Both the position numbers and the translations under genes were made by a program. Below, piece after piece: positions 1-64,000 of a DNA stretch of 64,000 nucleotides (positions within the stretch are counted from its first letter, which is position 1; each line of letters begins with the position of its first letter). The notes beneath the pieces are model-generated. The model was not told where the DNA came from. It worked only from the letters and a program-made list of their open reading frames with translations, and made no database searches. The stretch lies in the IMG/VR virus record IMGVR_UViG_2974621193_000001, positions 1-64,000 of that record; one strand, given 5' to 3'. Source of the DNA: a virus. Taxonomy: Duplodnaviria; Caudoviricetes.

Positions 1-366
1 GTGCATCTTTATTCAGACTTCACCCGTGATCAGTTGAGGGTTGCAACGACTTTTAGTTGCGTGTTGCATCTGATAACGTTGAAGGTCGCAACTAAATCGG
101 CGCCGCCCAGGCAAGGGAAGGCTAACCTAACTTTGCTAGCGTGAATGTGGGATGCAACTTTGCGAAGGGTGTGTGCGATCGTGAAGCTCTCTGCTCCATT
201 CTACGTGATGACCAAAATTAAACTTTGCTAGGTAGTACCACCGTCGAAGATTTAATTCCCAGTGAATGCACCAAGAACGTGTATGTTCCGGCCATTGCAT
301 TGCCATCCAGGAAAACAATAAGATTGTAATACATAAAGACGAACATATGTTCGATCAAGGAAAGTA

Positions 367-670
367 AGGAATGTATTAGGAATGTTTTTATAGTGTTTGA
401 CCTGCGGTTTTACCAATACATTCATACTATCCAAACATTCCTGCGATATTTTCCCGGCATCTGTCTTACGTGTAAGGCAGTTCACCCGCTTCCTTGCTAG
501 TACCACCGGGGCACCCCCGCGTCTGATGATCGTTCAGATACGTTCGGGTGAAAAACGCTAGGAATGTTTGGAAGGTTTTCAAAAACACGTCCTGACCTGC
601 GGTTTAAACATTCCCAAAACGTTCCTGGGGCTAGGAATGTTTAGGAATGTTTTCGGCGTTTCCGCAGGTC
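367..670. repeat. Array of ~9 copies of AGGAATGTTT-like 10-mer in direct/inverted pairs around three (T)GACCTGCGG cores; putative origin or packaging recognition region
   Basis: Forward copies at 367, 378, 560, 569 (degenerate), 633, 643; inverted copies at 415, 433, 606, 617; TGACCTGCGGTTT at 398 and 593, reverse core at 662; AT-rich non-coding context. Confidence 0.7.
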
Positions 671-789
671 GCGGTGTCTGACCACCTCCTCCTGGCCGGC
701 GCTCCTGGTACCACCGTGGGGTCGGGCCAGGCGTAACCAGAAAACTGTAACCACCGATTTATGGTTTATGGTTTTACGAGTTGTGCACA

Positions 790-835
790 AAGCAAACCAC
801 CCGCGCCGGATAGTACCGACGCGGGTGGTTTGCTT
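790..835 (-). terminator. Intrinsic terminator closing the leftward replication operon
   Basis: Perfect 16-bp inverted repeat (790-805/820-835) just after the stop at 842; T-rich tail on minus strand. Confidence 0.8.
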
Positions 836-841
836 GAGGGG

Positions 842-1294
842 CTAGTGCTTGGGTATGAACAGCTTGCTGCCGCCTCGTTTCAGGGCCGCGGGGTAGCTCA
901 AGCCCTCGCCAGTGAAGATCTGCTCGAGGGACGCGGGCTGGCCGGCCTCTTCACTCATGACATGCTCGACCACCCAGCTCAACGCCTTGGCTGCACCGGC
1001 GGTCTCGCTGACCCCGACCGCGATCTGCGATTGCTTCGTCGGGTCGGTCTCGAGCTGGAGCTTGACCGTGAGCTGCTGGTAGATGTGATGGAAGTACTCG
1101 CTGCCGTTGACGATCAGCTTGACGAGCTGCTGAATCGACTCGAGCATCTCCTCCTGGGCTGGCGTGTTGATCTCGGCGCTGATCAGCGCGACCGCGCCTT
1201 CGATCTCCTTGTAGTGCCAGTCGTCGGTTGCGCCGTTCTCGGCAAGTTGAATCAGGCGGTCCAGCGCTTCGCCTGCGCTTGCGAACTCGCTCAC
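842..1294 (-). CDS. Hypothetical protein (150 aa)
   Basis: GTG start overlapping upstream stop, SD AAGGAG, GC3-biased codons. Confidence 0.75.
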   Translation of the reverse strand: MSEFASAGEALDRLIQLAENGATDDWHYKEIEGAVALISAEINTPAQEEMLESIQQLVKLIVNGSEYFHHIYQQLTVKLQLETDPTKQSQIAVGVSETAGAAKALSWVVEHVMSEEAGQPASLEQIFTGEGLSYPAALKRGGSKLFIPKH

Positions 1295-1554
1295 GGTCGG
1301 AGCTCCTTTACCTTGTTGTCGAGCTCCTCGTAGAGGTCTCGGAGTAGCTTGCGACCGTTGTCGAGGTGTGCGTAGGCTGCGCCTACGGTGATCCGCAGCC
1401 AGTCGTTGTCGTTGATCTCGGGATGCACTCGCAACCGCTCGCTTGCGTCCCGGAGGTCAATGACCTTGGAGTACAGCTTGCGCACTTCGGTCGCCGCGGT
1501 GCGCAGTCGGGCTAACTCCTGGTATATCTCTTCTTGTGTGGTCTGTTCGCTCAC
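1291..1554 (-). CDS. Hypothetical protein (87 aa, MSEQTTQEEIY...)
   Basis: C-terminal part of track ORF 1291-1911; GTG at 1554 overlaps upstream stop, SD GAGG. Confidence 0.7.
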   Translation of the reverse strand: MSEQTTQEEIYQELARLRTAATEVRKLYSKVIDLRDASERLRVHPEINDNDWLRITVGAAYAHLDNGRKLLRDLYEELDNKVKELRP

Positions 1555-1823
1555 GCTACCTCTGTTCCCTTCTTGAGTGACTCTTGGTATTCGGCCAACC
1601 TCTGCTCGAGGTATGCGTCGCGGATCGGGTTCGAGGCCTTCATGTTCTTGTTCTGGCTTCTGATTCGATCCCGGTGCTGCTTGAGGCATAGTGGCCCCTT
1701 GCACCCGTCCGCGTACCCGATTGGTCGGCCATGCTTGTGTGCAGCGATATTCGGGCTGGCGAGCTCGGCATCCACCTGAGCCTTCAGCTTCGCGATGTAC
1801 TCTTTGATGGTGTCGCCGCTCAT
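1551..1823 (-). CDS. Hypothetical protein with HG-x4-Y-x2-GC-x4-C motif (possible metal binding)
   Basis: ATGA overlap with helicase stop; His/Cys motif HGRPIGYADGCKGPLC. Confidence 0.7.
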   Translation of the reverse strand: MSGDTIKEYIAKLKAQVDAELASPNIAAHKHGRPIGYADGCKGPLCLKQHRDRIRSQNKNMKASNPIRDAYLEQRLAEYQESLKKGTEVA

Positions 1824-4087
1824 TTTGCCTGATCCTTCTTGTTCTTGGTGATCCCTGTGACTGTTGCGACCCCTTGCTTGAGCTGCCGCATCGCAGCCAC
1901 CTCGGGATCAAAGTAACGTGGTTTCTTGGGTCCTCTCGTGTTGGCCCCCATTGCCGACTGAACCTCGCCCCTCTCGATAAGAGACTCTAGGCGCCGACCA
2001 ATCTCGACACTGTCCCACCCCCTGGTTTTGAGTTTGTCCTGAATTGTGCCGAAGGTAACGTAGCCCTTGCTCTCGGTAAAGGTCTTGATGACCTTCTTGA
2101 GTGCCTCGTCGATCTCGTTACCCAGTGTGAGTATCGTTTTCTCCCCGGTCACCGTGGTGGCCCGGTTGAGATACTCCATTACCCACATGGCAGAGGTAAT
2201 GTCCTCTGACATGACCTTGTCCGCTCGACGGTTGACCGCGAACAGGGTAGACAATTTATAAAGCTTCAGGTCAAACCGGGACTTGAGATCGTCGCCGATC
2301 TTCCAGGTCTCGACTACCTGATAGCACTGGCGCATCAAGTCCCGAGCCGAGTGGTCCACATCAAGGAAAACCAGCTTGCGAACAGACTTGCCTTGCGGGT
2401 CCACTTTGCCCATGTAGTACGCAGCAACGTCAGTGTAGAGCTCCTGACAGTGCGACGTGTTCTTCATCTTGTCATCGAAGGGGTCGCCGACCGGGGGCTT
2501 GTTTCCGGTGACTACTTCGAATCGAGCGAGCAGACCATTACCGATATTGCCTCGGCCAATCAGCTGCGGAAGCGCCTTGGGCTGCACGCCAGCACTGAAG
2601 ACCATGTTCGGATTGATCGCGATAGTTACACCGCCAGACCTCGAGCCAGCCTGGATAGCTCCGTCAAGTGCTGAGTTGTTGTCCATCTCCTGAAAGATTC
2701 CGACCAGGGAGCTTCCTGTGACTGCGCCCTTGCCCATGAACCTGGACAACTCGTCAACCTCAAGGTCTGCCATGACGTCCATGACCTTGTACTTAACTCC
2801 GGCCTCGATCTCTTCGCTCAAGCTCTCAAGCAAGAACTCGCCGGACCCAGGCTCGATCAAGCGCTTGACTCCGGTGTGAGTTCCGTACGGGCGCCCGCTG
2901 GGCGGAACAGGCTTCCACTCGTAAACGATGTGGTCAAGTATCTCATCCATCGGCCTGCGTGACTGTGACTTGCCAGCACCGGTGGCACCGACAAACAGTA
3001 CTGATAGTGTGGTCTTGAACGGGCGACCAACCCTTCCTCGTAGATATGGGCCTGCCGACAGGGAGAGCAACTGCAGGCCCCGGAAGAGGCTATACTCTTT
3101 TGGTACGCTCATGTCCTCGACCACCTTCATGTACTCGTACAGGGGTGTACCCTCGGGTATGTTGTCAAAGATGTTCTCAATCTCGGGTAGCTTATCTCCC
3201 GTATCTGTCGGTACCTCGATGGAAGTTACGAGTGCGGACGGTTCGTCGACCTCTTTGTCGCTGGCCGGCGATGCCCCTAGACTGGCCGGTCGGGTGTCGG
3301 TGGGTGCAGGTGGCTCATCTTTAACGGAGTAGGCTCCAAACTCCTTACGGCTAAAAGATGTCGGGCCAATCTGTGGCAGGTCGTCATCCAATGCCGCGAG
3401 GCTGAAGCCTAGCTGATCTGCAACCTCCTGTGCCGAGACTGGCTTTGAGGTGATATCCTCGACCGCCTGCTCGACCTGACTGACGTAAGACTCGCCATAC
3501 TCTTCAAGCTCCCGCTGCTGGGTCTCGGGAGACTTGCCGATGTACACCTTGCCCTGGCGAACGAACTGCCAGCCGCACATCTCCTCGAGTGTGATCTGCT
3601 TGGCCTTGGCGAACTCCTTGCCCTTCGCTGCCTGACCATAGGGCAGACCATTCGCAGCTGCCACCATGTCGATGATCCCGCCGCCGTTGTCGCACTGGCC
3701 ATAGCAGACCCATGTGTTCTTGACGACGTTGATGCAGGCGGCTTCGGTGTTCGAGTTGTCGTGATCCACCGAAGGACAGAACACGAGTATCTCATTCTTG
3801 CCACCCGAGCGCTTGGGGTCGACCTTGCGGCCGGTCAGGCGCTCGTAGACATCACGAACCTTGAGGCGCTTGAGTGCTTCGTCCTCTTCGTTCTGACGCT
3901 CGGCCTTCTCCTTGCGCCAGTCGTGCTCGTCGTCCCAGACTTCAGGAGCGGCTTCGGCGAACTCGGATGGAACCTCGGCGTCAGACTCGACAGTCTCCAG
4001 CTGTGACTTGGCTGCCGCCTCGGCTTCTTCCCTTGCTACCTTCTCCTTGAGCATCTCAAGGATCGGGTTGGGCTTCTTGTCACTCAT
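1820..4087 (-). CDS. Replicative helicase-like ATPase (DUF3987-like) with N-terminal CHC2-like primase zinc finger
   Basis: FCPSVDHD...WVCYGQCDNGGGIIDMV zinc finger; Walker A GATGAGKS; Walker B EVDE; LLARF; C-terminal winged-helix-like segment. Confidence 0.7.
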   Translation of the reverse strand: MSDKKPNPILEMLKEKVAREEAEAAAKSQLETVESDAEVPSEFAEAAPEVWDDEHDWRKEKAERQNEEDEALKRLKVRDVYERLTGRKVDPKRSGGKNEILVFCPSVDHDNSNTEAACINVVKNTWVCYGQCDNGGGIIDMVAAANGLPYGQAAKGKEFAKAKQITLEEMCGWQFVRQGKVYIGKSPETQQRELEEYGESYVSQVEQAVEDITSKPVSAQEVADQLGFSLAALDDDLPQIGPTSFSRKEFGAYSVKDEPPAPTDTRPASLGASPASDKEVDEPSALVTSIEVPTDTGDKLPEIENIFDNIPEGTPLYEYMKVVEDMSVPKEYSLFRGLQLLSLSAGPYLRGRVGRPFKTTLSVLFVGATGAGKSQSRRPMDEILDHIVYEWKPVPPSGRPYGTHTGVKRLIEPGSGEFLLESLSEEIEAGVKYKVMDVMADLEVDELSRFMGKGAVTGSSLVGIFQEMDNNSALDGAIQAGSRSGGVTIAINPNMVFSAGVQPKALPQLIGRGNIGNGLLARFEVVTGNKPPVGDPFDDKMKNTSHCQELYTDVAAYYMGKVDPQGKSVRKLVFLDVDHSARDLMRQCYQVVETWKIGDDLKSRFDLKLYKLSTLFAVNRRADKVMSEDITSAMWVMEYLNRATTVTGEKTILTLGNEIDEALKKVIKTFTESKGYVTFGTIQDKLKTRGWDSVEIGRRLESLIERGEVQSAMGANTRGPKKPRYFDPEVAAMRQLKQGVATVTGITKNKKDQAK

Positions 4088-4311
4088 GCGTACTCCAGTC
4101 GGCTGATCTTGATGCGACCTTCTGGTACGCCGAGCTTCTTTGAGGCAGCTCGCGTTGCGGTCATGGTGACATTGCTCTTGTGGTAACAGCCGGTCGCGAC
4201 CAGCATTCCACGATTGTCGTAGCAGTGTATTACGAAGCCATCGCGATCGCGTTGAGCTCTGACACGAATCTCGATACGGTTGCCCCGGAACTTATCCCTG
4301 CGATTCGGCAA
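4084..4311 (-). CDS. Hypothetical protein (75 aa)
   Basis: TTG start with SD GAGG; stop overlaps next start. Confidence 0.6.
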   Translation of the reverse strand: MPNRRDKFRGNRIEIRVRAQRDRDGFVIHCYDNRGMLVATGCYHKSNVTMTATRAASKKLGVPEGRIKISRLEYA

Positions 4312-4429
4312 TTGCCTCAGCCTCCTCTCGGGACCGCACGACGCCCAGCTCCTGCTGGTACGCGAGGGCCTGCTCCCTGGTTGGAATTACTTCGTCGGAC
4401 GGGGTGGTGGTGACTTCTTCGTCAGGCAT
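4292..4429 (-). CDS. Small acidic hypothetical protein (45 aa, MPDEEVTTTPSDEV...), not in ORF track
   Basis: Manual translation; ATG overlaps AEP stop; fills operon gap. Confidence 0.55.
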   Translation of the reverse strand: MPDEEVTTTPSDEVIPTREQALAYQQELGVVRSREEAEAIAESQG

Positions 4430-5330
4430 AAGGGTCTCCGGTATCTAAGAGGACGACGGGGTCGGGGTGCGGGCTGAGCTCCTTGGTGGACAAGCGCTGG
4501 TCGATGAAGAACGTGGGGTCTTTGTCGTGCTTGAGGTTGACCCCCAGCGGGAGACGGCAGAGGTTGCCGAGGTCCTTGTCCTTCATGGAAGCCTGCTTGG
4601 GGAATATCTCCACCGTCAGGTTCTGGTAGTTGTAGTACGGATCGGTCTCCGCGTGCTTGAAGAAGTTATCGCCGTGCACGGCTTCGAAGCCTGCGTTCGG
4701 CGATATGAGCTTGCCGGCATACTCGAGCGTCATGAGCGCGGCAGCACGGGCCACCTTCGCGTCGATGGGTTCCGGGAAGAACGCATAGACATGGCAACCC
4801 TTGTTGCCAGAGTAGGCCGCGGCTGACTCTAGCTGGAGATGGTTCTGGATCGCAGAGGTGAGAATGTCGCACATCGAGCGCATCTGGTACTTGAGCCAGG
4901 GGCGTGCGGGGCTGCGACGATCGTGCCATGCAGACCGGGGGTGAAGGGGGTGCACATGCTGTGCAACGACTTTGTCGAAGTCGGCATCGGTGGTCTCGGC
5001 GAGAACCTCGTCGGGCAGGTCGACCCAGGTGCCGTGGCCGATCTCGCAGCACGGCGGGAGCGGCTTGTCTTTCTTGCGCTTGTTGCAATACCCGGTGTCG
5101 AGGTCGATGTCGAACACGATAAGCTTCGTGAGCCCGTCCGCGTCGCAGGTGTAGTGACCGAAGGTCTGCTCCTTGGTTACATGGGCAACGAGGTCGCCCA
5201 TCTTCCAGGGCTCGCGCACCGGACGGTATCCACCGTCGGCAACCTGTACGGCCTTGACGTCCTTGCGTTGGATGAATCGCTTTGCGAGTAACTTGGCGAG
5301 CGTGGCATCTCTTGCGTCTACCTCAGGCAA
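4422..5330 (-). CDS. Archaeo-eukaryotic primase (AEP) primase-polymerase, TOTE-primase-like
   Basis: Motif I LIVFDIDLD, motif II SGNKGCHVY, motif III region GNLCRLPLG; TTG start at 5330 with SD GAAAGGAG. Confidence 0.85.
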   Translation of the reverse strand: MPEVDARDATLAKLLAKRFIQRKDVKAVQVADGGYRPVREPWKMGDLVAHVTKEQTFGHYTCDADGLTKLIVFDIDLDTGYCNKRKKDKPLPPCCEIGHGTWVDLPDEVLAETTDADFDKVVAQHVHPLHPRSAWHDRRSPARPWLKYQMRSMCDILTSAIQNHLQLESAAAYSGNKGCHVYAFFPEPIDAKVARAAALMTLEYAGKLISPNAGFEAVHGDNFFKHAETDPYYNYQNLTVEIFPKQASMKDKDLGNLCRLPLGVNLKHDKDPTFFIDQRLSTKELSPHPDPVVLLDTGDPYA

Positions 5331-5380
5331 GGTATCACTCCTTTCCACAGGTGTCCCGGTGTGTCCGGGGCACGGTGTGT

Positions 5381-5410
5381 ACCGTACCACATCATGCTAA
5401 CAATTGTCAA
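5381..5410 (-). promoter_or_regulatory. SigA-type promoter for replication operon
   Basis: TTGACA-18 bp-TACGGT with TGG extension. Confidence 0.7.
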
Positions 5411-5463
5411 ACACACACCTGAGCTGCGTGTTTGCCGGGTGCACCCCCGCGCGCAGGGCTAGA

Positions 5464-5472
5464 TGGTACTAT
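5464..5472 (+). promoter_or_regulatory. Extended -10 promoter, probably leaderless, for packaging operon
   Basis: TGG-TACTAT 6 nt before ATG 5479; no SD. Confidence 0.6.
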
Positions 5473-5478
5473 CGGTCC

Positions 5479-6885
5479 ATGCCGAAACTGCACCAAGGAA
5501 GACGCTATGACCTCTGGTGGCAGAACCCCTTCAAGTATTACGAACACTTGAAGGACTCGGGGGAAAGCCAGGTACTCTTCGACCACTCGCTGTTGGAGAA
5601 GTACAAAGTTAACCCGAGAGAGTTCATGCTCCAGCATTTCCGAGGCATGTCGTGGAGGTGCTACGTCATGAATAAGGACTGTGTTGTACTCTTCGATCAC
5701 ACCTGCGGACCCAGGGAATCGCTCGGTTCATGGCCCATCTGGGATTACGAGAAGCACGATCTCGCTGAACTCAAGGACCTCCTTGAGACGCCGTGGAAGG
5801 ATCGACCGATCTCCGAGCACGCTGATTGGTATGAGGTACCCAGCCCTCATCAGCCGCATCGGGTGTTCCTCAAGAACGCAGTGACCGGACTGTACGATCC
5901 CATCTGGCGCAAGCGCCGACTCAGGCTCACGAAGATTCAGCGGCTCTATCCCGAGTGCGAGATGTTCCTCAAGCCCAAGGGCTTTGCGGTGGGTCTGATG
6001 TTCGGCTCGGGATTCACAGCCTGCTCTGTCGATCCCTACGAGATGCGCTGGCTGGAGAAGGGGAAGATCATTCTTCCCAATGGCCGAAAGGTTCATCTCG
6101 AGAACGTTGACAAGTTCGCAAGGGAGATCGAGCACTTCGGCTTTGATCCTTACGATGTGCGTTACGATCAGGACGTGGGATTGCTTTACTGCATCGCGTC
6201 GATCCGCTACGCTGCCCACCATTGGGACGATCCGACTGGCCCCTTCTATAACCAGAAGGGTGTGCACATGAGGGCTCCCGACTTCAACAACCCTGACATG
6301 TACGCGCCGATGCCTTCGTACGAGAAGGTGTCGATCAAGCTCGACAAGATCAAGCCGACCGATAAGGTGCTATGCGACTCGTGTTCGCTGTGGCGCCTGT
6401 GTCCCGCCTATCGCACCGAGGAGGTGTGTGGATTGCCCAGCTCAGAGACACGCAAGCTCGCCGACATGGCGCTGTCGCGTAACGCCGACGACGTTGTGGA
6501 GATGCTCGCGTCTGTGGTCAGCAAGCAGGCCGAGCGGGTGGAGCGCAAGATCGACGACGAGAAGTTCCTTGAGAGTGGCTACGACAAGGATGTTGACAAG
6601 ATGCTCAACAACCTGTTCAAGAACGGCGCAACTCTCGCCAAGCTGCGGAACCCGAACCTCGGTCGGCCGCTCGTGCAGATCAACGCGAACGTCAACCCTC
6701 AGGCGCAGGCGATCGAGCAGGCTGACCCGCGGGCGCTCGCGATGGGCGTGATTCGAGAGCTTGAAGAGAGCGGTGTCCCCCGCGAGGACATCACCGAAGA
6801 GATGATCGAGAAGCATCTCCAGGCCAACTACGCACCAAAGCAACTCGAGGGCGAGGTCGTGGATGCCGAGGTGACCGATGGCTGA
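5479..6885 (+). CDS. Putative terminase small subunit fusion: degenerate TGT/DpdA-like N-domain + Cys4 finger + helical C-domain
   Basis: Immediately upstream of and overlapping TerL; CDSC-x5-CP-x7-C motif; function inferred. Confidence 0.5.
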   Translation: MPKLHQGRRYDLWWQNPFKYYEHLKDSGESQVLFDHSLLEKYKVNPREFMLQHFRGMSWRCYVMNKDCVVLFDHTCGPRESLGSWPIWDYEKHDLAELKDLLETPWKDRPISEHADWYEVPSPHQPHRVFLKNAVTGLYDPIWRKRRLRLTKIQRLYPECEMFLKPKGFAVGLMFGSGFTACSVDPYEMRWLEKGKIILPNGRKVHLENVDKFAREIEHFGFDPYDVRYDQDVGLLYCIASIRYAAHHWDDPTGPFYNQKGVHMRAPDFNNPDMYAPMPSYEKVSIKLDKIKPTDKVLCDSCSLWRLCPAYRTEEVCGLPSSETRKLADMALSRNADDVVEMLASVVSKQAERVERKIDDEKFLESGYDKDVDKMLNNLFKNGATLAKLRNPNLGRPLVQINANVNPQAQAIEQADPRALAMGVIRELEESGVPREDITEEMIEKHLQANYAPKQLEGEVVDAEVTDG

Positions 6886-8842
6886 TCCAGTCTTCGAAGA
6901 AATCATGTGGCTGAAGGACAACCCCGAGTTCCGCCTTCGGCCAGCCAACATCCGTGAGTTTTGCGGGCCTGGCTATCTCAAGGAGCGCAACGTGCGCCCC
7001 GGTATCATGGACGCTCTGCTTGAGACATTCGGAGAGGAGGTGAACTCTTATGCGATTAGCAATAAGCGCCGGGCTCTGCTTACTGGCGCTATTGGCATTG
7101 GCAAGTCTACTTATGCTGCCATTGCCCTGAGCTACATGGTGCACTGGATCAAGTGCCTGAACAATCCCAAGGAGTTCTACAACCTCTCGGAAGACTCTGT
7201 CATCGGCTTTATGATGATGAGTACGAACGAGAAGCTGGCGCAAGAGGTCATCTTCCAGAAGGTAAAGAAGCGTATCCAGAACTCTGCGTGGTTTGATCGG
7301 TACTCCCCGCTCGCCGAAGAGAACAAGCAGATGCAGAAGCAGATGCGGTTCGAGGGTGACATCTGGATCGTGCCAGGCTCTTCACTCGAGACGGCGTTCG
7401 AGGGTTACGATATTCTCGGCGGGATCGTGGACGAGGGTGACTCGCATAAGGTCACCGACCAGAAGGACTACGCCGAGGCTGGTTACAACACCATCGAGTC
7501 TCGTATCGAATCTCGGTTCACTGACTTCCATACCGGACAGCATCGCGGTCTCATCATTTGCATTGGCCAGGCCAAGCGCAAGGGCGGATTCATGCTCCGC
7601 CACTACGACGACTTCACCAAGGACCCCGACTCGGTCGCGGTCCGCATGACCATCTGGGAATCCTTCGGATGGCACAACTACACCAAGGACAAGAAAGACA
7701 TCGAGCGCGGGAAGGAGACCGCTGAGCGCGACAGCTTCTACTACGACATCCAGAAGCGTGAGATGTACTCCAAGGAAGCGGCGCAGCTCATTATGAACAA
7801 GAACCTCATTGAGGTTCCAACTCAGTACAGAAAGAGCTTCGAACGTGATCCGGTTAAAGCGCTCCGAGACCTTGCGGGAATACCTCCAGAGGTCGACGAC
7901 CCATTCATCTCCCGCCCCGACTTCATTCTCGAGAACCAGAATCTCTGGCACGAGCGCTACCCGGACTACACTACGCCTGTGGATACCGAGTCTCGACTCG
8001 ATCGCATCGTTCTTCCTGATTGGTTTCTGCCTGGCAACCTGGGCGGTCCTTACCGTCGGGTCATTCATATTGACACGGCTTACTCTCCAGACGGTGATGC
8101 ACTGGGGCTTGCGATGGCTCACGTCCCTGAGAAAGTCAACCAGTACGGAGAAGAACGACCCGTCATAGTCTTCGATCTTCTGCTGCGGATCAAGGCCACG
8201 CCGTCGGTGGAGATCAACTTCGGAGAGATTCGCAAGTTCATCTACATGCTGCGTGACGACCTCGGGTTCGAGATCGACATGGTGACCATCGACGGGTTCA
8301 ACTCTTTTGACTTCATCCAGCAGCTGCGCAAGAACAAGATCAAGTCGGACTACCTCTCGGTCGACAAGACCAAGGCTCCATACGAGGACGTGCGCGAAGT
8401 CATCAACGACAAGCGGTGCGAGATGCCGATGTACATGGTGCACTACAAGCTCGGCGACACCGAGGTCGTGAATATCGCATACAAGGAGCTGTCCGAGATT
8501 CAGGACACCGGCAAGAAGATTGACCACCCGAAGGACGGCAGTAAGGATATTGCTGACGCCATCACCGGGTGCGTGCACAACCTGGTGTCCAACACGAAGT
8601 ACATACGCGAGGCGCGAACGGTTGAGCGCGCCGGAAGCAACCCCCAGAAGATCGTCGTGTCTGACGGTAGCGATTTCTTCAGCGAGGCACCTGACGCCAT
8701 GAAGGCCTCGATGGATGCGAACTCTCCGATCTCGTTCGAGGAGTTCACCAAGAATCAGAACGGCCTCCTGGCCGGAGGGGTGAGTCTTGATATACTCATG
8801 AACGGCAACGGTCCGCCTGGATTTGAAGATCGCATGTGGTGA
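6878..8842 (+). CDS. Terminase large subunit
   Basis: Walker A GAIGIGKST, Walker B GIVDEGD, nuclease IHIDTA and DHPKDGSKDIADA motifs. Confidence 0.95.
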   Translation: MADPVFEEIMWLKDNPEFRLRPANIREFCGPGYLKERNVRPGIMDALLETFGEEVNSYAISNKRRALLTGAIGIGKSTYAAIALSYMVHWIKCLNNPKEFYNLSEDSVIGFMMMSTNEKLAQEVIFQKVKKRIQNSAWFDRYSPLAEENKQMQKQMRFEGDIWIVPGSSLETAFEGYDILGGIVDEGDSHKVTDQKDYAEAGYNTIESRIESRFTDFHTGQHRGLIICIGQAKRKGGFMLRHYDDFTKDPDSVAVRMTIWESFGWHNYTKDKKDIERGKETAERDSFYYDIQKREMYSKEAAQLIMNKNLIEVPTQYRKSFERDPVKALRDLAGIPPEVDDPFISRPDFILENQNLWHERYPDYTTPVDTESRLDRIVLPDWFLPGNLGGPYRRVIHIDTAYSPDGDALGLAMAHVPEKVNQYGEERPVIVFDLLLRIKATPSVEINFGEIRKFIYMLRDDLGFEIDMVTIDGFNSFDFIQQLRKNKIKSDYLSVDKTKAPYEDVREVINDKRCEMPMYMVHYKLGDTEVVNIAYKELSEIQDTGKKIDHPKDGSKDIADAITGCVHNLVSNTKYIREARTVERAGSNPQKIVVSDGSDFFSEAPDAMKASMDANSPISFEEFTKNQNGLLAGGVSLDILMNGNGPPGFEDRMW

Positions 8843-8844
8843 CG

Positions 8845-8883
8845 ACAACCCCGTGGCTAGCGTAATGCTGGACACGGGGTTGT
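8845..8883 (+). terminator. Stem-loop after terL, overlapping portal promoter
   Basis: 11-bp inverted repeat ACAACCCCGTG/CACGGGGTTGT followed by TTTC. Confidence 0.6.
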
Positions 8884-8898
8884 TTCCTACTGTAGTGT
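8869..8898 (+). promoter_or_regulatory. Putative promoter for portal
   Basis: TGGACA-18-TAGTGT. Confidence 0.45.
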
Positions 8899-8959
8899 CC
8901 CCGGCTAACTTCCATGCAGCGCTTCGCATCAGTGCGATCCCCTGCCGACAGGAGACAAG

Positions 8960-10684
8960 ATGAGTTCAGGATTGCTTGGCCCCAACGGCCAGCCCATTGG
9001 TCAGTACATGGAGTTCGCGGGGCGACCCAAGAACCCCAAGCCGGTCGTCGGTGACGCCTACTCCGACTGGGGTGGACTGAGCAAGGACTTCATGCATCTC
9101 CCTGGCGGCGGTGTGATCGGCTTCGATACTTCCAAGCTCGGCATCCGAGACTTCCGGCGTATGCGCGAGCATTACCAGATCGGATCGAGTCTCCACGTTC
9201 TTACCTTCATGCTGCATCAGCTTGACTGGCGCGTGGAGTGCGACGACCAGAAGGTTGCCGACTGGTGCACGGTCAACCTCGAGATGGTGTGGACTCGACT
9301 GATCCGCGCCATGTCTACCGCGTTCGCGTTTGGCTTCAGTGCCAACGCTGTTGAGTGGGAGAACGACACCAACGAGGGCAAGCTTCGGCTGAACAAGATC
9401 AAGGACCTGGTTCCCGAGGAGTGCGAGGTTGCTTGGAAGTATGTGGACTCCGCACTCAAGCCTGAGGGTCACGTCGCCGCTCCGAAGGTTCCGATCTTCG
9501 ATGGCATCTCGAAGCGGGGCACCTCATACAAGATCGAGGTCACGAACAGTCTGTGGTATCCGCTGCTTATGGAGAATGGAAACTACAAGGGGCGTCAGCT
9601 ACTGCGTACTGCGTTTCAGCCGTGGTTCTTCAGCACTCTCATTCATCTGTACCAGAACAAGTACTTCGAGCGATTCGGTGAGCCGGTCCCTATCGGACGT
9701 GCGCCTTACAATGACAAGGTCACGAAGAATGGTAAGACCATCTACGGCTACGACCTCATGGCTACCATCCTCGGAAACATCCGCTCCCGCAGCGCCGTCG
9801 TCCTTCCGAACAGCCGCAGCAAAGAAGGAATGAACGATCAGCCTGAGTACGACTACCAGGTTGAATACCTCGAGTCGCAGATGCGTGGCGCGGACTTCGA
9901 GCGCTACCTCACCCGCCTCGACGAGGAGATGTCCCTTGCACTCTTTACGCCCCTACTGCTGCTGCGGACAGCTGATGCAGGTGGATTTAACCAGGGGATT
10001 GCTCACACTCAGATGTACCTGTGGATGCTCAACGCTGTGGCGGGTGACATGGCAGAGTATATCGACAAGTACGTTCTGCGGTACATGGCAATCTACAACT
10101 TCGGACCGAGGGCCAAGCTCCCACGAATCCGCTTTCGGAAGCTAGGCACGGCGCAGCAGGAGACCTTGCGCGCCATCGTGCAGGCACTGATCAGCAAGGG
10201 TACCGTCAAGCCCGACGTGACCGAGCTCGGTCAGCACATCGGCCTCACCCTTGAGGAAGTCGAAGAGGTCACCGAGCCGGTCGAGGACCCAGAGTTCCCG
10301 AACAACGACGACGAGCCTGACGACAACGGCAACAAGGATGGGCGAGTCGGGCGGCCTGAGCGGCTGAAGGATCAGGACGGCATCAAGCCAGGGTCGACCA
10401 CCAAGCAGATCAGCGCTCGTATCGCGGAGCAGATCAAGCGCGCATACAAGAAGAACGATTTGCTCGATTGGCAACCGGCCCCCGGATTCGCCCGCCAATT
10501 GACCGGCGAACTACAAGCAATGGGGCATATGGACGCCCGGCGGGCCGCGTCGGTGTTCAACGACACCGTGATCGGTACGCTCGCCGAAACAGCAAAGCTC
10601 GACTGGGATTCCGCGGATGATTTCGTAGCTTACGCGGAAGGAATCATCAAGGCCGAAGGAGAGAAGCTCTATGCCTCTGCCTGA
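8960..10684 (+). CDS. Portal protein (DUF935/Mu gp29-like)
   Basis: Position after TerL; N-terminal LLGPNGQPI; ERFGEPVPIG; size 574 aa; SD AGGAG. Confidence 0.9.
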   Translation: MSSGLLGPNGQPIGQYMEFAGRPKNPKPVVGDAYSDWGGLSKDFMHLPGGGVIGFDTSKLGIRDFRRMREHYQIGSSLHVLTFMLHQLDWRVECDDQKVADWCTVNLEMVWTRLIRAMSTAFAFGFSANAVEWENDTNEGKLRLNKIKDLVPEECEVAWKYVDSALKPEGHVAAPKVPIFDGISKRGTSYKIEVTNSLWYPLLMENGNYKGRQLLRTAFQPWFFSTLIHLYQNKYFERFGEPVPIGRAPYNDKVTKNGKTIYGYDLMATILGNIRSRSAVVLPNSRSKEGMNDQPEYDYQVEYLESQMRGADFERYLTRLDEEMSLALFTPLLLLRTADAGGFNQGIAHTQMYLWMLNAVAGDMAEYIDKYVLRYMAIYNFGPRAKLPRIRFRKLGTAQQETLRAIVQALISKGTVKPDVTELGQHIGLTLEEVEEVTEPVEDPEFPNNDDEPDDNGNKDGRVGRPERLKDQDGIKPGSTTKQISARIAEQIKRAYKKNDLLDWQPAPGFARQLTGELQAMGHMDARRAASVFNDTVIGTLAETAKLDWDSADDFVAYAEGIIKAEGEKLYASA

Positions 10685-12449
10685 CATCACACTCGATCCA
10701 ACCGAGTATGGACGGGTCACATTCACTGGACTCATCTCCATACTCGACTCTATCTCCGACCCCGACGACATACCAGACAAGGCTGGCGTAACCGGCGTCA
10801 TCATCTTCAAGCCGAGTGTCGGAGCACTGAAGTTCCTCGGTGCAAGTCCAATGTTCACGCTGATGCTCTCGAGTCGTGAGGTCAACCTAGTCAACGCACA
10901 GGTGGACGAGCAGGGGCGCAAGTACATCAAGCTCGAAGCGAGCTCGGCCCACGCCACGCCAGAGTCCTTCACCTGGACGGCGGTCTTCAGTCTGTCCTAC
11001 AACGGCGTGATGCTGAACCTGCCAGACTGCAAGTTCGCTTTGATGCCCGGCCAGGAGCTCGACCTGTCTACAGTAATCGACGCAAGTGAGGCAACTTACT
11101 ACACGCCGATCCAGCTCTCGGCAGCGGTTGCGGCGCGGGAGGGCGCAGAGGCTGCGCGGGATGAGGCGGTCGAGGCGCGGGATGAGGCGGTCGAAACTGT
11201 GTCGGGCATCCCAACTGAAGTTTTGACAATACCGGTCGCCGACGCCACGTATGCCACGACCGCGCAAGGTAGTAAGGCGGACACTGCCGTGCAACCTGCC
11301 GCGCTCACCAGCGCGGTCGCCCAGCGCGCTCCGGCTCTCACGCTGCCACTGAAACGCCGCGCATTCCACGGCGCCTACTTCAACGCCGCACGAGGCCGTG
11401 CCATCCGTGTCGCGGTCATTGGATCGTCAACATCTGAAGGGGCGGGCACCTCGAACTTGCAGGACCGCTACATTGACCAGTTGGGTATGCGGTTACAGCG
11501 CGGCATGATGCTCAACTCGCCGACGTCGTTGTATCAGCCGCGGTTCCTCCCGACGTGGTGGGCGACCTCCACGTTCACCAATCCGGTGCTGGCGGGGTCG
11601 ACGCGCACGTTCCCCACTGATCCCACCTATACGACGTGGTACGGCCCCGGTGGGCGTGACTGCCGTATCGACTCCGGCGCAACACCCGGGTCGATCACCT
11701 GGACGTTGCAGAACGCACGCCGGGTGCGGGTGTGGCATGTGAAGTCCGCCTCCGGTGGGGTCATCCAGTACACGATCGACGGCACGGTCACCGCCGCCCT
11801 GCCGACATGGAACGCGGCAAGCCTCACCGTCGGACACCGCACCGACTGGATCGACCTGGGCACTCTCGGGTTTCACACCTTCAAGCTCAGCGCGGACGCC
11901 TCCAACGGAGCCACCGTGTGCGGACTGGAAGTGTCGACGGTCGGCTCCGACGCCGAAGAGGCCAACCAGGTACATGTCTACGACTTCGCCCGATCTGGCT
12001 CCGACATCATCACGTCCTCCTACATCAACTCGGCGTGGCGGGACTACCAGCTGGAGTGGCTGAAGACGGTGCAGCCCGACTTGATCATTCTCGGCTTCGG
12101 CTCGAATGCGTACGCCTCGAAGGCTGCGACGCCAGCGTTGATCGAGTCGAATATGCGGGCGTTCATCGCCGACGCGCATACGAAGATGGGGTCGTACCCG
12201 TCGTGGCTGCTGGTGGGCCAGCAGGCGCGGGAGGAGCCGGCGTCGCCGCTCGCGCCGTGGGCCGACTATGTCGCCCGCATGAAGGCCATCGCCGATGACA
12301 CGTCCGGGGTGTCGTTCCTGGACTGGTCGACGCGAGTGCCGTCGTACGCGGCGGACTCCACCTGGTATGCCGACGCCGCACACCTCAATCGGATCGGTCA
12401 TGCGATGGGTGCGGCGATGACAGCGCAGGAACTCATCGGCGCGCTCTGA
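10671..12449 (+). CDS. Virion-associated minor tail/fibre-type protein with C-terminal SGNH esterase domain
   Basis: SGNH blocks IGSSTS, SG, GFGSN, DAAH; N-terminus resembles actinophage minor tail adaptor; ARDEAVE repeat linker. Confidence 0.7.
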   Translation: MPLPDITLDPTEYGRVTFTGLISILDSISDPDDIPDKAGVTGVIIFKPSVGALKFLGASPMFTLMLSSREVNLVNAQVDEQGRKYIKLEASSAHATPESFTWTAVFSLSYNGVMLNLPDCKFALMPGQELDLSTVIDASEATYYTPIQLSAAVAAREGAEAARDEAVEARDEAVETVSGIPTEVLTIPVADATYATTAQGSKADTAVQPAALTSAVAQRAPALTLPLKRRAFHGAYFNAARGRAIRVAVIGSSTSEGAGTSNLQDRYIDQLGMRLQRGMMLNSPTSLYQPRFLPTWWATSTFTNPVLAGSTRTFPTDPTYTTWYGPGGRDCRIDSGATPGSITWTLQNARRVRVWHVKSASGGVIQYTIDGTVTAALPTWNAASLTVGHRTDWIDLGTLGFHTFKLSADASNGATVCGLEVSTVGSDAEEANQVHVYDFARSGSDIITSSYINSAWRDYQLEWLKTVQPDLIILGFGSNAYASKAATPALIESNMRAFIADAHTKMGSYPSWLLVGQQAREEPASPLAPWADYVARMKAIADDTSGVSFLDWSTRVPSYAADSTWYADAAHLNRIGHAMGAAMTAQELIGAL

Positions 12450-12518
12450 TCACCCGCCCATAACCCCGGATATACCGCGCGCGGTTTGTTATTGACTCAT
12501 AATAGAAAGATTGGTGCT

Positions 12519-12824
12519 ATGAAACCAGAGTCGAGACACCCACTGAGGTGTACGTGCAGGACGCAGCCGCTGCTGGCTTACTACGGCAGGAACAACAGAG
12601 GTCGGGCGTTTGTCCACGTAGCTTCATTCAAGAACAAGCGTCCGATCTCGCAGGTCTACACCACTGCACCCATATCAATCTGGTGCCCGTCGTGTGGGAA
12701 GTGGTGGAACATCTTCGTCAAGAATGAGAAGCTCACTGCGGAAGAGCGACAGAGTGCTCCGCCGGTACCCGAGCAAAAATCCAAATCGCGGGTATTGCTG
12801 GACAACCCGCCCGATGACCAGTAA
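12519..12824 (+). CDS. Zinc-ribbon protein (Mu Com-like pattern)
   Basis: LRCTC...WCPSCG Cys pairs; ATG at 12519. Confidence 0.6.
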   Translation: MKPESRHPLRCTCRTQPLLAYYGRNNRGRAFVHVASFKNKRPISQVYTTAPISIWCPSCGKWWNIFVKNEKLTAEERQSAPPVPEQKSKSRVLLDNPPDDQ

Positions 12825-12827
12825 GGT
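12799..12827 (+). promoter_or_regulatory. Putative promoter for capsid genes
   Basis: TGGACA-17-TAAGGT; shares TGCTGGACA with the portal promoter. Confidence 0.45.
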
Positions 12828-12838
12828 TCGGTGACATT

Positions 12839-14062
12839 ATGACAACCGCCACGCTATCGCCCGCGCAGAGGCGGAACTGCGTCTTCGTTCGCAACCTCGG
12901 TGCGCCGGTCAAGACCTACGAAAAGCAGGTCGATGACAAGTCGGGCAACGGAGGCACGGTCGAGGCACTCATCGTGGAGGGCAAGCCGATCTTCCGGAGC
13001 GGCACGTTCTCCGACAGCATGGGCATCGAGCATACGTGGGAAACGCTGCACATGCAGCAGATGGTGGACCACGCAACGCTTCTGTCCAGCCGTGGAATCT
13101 TCGAAGATGTCCCGGTGCGCAAGGGTCATCCCGACTGGGGCGGTCTGTTCAGCGATCCGGTTCGGAACGCTATGGACGAGCTCATCGGGTACATGGGCAA
13201 CTTCCGTACCGAGGAACGGGTCAATCCGGCAGACGGACAGACCTACACATACTTGCTCGCCGACCTCGAGATTCTCGAAGAGACCGCGATCAAGAACATC
13301 AAGTCCGGTCTCTGGCGGAACGTTTCCGCCGAGATCAGCACATACGTCACCAACGGCAATGCCGAGTACTGGCCAGTGATGTACGGGGTGGCCTACGTAG
13401 ACATCCCGGCTGTCGAGGGTCTCAAGGCTCAGCATTCGAAGGCGGCGAACCAATTCAGCATCATCTTGGAGGAAGACATGGGATCGACGCCCAGCAACCC
13501 GAACCCCCCGGTTCCGGCTGAGCAGAACACCACCGGCGAGCAGAACAACCAGGGTGGCAGCAACCACAGCGCCCCGGCTCCGACGCCGACCCCCGCCTTC
13601 GCGTTCAGCATCGGCGGCAAGCAGACCACCGACTTCGCTGCGGTGCAGGCTCACATCAACGGCATCGAGACCGAGAACGCTTCGCTGAAGCAGTTCAAGC
13701 AGGAATCGGTCGAGGCGGGTCGCGCGGCGTTCGTCAAGTCGCTCGTCGAGACCAACCGTGTTCCGGCCACCGAGGAGCAGAAGTTCCTCGACTACGCCAA
13801 GAAGCAGACCGACGAGAGCTTCGCCGAGTGGAAGTCCATGATGGAAGCGATTCCGGTCATGGGCATCGCCACCCCTCAGGGCGCCGGGTTCTCGCAGAGC
13901 CACGATCAGACCCAGCAGACCGACGCCAAGGCGGAGCGCATCGACGTGCTCAAGTCCATCGTCTCGGCTCATCAGATGGGCAACCGGATGACCACCGCCC
14001 AGATCATGGAGCAGGACTCGTACAAGGAGCTCCTGCGACTCGAGCCGACCTTCACCCTCTAG
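12839..14062 (+). CDS. Capsid maturation protease / scaffold fusion (Mu gpI-like)
   Basis: IFRSGTF, VRKGH, NVSAE, GVAYVDIPAVEGL motifs; disordered linker then helical scaffold; position before capsid. Confidence 0.85.
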   Translation: MTTATLSPAQRRNCVFVRNLGAPVKTYEKQVDDKSGNGGTVEALIVEGKPIFRSGTFSDSMGIEHTWETLHMQQMVDHATLLSSRGIFEDVPVRKGHPDWGGLFSDPVRNAMDELIGYMGNFRTEERVNPADGQTYTYLLADLEILEETAIKNIKSGLWRNVSAEISTYVTNGNAEYWPVMYGVAYVDIPAVEGLKAQHSKAANQFSIILEEDMGSTPSNPNPPVPAEQNTTGEQNNQGGSNHSAPAPTPTPAFAFSIGGKQTTDFAAVQAHINGIETENASLKQFKQESVEAGRAAFVKSLVETNRVPATEEQKFLDYAKKQTDESFAEWKSMMEAIPVMGIATPQGAGFSQSHDQTQQTDAKAERIDVLKSIVSAHQMGNRMTTAQIMEQDSYKELLRLEPTFTL

Positions 14063-14098
14063 GTTCGCGGCCACCCTCAAGAAGAAGGAAGAAACACA

Positions 14099-14578
14099 AT
14101 GGCTGATTTCGTCAAGGGCCGCGAAGAGTACGCGGTCCACGGCAAGCGCCAGATCCTCCGGCACGCACACCCCGGCGCGTACACGGTGGTCTCCAAGACC
14201 ATCTCGCACGAGGCCTTCCCGGTGGCCGAGGATGCAGACGGCAATCCCGACTACGTGCTGCAGGAGGGCGAGGTCATGGTCACCCTGACCTCCGGCCCGC
14301 ACGCAGGCAAGTGCGTCCCGTTCCAGGAGTTCCAGGCAGACGGCACGACCGCCTTCACTGACGGTCGCTCGACCCTCGCCAACCTGGTCGGCGTCTGCAA
14401 GGACTACTTCGGCTGGGAGCTCTCCGAGCGCGATGTCGAAGCGGGCATCCTCGATCGGGGTCACCTGGTGCAGAACTGGTGCACCGTTCGTGATCCAGAC
14501 GGGAACCGGGTCACGATGACCAACGCGGTAGCCGACGCGCTCCGTAGCAAGAAGAACCTCGACATCCTCTTCTCGTAA
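14099..14578 (+). CDS. Capsid decoration protein
   Basis: Position between protease and capsid gene, 159 aa, highly expressed codon bias. Confidence 0.65.
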   Translation: MADFVKGREEYAVHGKRQILRHAHPGAYTVVSKTISHEAFPVAEDADGNPDYVLQEGEVMVTLTSGPHAGKCVPFQEFQADGTTAFTDGRSTLANLVGVCKDYFGWELSERDVEAGILDRGHLVQNWCTVRDPDGNRVTMTNAVADALRSKKNLDILFS

Positions 14579-14590
14579 GGAGACGAACAA

Positions 14591-15790
14591 GTGACCGCAT
14601 CACTGGGCATGTTCAACAAGCCCCAGCCCACTGCCCACGGCGCGCAGCCGCTGGACAAGCTCATCCGCAAGGAGGTGGCGCTCGGCGTCATCAAGGAGAT
14701 CGTCAAGCCCGAGGACCACCTCGGCCTGACCCTCTTTCCCTTCAAGGACGTGCCGACCGATGACTACATCTTCTCGTACGTCAAGGGTCTGACCACCGGC
14801 CTGGCCCCCGCCATCGCCGAGTCGGCCGAGTCGGAACTGGCCCAGAAGGACAGCGGCCTGGCCAACCAGGGTCGCGCGTCGATCATCGACTGGCGACTCA
14901 AGGACCACTACGACGCCGCCGACGTGCAGCGTTTCCTGGACCTGCAGCTGCTCGCCGAGGCGAACCAGTTCGGCCCCTACGGTCTGCCCAACACCCTGCT
15001 GGGTGACATCAACCAGCTGCCGCAGCGGATGCAGCGCGACACCGAAGAGCGTCGCCGCCGCCTCGACAACCGAGCCGAATGGCTCATCATGCAGTCGCTG
15101 TCCAACGGCGGCATCGCTTACAACGACGGGAACATCAAGTTCTCCGTCGACTGGAAGCGTCCGGTCGATCAGCAGGCACAGACGCCGGCCTCGGGCACCT
15201 ACGCCAGCACCACTCACGATCCCATCGGGGACATCAACAAGATCAAGCGACTGATCTACAATCGCTACGGCGTGCTGATCACTCGCGCGATCTGCTCGAA
15301 CAAGTTCCTGTTGAGCCTCATCAACTCGGACAAGTTCATCCTGCGTGCGGGTCTCGGCACCGCGTCCAACTCGGGCATCACCCAGTCGGACGTGCCGTAC
15401 CTGATCAACGGCTGGGGTCCGCAGGTCGCCATCGACATCGTCGAGCAGCAGACCGGCATCAAGTTCATCGAGTACGATTCGGGCTACCGCAGCAAGCCGG
15501 ACTTCGCTCAGGGGCCGGTCACCTTCAATCGGTACCTGCCCGAGAACCGGGTGATCTTCCTGCCGGACGACAACGCGATGGCCGAGTACGACTCCTCGGA
15601 CATCGGCCTCGGCAAGATGCTGACCAGCCCGCACAGCATGGGCAACGGGTCCGCAGGGTTCTACATGTGGGAGCAGGACACCACGGACCCCTGGGGCAAG
15701 AACGTGGGCACCGGGATCAAGATGTTCCCGCTATTTCCTCACATGGAATTGACTTACACGATGGATGTCACGCTCCCGGCCGACCTCTGA
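14591..15790 (+). CDS. Major capsid protein (lambda gpE-like family)
   Basis: 399 aa, extreme GC3 bias, gpE-like features (RRRLDNRAEWLIMQSL, VDWKRP, DPIGDI). Confidence 0.9.
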   Translation: MTASLGMFNKPQPTAHGAQPLDKLIRKEVALGVIKEIVKPEDHLGLTLFPFKDVPTDDYIFSYVKGLTTGLAPAIAESAESELAQKDSGLANQGRASIIDWRLKDHYDAADVQRFLDLQLLAEANQFGPYGLPNTLLGDINQLPQRMQRDTEERRRRLDNRAEWLIMQSLSNGGIAYNDGNIKFSVDWKRPVDQQAQTPASGTYASTTHDPIGDINKIKRLIYNRYGVLITRAICSNKFLLSLINSDKFILRAGLGTASNSGITQSDVPYLINGWGPQVAIDIVEQQTGIKFIEYDSGYRSKPDFAQGPVTFNRYLPENRVIFLPDDNAMAEYDSSDIGLGKMLTSPHSMGNGSAGFYMWEQDTTDPWGKNVGTGIKMFPLFPHMELTYTMDVTLPADL

Positions 15791-16365
15791 TTCAGGTTGT
15801 GCGGTGTTTCCATTTATGTTACTATCAATAAATGGAAACACCGCAACCGCCACAGGTACCAGAGGCCTTTAGAGTTCCACCAAAGTCAATTCCGGCTTTG
15901 GTACAAAAGAATACAGTAAGTCAGAATGGTCATCGAGTGGGTCGTCGGCCAGTAATGTTTGACGACGACGGACTGAAGCCGTGTAGTTCTTGTAAGGAAC
16001 GACTCCCCAGGGAGTCGTTCGACAGAAATAGGCGCATGGCGAGCGGTTATGCTTCGCAATGCAAAACCTGCTTCAGAAACAAGGGTTACACAGACGAGGC
16101 GTCACGCTCGGAGTACAGGTTCCAAAGAAAATACGGAATCAGTATGCAAGAGTATGATCGAATGTTTGATGACCAGTGCGGGAGATGCAAGCTGTGTGGA
16201 CAGTCTCCCGAGGGGTCGAGGTATAGCAAGTTATATATCGACCACAATCACCAGACCGGCAAGGTTCGCGGACTTCTTTGTATCGAATGTAATTTCGGTC
16301 TAGGCAAGTTCAAGGACAATGCAGAATTGCTGGACAGAGCGAGTGATTACGTTCGCCAAGATGGG
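15764..16365 (+). mobile_element. Free-standing homing endonuclease cassette inserted in the 3' end of the capsid gene
   Basis: DVTLPADL-stop encoded twice (15764-15790 and 16366-16392) with synonymous differences; AT-richer interior. Confidence 0.75.
15797..15844 (+). promoter_or_regulatory. Promoter plus hairpin sequestering the endonuclease start codon
   Basis: TTGTGC-17-TACTAT with TG extension; perfect 17-bp inverted repeat 15801-15817/15828-15844 covering ATG 15832. Confidence 0.75.
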
Positions 16366-16392
16366 GACGTGACCCTCCCCGCCGATCTCTGA
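15832..16392 (+). CDS. Endonuclease VII-family (His-Me finger) homing endonuclease
   Basis: KYGIS..EYDRMF..Q.GRCKLCG, IDHNHQTGKVRGLLCIECNFGLG; N-terminal CxxC...CxxC. Confidence 0.92.
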   Translation: METPQPPQVPEAFRVPPKSIPALVQKNTVSQNGHRVGRRPVMFDDDGLKPCSSCKERLPRESFDRNRRMASGYASQCKTCFRNKGYTDEASRSEYRFQRKYGISMQEYDRMFDDQCGRCKLCGQSPEGSRYSKLYIDHNHQTGKVRGLLCIECNFGLGKFKDNAELLDRASDYVRQDGDVTLPADL

Positions 16393-16413
16393 TCGGGAAA
16401 GGAGTAAAACGAC

Positions 16414-16608
16414 ATGGCCTCCAAGAGTACCGTCGTCGTGAAGAAGAAGGGCGCCCGAGGTGGCGTCAACCCCGGAACCGCAGGCACCGGCGCAGGGCTC
16501 CTGCCCTACGGTGCACAGACGGGGGGACAGTCCAGCGCCGATCCGGTCAAGTCGGTGAAGGCGACGCAGGACAAGAACCGTCGGGCCATCGGCTACGGCG
16601 AGCGCTGA
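16414..16608 (+). CDS. Hypothetical virion-region protein (64 aa)
   Basis: SD GAAAGGAG; GC3 bias. Confidence 0.7.
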   Translation: MASKSTVVVKKKGARGGVNPGTAGTGAGLLPYGAQTGGQSSADPVKSVKATQDKNRRAIGYGER

Positions 16609-16615
16609 TCGAGGA

Positions 16616-16654
16616 GCCCCGTCCGAGTTTTCTTCCCCTTAACTCGGACGGGGC
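16616..16654 (+). terminator. Intergenic stem-loop (terminator or processing site)
   Basis: Perfect 14-bp inverted repeat GCCCCGTCCGAGTT/AACTCGGACGGGGC; no U-tract. Confidence 0.55.
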
Positions 16655-16678
16655 GACTCCGTCTCAACAAGGAGCATC

Positions 16679-16993
16679 ATGGCAGAGAACAACCAGGTTG
16701 TCGAGGACGCGAAGGCCGAAGACAACCTCCCGATCGGTCGCCCCGACTCGCCCAACGCCGAGGAGCCCGCCAACGAGGTGGACGCAATTCTCTACTCGGA
16801 CGAGGAGCGCGAGGACTACCAGCGCTTCGGCGCGACCCCGCCGCCCGAGCATCCGAACTTCGGGGCCACGTACTTCGATAACAAGTCGGAGGACAAGGAC
16901 TCGGACAAGGAAGAGACCAAGAAAGAGGAACCGAAGCAGGCAACCCCGCCGACCCCGGCTGCACCGCCCGCTCCGTCCGCGCCGAAGAACTGA
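16679..16993 (+). CDS. Acidic Pro-rich hypothetical protein (104 aa)
   Basis: SD AAGGAG; GC3 bias. Confidence 0.7.
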   Translation: MAENNQVVEDAKAEDNLPIGRPDSPNAEEPANEVDAILYSDEEREDYQRFGATPPPEHPNFGATYFDNKSEDKDSDKEETKKEEPKQATPPTPAAPPAPSAPKN

Positions 16994-17000
16994 GTGACAG

Positions 17001-17516
17001 ATGCCGAACCGCCCCGTGTACTGCACAACCGCTTCGATCCAGACGCATGTGCAGAACATCAAGCTCCCCTCGGGTGCAACCTGGGAGAGCTTGGCTGAGA
17101 CTGCCTCTAACGAGGTGGACTCTCGGTTGGGGCTTCGGTATGTCACCCCCTTCCAGGTCTCACCCAACGATCCATCTCAGCGCGCCACTGCATACTGGCT
17201 GCAGAATGTTACCAGCATGATCGCGGCGGCGCGTCTGATGCTTTCCATTTCAGCGCCCGGTTCGCAGGACAACGCCAACAGCTACGGTCAGTACCTACTG
17301 CAGAATGCAGGCAGGTTGATCGACGACGTAGTCTCGGCCAAGGTTGACCTCACAGGCGTACCGGAGGTCGCGGCGAATGACTCGGTCATTCAGGGTCCGA
17401 CCATCCTCAACGAAGATGCTTTCTCTCAGGTCGACGTGTTCTATGACAACTTCGCGCCCGAGGGAATCATGCCCGGCTTGAAGCCCCGCGAGAAGGGAAC
17501 GCCGTGGCCGAGGTAG
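17001..17516 (+). CDS. Head-to-tail adaptor (Mu gp36-like)
   Basis: ASNEVDSRLGLRYVTP pattern; position. Confidence 0.75.
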   Translation: MPNRPVYCTTASIQTHVQNIKLPSGATWESLAETASNEVDSRLGLRYVTPFQVSPNDPSQRATAYWLQNVTSMIAAARLMLSISAPGSQDNANSYGQYLLQNAGRLIDDVVSAKVDLTGVPEVAANDSVIQGPTILNEDAFSQVDVFYDNFAPEGIMPGLKPREKGTPWPR

Positions 17517-18001
17517 TTCTCGAGACGATTGTCGACGTCAGTCGTCCCACACTCCGAATCAAGGCGTACCAGGATAAGGTAGAGGGCGCATCCCTTGCAG
17601 CATTCATGCAGGGATTCGCTGCCCCACTTCTTCAGGAACGAGCACACGATCGCTTCGAGGGGGAGGGTGACGACGCTTCCGGCAAGTGGAAGCCGCTCCA
17701 GCCCTCGACCATTGCCCGACGCGAGAAGGCCGGACACGTCCCCATCAAGATCAACGACAGGACCGGCGCAATGCGGGCCTGGGTGGAGAGTGCGCAGGGC
17801 CGGATCACCGCGGTCAAGTACGCGGCAGTACTTGAATGGCCAGGCACTCCATCCAATCGGACGGTCGGCAAGAAGCTCAAGGTTGCACAGATGGGCCTGC
17901 CTACTCCGTACACGCCTCCTCGCCCTGTCGTCGCGGTCGATGGTGAAGACCTGTTGACGATACTTGTTGCGATGGAGAATTGGATGGGAGCGGTTCCGTG
18001 A
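17504..18001 (+). CDS. Neck / tail completion protein (virion morphogenesis, Mu gpG-like)
   Basis: RFEGEG...KWKPLQPSTIARR...DRTGAMR pattern. Confidence 0.75.
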   Translation: MAEVVLETIVDVSRPTLRIKAYQDKVEGASLAAFMQGFAAPLLQERAHDRFEGEGDDASGKWKPLQPSTIARREKAGHVPIKINDRTGAMRAWVESAQGRITAVKYAAVLEWPGTPSNRTVGKKLKVAQMGLPTPYTPPRPVVAVDGEDLLTILVAMENWMGAVP

Positions 18002-18483
18002 TCGAGAGTCCCGGCGATACCTTCTTCCCATACAACGCTATCGCCGTTCTCGAGAACGGAACGCGGAGCTTCATCGACCCGGCGCTGAACTTCGAGCGCC
18101 GCAGACTTCTGATCACGGACCCCAACGACACTGTGGGCATCGTGCCCATCAGTTGGAATCCGATGGCAGGGGAGATCGGGAGGGTTGAATCTTCGATCCA
18201 GCTCTACACGATCTATCTTCAGACGTTGATCGTCGATCCCGACGAGGCGCGAGGACTGCAAACGCACTCCTACTTCGCCAAGCGCATGAGGGAAATGCTT
18301 GTGCGAAACACGGTCCTTCGTGTAGCGTTGGGGAAACTCGAGACGGTTGACCCGGCGGGCGTGAAAGAAAAGACCTCGAACGTCGTCGTTGGCGAGCAGG
18401 TCTTCCACAATCAGGAAACCGACGGTAACTGGCGGTACCTGAGTACGCTTGAGCTTCGGCTCGAAACCCAGATCAGTAACTAG
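17998..18483 (+). CDS. Probable tail terminator
   Basis: Position before tail tube; GTG overlapping upstream stop. Confidence 0.55.
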   Translation: MIESPGDTFFPYNAIAVLENGTRSFIDPALNFERRRLLITDPNDTVGIVPISWNPMAGEIGRVESSIQLYTIYLQTLIVDPDEARGLQTHSYFAKRMREMLVRNTVLRVALGKLETVDPAGVKEKTSNVVVGEQVFHNQETDGNWRYLSTLELRLETQISN

Positions 18484-18496
18484 TAAGGGAGTTGTA

Positions 18497-18859
18497 ATGG
18501 CTGAAGCGCCAACCCCCGAAGAGCTCGCGGCCAAGCGCCAGGAGCTCCAGGACCTGCGGAAGTCGAATGCCGACACGCAGGCCAATCGGGATCAGAAGGC
18601 CGCCGAGGAGCGTCGCATTCGCGAGGCCGAGGCGATCCAGGCGGAGATCAACTACGAGCTCCAGGCCCAGGCGATCCTCGAAGGCAAGCCCCTGCCGGAC
18701 TTCAACCCGGAGGCAACGAACGAGCCGCCGGACAACTCGAACGTCCCGGCCACCAACGAACAGTCGTCCCCTCCCAACGAGGACCCCGCCCCGCAGAAGC
18801 CGCAGGCTCCGCAGGTCAACCTCGGCGGGGACGACGAAGACAACAAGGAAGGGGCGTAA
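18497..18859 (+). CDS. Hypothetical protein (120 aa, coiled coil + acidic tail)
   Basis: ATG 18497 with SD AAGGGAG. Confidence 0.7.
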   Translation: MAEAPTPEELAAKRQELQDLRKSNADTQANRDQKAAEERRIREAEAIQAEINYELQAQAILEGKPLPDFNPEATNEPPDNSNVPATNEQSSPPNEDPAPQKPQAPQVNLGGDDEDNKEGA

Positions 18860-18862
18860 GTC

Positions 18863-19882
18863 ATGGGCGTCAGTTCACAGCAGGGCGTCTTCGGCCTGAA
18901 GACCCAGACCGCTCGCGGTGTCGCTGCCACCAACATCGGCACCACCGGCCTGGCCATGTACCGGACCGGCGGCTCGATGACTCCGAACCGGGAACTGATG
19001 ATCCCCGACGCGGAGATCGGCGGCGGTCGAGATGTGCCCGACGCGCTGCTCGGACCCATCTCGTTCGGCGGCGACATCGAGTACTACACTCGATTCAACT
19101 CTATCGGCATCCTGTTGAAGGCAGCCCTTGGTGCCCCGGTCAGTGCAGCAGGCACTGCCACCGGCACCAACGTGCACACCTTCACTCCGACCGACGCGAC
19201 CACGCTGCCGTTCCTGACGGTGTACGAGCGCATCGGTGCAGACCTCGAGCGCATCCTGTACACCGATGTCGTGGTGAACACGCTGCATCTCGAGTCGGAT
19301 GCAGACGGGTACCTCACCGGCACCGCAGGTCTCATCGCCTGCCGCGGCCTGTTCGGCACTCCGGACGTGGACGTCTCGGACGTGCTCGACGAGACCACCA
19401 TCACGGTCGGCACCAACATCCAGGTGCTCTACGACGGCGCGAACATCAAGCCGAAGTCGTTCAGCATCGACATCAACAACAACTTCGAGGACGACGACTT
19501 CCGTCTCGGTTCGTTCTACCTCGAAGACCTCACCCCGAAGCGCCGAGAGGTCAACGGGTCGCTCACCCTGCGGCACGAGACCAAGGACCTGATGCGTCAG
19601 GCCCTGCTCGGCTCGTCCTCGGCCACCCTGGCCGGTGGTCTCACCACCAAGAAGCCGATCGAGATTCAGATCGACACCTACGGTGAGATCGAGGGATCGG
19701 CTCCGGCCACCCCGTACTCGCTGAACCTCGAGTTCGGCAAGACGGTGTTCGAGCCCTTCGGCTTCGAGCCCTCGGGCGACGACATCCTTGAGTCGGATGT
19801 GACCTTCCAGGCCCTGCGCCCGGTCGCAACCGATCCGGTGATGACCGCGACCCTGACCAACGGACTCGCCGCCATCCCGTAA
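18863..19882 (+). CDS. Major tail (tube) protein
   Basis: 339 aa, strong codon bias, position before chaperones and tape measure. Confidence 0.88.
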   Translation: MGVSSQQGVFGLKTQTARGVAATNIGTTGLAMYRTGGSMTPNRELMIPDAEIGGGRDVPDALLGPISFGGDIEYYTRFNSIGILLKAALGAPVSAAGTATGTNVHTFTPTDATTLPFLTVYERIGADLERILYTDVVVNTLHLESDADGYLTGTAGLIACRGLFGTPDVDVSDVLDETTITVGTNIQVLYDGANIKPKSFSIDINNNFEDDDFRLGSFYLEDLTPKRREVNGSLTLRHETKDLMRQALLGSSSATLAGGLTTKKPIEIQIDTYGEIEGSAPATPYSLNLEFGKTVFEPFGFEPSGDDILESDVTFQALRPVATDPVMTATLTNGLAAIP

Positions 19883-19907
19883 GCCCCCCAGCTACCTCCT
19901 GGGGAAC

Positions 19908-19953
19908 CAACCTCCCGCATCAAGGCCGGCGAACCCCTTGGTGCGGGAGGTTG
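19908..19953 (+). terminator. Stem-loop between tail tube gene and tRNA
   Basis: 18-bp inverted repeat with one G-U pair. Confidence 0.55.
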
Positions 19954-19957
19954 TCCA

Positions 19958-20030
19958 TGACCTATAGCTCAATTGGCAGAGCATCCGACTGTTAATCGGA
20001 TGGTTGTAGGTTCAAGTCCTACTAGGTCAG
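19958..20030 (+). tRNA. trnN: tRNA-Asn (GTT)
   Basis: Acceptor TGACCTA/TAGGTCA, D-arm GCTC/GAGC, anticodon stem TCCGA/TCGGA with GTT at 19991-19993, T-arm GTAGG-TTCAAGT-CCTAC; CCA not encoded. Confidence 0.95.
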
Positions 20031-20070
20031 CGCAGTACAGATGTCAACTAAGACCAGTGAAAGGGTCACC

Positions 20071-20664
20071 ATGACACACGCAGGAATCCCGACCGCCACG
20101 CAGGACACCAGCGACTTCGACAATCGTCCCGAGGTCGAGCGCGCCAACCAGGCGGCTGTCGCCGCCGGGGAGAAGATCGAAGAGAAGCAGTTCGTCGATT
20201 ACTTCGCCGCGCCGCTCCCGGTTCGCTGGTACCTGCCCGACGGCGTCCAGTACTTCGAGTACCAGGAACTCCGCGAGGGCGGCAAGTCGGCTTACGAGAA
20301 GCTGACCAACAAGGACATCCGCGTTCAGCGGTCCACCGGCGACGCTCGCCTCTCGGTCGATCCCGCGATCCAGCGCCAGTCGCTGATCCGCCTGTCGGTC
20401 ACCGACGTGCACCTCCTGCAGAAGGACTCGGGCGGCACGCCGCAGCCGATGCCCTTCAACAAGGACCGCCCCGGCAAGTTCTGGGAGAACCTGTTCACGT
20501 TCTTCCCCGCCGCCCTCATCGACAAACTCCACCAGGAGATCGTGAAGGCCAACGCCTGGCTGGCGGCTGACGACGACGTGGAAGCGCTGAAGGAAGAGCG
20601 CGACCGCCTCGACGAGCGGATCGAGCGCGCCGAAGAGGAGCAGGCAAAAAAGCTCTCCTCGTAG
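20071..20664 (+). CDS. Tail assembly chaperone (short form)
   Basis: Position; SD GAAAGGG before ATG 20071; ends at slippery site. Confidence 0.85.
   Translation: MTHAGIPTATQDTSDFDNRPEVERANQAAVAAGEKIEEKQFVDYFAAPLPVRWYLPDGVQYFEYQELREGGKSAYEKLTNKDIRVQRSTGDARLSVDPAIQRQSLIRLSVTDVHLLQKDSGGTPQPMPFNKDRPGKFWENLFTFFPAALIDKLHQEIVKANAWLAADDDVEALKEERDRLDERIERAEEEQAKKLSS
20646..20652 (+). other. -1 programmed frameshift site A AAA AAG
   Basis: Canonical heptamer in chaperone frame; -1 frame stays open to 20939. Confidence 0.88.
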
Positions 20665-20939
20665 AGCAGGCCGCCGACTTCGTTAAAGGGAATCGGATAG
20701 CCAACCCTCATCCCGCCCTGCTCATCTACGGCAGGCTCGAGGCGATGAAGTGGTCGATACCCTACACGCCAGGTGGGCTTGAGGATCAGAGCGTGATGCT
20801 GCTGAGATGCTTCGATGTAATCAACCGCGTCAAGGCAGAGCACGAGAGACAAGAACAGAAGAGACGCGAACAGGAATCGAAGTCGAAACGGCCCAATCCA
20901 AAGGGCGGGTCTCGACCAACGGGCCGTCGCAGAAGGTAA
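20652..20939 (+). CDS. Tail assembly chaperone, frameshifted C-terminal extension
   Basis: -1 frame ALLVEQAADF...PYTPGGLEDQ...; joins track ORF 20745-20939. Confidence 0.85.
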   Translation, partial: ALLVEQAADFVKGNRIANPHPALLIYGRLEAMKWSIPYTPGGLEDQSVMLLRCFDVINRVKAEHERQEQKRREQESKSKRPNPKGGSRPTGRRRR

Positions 20940-20983
20940 CAACGAGGGCGGTGCTTGCGGGCACCGCCCTCGTTGTGTATCAT
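20939..20983 (+). promoter_or_regulatory. Perfect palindrome with -35 in loop: terminator/promoter upstream of tape measure
   Basis: 16-bp arms 20939-20954/20961-20976, loop TTGCGG, then TATCAT at 17-bp spacing. Confidence 0.65.
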
Positions 20984-21044
20984 GGTCAGCACTCAACGGG
21001 CACACGAGGCCCATTCCAATGGACCTCGAAGTCTGGAGTAAGCG

Positions 21045-24000
21045 TTGAACACGACTGCGGCGAATATCCTCATCACCGCACAGGCCCGCCAGGCACAGGC
21101 CGTGCTGGCTCGCGCGCAGGCTGCGCTCAAGGGTCTGCAGTCGACGGCACAGGGTGCCAACGCTGCCCAGGCTACAGCTGCGAACGCTGCCGCACGGCAG
21201 ATCGAAGCAGCAGAGGCACGCAAGGCTTCGGCGGCTGCCAAAGCATCTCTGGCAATTGAGCAGGCGAATCTTCGCCAGATCAAATCTGAACAAGCGGCGT
21301 CTGTAGCCGCGGCCAGATCGGCAGCCGCCACATCTCTCGCTCAAACAAAGGCGTCAACCGCGGCCCAAGTGGCCGCCGCAAAGCAGGAAGCTTCGGCGGC
21401 GAAGATGGCGGCGGCAATGGAACTCTCCGCCATGAAGCAGCAGGCCGCATTGGCTCAGCTGACTCTGGTTCAGATGCGTCAGCTTGCGCAGGCCGAAGCG
21501 GCATCGGCTCGACAGATCATTGCCGACAATCGCGCCACAATGTCGGCAGCGAAGTCCGCAGCACAGCAGGCCGCAGCTCGTGAATCGCTGACCATCGCAA
21601 CACTCCGTGCGGTCGCACGCGAGGAAGCTGCATCGGCCCGCAAGATCGCAGCCGACGCACGCGCCGCACTGCAGGCACAGGTTCTCGCGAACGCCGAGAC
21701 CGGCAATCAGAACCGTGTGGTCACCGCACGCCTGCGCGCTGCGGCACAAACCGCAGCGGCCAACGCAGCCAAGATCAACTCGGACAACGGCGCTGCCATT
21801 GCAGCAGAGGTTGCAGCCAACCGTGAGGCGCGGGCTGCTCGCGATGCTGCGCTCGCCGACATGGATCGTGCGATGAAGGCGCAGGCTGCCAATGCCCGCA
21901 AGTCTGCTTCGGACGCTCAAGCTGCGGTGAATGCGCAGGCGAGTGCGATGAAGGAAGCGTCGGCAATGTCGGTCGCTGACGCCGCTCGCATCCGAAGTGC
22001 CTCGGTGGCCGCAGCGGAGAACGCACGCAAGGTAGCATCAGACGCAGCCGTCGCTAACGCGGCGGCTATGGCTGCTGGTCGCGAGTCGGTAGCCAACGCG
22101 GCCGCTGCAGCATCTGCCACCGTGGGCGCACAGGAAAAGGTTGTCGCAGACGCACGGGCTAATGCGTCTCGCCTGCAAGCCTCCAGTGTTGCGGCAACCG
22201 AGTCTGCGAAGATTGCAGCATCCGAGGCGCGTGCCGCCGCCGCCGCCGAGCGCGCCGCTATTCAGATCACCGCCGCGAAGCAGAAAGAGATCGCGGCCAA
22301 CAGCGCAGCCACCGGATCGAATGTCGCCTGGTCGGAGAGCATGACCCGGTCCGGTTCTCGTATGCAGTGGATCGGTCGCCAGCTGTCGCAGAACTTCACT
22401 GCCCCGATGCTGCTTGCCGCAGGCTTCGGTGTCAAGTTCGGGTTGGACATGGAGAAGTCCATGACCCGACTCGAGAAGGTTTACGCCGACCAGGCGCTGA
22501 TCCGCAAGGCGGAAGCCCAGGGCATCAACCTTGTTGCCAATGAGGTTGAAGCCCTCGAACGTAACTTCGTTGCACTGTCGAACAAGTACGGCGTGCAGGC
22601 AGCTGAGGTTGCCAACGTCGCTGCCGAGTGGGCAGCGGCTGGTGCATCGGGCCAGGCGCTCGCGCATCAGACCGACCTCACAATGAAGACGATGGTCCTC
22701 GGCGAGATGGATGCCGAGGAGGCCACCAAGTCACTCATCGCGATCCAGTCGCAGTGGAACGCTGTCACCGAGACTTCGCTCGACCGGGCGGGTAAGCTGT
22801 CGCTTGGCACGTCCGGTTTGGCGAACGATCAGCTCAGCCTTACCACCATCCTCCGCCAGCTGAACGCAGTGGAGAACGAGACCGGCACCACGATGAACGA
22901 CCTCGTTGTCGCGTTCTCGCGCGCATCGGGTGTCGCTCGTACTGCAGGTCTGGATACCGCGCACCTCGCTGCAGCTACTGCCGCCCTCGTGCCTGCAGCT
23001 GGTAGTGCGGCTGAAGCCGGTAACGCCCTCAAGACGATCATCAGCCGTACCCTCACGCCTACCCGTGAAGCTGCCCAGATCATGGAGCTCATGGGGATCA
23101 ACACCGCGAGCGCCTCTTGGCAGAGTCAGAACGCGGGCGAACGCCTTGAGGAACTTGCCGCTCGATTCGGCACACTGACCGGCGCACAGAAGGCTCAGGT
23201 CTCGGCGTCGCTCGGTTCGCGGTATCAGGTCAACAAGCTCGAGGTTCTTTTCTCCTCGATAGCTAACACCTCGGGCTACTACCACAAGGCTTTGGGTAAG
23301 CTGGCCAACCAGGCCGACGTTGTGAAGATTGCCGAGGACGAGCTCAATACCGTCCTCGAGTCGCAGCCTCAGATGCTCAAGCAGGCTGGCGTCATCATTC
23401 AGAATAGTCTCATGAAGACTATGGTGCCGCTGATCCCGGTAATCATTCAGCTCACACAGTGGATCGGCAAGGCGTTCGATTCGTTCGCAAACCTGCCGAC
23501 AGGTGTTCGCACCACGATCGTTGGACTTGGACTATTCCTCGCCACCGTCGGCCCCATTATCATCTTCCTGGGAATCTTCAAGCTGGCACTTGGTCAGCTG
23601 ACCCCAGTGTTCCTGGCGCTCGGTCGAGCAATTCTGTTCCCGATCACCGGGCTATTCAAGTTCACGGCAGTTCTCCTCAAGCCGATCGCGAGCCTTGCCA
23701 AGCTGCGCGGCGCATTGCTGTTGACCTCGCGGGCGTTCATGCTGATCCCTGCGGTCGCAGTTCTCATACCTCGGATCATCAGCTTCGCCATGATGGCTAC
23801 GCAGGCGACGGTCGTCGTCGGCATGGCAGGCGTCATGGCAGCCTGGCGCACCGCCTGGGCGGCGATGATTACCTTCCAGGTTGTCTCGGGTGTGGCTATG
23901 ACCACTACCCAGCGACTGACGTTCACCGCAATGCTGGCTGCACAGAACCTGTGGAACGCCGCATCGCTCGCAATGCAGAAGGCCTGGACTGTAGTCTGGA

Positions 24001-27000
24001 TCAGTATGCTGCGCGTTTGGGCAGCAGCTTCCATCATGGCGCAAGCCGCACACGCAGCGGCTTCAAGGCTCATCGTTGGCGTGTACCTCGCCAGCACACT
24101 CGCGATGAAGCGTACCTGGGCTACCGCATGGCTTGTCCTGCAGGCTGCATGGGCATCGGCGTCTGCGGTTATGCAGGCAGCGTGGGCACGCGCATCCCTG
24201 CTGCTCACCAAGACCTGGGCTGCCGCATCACTGCTACTTACCGCAGCGTTCTGGAAGCGCATGTGGGCGCTGTTCGCCGCTGGCAACAAGGGTCTCGTTG
24301 CGATCCTCGCATCAGGCGGCAAGGCGCTCCTAGCGATCTTTGCCTCGCCCTGGGCTATCGCCATCGGTGTGGTCGTTGCACTGATCGTCATGTTCCGCAA
24401 GCAGATTGCTCAGGCGTGGAACAACATCGTCAACTACTTCAGGAACCTTCCTGCACAGACGGCGTCGGCTCTGTCGCCGTTGACGAACATCTTCGTTCGG
24501 GCGCGCAACGCGGTTGTGGGGGCTTTCAATTCCCTGCCCGAGGGTGTCAAGAACGCACTGCTCAAGGTGGTTGCGGTTGTCCGCGCAGCCGCCATGAAGG
24601 TGTACGAACTGTTCAGCTACCTCAACCCGTTCGCGCGTCACTCGCCGTCGCTGGTGGAGAATGTCACGAATGGCATGGCGGTTGTCAATGAACAGTTCGC
24701 CAACGCTTCGCGCAATGCGCAGACTCACATCGGCAAGCTGCACAAGTCGATCCAGCAGCTGCAGGGATTGAGCGCGCCACTCACCCAGCAGAACGACAAG
24801 GCGAAGGACGACGAGTTCCGAGCCACCGTCACCAAGGCTGGCGCGGCAAGCTCGCTTCCTGCGTACGACGCACTCAACGCTGACGTCAAGGCCGCCAAGG
24901 CCTACATGGATCAGCTGAACAAGTCGATGGAAGCCCAGGAGCAGAAGCTCAAGGGCATCAAGGCTGGCGTCGAGGCGTACGACGCTGCCATCGAGCAGAT
25001 GAACTCCTCGCTTGAGGTTACCAAGGCTATCCAGTCGGACGTGTCCGCGGCCCTGGACGGAGCCAAGGCTCGCTTCGATCGCTACGCTAACGCTCAGATC
25101 ACCGGTACTCGCGCCGCCGAGGACGCACTGTTTGACAACGAGATGGCGCAGAAGCGACTGCAGCTGCAGATCGCCAAGATGGAAGAAGAGTCGGGCACTA
25201 TCGACAGTGTCACCGATTCCTACTCCAAGCTCCAGGGCGAGATCGAATCCCTGACCGCGAAGCAGACGGAGCTTCGTCAGGCTGGTGCTGGCTCGGACGT
25301 GCTGGGCACGTACGACAAGATGATCGCCGATCTGAAGAGCCAGCAGTCCGGGCTCATGTCTGGTGGTGCCGACAGTCCCGCCGGAAAGATCGCAGCACTC
25401 AATACTTCGCTTCAGGCCCTGCAGAAGCAGGCCGAGATCATGGACCTCGAGAAGGCCCTGAAGTTCGATTCACTGAACCGCAAGATTGAGCAGTTCAGTA
25501 GCAACGTTGAAGAGATGCCGTACGGGCAGATCATGTCGGGGATGGATGCTTCCCGGACTTCGATCAACGCACTGCAGTACTCGTACGATCAGCTCGACAT
25601 GGTGATGGCGGGCCAACAGGCTCGCATCGACGCCACCCAGGCCCAGCGCGACGCACTTCAAGCGACCTACGATTCGGAGTCCAAGCGACTCGAGACGGTT
25701 CGCGAGAAGTACGAGTCGGTCGAGGAAGCTGTTCGTAGCGGCGAGGACGCACTGGAACAGTTCTCCAGTGCGGCCGAAGAGTCGGTGCGCCGCCAGGAAG
25801 AAGCGGCACGCGCAGCCGAGCAGCTGGCGAAGAAGCGGAAGGGCAAGAAGGGCGGCGGCGCTGGCGACAGCGAGGAGCTCACGCCAGGCGCAATGAACTT
25901 CCTCGAAGGCGCAGCGGGCGACTTCGAGACGTTCGGCGGCAATGCCACTGTTGGTCGTGAGGGCGCAGGCCTGGATCAGTCTGCACAGATTGACGAGTTC
26001 ACCAACAGCCTGACCGCCGATCTGGAGAAGAGTCTCGGCGGACTCAATCCGTTCAGTGGATTGAAGAACGCATGGAACCGGACCGTCAACTGGTTCAAGG
26101 GATTGGCGCCGGGGTTCGGTGACATCTTCAAGAATATCGGCAGCGGGGTCGGTAGCGCATTCTCGTCCGACAAGAATGAGAATGTCAAGCGCTTCGGTGA
26201 CGCCATCTCGAAGGCGGTCGAGTCACTCAAGAATATCTGGGAGTGGATCAAAAAGGGTGGCGAGTTAATCGGGAAGCTCTTCGGTCCCGATCTTCAGTCG
26301 ACCCTCCAGGGCATCGGTGACGGCTTCAAGACCGTCATGGATAAGATCAGTGGCCCCCTGTCCGAGTTCGGCAAGACTGTTATGCCGTTCCTGTCGACTG
26401 CGTTCACTCACCTCATGCCGGTGATAGCACTGTTCATTGGTGCACTTGAGGTTGTCTGGGAAGTTATCAACGGAGCTATCGGTCCGGTATTCAGCTGGCT
26501 CGGTGACATCATTGGCGCGGTCATCACCGTAATCACTGGAATAATGAAGGTCTTCATGGGACTCATGAAGGTCATCCAGGGTGTGGTCATGGTTGTGGTG
26601 AACATACTCAAGGGTATATTCACCTTTATTAAGGGACTGTTCTCCCTCAAGTTTGACTTGTCAGGGTTCGGCGGAATTGGTGAAGCTCTCAAGAAGATCT
26701 TCGGCGGGTTCGGAGACATGTTCGGCGGCATCGTCGACATCGTCAAGGGCATCTTCATCGCTATCTGGAGCACGATCAAGAACGCTGTCAAGCTGATCTG
26801 GAACGTGGTCTGGGGTCTCGTTAAGGGCATCATTGACTTCTTCGTGACGCTCTGGGATGTCCTCGTCGGGCACTCGATCGTGCCGGATACGATCAACGCG
26901 ATCATTGACTGGTTCAAGGAACTGCCCGGCAAGTTGCCCGGACTGGTGTGGGGACTCATCACCAAGGTGATCGGGTTCTTCCTGAAGCTGCCAATTATGA

Positions 27001-30000
27001 TTGGTCAGGCGCTCATCAAGCTCGGTGGGTTCCTGTTCAACGCTTTCACTGCAGCGATGGGGTGGCTGCTGCCGAAGCTGCCGGGGTTCATCTGGAACAT
27101 CGTCAAGTTCTTCGCAACGCTGCCGTTCAAGATCATCAGCGCACTCGTCGGGTTCGGCGCGAAGCTCCTCGGCTGGCTCGGTCAGGCCATCGCCTGGCTG
27201 GTGCCCCAGCTCCCAGGCATCGTCTGGGACATCATCACCTTCTTCGCAACGCTCCCGTTCAAGATCATTGGAGCACTGCTCGGGTTCGGCGCAAAGCTGC
27301 TCGAGTGGGCTAAGAACGCATTCATCTGGCTCGCACAGAACTTGCCTGGTGTGATCGGCAACGTAATCAGCTTCTTCGCTGGCCTGCCAGGGAAGCTGAT
27401 CGGAGCACTCCTTGGACTCGGATCGAAGCTGTTCGAGTGGGCGAAGAATGGGTTCATCTGGCTAGCTCAGAACCTGCCGAATGCCATCGGCGCAGTGCTT
27501 GACTTCGCCAAGGAGTTCCCCGGTCGAGTCATCCGAGGGTTTGGCAAGTGGGGTTCCTTCATCTGGGAGTGGATGAAGAAGGGCTGGGACTTCCTGGTCA
27601 ACGAGATGCCAGGTATCGTCGCTGGATTCCTGAAGTGGATCGGCGGCATTCCCGGAATGCTGCTCGGCAAGCTGGGTGACGGCGCCAAGGTGCTGTACGA
27701 CTACGGCAAGGACATGATCCAGGGCCTGATGAATGGCACCGCGGGTCTGCTCAAGAAGCTCGGCGACTGGTTCCTCGACAAGATTCCAGGCTGGATCAAG
27801 ACGCCGTTCAAGAAGGCGCTCGGCATCGCATCGCCTTCGAAGGTCTTCGCTGGCTACGGCGTGAACATCGGCGAAGGTCTCGTCAAGGGCATTGGTAGCA
27901 TGGAGGGCCAGGTCGAGCAAGCCTCGATCGCAATGGCTGCCGCAGCCGACAAGGGCGAAGTCGGAGGCATGGCTATCTCGGCCGTTGCTGACACTTCATC
28001 GGTGGGTGGCTCCGTGTCCGCGTTGGGTGATGCCGTTGCAGCATCCGGCCCGGTGGGGGTCGATACGGCGGCGGAGCCGACCGCCGACATCGCGCCGATG
28101 CTAGCCGCAGCCGAAGCAGCGTTCGACGCTTTCGATGCATCCATGCAGAAAAAGATGGCAGCCTTCACCGCAGCAGTGACAGTCATGTTCGCTGCAATGG
28201 TGACGGGTGTCTTGTCGTCCCTCGATAAGGTGACGGTCGGAAGCGGTACCTCGTTTGCCGCAATGCAGGCGACTGTTGTCGGCATTGTCACCGCGATGGT
28301 GACTGCGGTTCAGGCTCAGCTCGCCCTGTTGATCAGCTACGTGACACAGTTCGGCCTAGCGTTTACCTCAGCTTGGGCTGAAGCTTGGAACGCATGGAAG
28401 TCCGAGACCAGCCTCGGCGTCGATCACACTCTGTCCGAGTGGGAACGCATGGCGCAGGGTATGCGCGACATCTTCGACGGCGGCATCGCGCCGATCTTTG
28501 AAGACATGGCAAAGATGTACACCACCCTGGAGGGTGCAACTAAGACGACCGTCGATAACGTCGGTACGACTTGGGCTGACATCGAACCCAAGACAAAGCG
28601 CCCCGCCGGTATCGTCATTAACGAGGTCTACAACAACGGCCTGCGCGGAGCGTGGAACAAGTTCAACAGCTTCCTTGGTGTCGCAGAACTCCCGGCGTTC
28701 ACCGTCGCATACGCAACAGGTGGTCCCGTCCACGGACCCGGCACCGAGACCTCGGACAGCATTTACGCGAAGCTGTCGCGCGGTGAGCACGTCATTACCG
28801 CCGCCGAGGTTCGAGGCGCGGGCGGACACCAGGCCATCATGGCGCAGCGTCAGGTGTGGGCCGGACGTAAGCGGATGCAGGGTGTGGATCAAAGTATGCC
28901 AGCATTCGCTCGCGGCGGTCCGGTCGACCCGAAGGCTCCGCCGTGGCCCGGTGAGTCGAATCTGAAGCCTGCGGCTATTCTGGCTCGACGCAACATCCAC
29001 AAGTACTGGCCGATGATCGGCGAGATCGGCGGCTACCGCCCGAGTGACCCGTATCCAGACCATCCGTCGGGCCTTGCGCTCGACGTCATGGTCGGAGTCG
29101 GCAACCCGGTTGGCGACGAGGTCAACGACTGGCTCCACAGGAACATGGTTCCGCTGGCGCTGAACTACACCATCTGGAAGCAGTTTTACAAGCCAGCCGG
29201 TGGTGGCGGTAACCTCATGGGCGACCGAGGCGACCCGACGCAGAACCACATGGATCACGTGCACGCCTTGTTCAACAACAACGGCGTTCCCGGTATCACG
29301 ACTGGTGGTATCGGTGGTTCGAGTGGTGGCGCTCCTATCGACTACAAGAAGATAGTCCAGGAGTCCTTTAAGGCGGACATGGACGAGGTTCGCAAGAACC
29401 TCCCGGCTATCCCCGGCGGCATCGGCCAGTGGCCGAAGATCAGCGCCGATGTAGCCGAGAAGATGGCGCTGAAGAAGCTCCTCCCGCTCGCGGAGAAGAT
29501 GAGCATCTCCAGCGGGTCGGCTGCGTCCGCCTGGGCGGGAGCGCCTGACGCCTCCGTTGTGACTAAGGTCAAGGAGGCGATGAAGACTTATGGCTGGGAC
29601 CAGGGCGCTGAATGGGAAGCACTCAACCAGCTGATCGGCCACGAGTCTTCGTGGAACCCGAACGCGCAGAACCCGAGTTCTACCGCGTACGGTCTGTTCC
29701 AGTTCCTCGATTCTACCTGGGCAAGCGTCGGCGGTTCCAAGACCAGCGACCCCTACCAGCAGGCAATCTACGGCGGACGCTACATTAAGAACCGCTACGG
29801 CTCGCCGTCTGCAGCGTGGGCATTCTGGCAGAACCCGCAGCCGAATCCTTATGGTGGCAACTGGTACGACAATGGTGGAGTTCTTCCGCCCGGGCTCACG
29901 CTGGCCAACAACCAGACTGGCGGACCTGAGGCTATCCTCACGGCGGCTCAGTGGAGCGCGATGTTCGACATCGCCTCGAAGCCGCCGCTGGATGAAGACA

Positions 30001-31070
30001 CCATCCAGGGTGCGGTCGAGGCTGCCAACATCGCGACGGGCAACACTGACGACGCTACCACCGCAGCGATTATGAAGGGCATGGATGTCTGGTCCGCAGC
30101 ATGGACGCCCGCGATGGTGGACTCTACCGATGCAGCCACGGCGGCGTCGGAAAAGGTTGCCGATGCTGCCGACAAGCAGAGCTCCAGCACGGTCCTACTG
30201 AGTAAGAGCCTGGGCAAGTACGATCAGCAGATCGCATCGCTGTCCAAGGTGCTCACGGCGTTCTCGAATAGCGCACAGCAGTCGGTCAAGGTTACGGTCA
30301 ATGTGACCAACGGTACTGCCACCACTGCCAACACCTCGACTGTCGGCACGAACTCCAAGGGCGAGCAGACCATCACGGTCGAGCAGCCCACGTTCGAGCA
30401 GTGGGCACCTACCCTGAACGCATTGGCAGACTTCTTCGACACGCTGCCGTACGCGGAACGGGACTGGGCGGCGGACAACCCAGTCGCGGGTGAGACGGAA
30501 CAGCAGCGCAAGATGCGTCTGGCGCAGAACAACCTTACCAACTTTGCAAAGGGCGGCTACAACGTCCTGCGCGATGTCGGCCCTGTGATGATGCGTCACA
30601 CAGCAACCATCGGTACCGCAGTCGAGCGACTCGTCAAAGAAGATGGTCCGGCATGGAGTGCAGCGCTTGCAGCTATCGCGGCCAACAACCCAGCTGGTTA
30701 CGCAGTCGCCGTGTTGCTGGTTCTCAAGGAAGTCGCAACGATGCTGCCTTTGATCCTCGCCGCGATCATGGACATTGTGCCCGCGTTGATCCGTGCTATA
30801 GTTAGGTTCCTCACCCAGTTCATGCCGGATTCAGTGTTCGCATACGCGGACATGGCCGCAGCTGAGGCCGCTGTCGTTGAACAGCAAGAGGGCGGGCAAG
30901 TCGCAATGGGTCAAGGCCAGCGCTACCCGACTGATGCGATGTCAACTTCGAGTGGCAATGAAAGTATCACACTGAACATGTACGGAGACTTGGTCATGCC
31001 GAATGTCAGCGATGGCAGCGATGCAAACGACTTCGTCGAGCAGCTCAAGCTGTTGGCGGCGGGCTCATGA
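21045..31070 (+). CDS. Tape measure protein (3341 aa) with peptidoglycan-hydrolase-like and SLT transglycosylase domains
   Basis: Position; Ala-rich N-terminus, TP901-type core, Trp/Phe repeats; DHPSGLALDV (~29030-29280); HESSWNPNAQNPSSTAYGLFQF SLT (~29600-29870). Confidence 0.95.
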   Translation: MNTTAANILITAQARQAQAVLARAQAALKGLQSTAQGANAAQATAANAAARQIEAAEARKASAAAKASLAIEQANLRQIKSEQAASVAAARSAAATSLAQTKASTAAQVAAAKQEASAAKMAAAMELSAMKQQAALAQLTLVQMRQLAQAEAASARQIIADNRATMSAAKSAAQQAAARESLTIATLRAVAREEAASARKIAADARAALQAQVLANAETGNQNRVVTARLRAAAQTAAANAAKINSDNGAAIAAEVAANREARAARDAALADMDRAMKAQAANARKSASDAQAAVNAQASAMKEASAMSVADAARIRSASVAAAENARKVASDAAVANAAAMAAGRESVANAAAAASATVGAQEKVVADARANASRLQASSVAATESAKIAASEARAAAAAERAAIQITAAKQKEIAANSAATGSNVAWSESMTRSGSRMQWIGRQLSQNFTAPMLLAAGFGVKFGLDMEKSMTRLEKVYADQALIRKAEAQGINLVANEVEALERNFVALSNKYGVQAAEVANVAAEWAAAGASGQALAHQTDLTMKTMVLGEMDAEEATKSLIAIQSQWNAVTETSLDRAGKLSLGTSGLANDQLSLTTILRQLNAVENETGTTMNDLVVAFSRASGVARTAGLDTAHLAAATAALVPAAGSAAEAGNALKTIISRTLTPTREAAQIMELMGINTASASWQSQNAGERLEELAARFGTLTGAQKAQVSASLGSRYQVNKLEVLFSSIANTSGYYHKALGKLANQADVVKIAEDELNTVLESQPQMLKQAGVIIQNSLMKTMVPLIPVIIQLTQWIGKAFDSFANLPTGVRTTIVGLGLFLATVGPIIIFLGIFKLALGQLTPVFLALGRAILFPITGLFKFTAVLLKPIASLAKLRGALLLTSRAFMLIPAVAVLIPRIISFAMMATQATVVVGMAGVMAAWRTAWAAMITFQVVSGVAMTTTQRLTFTAMLAAQNLWNAASLAMQKAWTVVWISMLRVWAAASIMAQAAHAAASRLIVGVYLASTLAMKRTWATAWLVLQAAWASASAVMQAAWARASLLLTKTWAAASLLLTAAFWKRMWALFAAGNKGLVAILASGGKALLAIFASPWAIAIGVVVALIVMFRKQIAQAWNNIVNYFRNLPAQTASALSPLTNIFVRARNAVVGAFNSLPEGVKNALLKVVAVVRAAAMKVYELFSYLNPFARHSPSLVENVTNGMAVVNEQFANASRNAQTHIGKLHKSIQQLQGLSAPLTQQNDKAKDDEFRATVTKAGAASSLPAYDALNADVKAAKAYMDQLNKSMEAQEQKLKGIKAGVEAYDAAIEQMNSSLEVTKAIQSDVSAALDGAKARFDRYANAQITGTRAAEDALFDNEMAQKRLQLQIAKMEEESGTIDSVTDSYSKLQGEIESLTAKQTELRQAGAGSDVLGTYDKMIADLKSQQSGLMSGGADSPAGKIAALNTSLQALQKQAEIMDLEKALKFDSLNRKIEQFSSNVEEMPYGQIMSGMDASRTSINALQYSYDQLDMVMAGQQARIDATQAQRDALQATYDSESKRLETVREKYESVEEAVRSGEDALEQFSSAAEESVRRQEEAARAAEQLAKKRKGKKGGGAGDSEELTPGAMNFLEGAAGDFETFGGNATVGREGAGLDQSAQIDEFTNSLTADLEKSLGGLNPFSGLKNAWNRTVNWFKGLAPGFGDIFKNIGSGVGSAFSSDKNENVKRFGDAISKAVESLKNIWEWIKKGGELIGKLFGPDLQSTLQGIGDGFKTVMDKISGPLSEFGKTVMPFLSTAFTHLMPVIALFIGALEVVWEVINGAIGPVFSWLGDIIGAVITVITGIMKVFMGLMKVIQGVVMVVVNILKGIFTFIKGLFSLKFDLSGFGGIGEALKKIFGGFGDMFGGIVDIVKGIFIAIWSTIKNAVKLIWNVVWGLVKGIIDFFVTLWDVLVGHSIVPDTINAIIDWFKELPGKLPGLVWGLITKVIGFFLKLPIMIGQALIKLGGFLFNAFTAAMGWLLPKLPGFIWNIVKFFATLPFKIISALVGFGAKLLGWLGQAIAWLVPQLPGIVWDIITFFATLPFKIIGALLGFGAKLLEWAKNAFIWLAQNLPGVIGNVISFFAGLPGKLIGALLGLGSKLFEWAKNGFIWLAQNLPNAIGAVLDFAKEFPGRVIRGFGKWGSFIWEWMKKGWDFLVNEMPGIVAGFLKWIGGIPGMLLGKLGDGAKVLYDYGKDMIQGLMNGTAGLLKKLGDWFLDKIPGWIKTPFKKALGIASPSKVFAGYGVNIGEGLVKGIGSMEGQVEQASIAMAAAADKGEVGGMAISAVADTSSVGGSVSALGDAVAASGPVGVDTAAEPTADIAPMLAAAEAAFDAFDASMQKKMAAFTAAVTVMFAAMVTGVLSSLDKVTVGSGTSFAAMQATVVGIVTAMVTAVQAQLALLISYVTQFGLAFTSAWAEAWNAWKSETSLGVDHTLSEWERMAQGMRDIFDGGIAPIFEDMAKMYTTLEGATKTTVDNVGTTWADIEPKTKRPAGIVINEVYNNGLRGAWNKFNSFLGVAELPAFTVAYATGGPVHGPGTETSDSIYAKLSRGEHVITAAEVRGAGGHQAIMAQRQVWAGRKRMQGVDQSMPAFARGGPVDPKAPPWPGESNLKPAAILARRNIHKYWPMIGEIGGYRPSDPYPDHPSGLALDVMVGVGNPVGDEVNDWLHRNMVPLALNYTIWKQFYKPAGGGGNLMGDRGDPTQNHMDHVHALFNNNGVPGITTGGIGGSSGGAPIDYKKIVQESFKADMDEVRKNLPAIPGGIGQWPKISADVAEKMALKKLLPLAEKMSISSGSAASAWAGAPDASVVTKVKEAMKTYGWDQGAEWEALNQLIGHESSWNPNAQNPSSTAYGLFQFLDSTWASVGGSKTSDPYQQAIYGGRYIKNRYGSPSAAWAFWQNPQPNPYGGNWYDNGGVLPPGLTLANNQTGGPEAILTAAQWSAMFDIASKPPLDEDTIQGAVEAANIATGNTDDATTAAIMKGMDVWSAAWTPAMVDSTDAATAASEKVADAADKQSSSTVLLSKSLGKYDQQIASLSKVLTAFSNSAQQSVKVTVNVTNGTATTANTSTVGTNSKGEQTITVEQPTFEQWAPTLNALADFFDTLPYAERDWAADNPVAGETEQQRKMRLAQNNLTNFAKGGYNVLRDVGPVMMRHTATIGTAVERLVKEDGPAWSAALAAIAANNPAGYAVAVLLVLKEVATMLPLILAAIMDIVPALIRAIVRFLTQFMPDSVFAYADMAAAEAAVVEQQEGGQVAMGQGQRYPTDAMSTSSGNESITLNMYGDLVMPNVSDGSDANDFVEQLKLLAAGS

Positions 31071-33598
31071 GTCGCATTCTCCATCGGCCGAACCAGGCCG
31101 TAGACTACGGGACGGTCGAGACGAACGGCTCGGGCAATGTGCTCGGCGACAACAACAACGACACTCGGAAGCAGTATTACGAGGACTCGGGCAGCATCCT
31201 GCTGTACCCGACCTTCGATCCGACCACTATCCCTCCGGGGCGCGAGATCATCGCCGTGCGAGCAGGTCATCGCCAGGAGCAGGGTGGTTCGCTGATCGCA
31301 CTGCATAACGGCTGGGTTATGGGATACTTGCGTATCTCCAACCAGCGGTTGCCCAACTCGAAGGCATACAAGCAGGACGGGTACAGCACGACAGCCCGCG
31401 CCGTCGAGGGTCCAGCGATCTACAACTCGGCGTTCAAGTCCTGGCTGGCGTCCGACATCAACAAGATGACAACCGATGTCGGCGCAGCCACCGGCGAGTT
31501 CGGTCCGAACAAGAAGAAGCTGTGGTGCATCGCCACCGAGGCATACATCGTTCTCGTTCTTGACGACGATGTCGCTGTTCCTACGATCAACTACCCTGCC
31601 AACAACTCGACCATCGCTACGAGCTCGGTAGACTTCAAGGGCAACGTCACGGTCACCCAGGAAGAGCAGCCCGTCGCTTGTGTGTTCCAGGTGAGTCGGT
31701 CGGCGAACTTCGATGACGACACCGTGGACACCTTTGTTGGTGGTCTCGTGCAGACGGCTGGGCAGACCAGCAACTACGACTCGATCGTCGGCAGGGATTC
31801 GTACTCGAACCTCGGTCCCGGCAAGTGGTATGTCCGAGTCAAGGGCAAGGACTACCGTGGTGTCGAGTCTGCGTGGGGTGCGACGACTTCGTTCACCATC
31901 ACCCACGCTGCGCTTCCGGTTCCGGAGATGACCAACCCTGCAGGTGGAGCTACTCGCAACACGCCGTACGGGTACCGCGAGGCGAACATTCCTGTTACCC
32001 CCGCAGGCGAGCGCTACGTCGGCATCGAGTGGCAGTTCAGCCAGGCTTCGAACTTCTCGGGCACGATTGTCTCGTGGAAGAACAACAAGGTCGGTCGATA
32101 CAACGCAGGTGTGATCGGATACACTGCCGACCCTGATCCCGAGGTGCAGCCTGGACAGAACGGCGACAAGGTCTCGACCGACGACCCTGATCAGTACTTG
32201 AAGCAGGGCACCTGGTACGCCCGTGCAAGATGTGTAGACGTGTGGGACCAGGTCGGCAACTGGTCTGCCGGTGTGACGTTCACCGTCTCCCACCCGCCTG
32301 TCGTCAATCAGCCCTGGCCCAGCGGTGGCGCAGGGTTCGACGATGACGCCTTCCCTGTGCGGTGGCAGTTCGGTGATGCATGGAAGGGCGACACGCAGAG
32401 CGCCTACCGAGTCATCATTCGCGACCCATCGAACACGACACTCATCCACGACACCGGCAAGATTGAGAGCCCCTTCAACAACGTGAAGGTGGTCATCCCC
32501 GACAACTGGAAAGAGCAGACGCTCAATATCTCGATCCAGGTGTGGGACCGAGATGGTGTAGCGAGTCCCATCTGGACCGGCACCTTCCGGCACTCGACGG
32601 CACCAGTCATCACGCTGCCATACCCAGCGCCCGACGAGGTAGTCATCACCGGCCAGCCCAACCTGACCTGGTCGGCAGTGTATGCTCCGGGGCAGTCACA
32701 GAAGTCTTACCACATCGCGTTCATCCGGCGCGACACTGGGGTTGTAGAGTGGAAGACGACAACGCATCAGTTGTCGACGAACAACTTCTGGAATGCACCT
32801 GCGGTTGTACTGAAGAACGTCTCGGCATACCAGCTGGCGCTGACGATTACTGACACGCAGGACTTGTACACCACCCTGCTGCGGAACTTCAGCACTGACT
32901 ACGTGCGTCCGCCGATGATCTACTGCTCGGCCTACGTCAATAACTACGAGGAAGAAGGCTACGTTCAGATACTGTGGCCTGCTACTGAGGTAGCTCCACA
33001 GTTCGTAGAGTTCCGTTTGTACAGGCGAAACGTCGACATCCCTGGTTCGGACTGGGAACAGATCGGCACGGTGTCCGACCCTGAGGTCTGGGAGTTCCAC
33101 GACTGGAGCAGCTCGGGGCATTACCGCTACCAGTACGCGATCACGCAGGTGGTCATGCTCTATGGCGCGCTCGTCGAATCTCTGCCCGATGAGTACGGCG
33201 AGGCGCTGCTGATTCAGTCCAGTCACTACTGGCTGATCTCCCCGCAAGACGAGTCACTCAACACCAAGCTGTATCACATCACCGATGACAAGTACGTGCG
33301 CAAGGTGGAGAAGAGTCGGCACACCATCATCGGCGGAGGCGAGCGGTTCAACTTCGGCAAGCCCATTGGCATTGAGGGTACACTGAGTGGGCAGATCAAG
33401 GGCGGCTCGCCGGTGACCGTGCGACAGGCGCGCGAGCGTATCGAGCGGCTGCAGCTGGAGATGGCGTACTGCTACCTGCGCGACCCCTTCGGCAATTACA
33501 CCAAGATCGTCATTGACGACATCTCGATCGGGCGTATCGCGGGCGTCGGAACCTCCGAGTTCGTGGACATCGAGATTCCCTACATCGAGGTGAAGTGA
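31067..33598 (+). CDS. Minor tail protein (FN3/Ig-like repeats)
   Basis: Repeated YVRV/YRV...W beta-sandwich patterns; position after tape measure. Confidence 0.8.
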   Translation: MSRILHRPNQAVDYGTVETNGSGNVLGDNNNDTRKQYYEDSGSILLYPTFDPTTIPPGREIIAVRAGHRQEQGGSLIALHNGWVMGYLRISNQRLPNSKAYKQDGYSTTARAVEGPAIYNSAFKSWLASDINKMTTDVGAATGEFGPNKKKLWCIATEAYIVLVLDDDVAVPTINYPANNSTIATSSVDFKGNVTVTQEEQPVACVFQVSRSANFDDDTVDTFVGGLVQTAGQTSNYDSIVGRDSYSNLGPGKWYVRVKGKDYRGVESAWGATTSFTITHAALPVPEMTNPAGGATRNTPYGYREANIPVTPAGERYVGIEWQFSQASNFSGTIVSWKNNKVGRYNAGVIGYTADPDPEVQPGQNGDKVSTDDPDQYLKQGTWYARARCVDVWDQVGNWSAGVTFTVSHPPVVNQPWPSGGAGFDDDAFPVRWQFGDAWKGDTQSAYRVIIRDPSNTTLIHDTGKIESPFNNVKVVIPDNWKEQTLNISIQVWDRDGVASPIWTGTFRHSTAPVITLPYPAPDEVVITGQPNLTWSAVYAPGQSQKSYHIAFIRRDTGVVEWKTTTHQLSTNNFWNAPAVVLKNVSAYQLALTITDTQDLYTTLLRNFSTDYVRPPMIYCSAYVNNYEEEGYVQILWPATEVAPQFVEFRLYRRNVDIPGSDWEQIGTVSDPEVWEFHDWSSSGHYRYQYAITQVVMLYGALVESLPDEYGEALLIQSSHYWLISPQDESLNTKLYHITDDKYVRKVEKSRHTIIGGGERFNFGKPIGIEGTLSGQIKGGSPVTVRQARERIERLQLEMAYCYLRDPFGNYTKIVIDDISIGRIAGVGTSEFVDIEIPYIEVK

Positions 33599-35811
33599 TG
33601 CCGCAGCCACCTCGTGAAGACATTCAGCGTGCGTTCGTAGAGCCTGCGGTTCAGGTCATACGACGCATTGAGATCTATGAGCAGGACGGCACGACACCCT
33701 GGAAGCAGGAGCTCTGGGATGACCTACTCATCGGCGGTTCTGTAAGCCTTGACTACAATCGTGACGAGCGCCGGGCACTTGAGTGCGAGCTCGACAACTC
33801 GTACGGTGACCTCGATCCTGAGCACGGCGGACTCTGGTACGACAAGCGATTCAAGCTGTACTACGGGATCGAGTTGAACCAGGACGACCGAGGTGTGCGC
33901 GCGGCGATTGTTGAGGAGTACCTCGCTCCCGGCCAGGCGGCGGCGTTGAAGCAGCACTTGTCCTCGCATGGGATTAGCGAGGTTCACTTCCTGCCTTCGG
34001 CTACCGACTACGAGCACGTCAAGGACTACGACGTACTCGTTGCCATATCCGCGACCAGCCTGCAGAAGCTCTCGTTTCTCAATCAGTGCTACAACAGGGG
34101 CAAGGGAATCGTTACCTTTGCTAATGACCAGACATCCGCGTCGATGCCCGCTATCATTGGCAATGCGGGTGCGTCAACGGTGCTCGCTGGTGTCCAGCTT
34201 AGCTATGCTCCGGTTACCGGGGCGTCCGACCTATCCGTGGGATGGGACGGTTGGAGTGAGGGATCTGGCTCCCAGGTTCTCATAAGTGAAGACTCGGAAT
34301 CAAGGGCCGTTGGATCACGTATTGGCTTTAATAGCACTGACGCGATTACCATTACGGATCAGGAAGCTTACGCTGGGTCAAAGAGTATTAAGTTTACACC
34401 TACCGTTAACTGGACAAAGTTGTTTATCGAACACTTTACTGGTAACGCTAATGTTCCCGGCAGGGTGTATCGAATATCCTTTATGGCAAAAAAAGATGCA
34501 GGGTTTAACAATCCGACATCCATTCGTTTCGAGTACAGTAACACTGGTACTACACTAGATTACACTGGACCTGCTGGTAATATCAATATCACCAACGAGT
34601 GGAATCGTTATGAGCATACCATAGTGGGGCCAGAGGGTTACGCTTACGTGCGCGCCACGTTTGCTAATGGGGCGGGTGGCACCTTCACTGGAGCATCGGT
34701 ATACTTGGATAACTTTACATTCGAGGACATCACCGATATTATTAAGTATCGCAAGATACTCGCACCAGCGGCGGGCGCGCAGGCGATAGCAACACTGAGT
34801 GACACAACCAACGGCGACTCGGTCGGCGCCGTTTCAAGAGTGGGGTCCGCAGGGCAACGCTGGGTACACACTGTCGGATCGGACTTCAAGGCCGACGCCC
34901 TGGGCGGCGAGTACGAAAGCTTTGGGCGCTACGTTTCACGCATCGTATCGTGGGCTTCTTCATACCAGGCCCTCGACTACTGGGAGATTCAGCTCGGCGA
35001 GTTCATGGCCGACTCTATCTCACTCGGAGGTTCCTATGCAACAGTCTCAATCTCAGGACGCGATCTTACTAAGTTGTGCCAGCAGTCGAAGTTCGTAACA
35101 TCGACTACCTTCACCAAGAACACGCCGATCGAGAGTGTCGTCAAGACTGTCGCAACGAACGCGGGGATTTCCAAGTTCCGCCTGCCGATCACCGGCAAAG
35201 TCCTAGATAAGGATATGACTTGGGAGCGAGACACTGCTCGCTGGGATGTGATTCGCGATGTATCAAACTCGAACAGCTACGAGGTGTTCTTCGATAATGA
35301 AGGCTATCTTGTTATGCGTGAGTTCCGTGATCCACTCACCACTCCGGCCACTCTTGAGCTTAGCGTTGGTGTGGGAGGTAATCTCATATCTCGTGGTGGG
35401 AAGACCTCCGACGCAAATCTTTTCAATCACATTGTTGTTGTTGGCGAATCTTCTGATTCATCGACTCCGCCTGTCTACGCAGAGGCAATTAATACTGCAG
35501 CGACTTCGCCAACCAGTGTGCAAGAGATTGGCGACCGGGTCTCCATAATCACATCGAGCCTGGTCACCAGCGTAGCGAAAGCACAAGAGTACGCCAATGC
35601 ACTCCTCGCCGTATCGGCGCTGGAAGAGTTCGAGCTCTCCTTCGAGTCGACCCTTCTTCCGTGGATTGAGGTCGGCGACATAGTTGAGATGAAGAACTCT
35701 GACGATCGTTACTGGGGACCAGACCGTTACTTGATGACGAGTCTGACGTTCCCGCTTGACCTGAATCCAATGTCAGGTGCAGGCAAGAGAACGGAAAAGG
35801 TGGAAGGCTAG
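33595..35811 (+). CDS. Minor tail (baseplate hub-like) protein with inserted low-GC carbohydrate-binding module
   Basis: SVSLDYNRDERR, WEIQLGEF, FFDNEGYLV, LPWIEVGDIV pattern; CBM-like insert. Confidence 0.8.
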   Translation: MMPQPPREDIQRAFVEPAVQVIRRIEIYEQDGTTPWKQELWDDLLIGGSVSLDYNRDERRALECELDNSYGDLDPEHGGLWYDKRFKLYYGIELNQDDRGVRAAIVEEYLAPGQAAALKQHLSSHGISEVHFLPSATDYEHVKDYDVLVAISATSLQKLSFLNQCYNRGKGIVTFANDQTSASMPAIIGNAGASTVLAGVQLSYAPVTGASDLSVGWDGWSEGSGSQVLISEDSESRAVGSRIGFNSTDAITITDQEAYAGSKSIKFTPTVNWTKLFIEHFTGNANVPGRVYRISFMAKKDAGFNNPTSIRFEYSNTGTTLDYTGPAGNINITNEWNRYEHTIVGPEGYAYVRATFANGAGGTFTGASVYLDNFTFEDITDIIKYRKILAPAAGAQAIATLSDTTNGDSVGAVSRVGSAGQRWVHTVGSDFKADALGGEYESFGRYVSRIVSWASSYQALDYWEIQLGEFMADSISLGGSYATVSISGRDLTKLCQQSKFVTSTTFTKNTPIESVVKTVATNAGISKFRLPITGKVLDKDMTWERDTARWDVIRDVSNSNSYEVFFDNEGYLVMREFRDPLTTPATLELSVGVGGNLISRGGKTSDANLFNHIVVVGESSDSSTPPVYAEAINTAATSPTSVQEIGDRVSIITSSLVTSVAKAQEYANALLAVSALEEFELSFESTLLPWIEVGDIVEMKNSDDRYWGPDRYLMTSLTFPLDLNPMSGAGKRTEKVEG

Positions 35812-37808
35812 TGGCTACAGGGTTTGGCAACTGGGGCAACAGCGTCAAGGCTCACAGCGTTCTGCGTGAGATTGCCAAGAAAGAAGTAGAGCGCCTACGC
35901 CCTTCATCCCGGCTGGCCGAGGTGACCTCGATCATCCCCGCCGAGAAGAAGGTGCTGGTCAGGTTCGTTGGCGAGTCCAACGTTGTGCCTGTGCCGTATA
36001 CTTCTACTGCGCCTGCGAACGTGGGTCAGTGGGTTCGGATCGGTGGCACGACTCACGATCGCTATGTCGAAGATGTCATCGGCACTACGCTCACCGAGGC
36101 TCGGCTGGAGACGGCCGAGGGTCGGATCGGCTCGCTCATGGAGAGCGTTATCGGCGAGGGCTGGGAAGACGAAGACGACGGCGAGCCCGGTACGTTCACT
36201 GGTATCATCAGTCAGTACTTTGGCGGTATCGAGGAGAACGCGACCGAGGCCCTCGGCCTGGCCGGACAGGCAGACACTAAGGCGGGCCAGGCTCAGACGA
36301 CAGCGGAGAACGCACAGACCACGGCCGAAGGTGCGCAGACCACTGCAGACAACGCGAACACTACCGCAGGCCAGGCGCAGCAGACTGCTAGTGATGCTAG
36401 CGCTGCTGTCGGTGGTGCAGTCACGGCAGCCGAGGACGCCGACGAGAAGGCAACCCTCGCGCAGCAGATAGCCCAGCACATCACCGACAATATCAATGCG
36501 CTCGGTGAAGGCGTTGCGGCTGGTACTGCAGGTGTCGCACAGGTCTTCGATACGATCGCTGGCATCTTCACGACAGCAAGCGAGGCGCAGCAGAAAGCGG
36601 TGGATGCACAGACCGCACTGCAGAATCTGATTAATCAGAACGAAGGCGCGGCAGCAGGCGGGCGGTCCGGGCAGGACAACTTCGACCGACCGAACTCGTC
36701 CACCCTTGGTACGGGCTGGATTTCCACTGCGTACGGAAATATTCGAGCGAGCATTGATTCTAAAGGTAGAGTTAACTTTCCGTTTGCCACTGACCCCAGC
36801 GGGGACGAGGGTGGTCTCATCTACCACCAGTGGGCTGGGGAGACTTCGGTTGGTGATTATTTCCAGAGCACTATTGTTTTCGGAACTTCGTTCAGCAACA
36901 ACGGCAGTCCGCTGGCTTATGTGTTCAATCGCTGGGATGGACTGTTCGCCGCAGACAACGGCGTCAACACCAAGCCACTCAACTGCTGGGCAGTGCGTAT
37001 TACACGCGCAGGTGGTCTCACTCTCTATCGAGTTGTCAATGGAGTCATGACATCGGTGGGCACGAGTGACGTAGCAGATATCAAATCAGGTGATGCCATC
37101 TCCCTTCGCTGCGGATCGCTCGCTGGTCCTGGCAACATCTCGGTCGTGGTCAACGGTCAGGTTGAGATTGCTTACACTGACCCCGGCACAGGGATGATCG
37201 GTGCGGACTACCGCAAGCATGGTTTCTTCGGTTTCGCCGAGAATCAGGGCCTCCTAGGCTGGCAGCAGCCTGCGAGTGTCGCGTCGTACAACTGGTCAGA
37301 CATTCCCGGCGGAAGTATCGTGCTCGGCAAGGGGTTCCGCTTCGCCAGAACTACGGTTGCCAACCTTACTCAGGTGGCAAATGCGCAGGTGCCGACGACC
37401 ACATTCCAGACTGCGGTTTACAGTGAGTCGTGCAAACCACTCGCCGACTCTACCCTCAAAGCTGCACGCGGCGAGTTCGCCATACCCTTCGAGGGGTGGT
37501 GGGACTTCGAGTTCGGCTTCTATGGCTACACCCTCAGCCTCTCGGCTGGTGCGTCTACTGTTCTGGATCCTGTACTCTACAACGGGCAGGGCGCACTCTC
37601 GACTACCATCCCCTTGCGCATGTCGAAGATCACCAACGGCGGCAGTTCCGCAGCGCGCACGCTGATACAAGAGGTCGCCAAGTTCAGGAAGTACTGCCTC
37701 GTGGGCGAGCGCGTAGCTCCTGGCTGGGGTGCGCAACGTCTCGACTACATGACCGCAGATGCAGGTGGACACACCTGTTACTTCAGTGGAGTTCTACTAT
37801 CACCCTAG
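35811..37808 (+). CDS. Minor tail protein / putative receptor-binding protein
   Basis: Heptad AQTTA repeats, DNFDRPNS...LG lectin-like domain, beta-rich C-terminus. Confidence 0.75.
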   Translation: MATGFGNWGNSVKAHSVLREIAKKEVERLRPSSRLAEVTSIIPAEKKVLVRFVGESNVVPVPYTSTAPANVGQWVRIGGTTHDRYVEDVIGTTLTEARLETAEGRIGSLMESVIGEGWEDEDDGEPGTFTGIISQYFGGIEENATEALGLAGQADTKAGQAQTTAENAQTTAEGAQTTADNANTTAGQAQQTASDASAAVGGAVTAAEDADEKATLAQQIAQHITDNINALGEGVAAGTAGVAQVFDTIAGIFTTASEAQQKAVDAQTALQNLINQNEGAAAGGRSGQDNFDRPNSSTLGTGWISTAYGNIRASIDSKGRVNFPFATDPSGDEGGLIYHQWAGETSVGDYFQSTIVFGTSFSNNGSPLAYVFNRWDGLFAADNGVNTKPLNCWAVRITRAGGLTLYRVVNGVMTSVGTSDVADIKSGDAISLRCGSLAGPGNISVVVNGQVEIAYTDPGTGMIGADYRKHGFFGFAENQGLLGWQQPASVASYNWSDIPGGSIVLGKGFRFARTTVANLTQVANAQVPTTTFQTAVYSESCKPLADSTLKAARGEFAIPFEGWWDFEFGFYGYTLSLSAGASTVLDPVLYNGQGALSTTIPLRMSKITNGGSSAARTLIQEVAKFRKYCLVGERVAPGWGAQRLDYMTADAGGHTCYFSGVLLSP

Positions 37809-37817
37809 GAGGGTGCA

Positions 37818-38036
37818 GTGATCGAACAGAAAACAGTTTACTTCGACAGTCTGCCAGGCGTGGCGATTCGTCTGACACGTGGGCACGAAGAGTTTGGAGA
37901 TGACTTCATCACCGCCGAAGCCTTTGACGAGAACATGAACCTCATACCCGGAGGAGGCGGCGGATTCCGTGGACCTTCGCCCCATCCGCCGGTGATCGTG
38001 GAGCAGGAGCCAGAGCCCGAGTCCCCGGGAGGTTGA
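37818..38036 (+). CDS. Hypothetical protein (72 aa)
   Basis: SD GGAGG before GTG. Confidence 0.65.
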   Translation: MIEQKTVYFDSLPGVAIRLTRGHEEFGDDFITAEAFDENMNLIPGGGGGFRGPSPHPPVIVEQEPEPESPGG

Positions 38037-38075
38037 ACCAGAGGAAGTGATGTACGCCAGCGAAGAGGGCAATGC

Positions 38076-38105
38076 TTGACCTGTAGTACCAATGCCTGCT
38101 ATCAT
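38076..38105 (+). promoter_or_regulatory. SigA-type promoter for lysis cassette
   Basis: TTGACC-18-TATCAT with TG extension. Confidence 0.75.
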
Positions 38106-38129
38106 GGGCAGATCTTACCAGGAGGTAGT

Positions 38130-38588
38130 ATGACCAACAACTTGCCACAGGCGCCCGGTTCGGTGCCGGTTGTCGGGCCGAACATCTTCAACATCCGCTC
38201 GAAGAACGACTTCATCGGGCTGCTGTACTACGTGATCCCGCTCGTCATGGGCATCCTCGTCCTGTACGGAGCGCTCGACAACAACACCGCACTCTTCTGG
38301 GGTGGCGCAGCCACGTCGCTGATCCAGCTGGTGTTCCAGTACACGCGGACCCAGGAGTTCGCACGCCGAGCGATCTACACCGTTCTGAACCTGATCAACG
38401 CCGGCCTTCTGATCTACGTCGCGGGATGGAGCCCGCAGCACCTCGAGAACCTGATGCCACTCCTGGCCCTCGTCCTGGGCGGCAGCGCCGCAGGTATCGC
38501 CAGCCAGAACGTGAACACCTCCGGTGACGGCACGGTGGTTCGAGTCGTCGAAGGGTCGGTCGTCGGCAACGATCCCCAGCTCGGCTAG
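38130..38588 (+). CDS. Holin-like membrane protein
   Basis: About 4 hydrophobic segments; SD GGAGG; first gene of lysis region. Confidence 0.7.
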   Translation: MTNNLPQAPGSVPVVGPNIFNIRSKNDFIGLLYYVIPLVMGILVLYGALDNNTALFWGGAATSLIQLVFQYTRTQEFARRAIYTVLNLINAGLLIYVAGWSPQHLENLMPLLALVLGGSAAGIASQNVNTSGDGTVVRVVEGSVVGNDPQLG

Positions 38589-38602
38589 CCGAGAACAAAG
38601 CT

Positions 38603-38641
38603 CCAAACGCGGATCAGGTCCCCTCCCTGATCCGCGTTTGG
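38603..38641 (+). terminator. Intergenic stem-loop after holin
   Basis: Perfect 16-bp inverted repeat CCAAACGCGGATCAGG/CCTGATCCGCGTTTGG. Confidence 0.6.
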
Positions 38642-38665
38642 TCTATATACAGCTAGGACAAAGAC

Positions 38666-38989
38666 ATGATTGTCTATCACAGAAACAACTACAAGCCGGA
38701 CTCGTACCCCGAGACCGAGCACCACGTTCGCCAGCACATCTCCTCGGTTGCCAGTCCCTCGGATGATCCCACAGAGTTCTATGACCAGGTCGAGATCGAG
38801 ACGAGTGAGATCGACGGTGGCGGCATTCGTGTGTTCGGGCAGCTCGACCGCGATCCCGGCTGCGAGTACACGGTCCCCGAGGACTTCGAGATGCCCGACG
38901 AGTCGCAGTACCAACAGGGCTTCGGTGTCCGCGAGATGACCCCTGAGGAACTGGAGCAGCACCTGATCGAGAAGGAGAACCGCAAGTGA
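38666..38989 (+). CDS. Acidic hypothetical protein (107 aa)
   Basis: SD AGGA; stop overlaps lysin start. Confidence 0.7.
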   Translation: MIVYHRNNYKPDSYPETEHHVRQHISSVASPSDDPTEFYDQVEIETSEIDGGGIRVFGQLDRDPGCEYTVPEDFEMPDESQYQQGFGVREMTPEELEQHLIEKENRK

Positions 38990-39618
38990 ACGGTGTCGCA
39001 GTCATCGGCGCTATCGCTCGCCGGTTCACTCAGCTCGGCGGTCGCGCAGTCTACACCAGGGGATGGGAGACTCGAGGTAACGGACAGTCCCCTGACTACG
39101 GCGGCTTGCTCATCCACCACACTGCCGGAGGTCGCAATGTCAACATCGACCAGATCCTCATCAGCGGACGCTGGGACCTCGCTGGCCCGCTTTGTAACGT
39201 CTGTATCATGTATGACGGCGACCTTGGCGTCATCGCTGCGAACCCTGCGAACCACGCTGGCGCAAGCGGCGGCTGGGACACTGCGCCGTTTGAGAGAACA
39301 GGTCTCTTCAACAAGCGGATCATCGGCTGTGAGGTTCAGTACCCCGGCGTCGAGCCGATGGCGAACGTTCAGTACGAGTCCTGCAAGCGTCTCGCTATTG
39401 CCACGATGGAAGTGCTCGGTCGACCCGGCCAGTTCGAGCGGGTGAAGTTCCACCAGGGAACTTCGATCGAGGGCAAGTGGGACCCCGGCTACGCCAACGG
39501 CAAGACCTACGGCATCTCGCAGTTCCGCAAGGACTGCCGTGGTATGCCGCAGGGTGAGGACGAGAACAGCGCCGACTGGCTCGACAACTATCGCCAGCTG
39601 TTTGGGTACCCAGAATGA
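38986..39618 (+). CDS. lysA: Lysin A part 1, N-acetylmuramoyl-L-alanine amidase (amidase_2)
   Basis: RGWETRG, IHHTAG, NHAG, IGCEV, H...K.DP zinc amidase motifs. Confidence 0.9.
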   Translation: MNGVAVIGAIARRFTQLGGRAVYTRGWETRGNGQSPDYGGLLIHHTAGGRNVNIDQILISGRWDLAGPLCNVCIMYDGDLGVIAANPANHAGASGGWDTAPFERTGLFNKRIIGCEVQYPGVEPMANVQYESCKRLAIATMEVLGRPGQFERVKFHQGTSIEGKWDPGYANGKTYGISQFRKDCRGMPQGEDENSADWLDNYRQLFGYPE

Positions 39619-40445
39619 CCACGCGCTACCACCCCCTGAAGAAAGGGTACGTGGTTACCAGCCCGTTCGGGTGGCGAGCATTCGACAATGCGGTGCATCA
39701 AGGCATCGACTTCGGAGCCTCTAACGGTACCGCCGCCGGATGGGACGTGTTCGCCATACAGGCTGGCACCGTGTTGTATTCCGGTGCAGCGATCGGCTAT
39801 GGTGGGCCGGACCCTGCCGGGTGGATCGTGATTGATTCCGACGACTCACAGGGTTCAGGTGTGTTCGAGTACGGGCACATCGTGCGTGAGGGCTGGGTCA
39901 GGCCAGGAGCCAAGGTCGCTGCCGGTCAGAAGATCGGGCGTGTCAATGGAGTACGCGCAACCAACGGTGGAGTCGACCCTCACCTGCATGTCTCGTACAT
40001 GCCCTACGAGTACAACTCGAACAAGAAGAAGGACTTCGCGCCGCTCTTGCGGGAAGCGAAGTACGTGGGCGATGCGCCTGCACCGACCCCTGCGCCGGTG
40101 CCCAATCAAGGAGGAACTGTGAGTCACGCATCCGATGTACGCATCCAGCTGAGGGGACCAGGCGACAACGGCTGGGCAGCGCTCGCGCCACAGCCCGACG
40201 AGAAGGGCAACCGCTTCAGCATCTTCAAGGGCAAGAACGTCACCGCCCAGACGGTGGTCGAGGGTCTCGCGACCGTGATCTTCGAGCTCACCTACCGCCT
40301 GCCCAATGCGGGACGGGGCTTCGAGAACTACCGCTCGCGCAAGGGAGACACCGTCCTCGGCCTGGCTGGAAACGCAGCCGCCATCGCCGCTGAGAACCAG
40401 GAACTCCTGCGGGACATCCAGCGCAAGCTCGACGCACAGGCGTAA
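39615..40445 (+). CDS. lysA: Lysin A part 2, M23 peptidase with C-terminal domain
   Basis: HQGIDFG, GYGGPDPAGWIVID, EYGH, PHLH motifs. Confidence 0.9.
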   Translation: MTTRYHPLKKGYVVTSPFGWRAFDNAVHQGIDFGASNGTAAGWDVFAIQAGTVLYSGAAIGYGGPDPAGWIVIDSDDSQGSGVFEYGHIVREGWVRPGAKVAAGQKIGRVNGVRATNGGVDPHLHVSYMPYEYNSNKKKDFAPLLREAKYVGDAPAPTPAPVPNQGGTVSHASDVRIQLRGPGDNGWAALAPQPDEKGNRFSIFKGKNVTAQTVVEGLATVIFELTYRLPNAGRGFENYRSRKGDTVLGLAGNAAAIAAENQELLRDIQRKLDAQA

Positions 40446-40448
40446 CTC

Positions 40449-40895
40449 GTGGCCAGGGGTTTTGGTCCATTCAAGAAAGCCCCGCAGGCGCCCGACAAGA
40501 TCGAGGCGCTGCGGGGCTTTCTCGCAATCGAAGCGTACGCTCTGTCTTTGTTTGCAGCCTACTACGGCATACTGACATACAGGTTCGGCGATAGCCTGTG
40601 GCCTCCCAACAGGAGTGCTTTGAATGTTCCGTGGGCACCAGAGTCCTGGGGTACTGCGGTAATCATCATCGCTGTGCTTACCATGATAGCCTCCTCGCGG
40701 AGGTTGAAGTGGTCTAAGTACGTGTCATGGACAATGAGAACGATGTGTCTGGTATGGGGAACCTTCTCTATCACGTTCTTCGTTGACATCACGAACGGCG
40801 CGCCGCCAACCGCTTACCCGCCAATGGGAACGTACCTCCTCCTGGCGGTGGTGTGCGCAAACAGAGCTAGCCTGGAGGATCAATGGAGAGAATGA
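40449..40895 (+). CDS. Multi-pass membrane protein
   Basis: About 4 hydrophobic helices; lysis region. Confidence 0.75.
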   Translation: MARGFGPFKKAPQAPDKIEALRGFLAIEAYALSLFAAYYGILTYRFGDSLWPPNRSALNVPWAPESWGTAVIIIAVLTMIASSRRLKWSKYVSWTMRTMCLVWGTFSITFFVDITNGAPPTAYPPMGTYLLLAVVCANRASLEDQWRE

Positions 40896-41434
40896 AGCGC
40901 GCCATACGTGCTGGCGCAGGTGCATTTCGCAAGTCATTACGAGCTGTATTTGGTCACACGAGGATCGTTGCTTCAGGCTCATACCCGCTGTACAGACTCA
41001 TCTGTCTGCTGGGGATTGTATCAGCTGTGCTCACGTTCGCATACAGGTCGTGGCCAGCATCGTTTACAGAAACAACCGACGGCAATATGGCTGCGGGAAT
41101 CTTGTTCTCTACGATGCAGCTAGTTGGCTGTATCGCGGTTCTTGTGGGCATGTACTTCCATGCGGACTCTGACCCGCTGCCCTCGAAGGTTCAGACATCA
41201 CTGGCAATCGAGCGGTTTGGGACTTGGCTTCTGATTCCAGTGATCGCGGTGTACACATACGGAGTTATCAAGTCGAACGGCGGACCGCCAACTACCTGGG
41301 CGACGCTAGCCTTGTTTGCCTTCGGTATTTACCTGGTGCTCCGGTCAATCGAGATCAAGGGAGCACTCGAGGAGGTGCAGCGTCCGATTGAGGAATGCCA
41401 GGGACACGACTGCAAGGAGCTGAGGAGTGAATGA
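40892..41434 (+). CDS. Multi-pass membrane protein
   Basis: About 4 hydrophobic helices; ATGA overlap. Confidence 0.75.
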   Translation: MKRAIRAGAGAFRKSLRAVFGHTRIVASGSYPLYRLICLLGIVSAVLTFAYRSWPASFTETTDGNMAAGILFSTMQLVGCIAVLVGMYFHADSDPLPSKVQTSLAIERFGTWLLIPVIAVYTYGVIKSNGGPPTTWATLALFAFGIYLVLRSIEIKGALEEVQRPIEECQGHDCKELRSE

Positions 41435-41759
41435 CATCATCACTTTGCTGCTTGGCGGGGGGCTTGCCGCGAGTGTCATCGAAGCAATCAAGTTCGTTAC
41501 AACACGCCGACAGGTAAAGCGCAAGGATGAAGCCGCATCCCAGAACGAGGAAGCCTCAGCTCAGGCAACCATCGGTGGGGCGTGGAAAGATCTTTGGCAG
41601 ACCAACGATCAGTGGAATCAGAAGATCAACGATCTACTGAACAAGGAAAGGGAGAAGGGCGAGCTGTACGTGGACATCATCCAAGATGCAGCCGACCTTC
41701 TCCCTCCCGAGGAAGCTGATCCGATTCTCGACCGCATGTACGCGGTGCGTCGGACCTAG
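41427..41759 (+). CDS. Membrane-anchored coiled-coil protein (lysis accessory)
   Basis: N-terminal LLLGGGLAASVI anchor then coiled coil. Confidence 0.7.
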   Translation: MNDIITLLLGGGLAASVIEAIKFVTTRRQVKRKDEAASQNEEASAQATIGGAWKDLWQTNDQWNQKINDLLNKEREKGELYVDIIQDAADLLPPEEADPILDRMYAVRRT

Positions 41760-41995
41760 TATTCAGAGTCCATACGATGGCGAGGCCGGGGGGTCTCGTC
41801 TCGCACAAGCGGGCCACGGCGGCTGAAGTCGTGGCCCGCTTCCTCTGTGCAGGGCTTTTCGGTACCTTCGAGGTGTCCGCAATAGCTGCAATACTTCTTC
41901 ATAACTGTCACCCCCAATACCTTGTTGAGGAACCATCCCAGTGTAAACATGCCTCCGATGATGCAGGCGTACAGGATGAATGCATACCAGTTCAT
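41756..41995 (-). CDS. Small membrane protein with CxxC motif (79 aa)
   Basis: Hydrophobic N-terminus; follows exonuclease stop. Confidence 0.55.
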   Translation of the reverse strand: MNWYAFILYACIIGGMFTLGWFLNKVLGVTVMKKYCSYCGHLEGTEKPCTEEAGHDFSRRGPLVRDETPRPRHRMDSEY

Positions 41996-41997
41996 TA

Positions 41998-43200
41998 CTA
42001 CTCCTTGATGAGCCGCTTCACAACCTTGGGCTTCGGCTCGCCGATACTCTCCTGGACGGACGACCGAAGCCTTGACTTCTGGGCTGCATTCAGGGCGTTC
42101 CCGTTCAGGAGCTTGTCGATTTCACTGTTGTTGATCTTGCCGAGTGATGCGAAGAGGTTGTCGCCGATGATCTCCCGTACCGTAGCGGGGTCATAAGACT
42201 TCCTGCGGGACGACTTGAACGTGACATGGAAGTCGTCAGTGTCGTACTCGATCTCATCTGAAGCCATAGCATCTTCAAGCAACTTCTCCATCACTTCTTC
42301 CATCGCATACTTGATAGCCTTCTGCGCACCCTCGAGTTCAGAGTAACGCTTCGCCATCTCGTTTCGATCGCCAGCCAGGGCCATGACGCCGCCCGCTTGA
42401 ACATTCTTCACGAGCGTCGGGCACGTAGCTTTCACTACGCAGAACTGGCATTCGGAGTTGAGCGTGCGCTTGCCGGGGGCTGGCTCGGCAATGATACGCT
42501 CGGCAACCTTGCGAACGTACTTCCAGGTGGCTACGTTGTCATCTCGGGTGAACTTCACCTCGACCGGATCGTACCGGAGCTGATCGAAGCACACCCAAAT
42601 CTCGTCCGCGTTGAGCTCGAACCCAAGCTCCTTGGCGATCTCCGCCTTGGCCAGCATGATCGCCAGTCCGTACAGTCGACCCTGCGCCTTCTGTCGCAGT
42701 GCCTGCGGAGTGAGGTGCTGGCGCCAGGTCTTGTAGTCCACGACGCGGACGATAGTCTTGCCGTCCTCTTCGAACATGTCGAGCCGGTCGAAGATGAAGG
42801 TGTACGGAACCTCGCCGATAGAGGTCTTGATGGTCACCCGAATCTTGCGCTCGACCATGAGCACCTGCACCTTATCGAGATCGGTGCGCCCAAACCAGCG
42901 TTCGAGCATGTCGATGCCGTCGTTGTACAGATCATCCTTGGTGTCTGGAATGCGCATGAACTGCTTCATAAACTCTTGCTTGAAATAAGCAACGAGTACA
43001 TTCCAGTCCATGTCTCGGGTCTTGTCCAGGTAAACTTCCTGAACGATACGCTCTAGAGCGTCATGCACGGCGGTACCCAGCTTAGCTGGCTCCGAGCTAC
43101 CTCCTGGACTCGGCGTGCGCTCGACCATCTCGGCGTGGTATCGAAAGGTACAACCCTCGAACACCTGGATGGACGATGCCGAGATGGTTCTGAGTTCCAC
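41998..43200 (-). CDS. Cas4/RecB-like PD-(D/E)xK exonuclease
   Basis: ISASS...C, GTAVH, FDRLD, VVDYKT, Q..LY, CQFC...CP; GTG start overlapping WhiB stop. Confidence 0.9.
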   Translation of the reverse strand: MELRTISASSIQVFEGCTFRYHAEMVERTPSPGGSSEPAKLGTAVHDALERIVQEVYLDKTRDMDWNVLVAYFKQEFMKQFMRIPDTKDDLYNDGIDMLERWFGRTDLDKVQVLMVERKIRVTIKTSIGEVPYTFIFDRLDMFEEDGKTIVRVVDYKTWRQHLTPQALRQKAQGRLYGLAIMLAKAEIAKELGFELNADEIWVCFDQLRYDPVEVKFTRDDNVATWKYVRKVAERIIAEPAPGKRTLNSECQFCVVKATCPTLVKNVQAGGVMALAGDRNEMAKRYSELEGAQKAIKYAMEEVMEKLLEDAMASDEIEYDTDDFHVTFKSSRRKSYDPATVREIIGDNLFASLGKINNSEIDKLLNGNALNAAQKSRLRSSVQESIGEPKPKVVKRLIKE

Positions 43201-43613
43201 TACTTGCTTCCCCTCTTCGTTGTTATGCCGCCCCAAATACCGTCGGTCGAACCAGTGCGCTCGCGATAGTCAAGGCACTCGAGTCTTACTGGGCAGCTCA
43301 TGCATATCTTCTTCGCACGGTTGGCGCGGGCGGCTTGGCCCCGGCCAGGGAAGAAGGCGTCAGGATCGTGATACCCTACACAGAGGGCGCGGCGGGTCCA
43401 CTCTTCGGGGGCGAGACTGAAGGAGGCTTCGGGGGCGTCGGCGCCTGGGTCTCCGTACTCTTCTCCTTCTCCGCAGTCGCAAGGCTCTCCGGTTCGGTCG
43501 GGTCGAAGAGCGAGGGCTGCGCAGATTCCGTTGCACCTAAAGGGCGGCGCCCCCCGGACATCTCGAGCTCGAAAGCCGTCGTCGGCTCTTCGCCATCGAG
43601 CAGTTCGTCGGCG
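43200..43613 (-). CDS. whiB: WhiB-family transcription factor (no in-frame ATG/GTG/TTG; 5' end uncertain)
   Basis: Manual translation: EWTRRALCVGYHDPDAFFPGRGQAARANRAKKICMSCPVRLECLDYRERTGSTDGIWGGITTKRGSK-stop; frame open from TGA at 43614-43616. Confidence 0.85.
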   Translation of the reverse strand, partial: RRRTARWRRADDGFRARDVRGAPPFRCNGICAALALRPDRTGEPCDCGEGEEYGDPGADAPEASFSLAPEEWTRRALCVGYHDPDAFFPGRGQAARANRAKKICMSCPVRLECLDYRERTGSTDGIWGGITTKRGSK

Positions 43614-43798
43614 TCAGCTTGCGCATCAGCCTTGGCCTTCTGCTCCGACTGGAATGCCGTCTGCTGGAGGTGCTGCTCGAAGGCGGTCTGTGTCGGGGCT
43701 TTGGCTCGGAAGTCTTGGAACCCTTCCTGATCCATGCCACCGCGTACCGGGTGCAACTCGTTGGGACCAGCGGGCATTTTGAACTGCGGTTCAGTCAC
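43376..43798 (-). CDS. Hypothetical disordered protein (140 aa) with QPSLF motif; possible N-terminus of a WhiB fusion
   Basis: GTG with SD AAGGAG downstream of promoter; overlaps WhiB frame. Confidence 0.6.
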   Translation of the reverse strand: MTEPQFKMPAGPNELHPVRGGMDQEGFQDFRAKAPTQTAFEQHLQQTAFQSEQKAKADAQADADELLDGEEPTTAFELEMSGGRRPLGATESAQPSLFDPTEPESLATAEKEKSTETQAPTPPKPPSVSPPKSGPAAPSV

Positions 43799-43841
43799 TG
43801 CGTTCTCCTTGTAGGTGGTGCTAGGCGTGTTCCGATACGTT

Positions 43842-43870
43842 AGCATACCGCACGGGAATCAACCCGCGAA
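43842..43870 (-). promoter_or_regulatory. Putative SigA-type promoter
   Basis: TTCGCG-17-TATGCT. Confidence 0.5.
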
Positions 43871-43990
43871 TGCGGCGCGGCGCTCCACGATGTCCCAGAA
43901 ATACTCTTGCATGAAGGCGGTGACCATGATCTTGGCCCGCCTCTCCGGCGAGGTCCACCAGTGCTGCTTGTGCTTGTGTCGTCTGAACAT
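43859..43990 (-). CDS. Hypothetical protein (43 aa)
   Basis: TAATG overlap with upstream stop. Confidence 0.5.
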   Translation of the reverse strand: MFRRHKHKQHWWTSPERRAKIMVTAFMQEYFWDIVERRAAFAG

Positions 43991-44370
43991 TACTTCGCTT
44001 TCGATACGCCCGACGGCCCCTTTGGGGGGCGACGGTTTGGCCCTGGGGGAGGGTTGTGTGTGGGGAACTTGAACAAGGTGAAGCGTCCGTTGATATTGAT
44101 ATTGCGACTGTTCATGTACTTCTTGCGCAGTCGCCTGGCCTTGCGACGATCTCGCCAGGTCATCTCCGACTCGTGCCACCATTCGCCCTTGGCGATGAAC
44201 ACTGACCCGCACTCGGGGCACAGCCAGAACGAATCACGCGGAGCCTTGGGCTCAAAGAACGGGTGCCACAGTCCGAACTCGTCTTCAGCTTTGTCGCCCC
44301 ACGTTGGCGGCTTGCAGTTCTCGCCTGGGTAGCGCTCTACCTTCTTTTCGGGTGACCATACGATAGGCAT
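43990..44370 (-). CDS. Hypothetical protein with CPEC motif (126 aa)
   Basis: ATG 44370; C-terminal part of track ORF. Confidence 0.6.
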   Translation of the reverse strand: MPIVWSPEKKVERYPGENCKPPTWGDKAEDEFGLWHPFFEPKAPRDSFWLCPECGSVFIAKGEWWHESEMTWRDRRKARRLRKKYMNSRNININGRFTLFKFPTHNPPPGPNRRPPKGPSGVSKAK

Positions 44371-44372
44371 GA

Positions 44373-44468
44373 TTACTTCCAAGCGGAGACAGCCAGGCCC
44401 ACGCAGATAGCTGCGACGAGCATCAGCACACTCAGCTTGAGGACCACGCCCCATGTCAACCAGTCCAT
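44373..44468 (-). CDS. Small membrane protein (31 aa)
   Basis: SD GGAGG; single hydrophobic helix. Confidence 0.55.
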   Translation of the reverse strand: MDWLTWGVVLKLSVLMLVAAICVGLAVSAWK

Positions 44469-44602
44469 TACAACCTCCCCATCTTTCGTAGTCGTTCGAT
44501 CTCGAACACGCCGAGCTGTCGCCAGCCCGACATGCGCTTCCAGTGGGAGCCGCAGACGGGGCACTCAACTACAGTGCCCTCGTCCTCGGTCTCCCGTGCC
44601 AT
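44468..44602 (-). CDS. Small CPVC-motif protein (44 aa), not in ORF track
   Basis: Manual translation MARETEDEGTVVECPVCGSHW...; TAATG overlap. Confidence 0.5.
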   Translation of the reverse strand: MARETEDEGTVVECPVCGSHWKRMSGWRQLGVFEIERLRKMGRL

Positions 44603-44621
44603 GACTACTTCATCACAGCAC

Positions 44622-45344
44622 TTACGTGTAGTCGGCGAACATGTCATCGCCTTCTTCCTCCAGCTTCCGTGCGGACTCGAGGAAGTTGCGCTCGTCTAGC
44701 TCGATCGCAACGGCATTGCGACCACAGTTGCGAGCGGCTCGCACGAGGCTTCCAGACCCTCCGAATGGGTCCACCAGGAACCCGCCCTCCTGGGTGGAGT
44801 GCTTGATAAGAGTCTCCAGCAGAGCCGGTGGCTTCTCGTGCGGATGAATGAGCTCATTCGGCCGGAGCTGCGAGAAATGCAGTACACCGTTGCGCCGCTT
44901 GGCGTAGCGAGGCGCACGACCCTTCTTGAAGAAGATGATGAACTCGTGACCCTGTCCCCATGATTCCAGATCGCCCATTCCAGGACCATCCTTCTCCCAT
45001 ACCAGGACAGCCTTGCGAACGAAGCCGAACTGCGCACAGAACTCATCGAGCATGACCAGCCAGTCCGAGAGAACCTGGTACGCAGTGAAGACGTAGAGGT
45101 CGCAGTCTGGCTTGGTCTTGGTGAGCAGGACGGACATGACCTCCTTGAACACCTTGATTGCAACCTCGGGGGACTCGTCATTGGCGATCTTCCGTGCATA
45201 CTTCTTGCCGCCCTCCGTGACGGCCATGTTGGAGAGGTTGTCGACTCCGAATGGAGGGTCGGTGATGATGCAATCGACCGACCCTTCCTTGAAGCGCTGG
45301 CACATCTCGACGGAATCGCCATGCCAGATCTGATGAATCTTCAT
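44622..45344 (-). CDS. DNA methyltransferase, beta class (m6A/m4C)
   Basis: Motif IV TDPPF before HPHEKP and motif I DPFGGSGS. Confidence 0.92.
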   Translation of the reverse strand: MKIHQIWHGDSVEMCQRFKEGSVDCIITDPPFGVDNLSNMAVTEGGKKYARKIANDESPEVAIKVFKEVMSVLLTKTKPDCDLYVFTAYQVLSDWLVMLDEFCAQFGFVRKAVLVWEKDGPGMGDLESWGQGHEFIIFFKKGRAPRYAKRRNGVLHFSQLRPNELIHPHEKPPALLETLIKHSTQEGGFLVDPFGGSGSLVRAARNCGRNAVAIELDERNFLESARKLEEEGDDMFADYT

Positions 45345-45435
45345 ATCACCTTCTCGCTGTGAGTAATAAGTGCCGGCCTTGCCCCTACCGGCTCGCGTGC
45401 ACCCTTATGTTCCACTTTGCACACCGCCCCACGTG

Positions 45436-45714
45436 TCAGTCGTCGATCTCGATCTCTTCGTCCTCTTCGATCTCGAGCCCTTCGAGCTTGACGAGCTGGA
45501 TCATGCCGCCGAACTGCTCGGTGAGGGGCTCGAAGACCTCGGGGTCCAGGTTCTCGATGAAGTCCTCGACGGTCGAGGTGGCGACCTCGACCTTCTGATC
45601 AGTGGTCAGCTCGTCGGTGTCCTCGATGTCGTTCTCGGTCATGACATCTTCGAGGAAGTCATCGTCGAGAACGACGGCACCGTCAGCGACCTCGATTTTG
45701 ATGGTCAGAATCAT
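45436..45714 (-). CDS. Very acidic small protein (92 aa)
   Basis: SD GGAGG; about one third D/E. Confidence 0.75.
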   Translation of the reverse strand: MILTIKIEVADGAVVLDDDFLEDVMTENDIEDTDELTTDQKVEVATSTVEDFIENLDPEVFEPLTEQFGGMIQLVKLEGLEIEEDEEIEIDD

Positions 45715-45715
45715 T

Positions 45716-45943
45716 TCAGTTACCTCCTGTGTTGGTTGCGATCTCTTCGATTGATGAGACCTTGACGGTGACATCGCCACCGAAGTTGTAGATGACATCT
45801 TCGAGCGCGACCTCGCCGGCCTCGAACATGTCCAGGTCGTACTGGACCGCCTGCTCCAGCGTGGTGACGGGCTGGTCGGCGCACTTGTAGTGATCGAGGT
45901 CGATCTTGGGCTCGTCGATCTCGATGGTCAGGTTGATCTTCAC
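45716..45943 (-). CDS. Acidic small protein (75 aa)
   Basis: Overlaps upstream stop; SD GAGGAG. Confidence 0.7.
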   Translation of the reverse strand: MKINLTIEIDEPKIDLDHYKCADQPVTTLEQAVQYDLDMFEAGEVALEDVIYNFGGDVTVKVSSIEEIATNTGGN

Positions 45944-46797
45944 TAGGACTCCTCGGGTTCCTGTGCCTGGAGCTTGCTCCAGATGTCAGCGGCGATCCAC
46001 TCGGGAACAGTCTTCTTCCCGATCTTGTACTTACCGTACGAGGTGTGGACGTTGCTGGTGATGTAGTTGATCCCCCGATCAACGGTTCGCCTGAACTTCG
46101 ACCTGAAGCGCAGGAGTCCCCCCAGTCCCCGGTATCCGTACTCGTCGCGTATCTTCTTCTGGAAGCTCGCGCTGTTGAGTACGGCCAATGAGTATCCGAT
46201 CCAGCCCCGAACGTCACCAACCCAGAACTTGTTGGTGAACACACTGATCTCCTGGAACAGATCAGTGCCCGGATCGGAGCTGGCGATGATGTCGCCGGGT
46301 GCGCAGAACTGATACACCCGATTGTGTGCCCAGCGAAAGTCTCCGCGCGGCCCGGTGATACCCTGTCCGCCAGGATCGGTGCCGATGATCTGATTGTGAT
46401 TGCGGCGCGGGTCGGAGATTCCGTAGTAAGCGACGATGTCGAATGCAGTCAAGTCCATGTCGTCACCAAGTACCCACTCCATGAACACGTCGCCAGCGAT
46501 CGTCGCTCCCTGTGAGTACCCGACAAGGAAGATCGGCGCGCCCGGCGGCACCGCCTTGAGCATAGACCTGAGGTTGCGCCTTCCCTTGGCAACCGACGAT
46601 TCGTAGCTCGCCTTGTCCCCATAGCCCGAGGTGTATGGCACCGACCAGTGGGTGATGTGCCAGTCATGCCTGATGCTTGCAAGCAGCTCTCCGAGCTCGC
46701 GATGAACCAGGGCGGTCATCCCGGTGGGCGGCAGCGGGTTGGGAGAGTCCTTGGTCTCCCAGGTGCCGGGCACCGAGATTATGTAGGCCTCCCTCAT
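45943..46797 (-). CDS. lysB: Cutinase-like serine esterase (lysin B-like)
   Basis: GYSQG nucleophile elbow, GISDPRR, FCAPGDIIA, terminal HTSY. Confidence 0.85.
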   Translation of the reverse strand: MREAYIISVPGTWETKDSPNPLPPTGMTALVHRELGELLASIRHDWHITHWSVPYTSGYGDKASYESSVAKGRRNLRSMLKAVPPGAPIFLVGYSQGATIAGDVFMEWVLGDDMDLTAFDIVAYYGISDPRRNHNQIIGTDPGGQGITGPRGDFRWAHNRVYQFCAPGDIIASSDPGTDLFQEISVFTNKFWVGDVRGWIGYSLAVLNSASFQKKIRDEYGYRGLGGLLRFRSKFRRTVDRGINYITSNVHTSYGKYKIGKKTVPEWIAADIWSKLQAQEPEES

Positions 46798-47315
46798 GCG
46801 ATCTTCCCATGCTTGTACGGCCTCGTCTGATTGTAGCGCATCTTGTAGATGACCGCCTCGGCGAGGGAAGCGTTCACCCCGTCGCGCTGCATCTCCTCGG
46901 CCGAGTCACCGAGGCGGATGATGATGTCCGCGAACTCGGCGAAGATTCCCTCGGCCTTGCGGATCGAGCCGTCGGAGTTGTAGGGATCGGGGTGATGGCC
47001 TGAGCCCTTGTTGGGATCACCGATCTTGTCGTTGAACCACAGTGGCGGTTGGTTCTCGCGCCAGCATTCCAGCGCCTCGCTTGCTTCCGAGTGCAGCAGC
47101 GCGGTGACTAGGCCGAAGTTGCGTGGGCCTCCGTCCTCCTCGTGGAAGCCGTGCGCGTCGGTGATCGTCCAGCAGGCTGCTTGGATCAGGTCCAGGGCGG
47201 TGGCGATGAGGGTCTCGCCCTCGGTGGTCAGCTGACCTGTCTGCGGGTTGTACAGATGGTCGACCGGCTGACCTGCCAAGAACGCTTCGGCCTGATCCGG
47301 GGTGGGGTAAGTCAC
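46794..47315 (-). CDS. mazG: MazG-like nucleotide pyrophosphohydrolase
   Basis: LLHSEASEALE, EFADIIIR, KMRYNQTRPYKHGK. Confidence 0.9.
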   Translation of the reverse strand: MTYPTPDQAEAFLAGQPVDHLYNPQTGQLTTEGETLIATALDLIQAACWTITDAHGFHEEDGGPRNFGLVTALLHSEASEALECWRENQPPLWFNDKIGDPNKGSGHHPDPYNSDGSIRKAEGIFAEFADIIIRLGDSAEEMQRDGVNASLAEAVIYKMRYNQTRPYKHGKIA

Positions 47316-47327
47316 TTGGGTCTCCTT

Positions 47328-47897
47328 CTAGGGGGTCCACTCGTTGTCGGCGATTTCTCCACCGCCGAGTTCACTCTTCAGCATGGCTTCCCATGCCTCC
47401 TGTCCAGCCGGTGAGAACAGTTCTTCGATCGGACAGATCGCTGTCTCCTTCGGCCGGAAGCCTTCGATGCTGTGGCGAATCTCGATCACCACATAGGGCC
47501 AAGTCGTGACCTCTTGGGACGATACGAGGCGCGACATGTTTTGGATGACGGCGCGATCGTTGGGCAGGAACACCCCCTGCAGGGCGTCCTCCGTTCCCTT
47601 TTGCATATTGGTCACATCGGCCCAATTGCGGGTTGAAGTTCCAGTCCGCGTCTTGTATTGAGTGCGCTGTCGGCTGAACGAGTACCGGATTGAGTAGTAC
47701 GGACCCGGCAGAATCTCGGCATCTCCGGCCGTCAGCTCCGCGACGAGAGCCTCCTGGTAGGCCTTCAGCGTTTTGTTCGGCGTCACCTTGGGCCAGGGCT
47801 TGCGACCCTTGGTGATGACCTGAACATCGCCCATTGCCCACGGCTCGGGGTTGAGGTTCAGCGCAGCTGCGACCACATTCGGGTAGACCTCAGACAC
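47328..47897 (-). CDS. rusA: RusA-like Holliday junction resolvase
   Basis: ADVTNMQKGTEDALQG...NDRAV catalytic pattern. Confidence 0.8.
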   Translation of the reverse strand: MSEVYPNVVAAALNLNPEPWAMGDVQVITKGRKPWPKVTPNKTLKAYQEALVAELTAGDAEILPGPYYSIRYSFSRQRTQYKTRTGTSTRNWADVTNMQKGTEDALQGVFLPNDRAVIQNMSRLVSSQEVTTWPYVVIEIRHSIEGFRPKETAICPIEELFSPAGQEAWEAMLKSELGGGEIADNEWTP

Positions 47898-48252
47898 GGG
47901 TGTCTCCGTAGCTGGTACGCATGAGCTTGAGTGCCTCGGTGATCTTCCATACACGCATGTTCAGGAAGATGGCGAGGTCGAGCTCGGTGCGCGCACCTCG
48001 TGATCCTCCCCAGCCAGGGATGAGTACGAGGTCACTGCACTCGATGAGTTCCTTGAGGTCGGCCCTGACGTAGTCCGTGTAGGGTAGACTGCCCGGTTCG
48101 CCCGGCAGCTCGCGTGCGATCTCAGCGGGACTCACGACAGTGTAGCCCTGACTGCGCAACTCCTTGGCGTAGAAGTCGAACGTAGAGAAGTTGTACCCCT
48201 CGATGCCGGTCATCGGCCCGGCGAGGTAGAACTTGCGCTGCAACTGAACCAT
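47890..48252 (-). CDS. DUF4406 / nucleoside deoxyribosyltransferase-like protein
   Basis: FYLAGPMTG..YN...F, VVSPAE, GWGGSRGARTE. Confidence 0.85.
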   Translation of the reverse strand: MVQLQRKFYLAGPMTGIEGYNFSTFDFYAKELRSQGYTVVSPAEIARELPGEPGSLPYTDYVRADLKELIECSDLVLIPGWGGSRGARTELDLAIFLNMRVWKITEALKLMRTSYGDTRV

Positions 48253-49385
48253 TACTTGTCGCCCCTGTCTTTTGGCATTTCAACGCGAGGCATAACGCAC
48301 GCCTCGAACCCTTCTTCCGCCGTGAACTTAACCATCGACGTGGTCTTAGAAGGATTGTAGTGCATGGTGAGGGTCTTGCCCGGCGCCTTGGAGACGACAT
48401 CGGTGAAGGTCTCGAGCGAGAACAGATACTTCAACGGGTCGTGGGTAGATTCCATCTCCAGCATCAGGGACTCTTCGATCTCCTCGGCGGAGTCGCGGTC
48501 CTTGATCGCGAGGGTCATCATGTCTCCGGCGATCCACACATCTAGGCCGATCTGCCTATCAGATGCGCCGATCTTTGACACCCTAGATAGTACACCGACG
48601 ATAGTTTCCTTGTCAAACGAACAAGACTCCTCGTGCTCCTTGTCCATCATCCGGCTGACCGGGTCGAACTTCTCCTCGAACAACGAGCACTTGATGTAGA
48701 TGTCCTCGGTTGGGGAGATGACGAGGTTTGGACCCAGTACACCCACCTCGCATTCCTCGAGTGTGCGCAGGATTGGGCCGATGAGGTGGTAAGGGATCAC
48801 CACATTGCTGCGCCCGTCTGCGAACTTGTAGTCGTTCGGCACTCGCATGGCGACCTTGCCGTTCGAGGAGCACAGGTACTCCTCGTCCATGTACAGGCCG
48901 GCCCTGGGTGGAAGGCCATCGGTGTTGACACCCCAGCCGATGAGGTCCATGCGAGCTCCGAGACCCTTCGTCGGGTACATTCCATCGGGATCGTACATGA
49001 ACTGCTCTTTGTCGGGGTAATCACCACCCTTGAGGAAGGGGGTGCTGGCCCTCATGCGCCCGCTGGTGATGCGCAGTCGGCCACCTTCGTCGATGAACTT
49101 GGACTGGCCCGACACCGGCAGGGCTGTCACGATGCCATGAGTCGAGATCGAGGACACCCGCCAGGTGGCCGGTGCATCGCACTCGATGGACACTGGGTAG
49201 AGGAACTCGGTGTAGTACAGCGAGCCGTTGGTTGTCCTAAGGGTGACGTACTCGTCGACAGGATTGACGTCGATAACGAAGCCCTTGAACAGATCGAAGT
49301 CCCGCCCGCGTGTCGGGGCTACGATGTTCGCACGCTTGAATGCATCTGCAAGCGTGGCGTTGTTGAACTCGATTGTGGTTCCCAC
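48252..49385 (-). CDS. dnaN: DNA polymerase III beta sliding clamp homologue
   Basis: 377 aa with three-domain clamp pattern; LRTTNG, GDYPD, SSNGKVA (TDGHRL-like), C-terminal VMPRV. Confidence 0.75.
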   Translation of the reverse strand: MGTTIEFNNATLADAFKRANIVAPTRGRDFDLFKGFVIDVNPVDEYVTLRTTNGSLYYTEFLYPVSIECDAPATWRVSSISTHGIVTALPVSGQSKFIDEGGRLRITSGRMRASTPFLKGGDYPDKEQFMYDPDGMYPTKGLGARMDLIGWGVNTDGLPPRAGLYMDEEYLCSSNGKVAMRVPNDYKFADGRSNVVIPYHLIGPILRTLEECEVGVLGPNLVISPTEDIYIKCSLFEEKFDPVSRMMDKEHEESCSFDKETIVGVLSRVSKIGASDRQIGLDVWIAGDMMTLAIKDRDSAEEIEESLMLEMESTHDPLKYLFSLETFTDVVSKAPGKTLTMHYNPSKTTSMVKFTAEEGFEACVMPRVEMPKDRGDK

Positions 49386-49386
49386 A

Positions 49387-49584
49387 TCACGCCCTTACTG
49401 ACAGGGTCACAGTCACCTGCGGCGAGCCTCCCCGGTCATCGGGCACCGAGCTGACGTCGACCTTGACTTCGTGCTCGTCGTCGAGTCCATGAATGAAGCT
49501 ATCGAGGTCGCCGATCGTGAGTCCGCGGTACTGAGGATGGTTGTTGCTGAACTTGATCTCGCGATAATTGCTTGTGAGTGCCAT
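49387..49584 (-). CDS. Hypothetical protein (65 aa)
   Basis: Tight operon spacing; GC3 bias. Confidence 0.65.
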   Translation of the reverse strand: MALTSNYREIKFSNNHPQYRGLTIGDLDSFIHGLDDEHEVKVDVSSVPDDRGGSPQVTVTLSVRA

Positions 49585-49585
49585 G

Positions 49586-50212
49586 TCAGGCCCCCGTCAG
49601 ATCAGCGCACGCAGCAGCCGGGCCGGTGATCCACTTCGCCATGCGGCGCTCCATGTCGATCGAGTGCATCAGGTCCTCGAGCGCACGGTGCCCTGGCTTG
49701 TCGTCGGGACTCTTGTACTTGGTGGGATCGTTGTCGATCTTCTTCCACAGCTCGGGCTGCGTTGCCTTGAGCCGCTCCATGTCCGAGCTCGAGTCGACCA
49801 CTCGGTAGTGGAAGTAATCGTTGAGCTTGGGCATCTTCTGCTCGAGGAACTTCCGGTCGAAGTGAACCGAGCTGCCCCACACCGGCAGGCCCTTGATCTG
49901 GAACCCGCTGATGGCACCGAGGATGCGCTCTTCGATCTCTTCGTACTCGCGGGTTGGGACGTTGCGCTCCATGAACCCGCGCAGCTTGGGGAACAGTCCG
50001 TTCTTGGTGTGCATCTCACGAACAGGCTTGACAAAGCTGTCGTCGGCCAGGCGAAGGACTACCTGCGGGGTGTAGAGAATGCCCGTCAGTGTCTTGCCCT
50101 CGACCGGAGTCCAGGTCGTCGTGTCCACCACCACGATGGCGAACTCGATGATCTCCTCGGTGACCGGATTCAGGCCGGTGGTCTCGAGGTCGATGAATAC
50201 TGCATTGCTCAT
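49586..50212 (-). CDS. orn: Oligoribonuclease (Orn)-like DEDDh exonuclease
   Basis: FIDLETTGLNP, GSSVHFDRKFL, FHYRVVDSSS, HRALED. Confidence 0.9.
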   Translation of the reverse strand: MSNAVFIDLETTGLNPVTEEIIEFAIVVVDTTTWTPVEGKTLTGILYTPQVVLRLADDSFVKPVREMHTKNGLFPKLRGFMERNVPTREYEEIEERILGAISGFQIKGLPVWGSSVHFDRKFLEQKMPKLNDYFHYRVVDSSSDMERLKATQPELWKKIDNDPTKYKSPDDKPGHRALEDLMHSIDMERRMAKWITGPAAACADLTGA

Positions 50213-50409
50213 TGGGTCTCCTTCTCTCGGCTGATGATGTAGTTGTGCACGTCCTGACGTGGGATCAGGTACCCCTTGCCCGGACGGTGAGCGTTCGGGA
50301 ACTTCCCCGCCTTCACCAACTCCCGAACGTGGTTGACTGTTACCAGCAGGATCGCCGCCACCTGGTCGGTCGTCAGGTTGTCGTTCTCTGGCGCGATGTT
50401 CACGGTCAC
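50209..50409 (-). CDS. Helix-turn-helix DNA-binding protein (excisionase/MerR-like)
   Basis: LTTDQVAAIL..T...V..L...GKFP...G..Y.IP. Confidence 0.85.
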   Translation of the reverse strand: MTVNIAPENDNLTTDQVAAILLVTVNHVRELVKAGKFPNAHRPGKGYLIPRQDVHNYIISREKETQ

Positions 50410-50671
50410 TTCTTTCGTAGTATCTGTCTATCAGGGCAGATTCCTTGATGTCGCTCTCAGCAAGGACTTCTATTTGATCCACACAGTTCTCGCATATAGA
50501 TCGAGTCCTTATTTGAGACGGTGCATTCCTGTAGTGCCTGTCATACTCGATCCAGTATGTGAACTGAAATACACCTGCATGATATTCAATACGAGCTGGG
50601 GTTATCTCCGCGTACCGATCACGCGGAAACTTGCAACCCCTGCGTTTCCACGCGCAGCCCGCAGCCTTCAT
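50410..50671 (-). CDS. AT-rich Cys-containing ORF segment reading through without a stop into the orn frame
   Basis: ATGA overlap at 50671; no stop until 49586. Confidence 0.4.
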
Positions 50672-50952
50672 GCCCCCGCATGAACGCGCTGCATGATGGC
50701 GTTGAGGTCGCCAATCAGTCCGTCAACCGCCTCGACGGTAGCCTTGTGAGCCTGGTACGTCTCTGTTGCTTGGTTGATCTTCACGGCCGACTGGCTGTTC
50801 TTGGTGACATCGGCAAGCTGGGCCTTGGAGACCGCCAACTGTGCACGGCTGTCTACAGCCAGGTCTATGAGGCGCTGCTCGAAGAGGTCGAGCACCCGCT
50901 TGTTGCGGTCCTCGAACAGCTTTCCTACGTTGACCAGTACAGTACGAATCAC
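50668..50952 (-). CDS. Hypothetical coiled-coil protein (94 aa)
   Basis: GTGA overlap with helicase stop. Confidence 0.65.
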   Translation of the reverse strand: MIRTVLVNVGKLFEDRNKRVLDLFEQRLIDLAVDSRAQLAVSKAQLADVTKNSQSAVKINQATETYQAHKATVEAVDGLIGDLNAIMQRVHAGA

Positions 50953-52517
50953 AGTGTGCCCTCCAGTGCATCGTTGAGCTTCTCCATGAAGCTCGCGTCC
51001 ACGGAACCCTTGGCTCCGTTGCGAATGATAGTATCGAACGAGAACTCTTTGTCTTTGATGATCTGTTCGACACGGTACTCGGCGGAGTTCTTCACCATGT
51101 AGTCGAACACCTGGATCGAAGGGTGATGCTCCGATCCGACTCGGCGCATACGGCCAACACACTGGTCATTCAAGCCGGGGCTGAACTCTTTGCCGATGAA
51201 CTGCCCGTGATTAGCAGCAGTCATGTTCAGGCCCACGCCCATAGCCTTGATGATCCCGATGATGACTCCCGGCTCCTTGTCTGCCGTCCAGTCCTTCACA
51301 ACCTGCTGGCGCTTGTCCTTGTTGACCTTGCCATGAATCTGGTAGACCGGCGTGCCGGGTCGAGCCTCCTCGAGGCGCCGCATGTAAGCGGTGATGATCG
51401 GCATGAACTGGGTGAACACAATGAGCTTGTGTCCGTTGTCCAGTATCTCGCACGCATCCTTGATGGCGAGGTCCAGCTTCGGAGACTCATCCCAGTCGGG
51501 CAGCAGTGTGCATGTGGATGCACAGATCTGACGCAGTCGCAGCTGCCGAACCATCGGCCACTCGAGCGCCTCCTCCTGCTCGTCGGTGAAGGCGGGCACG
51601 TACTTCTGCAGCTTGTGTTCGGTCGCCAGGTAGTTGTACATCTCACGAGGCTTGTCGATCAGCGAGACCATGCGCTTGATGACGTTGACCTCGGGCAGGT
51701 CGATCACGTTGTCGATCTCGCGGCGCAGCATGACTTGCGATAGGCGTGCTGCAAGCTGGCGCTCGTTCTTGACTGCGGTGACCTGCTTGCCGTTGAACCC
51801 ACCGAGCACACAGTACTTCGCCTTGAACCCAGCGAAGGTGCCCCACTGTCCTGGGGTAACCCAGTCGAGCAGGGTCCACAGGTCGTCGACCTGGTTGGTC
51901 ATCGGCGTGCCACTCATAGCGAGACGCCGGCCAGACGCTAGTTGACTGATGTTCTTGTAGGCATTGGTCTCGCGGTTCTTGATAATGTGCGCTTCGTCGG
52001 CCACGAGGTAGTCGATGTTCATGGAGTTGAGCTGCTGGATGTGGTCACCGAGAGCTTCGTAGTTGATGACCAGAATCTTATGGTTGTCGATCCGCTTGAA
52101 CTCTTCGATCTGCTTGAAGCGGTCGATGAGGTTGCCAGTCGCCACGATGTGTTCGAGCTTGGTAAACTTCACGATCTCGTCGGACCAGTTCATGCGCAGG
52201 GAGGCGGGCACCACTGCCACCATGAGGCACCGCTTGTTGGGGTCTTTCTTGACCGACGACCAGATGTGCATACCGAAGGTGAACAGCGCCTGGATCGTCT
52301 TGCCAAGGCCCATCTCGTCTCCGAGGATGGCGCCCTTCTTGTTCTTGAGCCAACGCACGCCCTCGTCCTGGTAGGGCTTGAGCTCGATCTCGGGGCGAAT
52401 CCAGTAGTCGAGTGAACCTCTACTGCGAGGGCCCTTCGTACCCGAGAGCGTGTTCAGTTTTTTCGCTGAACCTGCGCTCAAGGGTACTGACGAAGGGCGT
52501 TCGTTCACCGTTGTCAC
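50949..52517 (-). CDS. SNF2-family DNA helicase/ATPase
   Basis: LKPYQ, GDEMGLGKT, DEAH, SGTP, IVFTQF, GVGLNMT; likely GTG start at 52517 with SD GGGAG. Confidence 0.93.
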   Translation of the reverse strand: MTTVNERPSSVPLSAGSAKKLNTLSGTKGPRSRGSLDYWIRPEIELKPYQDEGVRWLKNKKGAILGDEMGLGKTIQALFTFGMHIWSSVKKDPNKRCLMVAVVPASLRMNWSDEIVKFTKLEHIVATGNLIDRFKQIEEFKRIDNHKILVINYEALGDHIQQLNSMNIDYLVADEAHIIKNRETNAYKNISQLASGRRLAMSGTPMTNQVDDLWTLLDWVTPGQWGTFAGFKAKYCVLGGFNGKQVTAVKNERQLAARLSQVMLRREIDNVIDLPEVNVIKRMVSLIDKPREMYNYLATEHKLQKYVPAFTDEQEEALEWPMVRQLRLRQICASTCTLLPDWDESPKLDLAIKDACEILDNGHKLIVFTQFMPIITAYMRRLEEARPGTPVYQIHGKVNKDKRQQVVKDWTADKEPGVIIGIIKAMGVGLNMTAANHGQFIGKEFSPGLNDQCVGRMRRVGSEHHPSIQVFDYMVKNSAEYRVEQIIKDKEFSFDTIIRNGAKGSVDASFMEKLNDALEGTL

Positions 52518-52743
52518 TGAGTATCTCCCACTTGATTGGAACTGATTCACCGAGATCGTTGGTGCCTTCGATGAACTCAATGCGACAGTCAGGGAAGTGC
52601 CGCTCGACCCAGTCGATGTAGGCGATTGCTTCGCTAACTGTTCGGGGGACAGAAGTGTTCCAGACTTCGAACAGACCTGCCTCACGATAGCGGTAGGCTT
52701 TGTAGGTTCTATCCGCTTCGGCTTCCCTAGGAACATATCTCAC
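52420..52743 (-). CDS. Hypothetical protein (107 aa) overlapping helicase 5' end
   Basis: GTGA overlap with upstream stop; GC3-biased codons in this frame. Confidence 0.65.
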   Translation of the reverse strand: MRYVPREAEADRTYKAYRYREAGLFEVWNTSVPRTVSEAIAYIDWVERHFPDCRIEFIEGTNDLGESVPIKWEILSDNGERTPFVSTLERRFSEKTEHALGYEGPSQ

Positions 52744-53402
52744 CCCCACTTCGCTTTGTTCTGACATCCCTTGCACCCCCCGTCACGCTCGACATGTTCC
52801 CTCATGTCCTCGACTGAGGCGTATGGCTTGGAGCAGCTCGCACACATCAGTGGCTGCTTGCCGTGCTTGATTCCTACCACGCCTTGTCCGACATCGTAGG
52901 TCCGAGTTTCCGAGACCATCTTCGGTTCCGGCGGCTTCGGTGGGATCGTCTCCTCTTCGGAGAACTCGCCCTCGAGCGGGCCGTTGAAGGCGGGCAGTAC
53001 CTCTGCTGCGTCCTCGACGGACGGCTCTTCGTCAGGCAGCTCGTCGATTGCCTTGACGATGTTGTCGAAGACGTGAGGGTCGGGCCTCTCCTCCTTGCCG
53101 CCCAGTCCGAGGGCTGCTTCGTAGGTCTGCCCGTCCACCATGCGGCCTCGGCGGTAGACGCGAGCGCCGACGATGATGCCCTGCAACTTGAAAGCGTATG
53201 CGGTCGCGCCGAGCTCGCCGATCAGGTCGTGCAGGAAGTCGAGCTGATCGTTGCCGAGCTCGTCGATGAACGAGCTGAATGCAGCGAGGTCGGCGTTGTG
53301 GCTCTCCTCCTTCTTGCGGGAGGCTTCCTCGTACTGCTTTTGCTGGAAGCGCTGGAATGCTAGCGCCTGTTGGAACTCTTCGGGAAAATCATTGTCGGGC
53401 AT
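52740..53402 (-). CDS. Hypothetical protein with C-terminal Cys/His motif (220 aa)
   Basis: SD GGAAGGA; CASC...H...CKGC. Confidence 0.75.
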   Translation of the reverse strand: MPDNDFPEEFQQALAFQRFQQKQYEEASRKKEESHNADLAAFSSFIDELGNDQLDFLHDLIGELGATAYAFKLQGIIVGARVYRRGRMVDGQTYEAALGLGGKEERPDPHVFDNIVKAIDELPDEEPSVEDAAEVLPAFNGPLEGEFSEEETIPPKPPEPKMVSETRTYDVGQGVVGIKHGKQPLMCASCSKPYASVEDMREHVERDGGCKGCQNKAKWG

Positions 53403-53425
53403 GTATCATCCTTCCTGTGGGCACC

Positions 53426-53467
53426 ATAGTAAGGGGCCGCATTTCCACAGCTGCGGCCCCTTACTAT
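53426..53467 (-). terminator. Stem-loop after SSB-like gene
   Basis: Perfect 16-bp inverted repeat 53426-53441/53452-53467. Confidence 0.65.
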
Positions 53468-53520
53468 CCTGGTCCCTTATGATCGTCGAGTGATTGGCAC
53501 TCTTTGCAGGGGAAGCACGA

Positions 53521-54600
53521 TCAGAAGGGGGGCTCTTCGTCCTCGTCGATCTGCACCGTACCGGCGGCGGGTGCCGTGTTCGAGAGGGGCTGGACCTTGC
53601 CCTTGGTGGAGATGACCTGCTCCTCGGGCTCCGGTTCCGGTTCCGGCTGGGCACGCTGCGCCTTCGGCGGCGTGGGCTGAGCCGGCTCAGGTGTCGGCGT
53701 GGGTGCCGGTTCCTGCTTCGGCTCTTCGGTCACCACGTCCGCGTCGATGACGTTGCCCTCGATGTCACCGTCAGGCACGGTGGCAGCTGCGGCCTCCCGG
53801 TCGTCGTCATCCCTCGGCATCGGGTACTGCAGCAGGAACCCCTGCGCCGACTTGAAGGAATCGAAGTAGTCCTGGTAGGACTCGGGATCGGTCTTGGCGA
53901 CCTTGGTGAAGATCGGCGTGCAGAACTTCACCATGCCACGCTTGTTCACGTCGAGCGTCAGCTTAGTTGCGACCGTGAAGATCGGGGTCTTCTTGGAGGC
54001 GAACGGCGTGACGTACTGACGAGCCGGCTTGATACCCGATCGGCGGATGGTGAACAGGGCGGGAACCCAGACGTCCGGGTCTTCAGGGTCCTGGTAGAGG
54101 AGAGGGAAGGTCCACTCCTCGGAGCACCAGGGCTTCTTGCCCGACGGGTCGGTGTTCCACTCCTTGAAGTGGCAGTCCTTGCATCCGATGCTGGGCATCG
54201 TGAGTAGGTTGCCCTCGGGGCCGATCTCCAGGGGCTTCGCGTCAGTCGGCGCGTAGACATCCTGCGCTTCCCAGGGGAACTGCTTGCTCGTGGGGAGCTC
54301 GGAGTCCATATTCGGGAAGCCGTTGCGCATGTCGGGTGACTTGCAGAGCGGCGGGTCCTGATCGTCGCCGTCGCTCATCTCGCCCCACATGATGCGGGAC
54401 TTGTGCAGACCGAGGAGGATCACGGTGAGCTCGGAGAAGAGCTCGTCGGTCTGACTGTTCTTGAATGCCGCCTCGGGATGGTCGATCGAGAGGCGGGGCA
54501 TCGTCAGGTCACTGGTGTCGAAGTCCTCGAGGCCGGTCTCCTGGCCGGACCACTCAACAACATCTGTACCCGTCGTCTGACTGGGCTGCAAAGAAGTCAT
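53521..54600 (-). CDS. Putative single-stranded DNA-binding/annealing protein
   Basis: GLEDF..DL..PRL.I, CKSPD..G, CKDC..KPWC; acidic tail ending DEDEEPPF like an SSB C-terminus. Confidence 0.6.
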   Translation of the reverse strand: MTSLQPSQTTGTDVVEWSGQETGLEDFDTSDLTMPRLSIDHPEAAFKNSQTDELFSELTVILLGLHKSRIMWGEMSDGDDQDPPLCKSPDMRNGFPNMDSELPTSKQFPWEAQDVYAPTDAKPLEIGPEGNLLTMPSIGCKDCHFKEWNTDPSGKKPWCSEEWTFPLLYQDPEDPDVWVPALFTIRRSGIKPARQYVTPFASKKTPIFTVATKLTLDVNKRGMVKFCTPIFTKVAKTDPESYQDYFDSFKSAQGFLLQYPMPRDDDDREAAAATVPDGDIEGNVIDADVVTEEPKQEPAPTPTPEPAQPTPPKAQRAQPEPEPEPEEQVISTKGKVQPLSNTAPAAGTVQIDEDEEPPF

Positions 54601-54678
54601 GTACGTTGACTCATTTCTTGTTGTTCTGCAGGTTCATCGGTTCGCTGTTTTGTCATCGGCATTACTACCGATCTCTAT

Positions 54679-54707
54679 ACATTACTACATATCGGGATCG
54701 TTGTCAA
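54679..54707 (-). promoter_or_regulatory. SigA-type promoter for SSB-like gene
   Basis: TTGACA-17-TAATGT. Confidence 0.8.
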
Positions 54708-55027
54708 CCGAATCTTTGCGGACGTTTACTTGCCATCAATCGTGCGTTGCGCTGTTCCGAGAAGTTGATCCTCTTCTCTCTGAGCCAGAGCTTGAAGTCC
54801 GTTTCGGCTACACGCCAGATAGGCTTCTCGTCTGGGGCCGATATGTTAATGACCCTGAGCCGGCCCTTCATGGAGCCGGTTGACCGGCCCATGAAGAACA
54901 GGACACGTTCCTCGAGGTACGACCGAGAACAGTCCAGCATCAGGGCCACCTGCTGCACCGTATAGAAGAACTCCCGCGCAGGGAAGTGCACCTCGGAGGT
55001 CATGATGTCCTCTTGGAACGAGTTCAT
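54704..55027 (-). CDS. Helix-turn-helix DNA-binding protein
   Basis: FYTVQQVALMLDCS...WRV...DF..WL pattern. Confidence 0.75.
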   Translation of the reverse strand: MNSFQEDIMTSEVHFPAREFFYTVQQVALMLDCSRSYLEERVLFFMGRSTGSMKGRLRVINISAPDEKPIWRVAETDFKLWLREKRINFSEQRNARLMASKRPQRFG

Positions 55028-55377
55028 CGGATGATCGCGGACTGGTCGGCGGTGCGGATTGGAGTCCAGTGACGACTGCGAATCTCATCCATGTGCACAC
55101 CCGCCTTGGTGACGCCGAACATGAGCGCATTGCAGTACGCTTTGATCTGCTCGGCCACCCAGGGGTTGACCAGCAGTGCGTACGCGCCGTGGCCTGTACG
55201 CTCCAGGCCATGCTCGTGCTGATCCTTCAGGTCCTTCATCATCTGGATGATGGAGGGCGGAGCAAACTGGCTGACCGTGTGATCTTCGAACCGCACGTAC
55301 ACATACTTGCAGTCGATGAAGGTCTCGGTGCCGCTCCACACCACATTCTCCGGCGGCAAGGGGATGGTCATGTTCAT
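55024..55377 (-). CDS. Hypothetical protein (117 aa)
   Basis: SD GGAGG before ATG 55377. Confidence 0.65.
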   Translation of the reverse strand: MNMTIPLPPENVVWSGTETFIDCKYVYVRFEDHTVSQFAPPSIIQMMKDLKDQHEHGLERTGHGAYALLVNPWVAEQIKAYCNALMFGVTKAGVHMDEIRSRHWTPIRTADQSAIIR

Positions 55378-55394
55378 TTCTTGGATACCTCCTA

Positions 55395-55661
55395 CTAGGT
55401 TATATACCTGGCTGCGTTCGAGGGTGTGGATGTGAACGCGATAGCCTTGTCGCGCGGCGTGCCACCGATCAGCCACTGAAAAGACTCAGGCGTGTCGGGG
55501 AGCAGTGCGTTCACCGAATCGACAGCCTGCTTGGGGCTGTCGAATGAGCCGACAGATTCGGCCCGTCCGTTGCCATTTGCATCAGTGATACGCCAGTACC
55601 AGCGATGAGCTGCGGGTCGGCTATAGGTGCCACCCCGCTCAATCCGTACTCTCCTCATCAT
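55395..55661 (-). CDS. YegP/DUF1508-like small protein
   Basis: WYWRITDANGNG.AES...F pattern. Confidence 0.55.
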   Translation of the reverse strand: MMRRVRIERGGTYSRPAAHRWYWRITDANGNGRAESVGSFDSPKQAVDSVNALLPDTPESFQWLIGGTPRDKAIAFTSTPSNAARYIT

Positions 55662-55746
55662 CCACCTCCCCTAACACCTTCCGCTGGAACTTGGGGTCCA
55701 GCGCGTTCTCGCACATCGAGCGGAACAGCTCGGCGTAGTCGCTCAT
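55639..55746 (-). CDS. Hypothetical protein (35 aa), not in ORF track
   Basis: ATGA overlap; MSDYAELFRSMCENALD... Confidence 0.45.
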   Translation of the reverse strand: MSDYAELFRSMCENALDPKFQRKVLGEVDDEESTD

Positions 55747-55877
55747 CGACCTGTCCTCTTCCGCTTGACCCGGCGCTTCTTCTTGTTCTTGTGGAACCGT
55801 TCCGCTCGCAGCTGGGTCTTGCGGTCCTCCTTCTCGATGCGCTTGATGTACTCATCGTAGTCGCCCTCGAAGCTCAT
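55743..55877 (-). CDS. Small basic hypothetical protein (44 aa)
   Basis: ATGA overlap; SD GAGG. Confidence 0.55.
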   Translation of the reverse strand: MSFEGDYDEYIKRIEKEDRKTQLRAERFHKNKKKRRVKRKRTGR

Positions 55878-56503
55878 GACCTCGCCTTTGCTTTCCGACG
55901 CAGCGCTTCGAGTCCGTCGCGCATACCCTCGACGGTGTAGTGCTGGAAGTACAGGGGCTTGCGATGAATCTTGGCGTAGCCGATGGTCTCCCAGCGATTG
56001 AACACTGCACCGATAGCTCCGGTGCTCGGTGGGTTGTCCGGGTTGATCAGCAGTGCGATCGCTTGCGGCGTCATGAGCTCGTCGAACTCGCCCATCATGG
56101 CTCGGTGGCACACGGCCTGCACCTCGGACTCCAGCTGTCCGCGTTGGCGCTGCCCGGTCGGCGTGCCGGTGTAGACGGGTGCCAATTCCAATAGGCCAGG
56201 AGCCGATTCGCTCGGACGTTCGCGGGGCACGCGGGTCGGTGCAACCCCCGACAATGAAGCACCCTCGAGTTCGACTATCGGCGTCAGGTACTCGGACATG
56301 TCAGGGTACTGATACGGCACATAGTTGGGGTTCTCATGGAGCCTTCGCTCCGTGTTCGCCATCTTGTACATGCGATCGAACTTGGCATGGCACTCGCAGT
56401 TGCACAGTTCGTGTGCGGTGCACACCTTCATCGGCTTGCCGGAGGGGCTCACTGGAGCGGTGCCCTCGCAGTGGCCGATGCCACAGAAACCAGTCTTATA
56501 CAC
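55874..56503 (-). CDS. Hypothetical protein, Cys-rich N-terminus, possible winged-helix C-terminus
   Basis: SD AAGGAG; PSTGAIGAVFNRW motif. Confidence 0.7.
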   Translation of the reverse strand: MYKTGFCGIGHCEGTAPVSPSGKPMKVCTAHELCNCECHAKFDRMYKMANTERRLHENPNYVPYQYPDMSEYLTPIVELEGASLSGVAPTRVPRERPSESAPGLLELAPVYTGTPTGQRQRGQLESEVQAVCHRAMMGEFDELMTPQAIALLINPDNPPSTGAIGAVFNRWETIGYAKIHRKPLYFQHYTVEGMRDGLEALRRKAKARS

Positions 56504-56513
56504 GGTACTCCTT

Positions 56514-57074
56514 TCAGTCGTCGTCAGGCTCGGGCGAGTCTGCGAACCCGTTGTCCTCGTCGAGGTCTTGAGTCACTGTCGTGATCGGAGGCACAAAGGG
56601 CGTGTGTACCCTCGACACCTGCTCGGTATGCAGTCCTTCCCATACAGTCTTGAGTACAGGACGGTCCGGCCAGCGTTCCCCCTCCCTCTTCCATAGGACG
56701 CCTGCCTCGCGGAAGGATCGAGTGTAGTCGCCCTCGCCCGTCTCGAGCGCTCGTGCTGCGTGCAGGTCGCGCTCAGCGCAGACCGGATACGCCTCAGCAA
56801 AGGCGATGTCGAACGCACCCTTCAGTGCGGCGAGCTCATCCGTTCTTAGTGTGGTCAACTCCAGCGTAGTCCTGCCGAACTGATTGCTGACCTCGATGAA
56901 AACATCTGCACCGGGCTCGATCCCCTTGGGCTCAGGAAGAATGCGGACGACCGCCTGGGTGGTGAACACCTTGGCCCAGGCCCTGCGACCTTGACCGAAC
57001 ACACCAGGCGCGTGGCCCTTCTTCTTAAGTTGAGCTTCCCTCTTCTTGCCTGGCCCGCGCTGCGGCTGCGGCAT
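56514..57074 (-). CDS. Hypothetical protein (186 aa)
   Basis: ATG 57074 with SD GAGG. Confidence 0.65.
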   Translation of the reverse strand: MPQPQRGPGKKREAQLKKKGHAPGVFGQGRRAWAKVFTTQAVVRILPEPKGIEPGADVFIEVSNQFGRTTLELTTLRTDELAALKGAFDIAFAEAYPVCAERDLHAARALETGEGDYTRSFREAGVLWKREGERWPDRPVLKTVWEGLHTEQVSRVHTPFVPPITTVTQDLDEDNGFADSPEPDDD

Positions 57075-57282
57075 TGCGCATCCTCTCTGCTCTCGATACA
57101 TCTTTGGGGTAGTTGAATGCTGGGTCTTTGCCGAGGCAGGGATCGCACAGCCAGTCGACCACCCGAGACCTGAACACGGTCGTCGCGTTGCCAATGCCTG
57201 CGAACAGCACCTTCTTACTCGAGAGCTGATCCCTCGGTAGCTGCTTTCCGCAGACGGTGCAGGCGTAGATTGGTTCGGGCAT
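57025..57282 (-). CDS. Zinc-finger-like protein (CxxC...CxxC)
   Basis: CTVC and CDPC; SD AGAGAG. Confidence 0.65.
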   Translation of the reverse strand: MPEPIYACTVCGKQLPRDQLSSKKVLFAGIGNATTVFRSRVVDWLCDPCLGKDPAFNYPKDVSRAERMRNAAAAARARQEEGSST

Positions 57283-57294
57283 GATCTCTCTTTC

Positions 57295-58170
57295 TTACCA
57301 GGGTGCGGGTACAGCGTCGGGGAAGGATGCTGGCGATTCGGACAAACAGGTCCGACAGTATCCAAGGGTAGCCACCAGTGCTCGGTCACTACTGCCGGGG
57401 TCGAGTGCAGAATAGCTGACGTTACACTGTTTGCAATCGTAGTCGAACCCGATGCCAAGGTCAATCACTCCGTCCAGGGCGGCGAGGTAGCCCCTGATGA
57501 GCTGCTCGGACGTGAGCAGGTAGCCAGTCGGGAACTCGCCGATGTTGAGTGTGAGTGTGTCGATCACCTTGATCGGGGCTGACGGTGGCTCTGGGTCGAG
57601 GAAGGTGGGGCGGCACAGGCCGATGACCTTGTAGGTCTGCGCCTCCAAGTCAACCTTGGCACGGAAGCGTGCCCAGCCCTGGACCTTCGTGCCATTCTCG
57701 CCATAGCCCGAGGCAATCGGCCAGTCGAAGTACACCTGGGCTCTTGTCATGCCCCAGATGGCGAGGTTTGTCATGGCTTGCCATTTTGCTCCGACCGTAC
57801 TTACATCACAGAAGAACACGGGCACGTCACCCGCAGGTCCGTATGCCCTGGGGTACATGTCATAGATGAAGTCCTTGTTGACCGCCGAGTGGTTGACCTT
57901 CTGAATCTTCATCCTGCTCTGCGGCGCGCCATTGGTGGCCAGCAATCCGATGGACCCAGCGGCCACGCCCTCGGTGATGTCGTTTCGTTCGAGCGGCTCA
58001 GTCATTAACGCATGGGTGACAGAGATGGTGGCACTCATCTCGTAGTTTGCGAAGTTCTTCATCGAGTTGGCGATTGACTCGATCTTGGTTGCATACTCTT
58101 CATGCTCGGACGGAGCAAAGAGCGGCTCCTCAAGTCTGGCTATCGCCTTCTGTAGGCCAACTACAGACAT
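57295..58170 (-). CDS. Hypothetical protein (291 aa), C-terminal CxxC...CxxC
   Basis: SD GGAGG before ATG 58170. Confidence 0.7.
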   Translation of the reverse strand: MSVVGLQKAIARLEEPLFAPSEHEEYATKIESIANSMKNFANYEMSATISVTHALMTEPLERNDITEGVAAGSIGLLATNGAPQSRMKIQKVNHSAVNKDFIYDMYPRAYGPAGDVPVFFCDVSTVGAKWQAMTNLAIWGMTRAQVYFDWPIASGYGENGTKVQGWARFRAKVDLEAQTYKVIGLCRPTFLDPEPPSAPIKVIDTLTLNIGEFPTGYLLTSEQLIRGYLAALDGVIDLGIGFDYDCKQCNVSYSALDPGSSDRALVATLGYCRTCLSESPASFPDAVPAPW

Positions 58171-58609
58171 GTTCGTCACCTCCTGTGATGTGTGATGCGG
58201 CAAGACCCCCTGATAGGGGAGGACTGATAACGTCAGCGAACCGTCGGGACTCACTCGGGTCAAGTAGCCCTGCCTTATGGAGATTGTATATTGCCTGATG
58301 CTCTCCGATGGGTCGGCCCCCGCGCCTCCGACGCTTCCGTCCCACCCGAGTACCACTTCCCCCGGCTTCAGGTTTGGACCAAATGCCTGGATCGGCAGGG
58401 GCTTGCTCTGTATCCACCCCCCTCTTGGGAACTTCTCCTTGCGGGGCTTCTTCTTTTGCTTCTCCCCCGCTAGCAGGCGCCTTCTTTCCTCCCGCCTTTG
58501 CTGTGCGCTTTCGTGGAGTAGCTTTCGGTTTCGGCTTGGGTGCCACCCCTTCGCACTCACAGGGCGCCGCCTCGCAGAACATGCACAGCTCTGGTCCCTT
58601 CTTCGCCAT
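58130..58609 (-). CDS. Hypothetical protein, CMFC..PCEC N-terminus, Lys/Pro-rich
   Basis: TAATG overlap. Confidence 0.6.
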   Translation of the reverse strand: MAKKGPELCMFCEAAPCECEGVAPKPKPKATPRKRTAKAGGKKAPASGGEAKEEAPQGEVPKRGVDTEQAPADPGIWSKPEAGGSGTRVGRKRRRRGGRPIGEHQAIYNLHKAGLLDPSESRRFADVISPPLSGGLAASHITGGDEHVCSWPTEGDSQT

Positions 58610-58779
58610 TACTCCACCGGCTTGATGAGCGCCACGTTCTTGCCGTCGATCTGCTTGAAGTCCCCAGTCGGCTCGTAGGTGTCACCGTTCTCGGCGTCGA
58701 GCAGGTATACCTTCTCGGTACCGCTGCGGTTCTTGGTGGCCAGCTTGACTAGCCCTTCCTTGAAGTCGAAGAGGTTCAT
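58609..58779 (-). CDS. Hypothetical protein (56 aa), not in ORF track
   Basis: Manual translation MNLFDFKEGLVKLATK...; ATGA overlap. Confidence 0.6.
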   Translation of the reverse strand: MNLFDFKEGLVKLATKNRSGTEKVYLLDAENGDTYEPTGDFKQIDGKNVALIKPVE

Positions 58780-59021
58780 GCGGGTCCGCTCATCTCCATC
58801 GTGTGATACCCGGCAGCGTAGCCGGCGAGTCCCACAGCTTCGGCGTGTGTTCCACCGATCAGGGTGGATCGGTACTGTTCCTTGGTATCGAATGGCGAGG
58901 CAAGGCGCAGTGCGATCACCATGCTGGCGATGACGTGCGAGTCGTCTGCAGCCTCGGCTGCTACCAGGTATGCGTGCACAGCCTCCTGCACTTTGCGTTC
59001 GTGTTCTGCAAGGTCACTCAA
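58776..59021 (-). CDS. Hypothetical protein (81 aa)
   Basis: SD GGAGG before TTG 59021. Confidence 0.65.
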   Translation of the reverse strand: MSDLAEHERKVQEAVHAYLVAAEAADDSHVIASMVIALRLASPFDTKEQYRSTLIGGTHAEAVGLAGYAAGYHTMEMSGPA

Positions 59022-59051
59022 GTGTATGGCCTCCTTCAAGTTGATAAGCGA

Positions 59052-59081
59052 ATGGTACCATACGCGGTACTAGTTTGTCAA
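59052..59081 (-). promoter_or_regulatory. SigA-type promoter
   Basis: TTGACA-18-TACCAT with TGG extension. Confidence 0.8.
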
Positions 59082-59085
59082 ATCG

Positions 59086-59814
59086 CTAGAGCTTGCTGAC
59101 CTCGTGGTCATATTGCTCCTGCGAGATCTTCAGCATCGCCATGATTGGGCCAGCTGGAATGCCCTTGCCATGCATGTTCTTCAGGTGCGTGCGCTCGTCA
59201 TCATTGAGCGCCTTGAACTTGCCGGTCTTGGGGTTGGATGCAGGCGAGGAAGCCTTGGGCTGCGGACGCGCAGCCTTGATCTCCCTGGACGGAGCGGGCA
59301 TCGGGTTGTAGCCCTGACAGCCGGGCGTGTCCATGAAGTCGATCTGCCCGGCGTTCATCCGGTATCTCTTGAGCGACCACTTGCTCACGGCAGCAACGTC
59401 GTCGAAGTGAGGAACACTCATGAGCTGGATCGCGATTGCCAGGCCCATCGCCTGGCCCTGCAACTTGAAGTAACCCTCGAGCTCATCGGGAGTCATCTCG
59501 TCGTTCTTGAACCGGGGCCGCTGCTCCATGATCGCTTTGGTCACATGGTCGAGCTCGTCCCACATCTTCTCCAGGATGCTTGGCCCTCTTGCCATCAGGC
59601 CTCCCTCCTCGTTGAATGTGTACGCAGGCCCGAGGTATGGGCACTGGTCATTGTCGTGATGGCGCTGCTTCTCTGCGCGTGCGCCTTCCGCGCTGCGGTG
59701 GTAGGTCATCCACCGACACCCAGGAGCACCACACTCGAACGTGTAGTCGAGGTGGTGCTCATGGTCTGGCTGGTTCAGTGTCGGATATATCTCCGGCCAG
59801 GTGGGGTACGTCAC
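59086..59814 (-). CDS. Hypothetical protein (242 aa) with His/Cys N-terminus and internal SD-ATG
   Basis: SD GGAGG; internal GGAGG-ATG at MARGPS. Confidence 0.7.
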   Translation of the reverse strand: MTYPTWPEIYPTLNQPDHEHHLDYTFECGAPGCRWMTYHRSAEGARAEKQRHHDNDQCPYLGPAYTFNEEGGLMARGPSILEKMWDELDHVTKAIMEQRPRFKNDEMTPDELEGYFKLQGQAMGLAIAIQLMSVPHFDDVAAVSKWSLKRYRMNAGQIDFMDTPGCQGYNPMPAPSREIKAARPQPKASSPASNPKTGKFKALNDDERTHLKNMHGKGIPAGPIMAMLKISQEQYDHEVSKL

Positions 59815-59821
59815 TGTCCTC

Positions 59822-59959
59822 CTAGAGGATCGTGTCGAGTATCTCTTCTTCTTCAGGAGTCAACGGGACCTGCAGGTCGGACCAGTACTCCGATACACTC
59901 TCGGGTACCGGCCCGACCTCTTCCTCCGCAGGTCCGTAGTAGTACGGCCCGCCCTGCAT
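59822..59959 (-). CDS. Small acidic protein (45 aa), not in ORF track
   Basis: Manual translation MQGGPYYYGPAEEE...; TGATG overlap. Confidence 0.45.
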   Translation of the reverse strand: MQGGPYYYGPAEEEVGPVPESVSEYWSDLQVPLTPEEEEILDTIL

Positions 59960-60375
59960 CAGATGCAGTAGGTGTACGCACCGCTCGAGCCACCGAAGTC
60001 GGTGGACTCGCTGACCATCACGCCGTTCCGGTAGATGGCACAGTAGATCTTGCCCGGCCCGAACGACTCGATGCTCGTGGACAGCCCGCCGAACCCGCCG
60101 TCAGCGACCACGGTGTAGTCCCAGGTCGCGCACTTCCAGCCGGGGATCGAGGTGTTGCCGATGATGTTGACGTGCTCGCGCTCGTCATTGCCGTACTGGT
60201 TCGTGCGATCCAGTACCACCGGGTTGTTGTCGGCCTCGGTGCAGTTGACCAGGCGGATGCGGTCCCACTCGTCGACGATGACTGCGCTGGCGGGCGCCGG
60301 GATCAGGGCAGCCCCGGCGATGACTCCGAGCGTTGCAGCTCCGGTGATCAGGTGGGCCTTCATCTTCTTCAGCAT
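59959..60375 (-). CDS. Secreted protein with signal peptide and MmpS-like C-terminus
   Basis: KK + hydrophobic + ASA cleavage site; IYCAIYRNG..V...YC. Confidence 0.65.
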   Translation of the reverse strand: MLKKMKAHLITGAATLGVIAGAALIPAPASAVIVDEWDRIRLVNCTEADNNPVVLDRTNQYGNDEREHVNIIGNTSIPGWKCATWDYTVVADGGFGGLSTSIESFGPGKIYCAIYRNGVMVSESTDFGGSSGAYTYCI

Positions 60376-60419
60376 TTGGATTCTCACTTTCGGTAGTAGG
60401 TTGGTGGCCGAGTCGAACG

Positions 60420-60716
60420 TCAGTCCTCGGCGGGCGCTTCCGTTTCGGACTCGGTCGGCTCCGGCGTCACCTCGACCTCGACCTCTTCGGTCTTGGTGAC
60501 GGTGACCGTGGGCTCGGGTGCCGGGCTGCCGGGATCGACTGCCGGAGCTCCGCCGACCTGCGGGATGACGGGCGGGCAAGGCGCGATGCCGCCGGGGACC
60601 TCGATGACACAGGCCTTTGCGGGTGCAGGGGTCGGCGTGGTGGCGAGGGCGAGGGCGGGTGCTCCGACGGACAGTGCGAGTGCCGAGGCGAATGCGATCT
60701 TCTTGAGGACGGTCAT
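60420..60716 (-). CDS. Secreted Pro/Thr/Glu-rich protein with signal peptide
   Basis: KK + hydrophobic + ALA site; SD AAGGAG. Confidence 0.7.
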   Translation of the reverse strand: MTVLKKIAFASALALSVGAPALALATTPTPAPAKACVIEVPGGIAPCPPVIPQVGGAPAVDPGSPAPEPTVTVTKTEEVEVEVTPEPTESETEAPAED

Positions 60717-60771
60717 GTGGTACTCCTTTGTTTGTTGTGACAGATAGAACTGGTACTACTAGGTAACTAAC

Positions 60772-60810
60772 GCTAAGCCCGAGCCATGATCCATATGGCT
60801 CGGGCTTAGC
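60772..60810 (-). terminator. Stem-loop terminator
   Basis: Perfect 16-bp inverted repeat GCTAAGCCCGAGCCAT/ATGGCTCGGGCTTAGC. Confidence 0.7.
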
Positions 60811-60839
60811 TCTGTCCCACTTGTGCAGTACGCGGTGGG

Positions 60840-61259
60840 TCAGTTCTTGTCGCCGGCCTCCGACTTGTCCTTGTCGGCGGGCGGGTCGGCGTGGAAGTGC
60901 GACAGCGGCGCGTGGTCGATCCCGTCGTGGAAGGACAGTGCCTGCTCCGGTGGCATCGCGTTGATGTCTGCGAGGGCGTAGCCGTGGCGATCCACGAGGT
61001 GGCGCTTCACCGAGTCGAGGTTGACGATGTTGAGGCGGCGTGCCTTCATCTCGGGCTCGGCCTCGGTGGCGATTCGGATGTCGGCGATCTGATCACCCGG
61101 CACCAGGGTCAGGGACGAGCGGCCCTTCTCCTTGAAGGCGATGCCCTTCGGGGATGCCGAAGCGACGGTGCCGATGACGGCCTCTTCGGCGCCGACGGTG
61201 AGCAGTTCGACTCGCTTGTCGGTGTAGTCGGTGAGCTGGAGCTCGGTTGCGGCGGTCAT
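60840..61259 (-). CDS. Hypothetical protein (139 aa)
   Basis: SD AGGAGG; strong GC3 bias. Confidence 0.8.
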   Translation of the reverse strand: MTAATELQLTDYTDKRVELLTVGAEEAVIGTVASASPKGIAFKEKGRSSLTLVPGDQIADIRIATEAEPEMKARRLNIVNLDSVKRHLVDRHGYALADINAMPPEQALSFHDGIDHAPLSHFHADPPADKDKSEAGDKN

Positions 61260-61316
61260 TGTGTCCTCCTATGTAGCGTTTCCGGTGGTCAGGGCGGTGG
61301 TCCGCCGTACCCGTTA

Positions 61317-61346
61317 ATAGTACCACGGGCACGGTGGCACCCGCAA
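61317..61346 (-). promoter_or_regulatory. SigA-type promoter
   Basis: TTGCGG-18-TACTAT with TGG extension. Confidence 0.75.
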
Positions 61347-61380
61347 CCCCGAAAACCCCACATCTTTCAGGGGAACGAAC

Positions 61381-61947
61381 TCACCCGGCACGCAACACCT
61401 GCAAGGTCTCGAGTCCCTTGACGCCCATGAACTTCACGAGCTCAGCCCAGGGCATCGGGGAGATCGCACGCCTGCCGGCCGAGACGTACCACATGATTCG
61501 GTAGCCGAAGACTTCCATGTCAGGGTGTGCATCACTACTGCGGATGTACTCCTGCGGGATGCCGATGGCGACGAACTCGTAGGTCTTGGTCTCGTCCCGG
61601 CTGTACCGCTTACGGAAGGCGACGACCGGCGAGTCACCGTCGGCATTGGGCTTCGGCTCACGGCTGAGCATCTCCCGAGTCAGCGCCTCCTGCGCCATCT
61701 CGGCGGCACGCTGGTGATCCTCGACTCGCTTCTCGGCGAGGCGCAGGGAGTCCAGCGAGGTGGCCAGGAGGTTGGCGAGCTGTGCCACACTCATGCCGTC
61801 GCCGGTGGTGTTCTGCCCGACCTGGACGGAGCCTGTGAGGTCCTCGCCCTTGTCGGTGATCGCCGCTAGACGCGCGGCGCGACACTTGGCTCGAGCATGG
61901 TTCGTCTTCTTGTGCGTGCAGTTCTTGTGACTCATCGGCTTTGCCAT
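61381..61947 (-). CDS. Hypothetical protein, N-terminal H-x2-C-x-H...AR-x2-CR motif
   Basis: SD AAGGAG. Confidence 0.75.
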   Translation of the reverse strand: MAKPMSHKNCTHKKTNHARAKCRAARLAAITDKGEDLTGSVQVGQNTTGDGMSVAQLANLLATSLDSLRLAEKRVEDHQRAAEMAQEALTREMLSREPKPNADGDSPVVAFRKRYSRDETKTYEFVAIGIPQEYIRSSDAHPDMEVFGYRIMWYVSAGRRAISPMPWAELVKFMGVKGLETLQVLRAG

Positions 61948-61951
61948 GCAG

Positions 61952-62170
61952 TTATCTCCTTCGTTCGGCCTGGAGCCTGATCTTCAGGCCCAGGTATTCG
62001 GACGAGGGAAGGGCTTCGTACTTACCCGTCTCCTCGTTCTTCTTCTCGATGACCGTGAAGATGTATCGGTTATCTATCTCGATCATCGCACGCACAGCGT
62101 CCTCAAGCTCCGGCCAGGTGTTCGGGGTCACGAGCTTGTAGGGCGTGTGCGTGATGGCGCAGCGGTACAT
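61952..62170 (-). CDS. Hypothetical protein (72 aa)
   Basis: TGATG overlap. Confidence 0.65.
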   Translation of the reverse strand: MYRCAITHTPYKLVTPNTWPELEDAVRAMIEIDNRYIFTVIEKKNEETGKYEALPSSEYLGLKIRLQAERRR

Positions 62171-62481
62171 CAGGTTGGTCTCGTGATCGTCACGTTCGGC
62201 CGCTCGTTGTCGAGGTCGGCGATGATCTCGGAGGCAGGCATCACGCCCACACTCTCGCGGCGTGACATGATGGTGATTGCTGCTGCCACGTCTCTCGCAT
62301 TCATCTTTACCTTGACCGTGTCTCCGTCGACAAGCATGATCTCGGCAGCCGCCTTGCCGTACTCGTCAACGGAAGTAATCTTGTCGATGACGACGAAGAC
62401 GTACTCGGCCTTGTCCCCCTCCTCGAATGGAGGAGTCTTGGGAGCGTAGGCGAACCGCTCGAACTGAAGCAGCTGGATCAC
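62170..62481 (-). CDS. Hypothetical protein (103 aa)
   Basis: SD GGAGG. Confidence 0.7.
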   Translation of the reverse strand: MIQLLQFERFAYAPKTPPFEEGDKAEYVFVVIDKITSVDEYGKAAAEIMLVDGDTVKVKMNARDVAAAITIMSRRESVGVMPASEIIADLDNERPNVTITRPT

Positions 62482-62482
62482 G

Positions 62483-62779
62483 TCAGTCCTCCGTCGGTCG
62501 GTCGGCGTTCGGGTCCACCTTCTCGCTCGACTTCGGATCGTTCGGCATGACGACAGCGCCCCGGTTGCCGAGCTCGGACTTCATGGCTTCCATGATCTCC
62601 CTGGTGCGCTTGGCCTTCTCTTCCTTGTCCTCGATGCGGACGAGTTGTTCCAGCGAACCGGCGGCGAGGCGCACGATCTCACCGGGCTCGATGTCCTTGT
62701 TGGTGAACAGCTCCACCCGGAACTCCAGCTCAGCCTTGTCCTGGTTGCTGTCGTCCTCGAGCTCTAGTATTACTCGCAT
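62483..62779 (-). CDS. Hypothetical protein (98 aa)
   Basis: SD GAGGAG. Confidence 0.7.
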   Translation of the reverse strand: MRVILELEDDSNQDKAELEFRVELFTNKDIEPGEIVRLAAGSLEQLVRIEDKEEKAKRTREIMEAMKSELGNRGAVVMPNDPKSSEKVDPNADRPTED

Positions 62780-63378
62780 TGGTTCTCCTCAATTCGTTTC
62801 GTCTGATTGCGGTACTCAGGTGGTGGTAACAGGCGCTCGTCTATTGCTGCGAGACGAGCGCGAGCACCCTCCTGGTAAGCTTTCACTCGGGCCATAACAT
62901 ACTCATTACTCTGTGGGGTAGATGGTGGCCAGTCCCCAATGCCGGGGCCGAGCTTGATCGGATCACTGATCGGATAGGTGCCTACCAGTTCGGTTTGCGG
63001 GTGCCGCCTACCCCTACCTTTGGGCCGCTTGGGCTTCTTGATTCGGTTAGCTCTTCGGTCACGCTGGCTTTGCTCAGAGCGTAGCCTACGTTCCCAGTGG
63101 TCGAACGTCTCGTTATGCCAGCGTCCGTTCTCCTTTGTTCCGATCCAGATGGTCATGCTGGGGAGTCGGTGTCCCCGTCTTGAGTTGCACAGCATGTGCG
63201 AAGGGCGTAGATTCTTTTCATCATCCGTGCCACCATGATACCTGGGTATGTAGTGATCCACATTGAGGGACCAGTGCCCGCCCCTCGTTTCGTAGTCGAT
63301 GGGCTCACTACATATCCAGCAGTCAGGCTTCTCTTCTCTACACTTGAATCGGAACAGATCGAGCTGTGTCCAGCTCAT
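62770..63378 (-). CDS. HNH endonuclease
   Basis: CWIC...VDHYIPRYHGG...NL..SH..CN..RG. Confidence 0.88.
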   Translation of the reverse strand: MSWTQLDLFRFKCREEKPDCWICSEPIDYETRGGHWSLNVDHYIPRYHGGTDDEKNLRPSHMLCNSRRGHRLPSMTIWIGTKENGRWHNETFDHWERRLRSEQSQRDRRANRIKKPKRPKGRGRRHPQTELVGTYPISDPIKLGPGIGDWPPSTPQSNEYVMARVKAYQEGARARLAAIDERLLPPPEYRNQTKRIEENQCE

Positions 63379-63668
63379 CTTCGCTGGTGTGCGTGTTCGA
63401 GTAGCAGCTCGACACGGAACTTGCCGAGCTGTTCACGACTGACACCACCGGACACCTGGTACCCTTCGGGGTACTTGTACCGGCGACCGAGCACGTAGCC
63501 TGTGCGGCGCTCCACCTTGGTGATGCGCTCGGTGTTGCACTTCATGCACTGGAGTTCTTCGAGTATCCAGTGCTTGTTGAAGCTGATCCCGACTGTGTCA
63601 TAGTCGTGACCATTCACCCGGCATCTCGTGTGCTCGGGCAGTACTGCACGCTTCTTACTCAAGTCCAC
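63375..63668 (-). CDS. Hypothetical protein with Cys/His motif (97 aa)
   Basis: SD GGAGG; CRVNGH...CMKC. Confidence 0.65.
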   Translation of the reverse strand: MDLSKKRAVLPEHTRCRVNGHDYDTVGISFNKHWILEELQCMKCNTERITKVERRTGYVLGRRYKYPEGYQVSGGVSREQLGKFRVELLLEHAHQRR

Positions 63669-63994
63669 CTCCTTGCTTCTTCGTTCCAGGTCTTGACCCC
63701 GGAGTCCTCGGTGTGTAGCTGGACATCGAGCCTGGTCTCGTAGTCATACTCACCCGAGACCACCTGCCCCTGGCCCAGAACCACCAGCCCTGCGTTGCCG
63801 TAAGGGGTGGGTGGAAACAGGTGGATGATGCGCAGCTCGGCGATGTTGATATCGTCCACGTCTGCGTTCTCGAGGACGATCTCGTAGTCGTCGGGCAACC
63901 CCTCGAGTGCAGCCTTCATCTCGCCCACTGATGTGGACCACTTGTTGGACCACTCGTCGCTACCCTCGACGGGCTCTGGTATGAATCTTCCCAC
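63659..63994 (-). CDS. Hypothetical protein, possibly 5'-truncated by the window edge
   Basis: Open frame reaching near 64000. Confidence 0.6.
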   Translation of the reverse strand: MGRFIPEPVEGSDEWSNKWSTSVGEMKAALEGLPDDYEIVLENADVDDINIAELRIIHLFPPTPYGNAGLVVLGQGQVVSGEYDYETRLDVQLHTEDSGVKTWNEEARRWT

Positions 63995-64000
63995 GTCTAC

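Follow-up and report, generated by a model that had tools for sequence, protein, structure and literature searches.

Both the enzyme family considered here and the strategy of replacing the end of a target gene are already known, the latter from yeast and from fungal mitochondria. Among phages, the free-standing homing endonuclease genes (HEGs) of T4 lie between genes and their products cut up to hundreds of base pairs away; we know of no duplicated gene end associated with them. F-CphI, another phage enzyme, reportedly homes in collaboration with the psbA intron. In T4, I-TevI, segB and mobE are kept silent on read-through mRNA by a hairpin, while a promoter within that structure yields a transcript that can be translated; the insertion sites of the T4 HEGs, such as 60.1/39, have been tabulated (PMC2988022). 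The DHHRN enzymes, to which F-CphI belongs, are a homing-endonuclease family shown to be such by experiment (PMC6083498). What moves in the WHO elements of the yeast aldolase gene FBA1 is a nuclease gene together with a replacement 3' end for the target, which lies upstream of the nuclease gene and confers resistance (Coughlan et al. 2020, PMC7282813); the old end, pushed aside, provides homology, and identity falls sharply at the cut position (PMC7282813). Fungal mitochondrial mORFs have a related layout of an inserted foreign C-terminal portion, the mORF and a displaced native C*-terminal portion, and are found in Allomyces atp6 and in Glomus atp6, atp9, cox2 and nad3 (PMC3630166). A limited and incomplete literature search found no published description of the gene-end replacement strategy in phages. 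Here, we describe a cassette at the end of a phage major capsid gene which is, with high probability in our judgement, a free-standing homing endonuclease of the type that exchanges the 3' end of the gene it targets for another.

The cassette lies in a window of 64,000 nucleotides, this being the whole stretch of DNA that was analysed, which is part of a complete 75,687-bp phage record with terminal repeats. Megablast places the phage as Montyvirus-like, among the Gordonia phages of the genus Montyvirus, and the gene order around the capsid is the usual one of protease, decoration protein, capsid and 64-aa head-tail connector. All of the features described here are on the plus strand. The major capsid ORF spans 14591-15790 (PF03864 Phage_cap_E, E 1.2e-15), and between it and the connector gene there is a 186-codon ORF (15832-16392) with an Endonuclease VII domain, across which GC drops from about 0.63 to 0.48. 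Beyond this ORF, the native intergenic region with its ribosome site and the connector gene itself (16393-16608, the gene at 16414-16608; phrog_7074, E 2.5e-40) are undisturbed, with spacing and sequence equal to those of Gordonia phage relative Diabla. An assembly artefact could be ruled out, as the record is complete with terminal repeats and both junctions are located in continuous, relative-matched sequence. An AT-rich ORF at 12486-12824 was considered as a further insertion and rejected, its homologue being gene 12 in Diabla. An AF2 model of the capsid protein had a pLDDT of 37.7, too low for placing the capsid C-terminus.

The capsid ORF ends ATG GAT GTC ACG CTC CCG GCC GAC CTC TGA and the Endo VII ORF ends GGG GAC GTG ACC CTC CCC GCC GAT CTC TGA. 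Both therefore encode DVTLPADL-stop, with synonymous differences in 5 of the 8 codons, exactly as the first-pass annotation of this DNA had read it. In a repeat search the two ends appear as a 29-nt direct repeat (15763-15791 and 16365-16393) that is 83% identical at a spacing of 602, the longest identical run between the copies being 7 nt, and when the window is compared with Diabla by BLAST, Diabla 15492-15520 maps twice, to the left and to the right copy. The match between the two gene ends is not due to chance, because the right copy and all of the sequence after it are, base for base, the capsid end and intergenic region of HEG-free relatives. The annotation had also placed a switch to AT-rich codons at about 15731. 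The switch itself is present, starting at 15733 with CTA TTT CCT and continuing to TTG ACT, but the GAA that had been counted among these codons is unchanged, being the same in Diabla.

Which of the two copies is native can be judged from phages that lack the insert. The endonuclease is absent from 92 of 92 related phage records recovered by megablast, each of which matches the query in two pieces, and it is absent even from Diabla, whose capsid module is 98.7% identical; with none of the 92 records carrying the gene, its presence among close relatives is sporadic, as for a selfish element. We compared 12 HEG-free alleles, six from Montyvirus and six from more distant genera, drawn from Diabla, Jellybones, PokyPuppy, Woes and eight IMG/VR relatives. 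The left spelling, GAT GTC ACG, was found in none of these 12 alleles. The right-hand spelling, GAC GTG ACC CTC CCC GCC GAT CTC TGA, is exact in Diabla, Jellybones and three of the IMG/VR relatives (L009, L010 and L011), and the PokyPuppy capsid end is three bases away from it. Past the capsid end, Diabla and PokyPuppy both have the ribosome site and the start of the connector gene that the window shows from 16393 onward. Since the closest Montyvirus alleles have the right spelling and Diabla maps to both copies, the comparison identifies the right copy (16365-16392) as the ancestral capsid end. This displaced segment comprises the last base of codon 391, codons 392-399 and TGA; it equals the Diabla sequence, as does what lies downstream of it, and the endonuclease ORF, staying in frame, takes its final 8 residues and its stop from it. 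Such a leftover of the native 3' end, found downstream and matching empty-site alleles, is what characterises elements of the WHO and mORF type.

These comparisons support most of what the first-pass annotation had proposed. It had predicted that relatives free of the endonuclease would end GAC GTG ACC CTC CCC, and the five exact matches bear this out; it had named the first ending, in such relatives, as the result that would speak against it, and none of the 12 fetched alleles carries it. Its proposal of an insertion into the last codons of the capsid gene is borne out by the 92 uninterrupted records and by the right spelling being native. That the element supplies the 3' end of the capsid gene with the encoded protein unchanged is upheld by the restriction of the left spelling to this phage among the alleles compared, and the capture of the original capsid end in frame by the nuclease ORF is confirmed by the identity of 16365-16392 with the Diabla capsid end.

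The composition of the capsid gene changes abruptly near its end. The native part, consisting of codons 1-380 and the first two bases of codon 381 (14591-15732), has 5 mismatches to Diabla in its first 1140 nt and none in 15077-15732, whereas the working gene end, made up of the last 20 codons and TGA (15733-15790, of which 15764-15790 is the left repeat copy), has 12 substitutions in 11 codons. Of the 17 mismatches in the whole gene, 12 are thus confined to a sharp 52-base block (15733-15784), where all are synonymous and affect 11 of 20 codons, and the other 5 fall in the remaining 1140 nt; identity to Diabla is 77% inside the block and 99.6% outside it. The flanks of the block are almost unchanged: no mismatch occurs in the 656 nt leading up to it, and the 290 nt that follow the right junction have 2. 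At the background rate the Poisson probability of at least 12 changes in 58 nt is 1.2e-16, and for random substitutions the probability that all 12 would be synonymous is about 3e-8. Half of the changes (6 of 12) lie upstream of the duplicated 8 codons, in 15733-15760. The last 20 residues of the capsid protein remain the same as in the relatives while 12 of 52 nt differ, leaving the target gene product intact. The GC3 of the recoded tract is 0.65, compared with 0.92 for 14591-15732 and 0.80 for the same 20 codons in Diabla, and GC is 0.48 in the insert against 0.63 in the capsid gene. Relative to the empty site, about 30 nt have been replaced and 602 nt added net. The concentration of 12 synonymous changes in 52 nt, against none in the previous 656 nt, argues that the block came with the insert and did not evolve in place.

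The source of the cassette was sought in several collections. Compared with each of the alleles found, the recoded tract shows differences at 9 or more of 57 nt; the codon states ACG, GTC, ACG and CCG also occur in other genera, and five (CTA, TTT, TTG, ACT and GAT) are unique to the tract. An exact search of IMG/VR returned no copy of the tract and a distant blastn against the phage collection returned no donor for the insert. For the HEG, no donor was found by tblastn against phages, where all matches were below 60% identity, by a protein search of IMG/VR or in GTDB genomes. In a search of 5.8 billion proteins the best foreign full-length HEG matches had 42-45% identity, and across all of these collections the sole match above 45% was a short local one (P0012, 57% identity over 43% of the query). 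Low-GC relatives of the capsid module do exist in metagenomes (L018 and L019, GC 0.48-0.49), and a donor of this kind is plausible on grounds of composition. The last 60-nt segment of the capsid gene ranks only 8th of 20 in nucleotide diversity among 7 HEG-free alleles (14th within Montyvirus) and shows no signature of repeated homing. As the capsid 3' end is no diversity hot spot in these alleles, there is no sign of repeated homing in the family, and what we see looks like a single recent invasion.

The inserted gene encodes an intact nuclease ORF, of which residues 1-178 (15832-16364) constitute the Endo VII-type homing endonuclease proper. The domain covers residues 96-175 (PF02945, 82.8 bits against a cut-off of 23.6), the protein matches phrog_2633 (E 5e-42), and it aligns to T4 Endo VII and to Hpy99I. 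The catalytic residues D137, H138, H140, R146 and N154 and the zinc cysteines C119, C122, C150 and C153 are invariant in a 17-sequence alignment, and an N-terminal CxxC..CxxC finger is formed by C51, C54, C77 and C80. An AF2 model built from 17 sequences has a mean pLDDT of 80.8 with a confident core at residues 41-178. By its sequence features the protein is a DHHRN-type homing endonuclease for which site-specific cleavage is predicted. The start of the gene is uncertain, there being three candidates (ATG 15832, TTG 15904 and GTG 15937), none of which has a Shine-Dalgarno sequence. The database gene call uses GTG 15937 and gives a protein of 151 aa (P0001). We regard ATG 15832 as the likeliest start, because the homologues P0003 and P0004 conserve residues upstream of GTG 15937; TTG 15904 is possible.

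We also looked for this arrangement elsewhere, in a survey of 79 IMG/VR loci encoding Endo VII relatives. A tail-anchored scan found a nuclease tail identical to the upstream gene end in none of the 79, and a frame-free scan of the same loci gave one clear case, L031, from an unrelated marine/metagenomic phage; a further weak match was discarded. The L031 major head gene (phrog_267, E 1e-63) ends ILRAEAIVTARVNIA-stop and is followed by an Endo VII gene (2447-2920) different from that in the window. A second copy, KILRPEAIVTARVNIA-stop, spans and follows the nuclease stop, with 12 of 15 codons spelled differently. The downstream copy is the native one in L031 too, because its ILRPE motif and GGAGG-ATG context recur in HEG-free relatives (L104, at 91% identity, and others). 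Here the nuclease ORF continues into the remnant in the +1 frame, where a TGA ends it. The L031 capsid allele, recoded end included, and the beginning of the insert occur together in five contigs from different samples; the nuclease gene is present in four of them, the fifth (L103) ending too early. From these sequences, the gene-end replacement layout can be said to recur for Endo VII genes at the ends of capsid genes. An overlap between the nuclease and tail tubular A genes in Klebsiella phage IL33 was set aside as probably reflecting a mis-set start; a start preceded by AAGGAGG is located further in and there is no duplication.

The start of the nuclease gene in the window is embedded in structure. 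An inverted-repeat search and folding identify a perfect 18-bp hairpin within 15797-15848 (arms 15800-15817 and 15828-15845, loop 15818-15827), and ATG 15832 lies inside its 3' arm. The computed fold of 15780-15870 (91 nt) has an energy of -39.9 kcal/mol (z -6.7, with 0 of 200 shuffles as good) and occludes the initiation region. The hairpin was not called as an intrinsic terminator as it has no T-run; consensus scans of 15600-16600 returned no sigma-70 promoter and no terminators. The loop contains TACTAT (15820-15825), 6 nt before the ATG and with TG directly before it, and TTGTGC (15797-15802) lies 17 nt upstream. We take TACTAT to fit the actinobacterial TANNNT pattern. By analogy with the T4 genes, the hairpin probably silences the nuclease on capsid read-through mRNA, and TACTAT may give rise to a leaderless transcript that avoids this structure.

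A second, longer-range structure could connect the recoded capsid codons to the nuclease gene. A repeat search identifies an 11-nt perfect helix between 15745-15755, inside the recoded codons, and 15883-15893, in HEG codons 18-21, and this helix is used in the minimum free energy fold of 15725-15915 (-62.6 kcal/mol, z -5.0). The ancestral capsid spelling would not pair with 15883-15893. The weight of this finding is modest, with a probability of arising by chance of about 1e-3 to 0.1 depending on the search space; it hints that the recoded tract and the 5' end of the nuclease gene are one co-evolved unit. A bolder proposal would be that the recoded codons are triply constrained, by the capsid C-terminus, by evasion of the nuclease and by pairing with the nuclease mRNA, that synthesis of the nuclease is gated by capsid transcription and translation and freed only from a leaderless transcript starting in the hairpin loop, and that phage capsid gene ends are generally a recurrent niche for such modules. 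We consider this proposal unlikely as a whole; if the triple constraint were true, the cassette would be an integrated, self-regulating gene-end replacement module.

The anatomy of the locus, the empty sites and the native copy are established by the comparisons above, and from these we infer how the cassette may have been cut in, made immune and brought under control. The mobile unit would consist of the recoded last 20 capsid codons and stop (15733-15790), the structured spacer and the Endo VII/DHHRN gene (15832-16364). By analogy with the WHO elements, the nuclease would cut HEG-free relatives near codon 391/392, in the conserved 3' end of their capsid gene, and the break would be repaired from a HEG-carrying genome. 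On the left side, about 30 nt would be resected and recopied from the donor, so that the recipient acquires the nuclease gene and a gene end spelled as in the donor. On the right side an immediate crossover would leave the recipient's last 8 codons downstream of the nuclease, where they survive as the right homology arm. The capsid protein would stay unchanged throughout, and the divergent spelling (12 of 52 positions) would guard the rebuilt end from re-cutting. Copies that have diverged to this extent could not recombine the element out; with a longest shared run of 7 nt the element would thus be protected from deletion as well. The nuclease ORF ends in the remnant, in frame in this phage, which makes the 8-residue capsid tail a probable by-product.

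Other explanations of the same layout need to be weighed against this one. A tandem duplication of the capsid end, followed by divergence in place and later insertion of the nuclease gene between the copies, would be expected to give the same final gene order. Drift is incompatible, however, with 12 changes in 52 nt beside none in the adjoining 656 nt (P 1e-16), six of the changes (15733-15760) precede the duplicated part, and the composition of the tract is like that of the insert and unlike that of the host, so we attach almost no probability to this history. It is also very unlikely that the Endo VII protein is a domesticated phage resolvase or regulator and not a selfish homing enzyme. Whilst T4 Endo VII is a resolvase and an 18-bp inverted repeat adjoins the gene in the window, the gene is absent from all 92 relatives and has a foreign composition, its N-terminal zinc-finger architecture is that of the free-standing HEG clade, and the closest relative, Diabla, has a RusA-like resolvase of its own. 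A different question is what the recoding is for. It is possible, if on the doubtful side, that its main purpose is to keep the element stable or to form RNA structure and not to evade the nuclease, a reading that is compatible with gene-end replacement by a homing endonuclease. The absence of any identical run longer than 7 nt would prevent deletion of the cassette between the diverged repeats, and the recoded GAA TTG ACT pair with HEG codons 18-21 in the 11-nt helix, which only the recoded spelling forms (z -5.0). The helix spans only 3 of the 11 changed codons, though, and could have arisen by chance at the probability given above, and in WHO elements it is allele-specific cleavage that is the selected property (PMC7282813).

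The capsid-derived tail of the nuclease raises the remaining alternative, that it is functional and docks the nuclease to procapsids or virions; the first-pass annotation had likewise suggested that the peptide could tether the enzyme to virions. In favour of such a role, the capsid peptide is joined in frame and the ORF is unbroken. No stop codon occurs in the nuclease ORF ahead of the junction, and it runs on into the capsid remnant to terminate at the capsid's TGA. In the AF2 model, however, the last helix of the nuclease is at 164-177 and residues 178-186, which include the capsid-derived 179-186, are coil in a block with a pLDDT of about 55. The homologues stop 5-12 residues past the conserved Tyr173 with unrelated sequences, and a remnant would be entered in frame by chance one time in three. 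In L031 the nuclease is out of frame in the remnant, and because of this the capture of the tail looks accidental. We therefore found no support for tethering, and a docking function is hardly credible; the 8-residue tail looks like an incidental by-product of the frame. For annotation, the C-terminal residues of such a nuclease and the last codons of the capsid gene should be read with care, as they are of displaced or foreign origin.

Taking gene-end replacement by a homing endonuclease as the preferred reading, a phage HEG could settle in the coding end of an essential structural gene, with no need of an intron or intein, by bringing a spare, differently spelled end. This would explain odd runs of synonymous codons and orphan scraps of gene ends beside phage nuclease genes. 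In Diabla there is a HEG-free partner, 98.7% identical and with the same laboratory host, which makes the system clean, tractable and directly testable.

Of the phage systems, the F-CphI/DHHRN family shares with the capsid-locus nuclease the catalytic domain with its D-H-H-R-N residues, and a free-standing phage gene next to an essential or conserved target; F-CphI differs in lying downstream of an intron-containing psbA and has low identity to the capsid-locus nuclease, and gene-end duplication is not mentioned in the abstract of its report (PMC6083498). With the T4 seg/mob and I-Tev genes, the cassette has in common a free-standing phage HEG, co-conversion of flanks, a hairpin that blocks the translation start and a possible promoter that lets a short transcript escape (PMC2988022). 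The difference is that the capsid-locus hairpin buries the ATG itself, with no Shine-Dalgarno sequence, and the transcript would be leaderless. The closer parallels are eukaryotic. In the mORFs, as in the capsid gene, an endonuclease ORF lies between two versions of a carboxy terminus, of which the native one is identical to that of close relatives and the inserted one divergent, and the ORFs are sometimes in phase with the neighbouring pieces. The mORFs, however, encode LAGLIDADG or GIY-YIG enzymes in an organelle genome, and are often fused in phase to the upstream gene, whereas the capsid gene still ends at a stop of its own and it is the downstream remnant to which the nuclease is fused. 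The WHO elements likewise have a nuclease gene with an upstream divergent target 3' end and the old end downstream as a homology arm, and an abrupt break of identity inside the gene (99% against 85% in WHO, 99.6% against 77% in the capsid gene). They differ in that the WHO nuclease is an intein-like LAGLIDADG/zinc-finger protein of the eukaryotic nucleus, in that about 400 bp are replaced compared with 58 bp in the capsid gene, and in that WHO elements form clusters from repeated homing, of which there are none at the capsid end. Allele-specific cleavage has been shown for WHO and would apply to the capsid cassette by analogy. With this cassette, a strategy of yeast nuclei and fungal mitochondria would reach the actinobacteriophages and the Endo VII/DHHRN family.

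The public gene call for the window's Endo VII-type nuclease begins at a GTG at 15937 and yields a protein of 151 amino acids (15937-16392). This call is probably too short, since homologues keep residues that are encoded 5' of 15937. With the ATG at 15832 as the start, codons 18-21 of the nuclease (15883-15893) form a perfect, long-range 11-nt complement with the recoded capsid codons at 15745-15755, which encloses the start-codon hairpin (15800-15845) and is available only with the recoded spelling of the capsid codons. Further into the nuclease coding region, the codons for ERLPRESF contain a perfect 11-bp hairpin with a 2-nt loop (15997-16020), which may be due to chance.

Compared with Diabla, the closest relative used here that lacks the homing endonuclease, the block running from protease to capsid (12510-15791) is 98.7% identical, and megablast returned no Diabla match for 11009-12510, in the C-terminal part of a glycoside hydrolase-like gene, or for 36076-38070, in a minor-tail region. 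The presence of such unmatched stretches in a genome with so similar a block is ordinary mosaicism. Low-GC cousins exist for these Gordonia phages of 59-63% GC, as two contigs from IMG/VR metagenome 3300015371 (L018 and L019, 48-49% GC) carry relatives of the capsid module. L018 has the window's gene order across this module and a near-identical capsid C-terminus, a comparison confined to this contig given that L019 ends within the capsid gene. The cassette of recoded capsid end, spacer and nuclease gene could have originated in a genome of this kind.

In Klebsiella phage IL33 (NC_047782.1), the Endo VII gene as annotated (L020:1498-2001) shares 38 nt with the 3' end of the gene for tail tubular protein A. 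The likelier start is an ATG further inside the gene, preceded by AAGGAGG, so the overlap probably comes from a misplaced start and this locus has no gene-end duplication.

A second instance of the layout seen at the window's capsid gene was found in an unrelated low-GC phage (L031; IMGVR_UViG_3300022187_000570, 1116-2951). Here, a major head gene with its last 15 codons recoded is followed by an Endo VII gene and then by the displaced native 16-codon end, which the nuclease reads in the +1 frame. The head gene allele, with the beginning of the insert behind it, is present in five contigs from different samples, one of which ends before the nuclease gene, and the native-type head gene end is found in L104, a relative of this phage lacking the endonuclease.

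Follow-up and report, generated by a model that had tools for sequence, protein, structure and literature searches.

Programmed -1 ribosomal frameshifting is textbook knowledge for phage tail chaperones, and is also known for dnaX and for transposases. In lambda and other tailed phages, the tail chaperone genes G and GT place a second ORF without a start codon in the -1 frame, to be entered at an in-phase X_XXY_YYZ heptamer, and yield a short and a long protein with a common N-terminus; strong RNA structure is not regarded as a requirement. IS3-family elements (IS911, IS3 and IS150) have overlapping ORFs, OrfA and OrfAB, in which a -1 shift at a heptamer produces a domain that is made only as part of a fusion. 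In most IS elements the heptamer is A_AAA_AAG, followed by a hairpin or pseudoknot, and IS3-family cassettes often have an upstream Shine-Dalgarno-like element. In Escherichia coli dnaX, a -1 shift at a heptamer truncates the protein and gives two products, tau and gamma, in a fixed ratio, with a strong downstream stem-loop and a Shine-Dalgarno-like stimulator spaced about 10 nt upstream.

Rules for the heptamer motifs of IS-type -1 frameshifting have been described (PMC4066793). In mycobacteriophage Bxb1, the overlapping ORFs of the gp50/gp51 primase are thought to be joined by frameshifting or bypass near a rare UUA codon (PMC12646305). Our full-text literature search found no published account of the recoding event reported here, or of -1 frameshifting for a WhiB-family regulator.

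We analyzed a 64,000-nt stretch of DNA from a Gordonia phage (positions 1 to 64,000 of IMG/VR record IMGVR_UViG_2974621193_000001; hereafter, the window), in which a WhiB domain without a start codon lies in the -1 frame of an upstream ORF, here called ORF1. Comparison with related phages indicates that this locus is very likely a programmed -1 ribosomal frameshift cassette with its slip at C_CCT_TTA (43544-43538).

The locus resembles the tail chaperone genes in its start-less second ORF in the -1 frame, its in-phase heptamer and its predicted short and long products with a common N-terminus, and the same phage carries a tail assembly chaperone pair with a classical A_AAA_AAG at 20646-20652. 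It differs from them in that its product would be a regulator rather than a structural helper, its heptamers are C_CCT_TTA or C_CCA_AAA, the shifted part holds a whole recognizable domain, and the zero-frame tail looks unconstrained. It resembles the IS3 family in its overlapping ORFs, heptamer and fusion-only domain, but it contains no transposase or DDE domain (the sole Pfam match is WhiB) and no mobile-element ends, and no conserved downstream hairpin or pseudoknot was found. Whereas the dnaX shift truncates the protein, the shift proposed here would extend it with a new domain, and the spacing of the upstream G-run is 5 nt. The Bxb1 case concerns different proteins and its mechanism is undefined, whereas the site here is a canonical heptamer kept in several genera. 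The Pfam domain, four cysteines and GIWGG motif are shared with the stand-alone WhiB proteins of phages and bacteria, such as those annotated in most mycobacteriophages, and some bacterial homologues have a Cys-rich N-terminal extension inside one ORF. These proteins have their own start codons, however, whereas the family described here is start-less and combines an ORF1 leader with an R-C-x-G-x-C ... C-x-C-G-E-G module.

Results

A start-less WhiB frame overlaps ORF1

The features of the locus, all on the minus strand, are as follows.

43805..43810 (-): Shine-Dalgarno sequence of ORF1, AAGGAG, 6 nt 5' of GTG 43798, read from the sequence
43376..43798 (-): ORF1, zero frame, from GTG 43798 to TAG 43378-43376, 140 aa
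ORF1 codons 1-87 (-): conserved leader with motifs NP(V/I) and F.DF(R/S/T)
43550..43555 (-): G6 tract, GGGGGG, a G-rich Shine-Dalgarno-like stretch 5 nt 5' of the heptamer
43538..43544 (-): slippery heptamer C_CCT_TTA, proposed -1 shift site; zero-frame codons CCT (Pro86) and TTA (Leu87)
43200..43538 (-): -1-frame coding segment, 112 codons from AGG 43538-43536, then TAG 43202-43200
43521..43535 (-): C-N-G-I-C, first cysteine pair of the extension, preceded by Arg, which the first -1-frame codon encodes
43464..43481 (-): C-D-C-G-E-G, second cysteine pair, with C, C, G, E and G unchanged across 14 lineages
43436-43427 and 43412-43403 (-): two copies of GCCCCCGAAG
43215..43400 (-): WhiB (Wbl) domain, four cluster cysteines C-x25-C-x2-C-x5-C, and GIWGG
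43200..43301 (-): 33-aa stub from an internal ATG, annotated in some public records as 'WhiB family transcription factor', with two of the four cysteines
43198..43200 (-): GTG start of a Cas4-family exonuclease, per the annotation of relatives; overlaps the WhiB stop (TAGTG, 43202-43198)

The initial annotation had placed a start-less WhiB in the -1 frame of the ORF at 43798-43376 with an overlap of about 240 nt, and both the reading frames and a Pfam search bear this out. The -1 frame is open from 43613, just 3' of TGA 43616-43614, to TAG 43202-43200, so that it overlaps ORF1 by 238 nt (43613-43376). It contains no ATG, GTG or TTG ahead of the first WhiB cysteine; the sole start-like codon between the heptamer and that cysteine is ATC 43526-43524, and the first ATG, at 43301, lies past two of the four cluster cysteines. 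The 112-aa -1 segment matches PF02467 over residues 47-108 (61.6 bits, E 1.1e-16; gathering cut-off, 23.6 bits). ORF1 has no Pfam family match and corresponds to phrog_6890 (E 7e-67), and relatives have comparable Shine-Dalgarno sequences ahead of their ORF1 starts. Joined at the heptamer, ORF1 codons 1-87 and the 112-codon segment are predicted to give a 199-aa fusion. An AlphaFold2 model of the -1 segment, built from a 12-sequence alignment, had a pLDDT of 51, with residues 1-43 below 50, too poor to speak for or against a folded four-cysteine module.

When the -1 product was used as query, a word-indexed search gave no homologues despite the clear WhiB domain, which we took as a limit of the tool; an exhaustive HMMER search yielded 18,837 WhiB matches. 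None of the best 150 of these joined the leader, the four-cysteine module and WhiB in one ORF; the single long candidate, of 203 aa, was rejected, as it lacked the motifs.

The two-frame layout is widespread and its annotation is inconsistent

Using an 801-nt query, we found the two-frame arrangement in no fewer than 66 phage records that were sequenced independently and that cover 80% or more of the query, with identities from below 80% to 97.5%, and it is therefore not an artefact of this assembly. At the protein level, the layout is present in about 80 records from several genera. This comparison of orthologous loci, proposed in the initial annotation, recovered no continuous single ORF joining both frames among the relatives examined. 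A sequencing or assembly indel that split one continuous gene, an option raised earlier because a G6 homopolymer adjoins the frame change, would have had to leave the same layout in about 80 independently sequenced genomes, and is vanishingly improbable. Phase variation likewise finds no footing, as a conserved homopolymer is absent.

In the public records examined, the locus is annotated variously as the 33-aa stub, as a gene with an internal start, or not at all; all miss the recoding. The stub is annotated as Diabla gp44, Breezic gp41 and GalacticEye gp42, and corresponds to phrog_11832. Katyusha, Perlina, RobinSparkles and others also carry start codons of this frame at more 3' positions, from which a shorter, stand-alone WhiB could be produced as well. 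Could the full WhiB never be made, the frame being a decaying remnant or encoding just the stub from ATG 43301? The several public annotations that show the stub alone or nothing would fit this, but the four cluster cysteines and GIWGG are intact across lineages with a mere 41-46% identity, substitutions in WhiB codons fall mostly at the third position (28/58 past the overlap, versus 8 and 5 at the other two positions), and the stub lacks two of the four cysteines. We consider this explanation very unlikely.

An in-phase heptamer is conserved at the frame change

C_CCT_TTA sits just 3' of the G6 tract and, as checked by its phase, is in phase with ORF1. It is invariant in Montyvirus, Woesvirus, Tsukamurella phages TIN2 and TIN4, Getseptimavirus and Demosthenesvirus. 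About 20 further lineages have C_CCA_AAA at the same place, including Perlina, ReqiDocB7, RobinSparkles/Orchid, GMA3, GordTnk2/Gmala1, Jumbo, Camerico and Mbo2, as well as nine or ten metagenomic viral contigs, so that every lineage examined has an in-phase X_XXY_YYZ heptamer here. The Pro codon and its 3' neighbour covary, the third base of Pro being T ahead of TTA and A ahead of AAA (CCT-TTA or CCA-AAA), and the zero-frame residue ahead of Pro is variable (R, L, A, T, D, N or V) while the third base of its codon is always C. CxGxC precedes WhiB in 11 of the 80 best IMG/VR relatives, and the heptamer is directly upstream in 11/11. Taken together, the heptamer is conserved across divergent relatives beyond what coding would require.

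CCCTTTA occurs just twice in the 128 kb of window sequence (both strands counted), and TTA, at 18/1585, is the rarest Leu codon here. A pattern scan for further CCCTTTA lineages gave three metagenomic matches, all due to chance and without WhiB; a genome scan for the CCCAAAA pattern gave chance matches outside Actinobacteria and one Mycobacteriales fragment without WhiB. In IMG/VR, a candidate third heptamer, G_GGA_AAA, was not recovered next to the downstream motif of this family. Both heptamers are among those that support more than 0.1% -1 frameshifting in E. coli without stimulators (PMC4066793).

The initial annotation had instead put forward the G6 tract and the two GCCCCCGAAG copies as candidate shift sites. 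In the window, both frames are open at all three sites, and runs of G may be slippery. However, the G6 tract (43555-43550) varies even among close relatives: Chelms and PokyPuppy have G5C, and other genera have GGTGG or GGAGG at this place. Neither GCCCCCGAAG copy is constant within Montyvirus and Woesvirus, both being altered in PokyPuppy and GalacticEye, and the copies lie 3' of the selected -1-frame motifs, so a shift there would bypass the invariant CxGxC and CxCGEG. Moreover, in GordTnk2, Gmala1, RobinSparkles, GMA3 and Jumbo, which represent four distinct lineages, the -1 frame is closed by a stop 0-1 codon 5' of the heptamer, which forbids entry further upstream. A -1 shift elsewhere in the overlap is accordingly a very improbable source of the fusion.

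The same fusion protein would result from transcriptional slippage, in which RNA polymerase would add or drop a base at the G6 tract or the heptamer to create an mRNA subpopulation with fused frames. Some bacterial and IS genes use this route, but known cases depend on A or T homopolymers of about 6-9 nt or longer, whereas the conserved runs here span just 3-4 bases and G6 is not conserved. By contrast, tRNA re-pairing fits the conserved pattern of in-phase XXX and YYY triplets with a covarying Pro third base. We therefore think it most improbable that slippage by the polymerase, rather than by the ribosome, joins the two frames.

Protein-level selection changes frame at the heptamer

We next compared how variation is distributed over the codon positions of each frame. 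Upstream of the heptamer, variable columns in the zero frame are distributed 18/17/61 over the three codon positions, as in normal coding. Downstream, variable columns are most frequent at the third position of the -1 frame, both in the overlap (21/53) and past it (28/58), and codon periodicity thus changes frame at the heptamer. Directly 3' of the heptamer, the -1 frame encodes the invariant R-C-x-G-x-C ... C-x-C-G-E-G followed by WhiB. For nine invariant residues of this extension, all codon variation among 17 representatives leaves the -1-frame amino acid unchanged and alters that of the zero frame. In the first pair (R, C, G and C invariant in 14 lineages), the swaps TGC/TGT and GGA/GGC/GGT/GGG are silent in the -1 frame but replace the zero-frame residue; in the second pair, the same holds for all changes at invariant residues. 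In an alignment of lineages, G100, W102 and G104 of GIWGG are likewise invariant, as are the WhiB cysteines (C53, C79, C82 and C88 of the 112-aa segment) in the 14 lineages aligned. As read from these comparisons, the two-frame layout and the in-phase heptamer are conserved, and the -1 frame is under protein-level selection from the heptamer onward.

This pattern also bears on independent translation of WhiB from a non-canonical start, either ATC 43526-43524 after AGGTG, as had been suggested earlier, or the AGG following the heptamer with the G-run as its Shine-Dalgarno sequence. All lineages have a Shine-Dalgarno-like stretch ahead of the region, ATC is the sole near-cognate codon in the window's -1 frame, and IS911 combines its frameshift with an AUU-started OrfB. 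However, the ATC position is GTC in GTE7, GMA3, GordTnk2 and Jumbo, ATA in RobinSparkles and GCG in Camerico, whose WhiB frame has no start codon at all, and the AGGTG ahead of it is AGATG in Woes-like phages and Katyusha. The R, C and G 5' of ATC are invariant, with synonymous codon changes, yet would go untranslated from an ATC start, and a non-canonical start leaves the two covarying forms of the heptamer unexplained. Such a start is highly unlikely, and we regard the ATC start in particular, together with assembly error and a pseudogene, as effectively excluded. A programmed frameshift giving two products, which had also been among the options offered, is strongly supported by the comparative evidence.

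The zero-frame tail of ORF1 is rich in Pro, Ser and Glu and poorly conserved. In pairwise comparisons of the overlap, amino-acid conservation is nevertheless similar in both frames, and the zero-frame tail may therefore also carry function. We considered its QPSLF as a clamp-binding motif and rejected this, since TIN2 and TIN4 have E or D in place of Q, and GTE7 and Katyusha lack the motif; QPSLF more probably just mirrors the -1-frame residues AALAL.

Proposed mechanism and candidate stimulators

The mechanism that we infer, including the slip itself, its efficiency and the roles of stimulators, would run as follows. Ribosomes would initiate at GTG 43798 and read the 87-codon leader, and a fraction of them would slip back one base at the heptamer, with the tRNAs on CCU and UUA re-pairing with CCC and UUU. 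Shifted ribosomes would go on to translate the four-cysteine module and the full WhiB domain, terminating at TAG 43202-43200 to yield the 199-aa fusion, while unshifted ribosomes would terminate at TAG 43378-43376 to yield the 140-aa protein. Slow decoding of the rare UUA codon may help the shift, as may the Shine-Dalgarno-like G-run.

A GGNGG-type stretch lies about 2-9 nt 5' of the heptamer in all 14 lineages tested, which are not independent of one another. Across the same non-independent lineages, its anti-Shine-Dalgarno pairing energy ranks at a median of the top 3% of positions per locus (range, 1-15%). As the G-run is a mere 5-8 nt away from the heptamer and Shine-Dalgarno-like stimulation of -1 shifts in dnaX works best at a longer distance, about 10 nt, the role of the G-run as a stimulator is uncertain.

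Neither single-sequence folds nor RNAalifold revealed a conserved hairpin or pseudoknot 3' of the heptamer. Single-sequence folds were mostly no better than shuffles (z from +1.5 to -2.1), with only RobinSparkles (z -2.06) and Perlina (z -1.54) folding somewhat better. RNAalifold found 3 pairs with zero covariation, a result that speaks to conserved structure only and leaves room for lineage-specific structures or pseudoknots.

Discussion

As for function, which we infer for either product, the 199-aa fusion is presumably an iron-sulfur regulator that would bind the host principal sigma factor, as other WhiB proteins do. Recoding has been retained in every lineage found and an in-frame fusion was seen nowhere, and for this reason we offer, as a tentative and rather doubtful idea, that the frameshift has been retained as a regulatory device in its own right, setting the ratio of a short leader-only protein to a long regulator. 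Under this regulatory reading, the long regulator would combine the leader, a zinc-type four-cysteine module and an Fe-S WhiB domain, and both products would bind a common partner and either oppose one another or work side by side in the takeover of host transcription. Their ratio would perhaps be tuned by the availability of the rare tRNA-Leu(UAA) or by translation load.

If the programmed frameshift proposed here is correct, it represents a new use of recoding, in a WhiB-family transcription regulator, and the true product has a previously unrecognized architecture of leader, four-cysteine module and WhiB. In that case, roughly 100 or more deposited genomes of Gordonia, Tsukamurella and Rhodococcus phages may be misannotated at this locus. 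The locus would also provide a natural cassette, conserved over deep divergence, in which frameshifting in high-GC Actinobacteria could be studied, including the role of the rare UUA codon, and would allow one to ask why a regulator of a phage should require two products at a fixed ratio.

A WhiB domain in a frame without a start codon

The locus lies in a source virus record of 75,687 bp with terminal repeats, has all its features on the minus strand, and has a DNA methylase on one side and a Cas4-family exonuclease on the other. Comparison of the region with phage records gave 81 matches (75 Gordonia and 6 Tsukamurella phages), the top match being Gordonia phage Diabla (97.5%).

Features of the locus
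GTG 43798 to TAG 43378-43376, minus: ORF1, the zero-frame upstream ORF, 140 aa
6 nt upstream of the ORF1 GTG, minus: Shine-Dalgarno-type AAGGAG, read in the sequence
43613 to TAG 43202-43200, minus: open -1 frame of ORF1, containing the WhiB domain
43544-43538, minus: slippery heptamer CCCTTTA directly 3' of the G6 tract; zero frame C_CCT_TTA, canonical X_XXY_YYZ

The domain in the -1 frame matches PF02467 at 61.6 bits (cut-off, 23.6), and on all sequence criteria it is a genuine WhiB. The initial annotation had described this frame as startless, and we confirmed that it contains no ATG, GTG or TTG from the TGA at 43616-43614 to the first WhiB cysteine; the sole near-cognate codon in that interval is ATC 43526-43524, and the first ATG, at 43301, falls past two of the four cluster cysteines. 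Public records for Diabla, Breezic and GalacticEye annotate a 33-aa stub from this ATG position as "WhiB family transcription factor," and those for Eggsie, PokyPuppy, Linetti, GTE7, GMA7, Amore2 and Camerico annotate nothing for WhiB. ORF1 homologues are called "endonuclease" by phrog_6890 and in RefSeq copies of relatives, a label that looks unfounded, as ORF1 (43376-43798, minus) has no Pfam match and no visible nuclease motif.

The split frames could have been an assembly indel, as also proposed initially. The two-frame layout recurs, however, in at least 66 records covering at least 80% of an 801-nt query (identity from <80% to 97.5%), and in about 80 records at the protein level, which excludes an error of this kind. 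No single-ORF fusion turned up in the best 150 hits of an exhaustive HMMER search.

A conserved slippery heptamer at the frame junction

CCCTTTA is in phase and invariant in Montyvirus, Woesvirus, Tsukamurella phages TIN2 and TIN4, Getseptimavirus (GTE7, GMA7 and Amore2) and Demosthenesvirus (Katyusha), while the bases flanking it vary among these lineages. At the same position, C_CCA_AAA is found in relatives that are more distant: Rhodococcus phages (Perlina, ReqiDocB7 and Mbo2), Gordonia phages (RobinSparkles/Orchid, GMA3, GordTnk2/Gmala1, Jumbo and Camerico) and nine or ten metagenomic viral contigs. Between the two groups the third base of the Pro codon covaries with the next codon, and the heptamer pattern is thereby retained. 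The residue preceding Pro in the zero frame differs by lineage (R, L, A, T, D, N or V), yet its codon ends in C in all of them; tRNA-Pro re-pairing on CCC explains this invariance, and coding in either frame does not. On the two strands of the window together, CCCTTTA is found only two times, and TTA is the rarest Leu codon (18/1585). Both heptamers are among the motifs listed as causing -1 frameshifting at >0.1% in E. coli when no stimulator is present (PMC4066793).

Of the 80 IMG/VR relatives closest to the family alignment, 11 have CxGxC before WhiB; all 11 carry the heptamer directly upstream, and we found no exceptions to this rule. Seven of the other loci were inspected: one is a fragment, and the rest are standard WhiB genes, each with a start codon of its own.

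The sites suggested initially were not conserved. Close relatives differ at the G6 tract and at both GCCCCCGAAG copies, and the latter also lie downstream of motifs under -1-frame selection. Initiation at ATC fares no better: other lineages have GTC, ATA or GCG in its place, and in Woes-like phages and Katyusha the preceding AGGTG reads AGATG.

A GGNGG-type stretch, which in the window is the G6 tract, lies ~2-9 nt upstream of the heptamer in 14 of 14 lineages tested, and its predicted base-pairing with the 3' end of 16S rRNA ranks, at the median, among the best 3% of positions in a locus. This G-rich stretch is a plausible, putative stimulator of the shift. In dnaX, the spacing to the Shine-Dalgarno-like element is longer than that seen here. 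We looked for a conserved RNA structure 3' of the heptamer and found none.

Selection on the -1 frame begins at the heptamer

In an alignment of 14 lineages (41-88% identity), the residues right after the heptamer are invariant, reading R, C, G, C and then C, C, G, E, G; beyond them come the cysteines of WhiB and GIWGG. Across 17 representatives, all nucleotide differences at these residues are synonymous in the -1 frame (TGC/TGT, four GGN codons and GAA/GAG), whereas the same differences all alter the zero-frame residue (A/V, E/A/V/G and K/R). In 11 gap-free Montyvirus and Woesvirus sequences, the codon periodicity of variable columns switches at the heptamer.

Variable columns by ORF1 codon position (first, second, third)
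Upstream of heptamer: 18, 17, 61; normal ORF1-frame coding
Overlap: 12, 21, 15; peak at the second position of ORF1 codons, equal to the third of WhiB codons
WhiB-only part: 8, 28, 5; WhiB-frame coding

The -1 frame must be entered at the heptamer or within the single following codon, because a -1-frame TGA directly precedes the heptamer in GordTnk2, Gmala1 and RobinSparkles and lies one codon earlier in GMA3 and Jumbo, and because the whole WhiB frame of Camerico is devoid of ATG, GTG and TTG. The -1 frame thus appears to be translated from the heptamer onward.

Predicted products

Ribosomes that do not shift would make a 140-aa protein with a Pro/Ser/Glu-rich tail, and the position of this zero-frame stop differs between genera. 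Shifted ribosomes would make 87 + 112 = 199 aa, comprising the leader, a four-cysteine module (R-C-x-G-x-C ... C-x-C-G-E-G) and WhiB. Evidence for the frameshift model is comparative throughout, and shift efficiency, slip mode, stimulators and what each of the two products does are inferred. An AlphaFold model of the -1 segment was of too poor quality for use.

The leader, encoded by the ORF1 codons that precede the heptamer, and WhiB have remained linked across the family, as one protein would be, since the leader motifs NP(V/I/L) and F.DF(R/S/T)P are common to all lineages. Each leader is preceded by a plausible Shine-Dalgarno, and lengths are 78-87 aa in the CCCTTTA group versus 32-51 aa in the CCCAAAA group. 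CCCTTTA-group leaders (43580-43700, minus) contain three short TAF(E/Q) repeats (TQTAFEQ, QQTAFQS and TTAFELE) that are absent from the shorter leaders. In the CCCAAAA group (GMA3, GordTnk2, Jumbo, Camerico and RobinSparkles), an aromatic insertion in the linker between the cysteine pairs, G(L/I)(Y/F)(W/H/Y)(W/P/F) ... (D/E)(F/L)P, is conserved, and it is missing from the Montyvirus group; the module therefore comes in long and short forms.

The zero-frame tail reads QPSLF at 43505-43519 (minus), resembling a beta-clamp-binding motif. We rejected this candidate, as TIN2 and TIN4 have E or D in place of Q and the motif is missing in GTE7 and Katyusha; QPSLF probably just shadows residues conserved in the -1 frame.

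Relation to known recoding systems

The WhiB locus would work like the G/GT tail chaperone frameshift, and it resembles IS3-family OrfAB and dnaX. The phage's expected G/GT-type frameshift is its own chaperone pair, in which the ORF at 20026-20664 is overlapped by a -1-frame ORF running to 20939, with the heptamer in phase (GCA AAA AAG).

20026-20939, plus: tail assembly chaperone pair, classical heptamer A_AAA_AAG at 20646-20652; the pair lies upstream of the gene for the tape measure (3342 aa)

For the primase pair of Bxb1, recoding close to a rare UUA codon has also been suspected (PMC12646305, 2025). We found no account in the literature of a WhiB reached by recoding, and a transcription regulator that is apparently made by recoding alone and also carries an added four-cysteine module would be a new combination.

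The WhiB stop and the exonuclease start, as annotated in relatives, overlap as TAGTG (43198-43202, minus). This overlap is consistent with translation of the WhiB frame and suggests that translation of the Cas4-family exonuclease is coupled to it; if so, exonuclease output could be influenced by frameshift efficiency.
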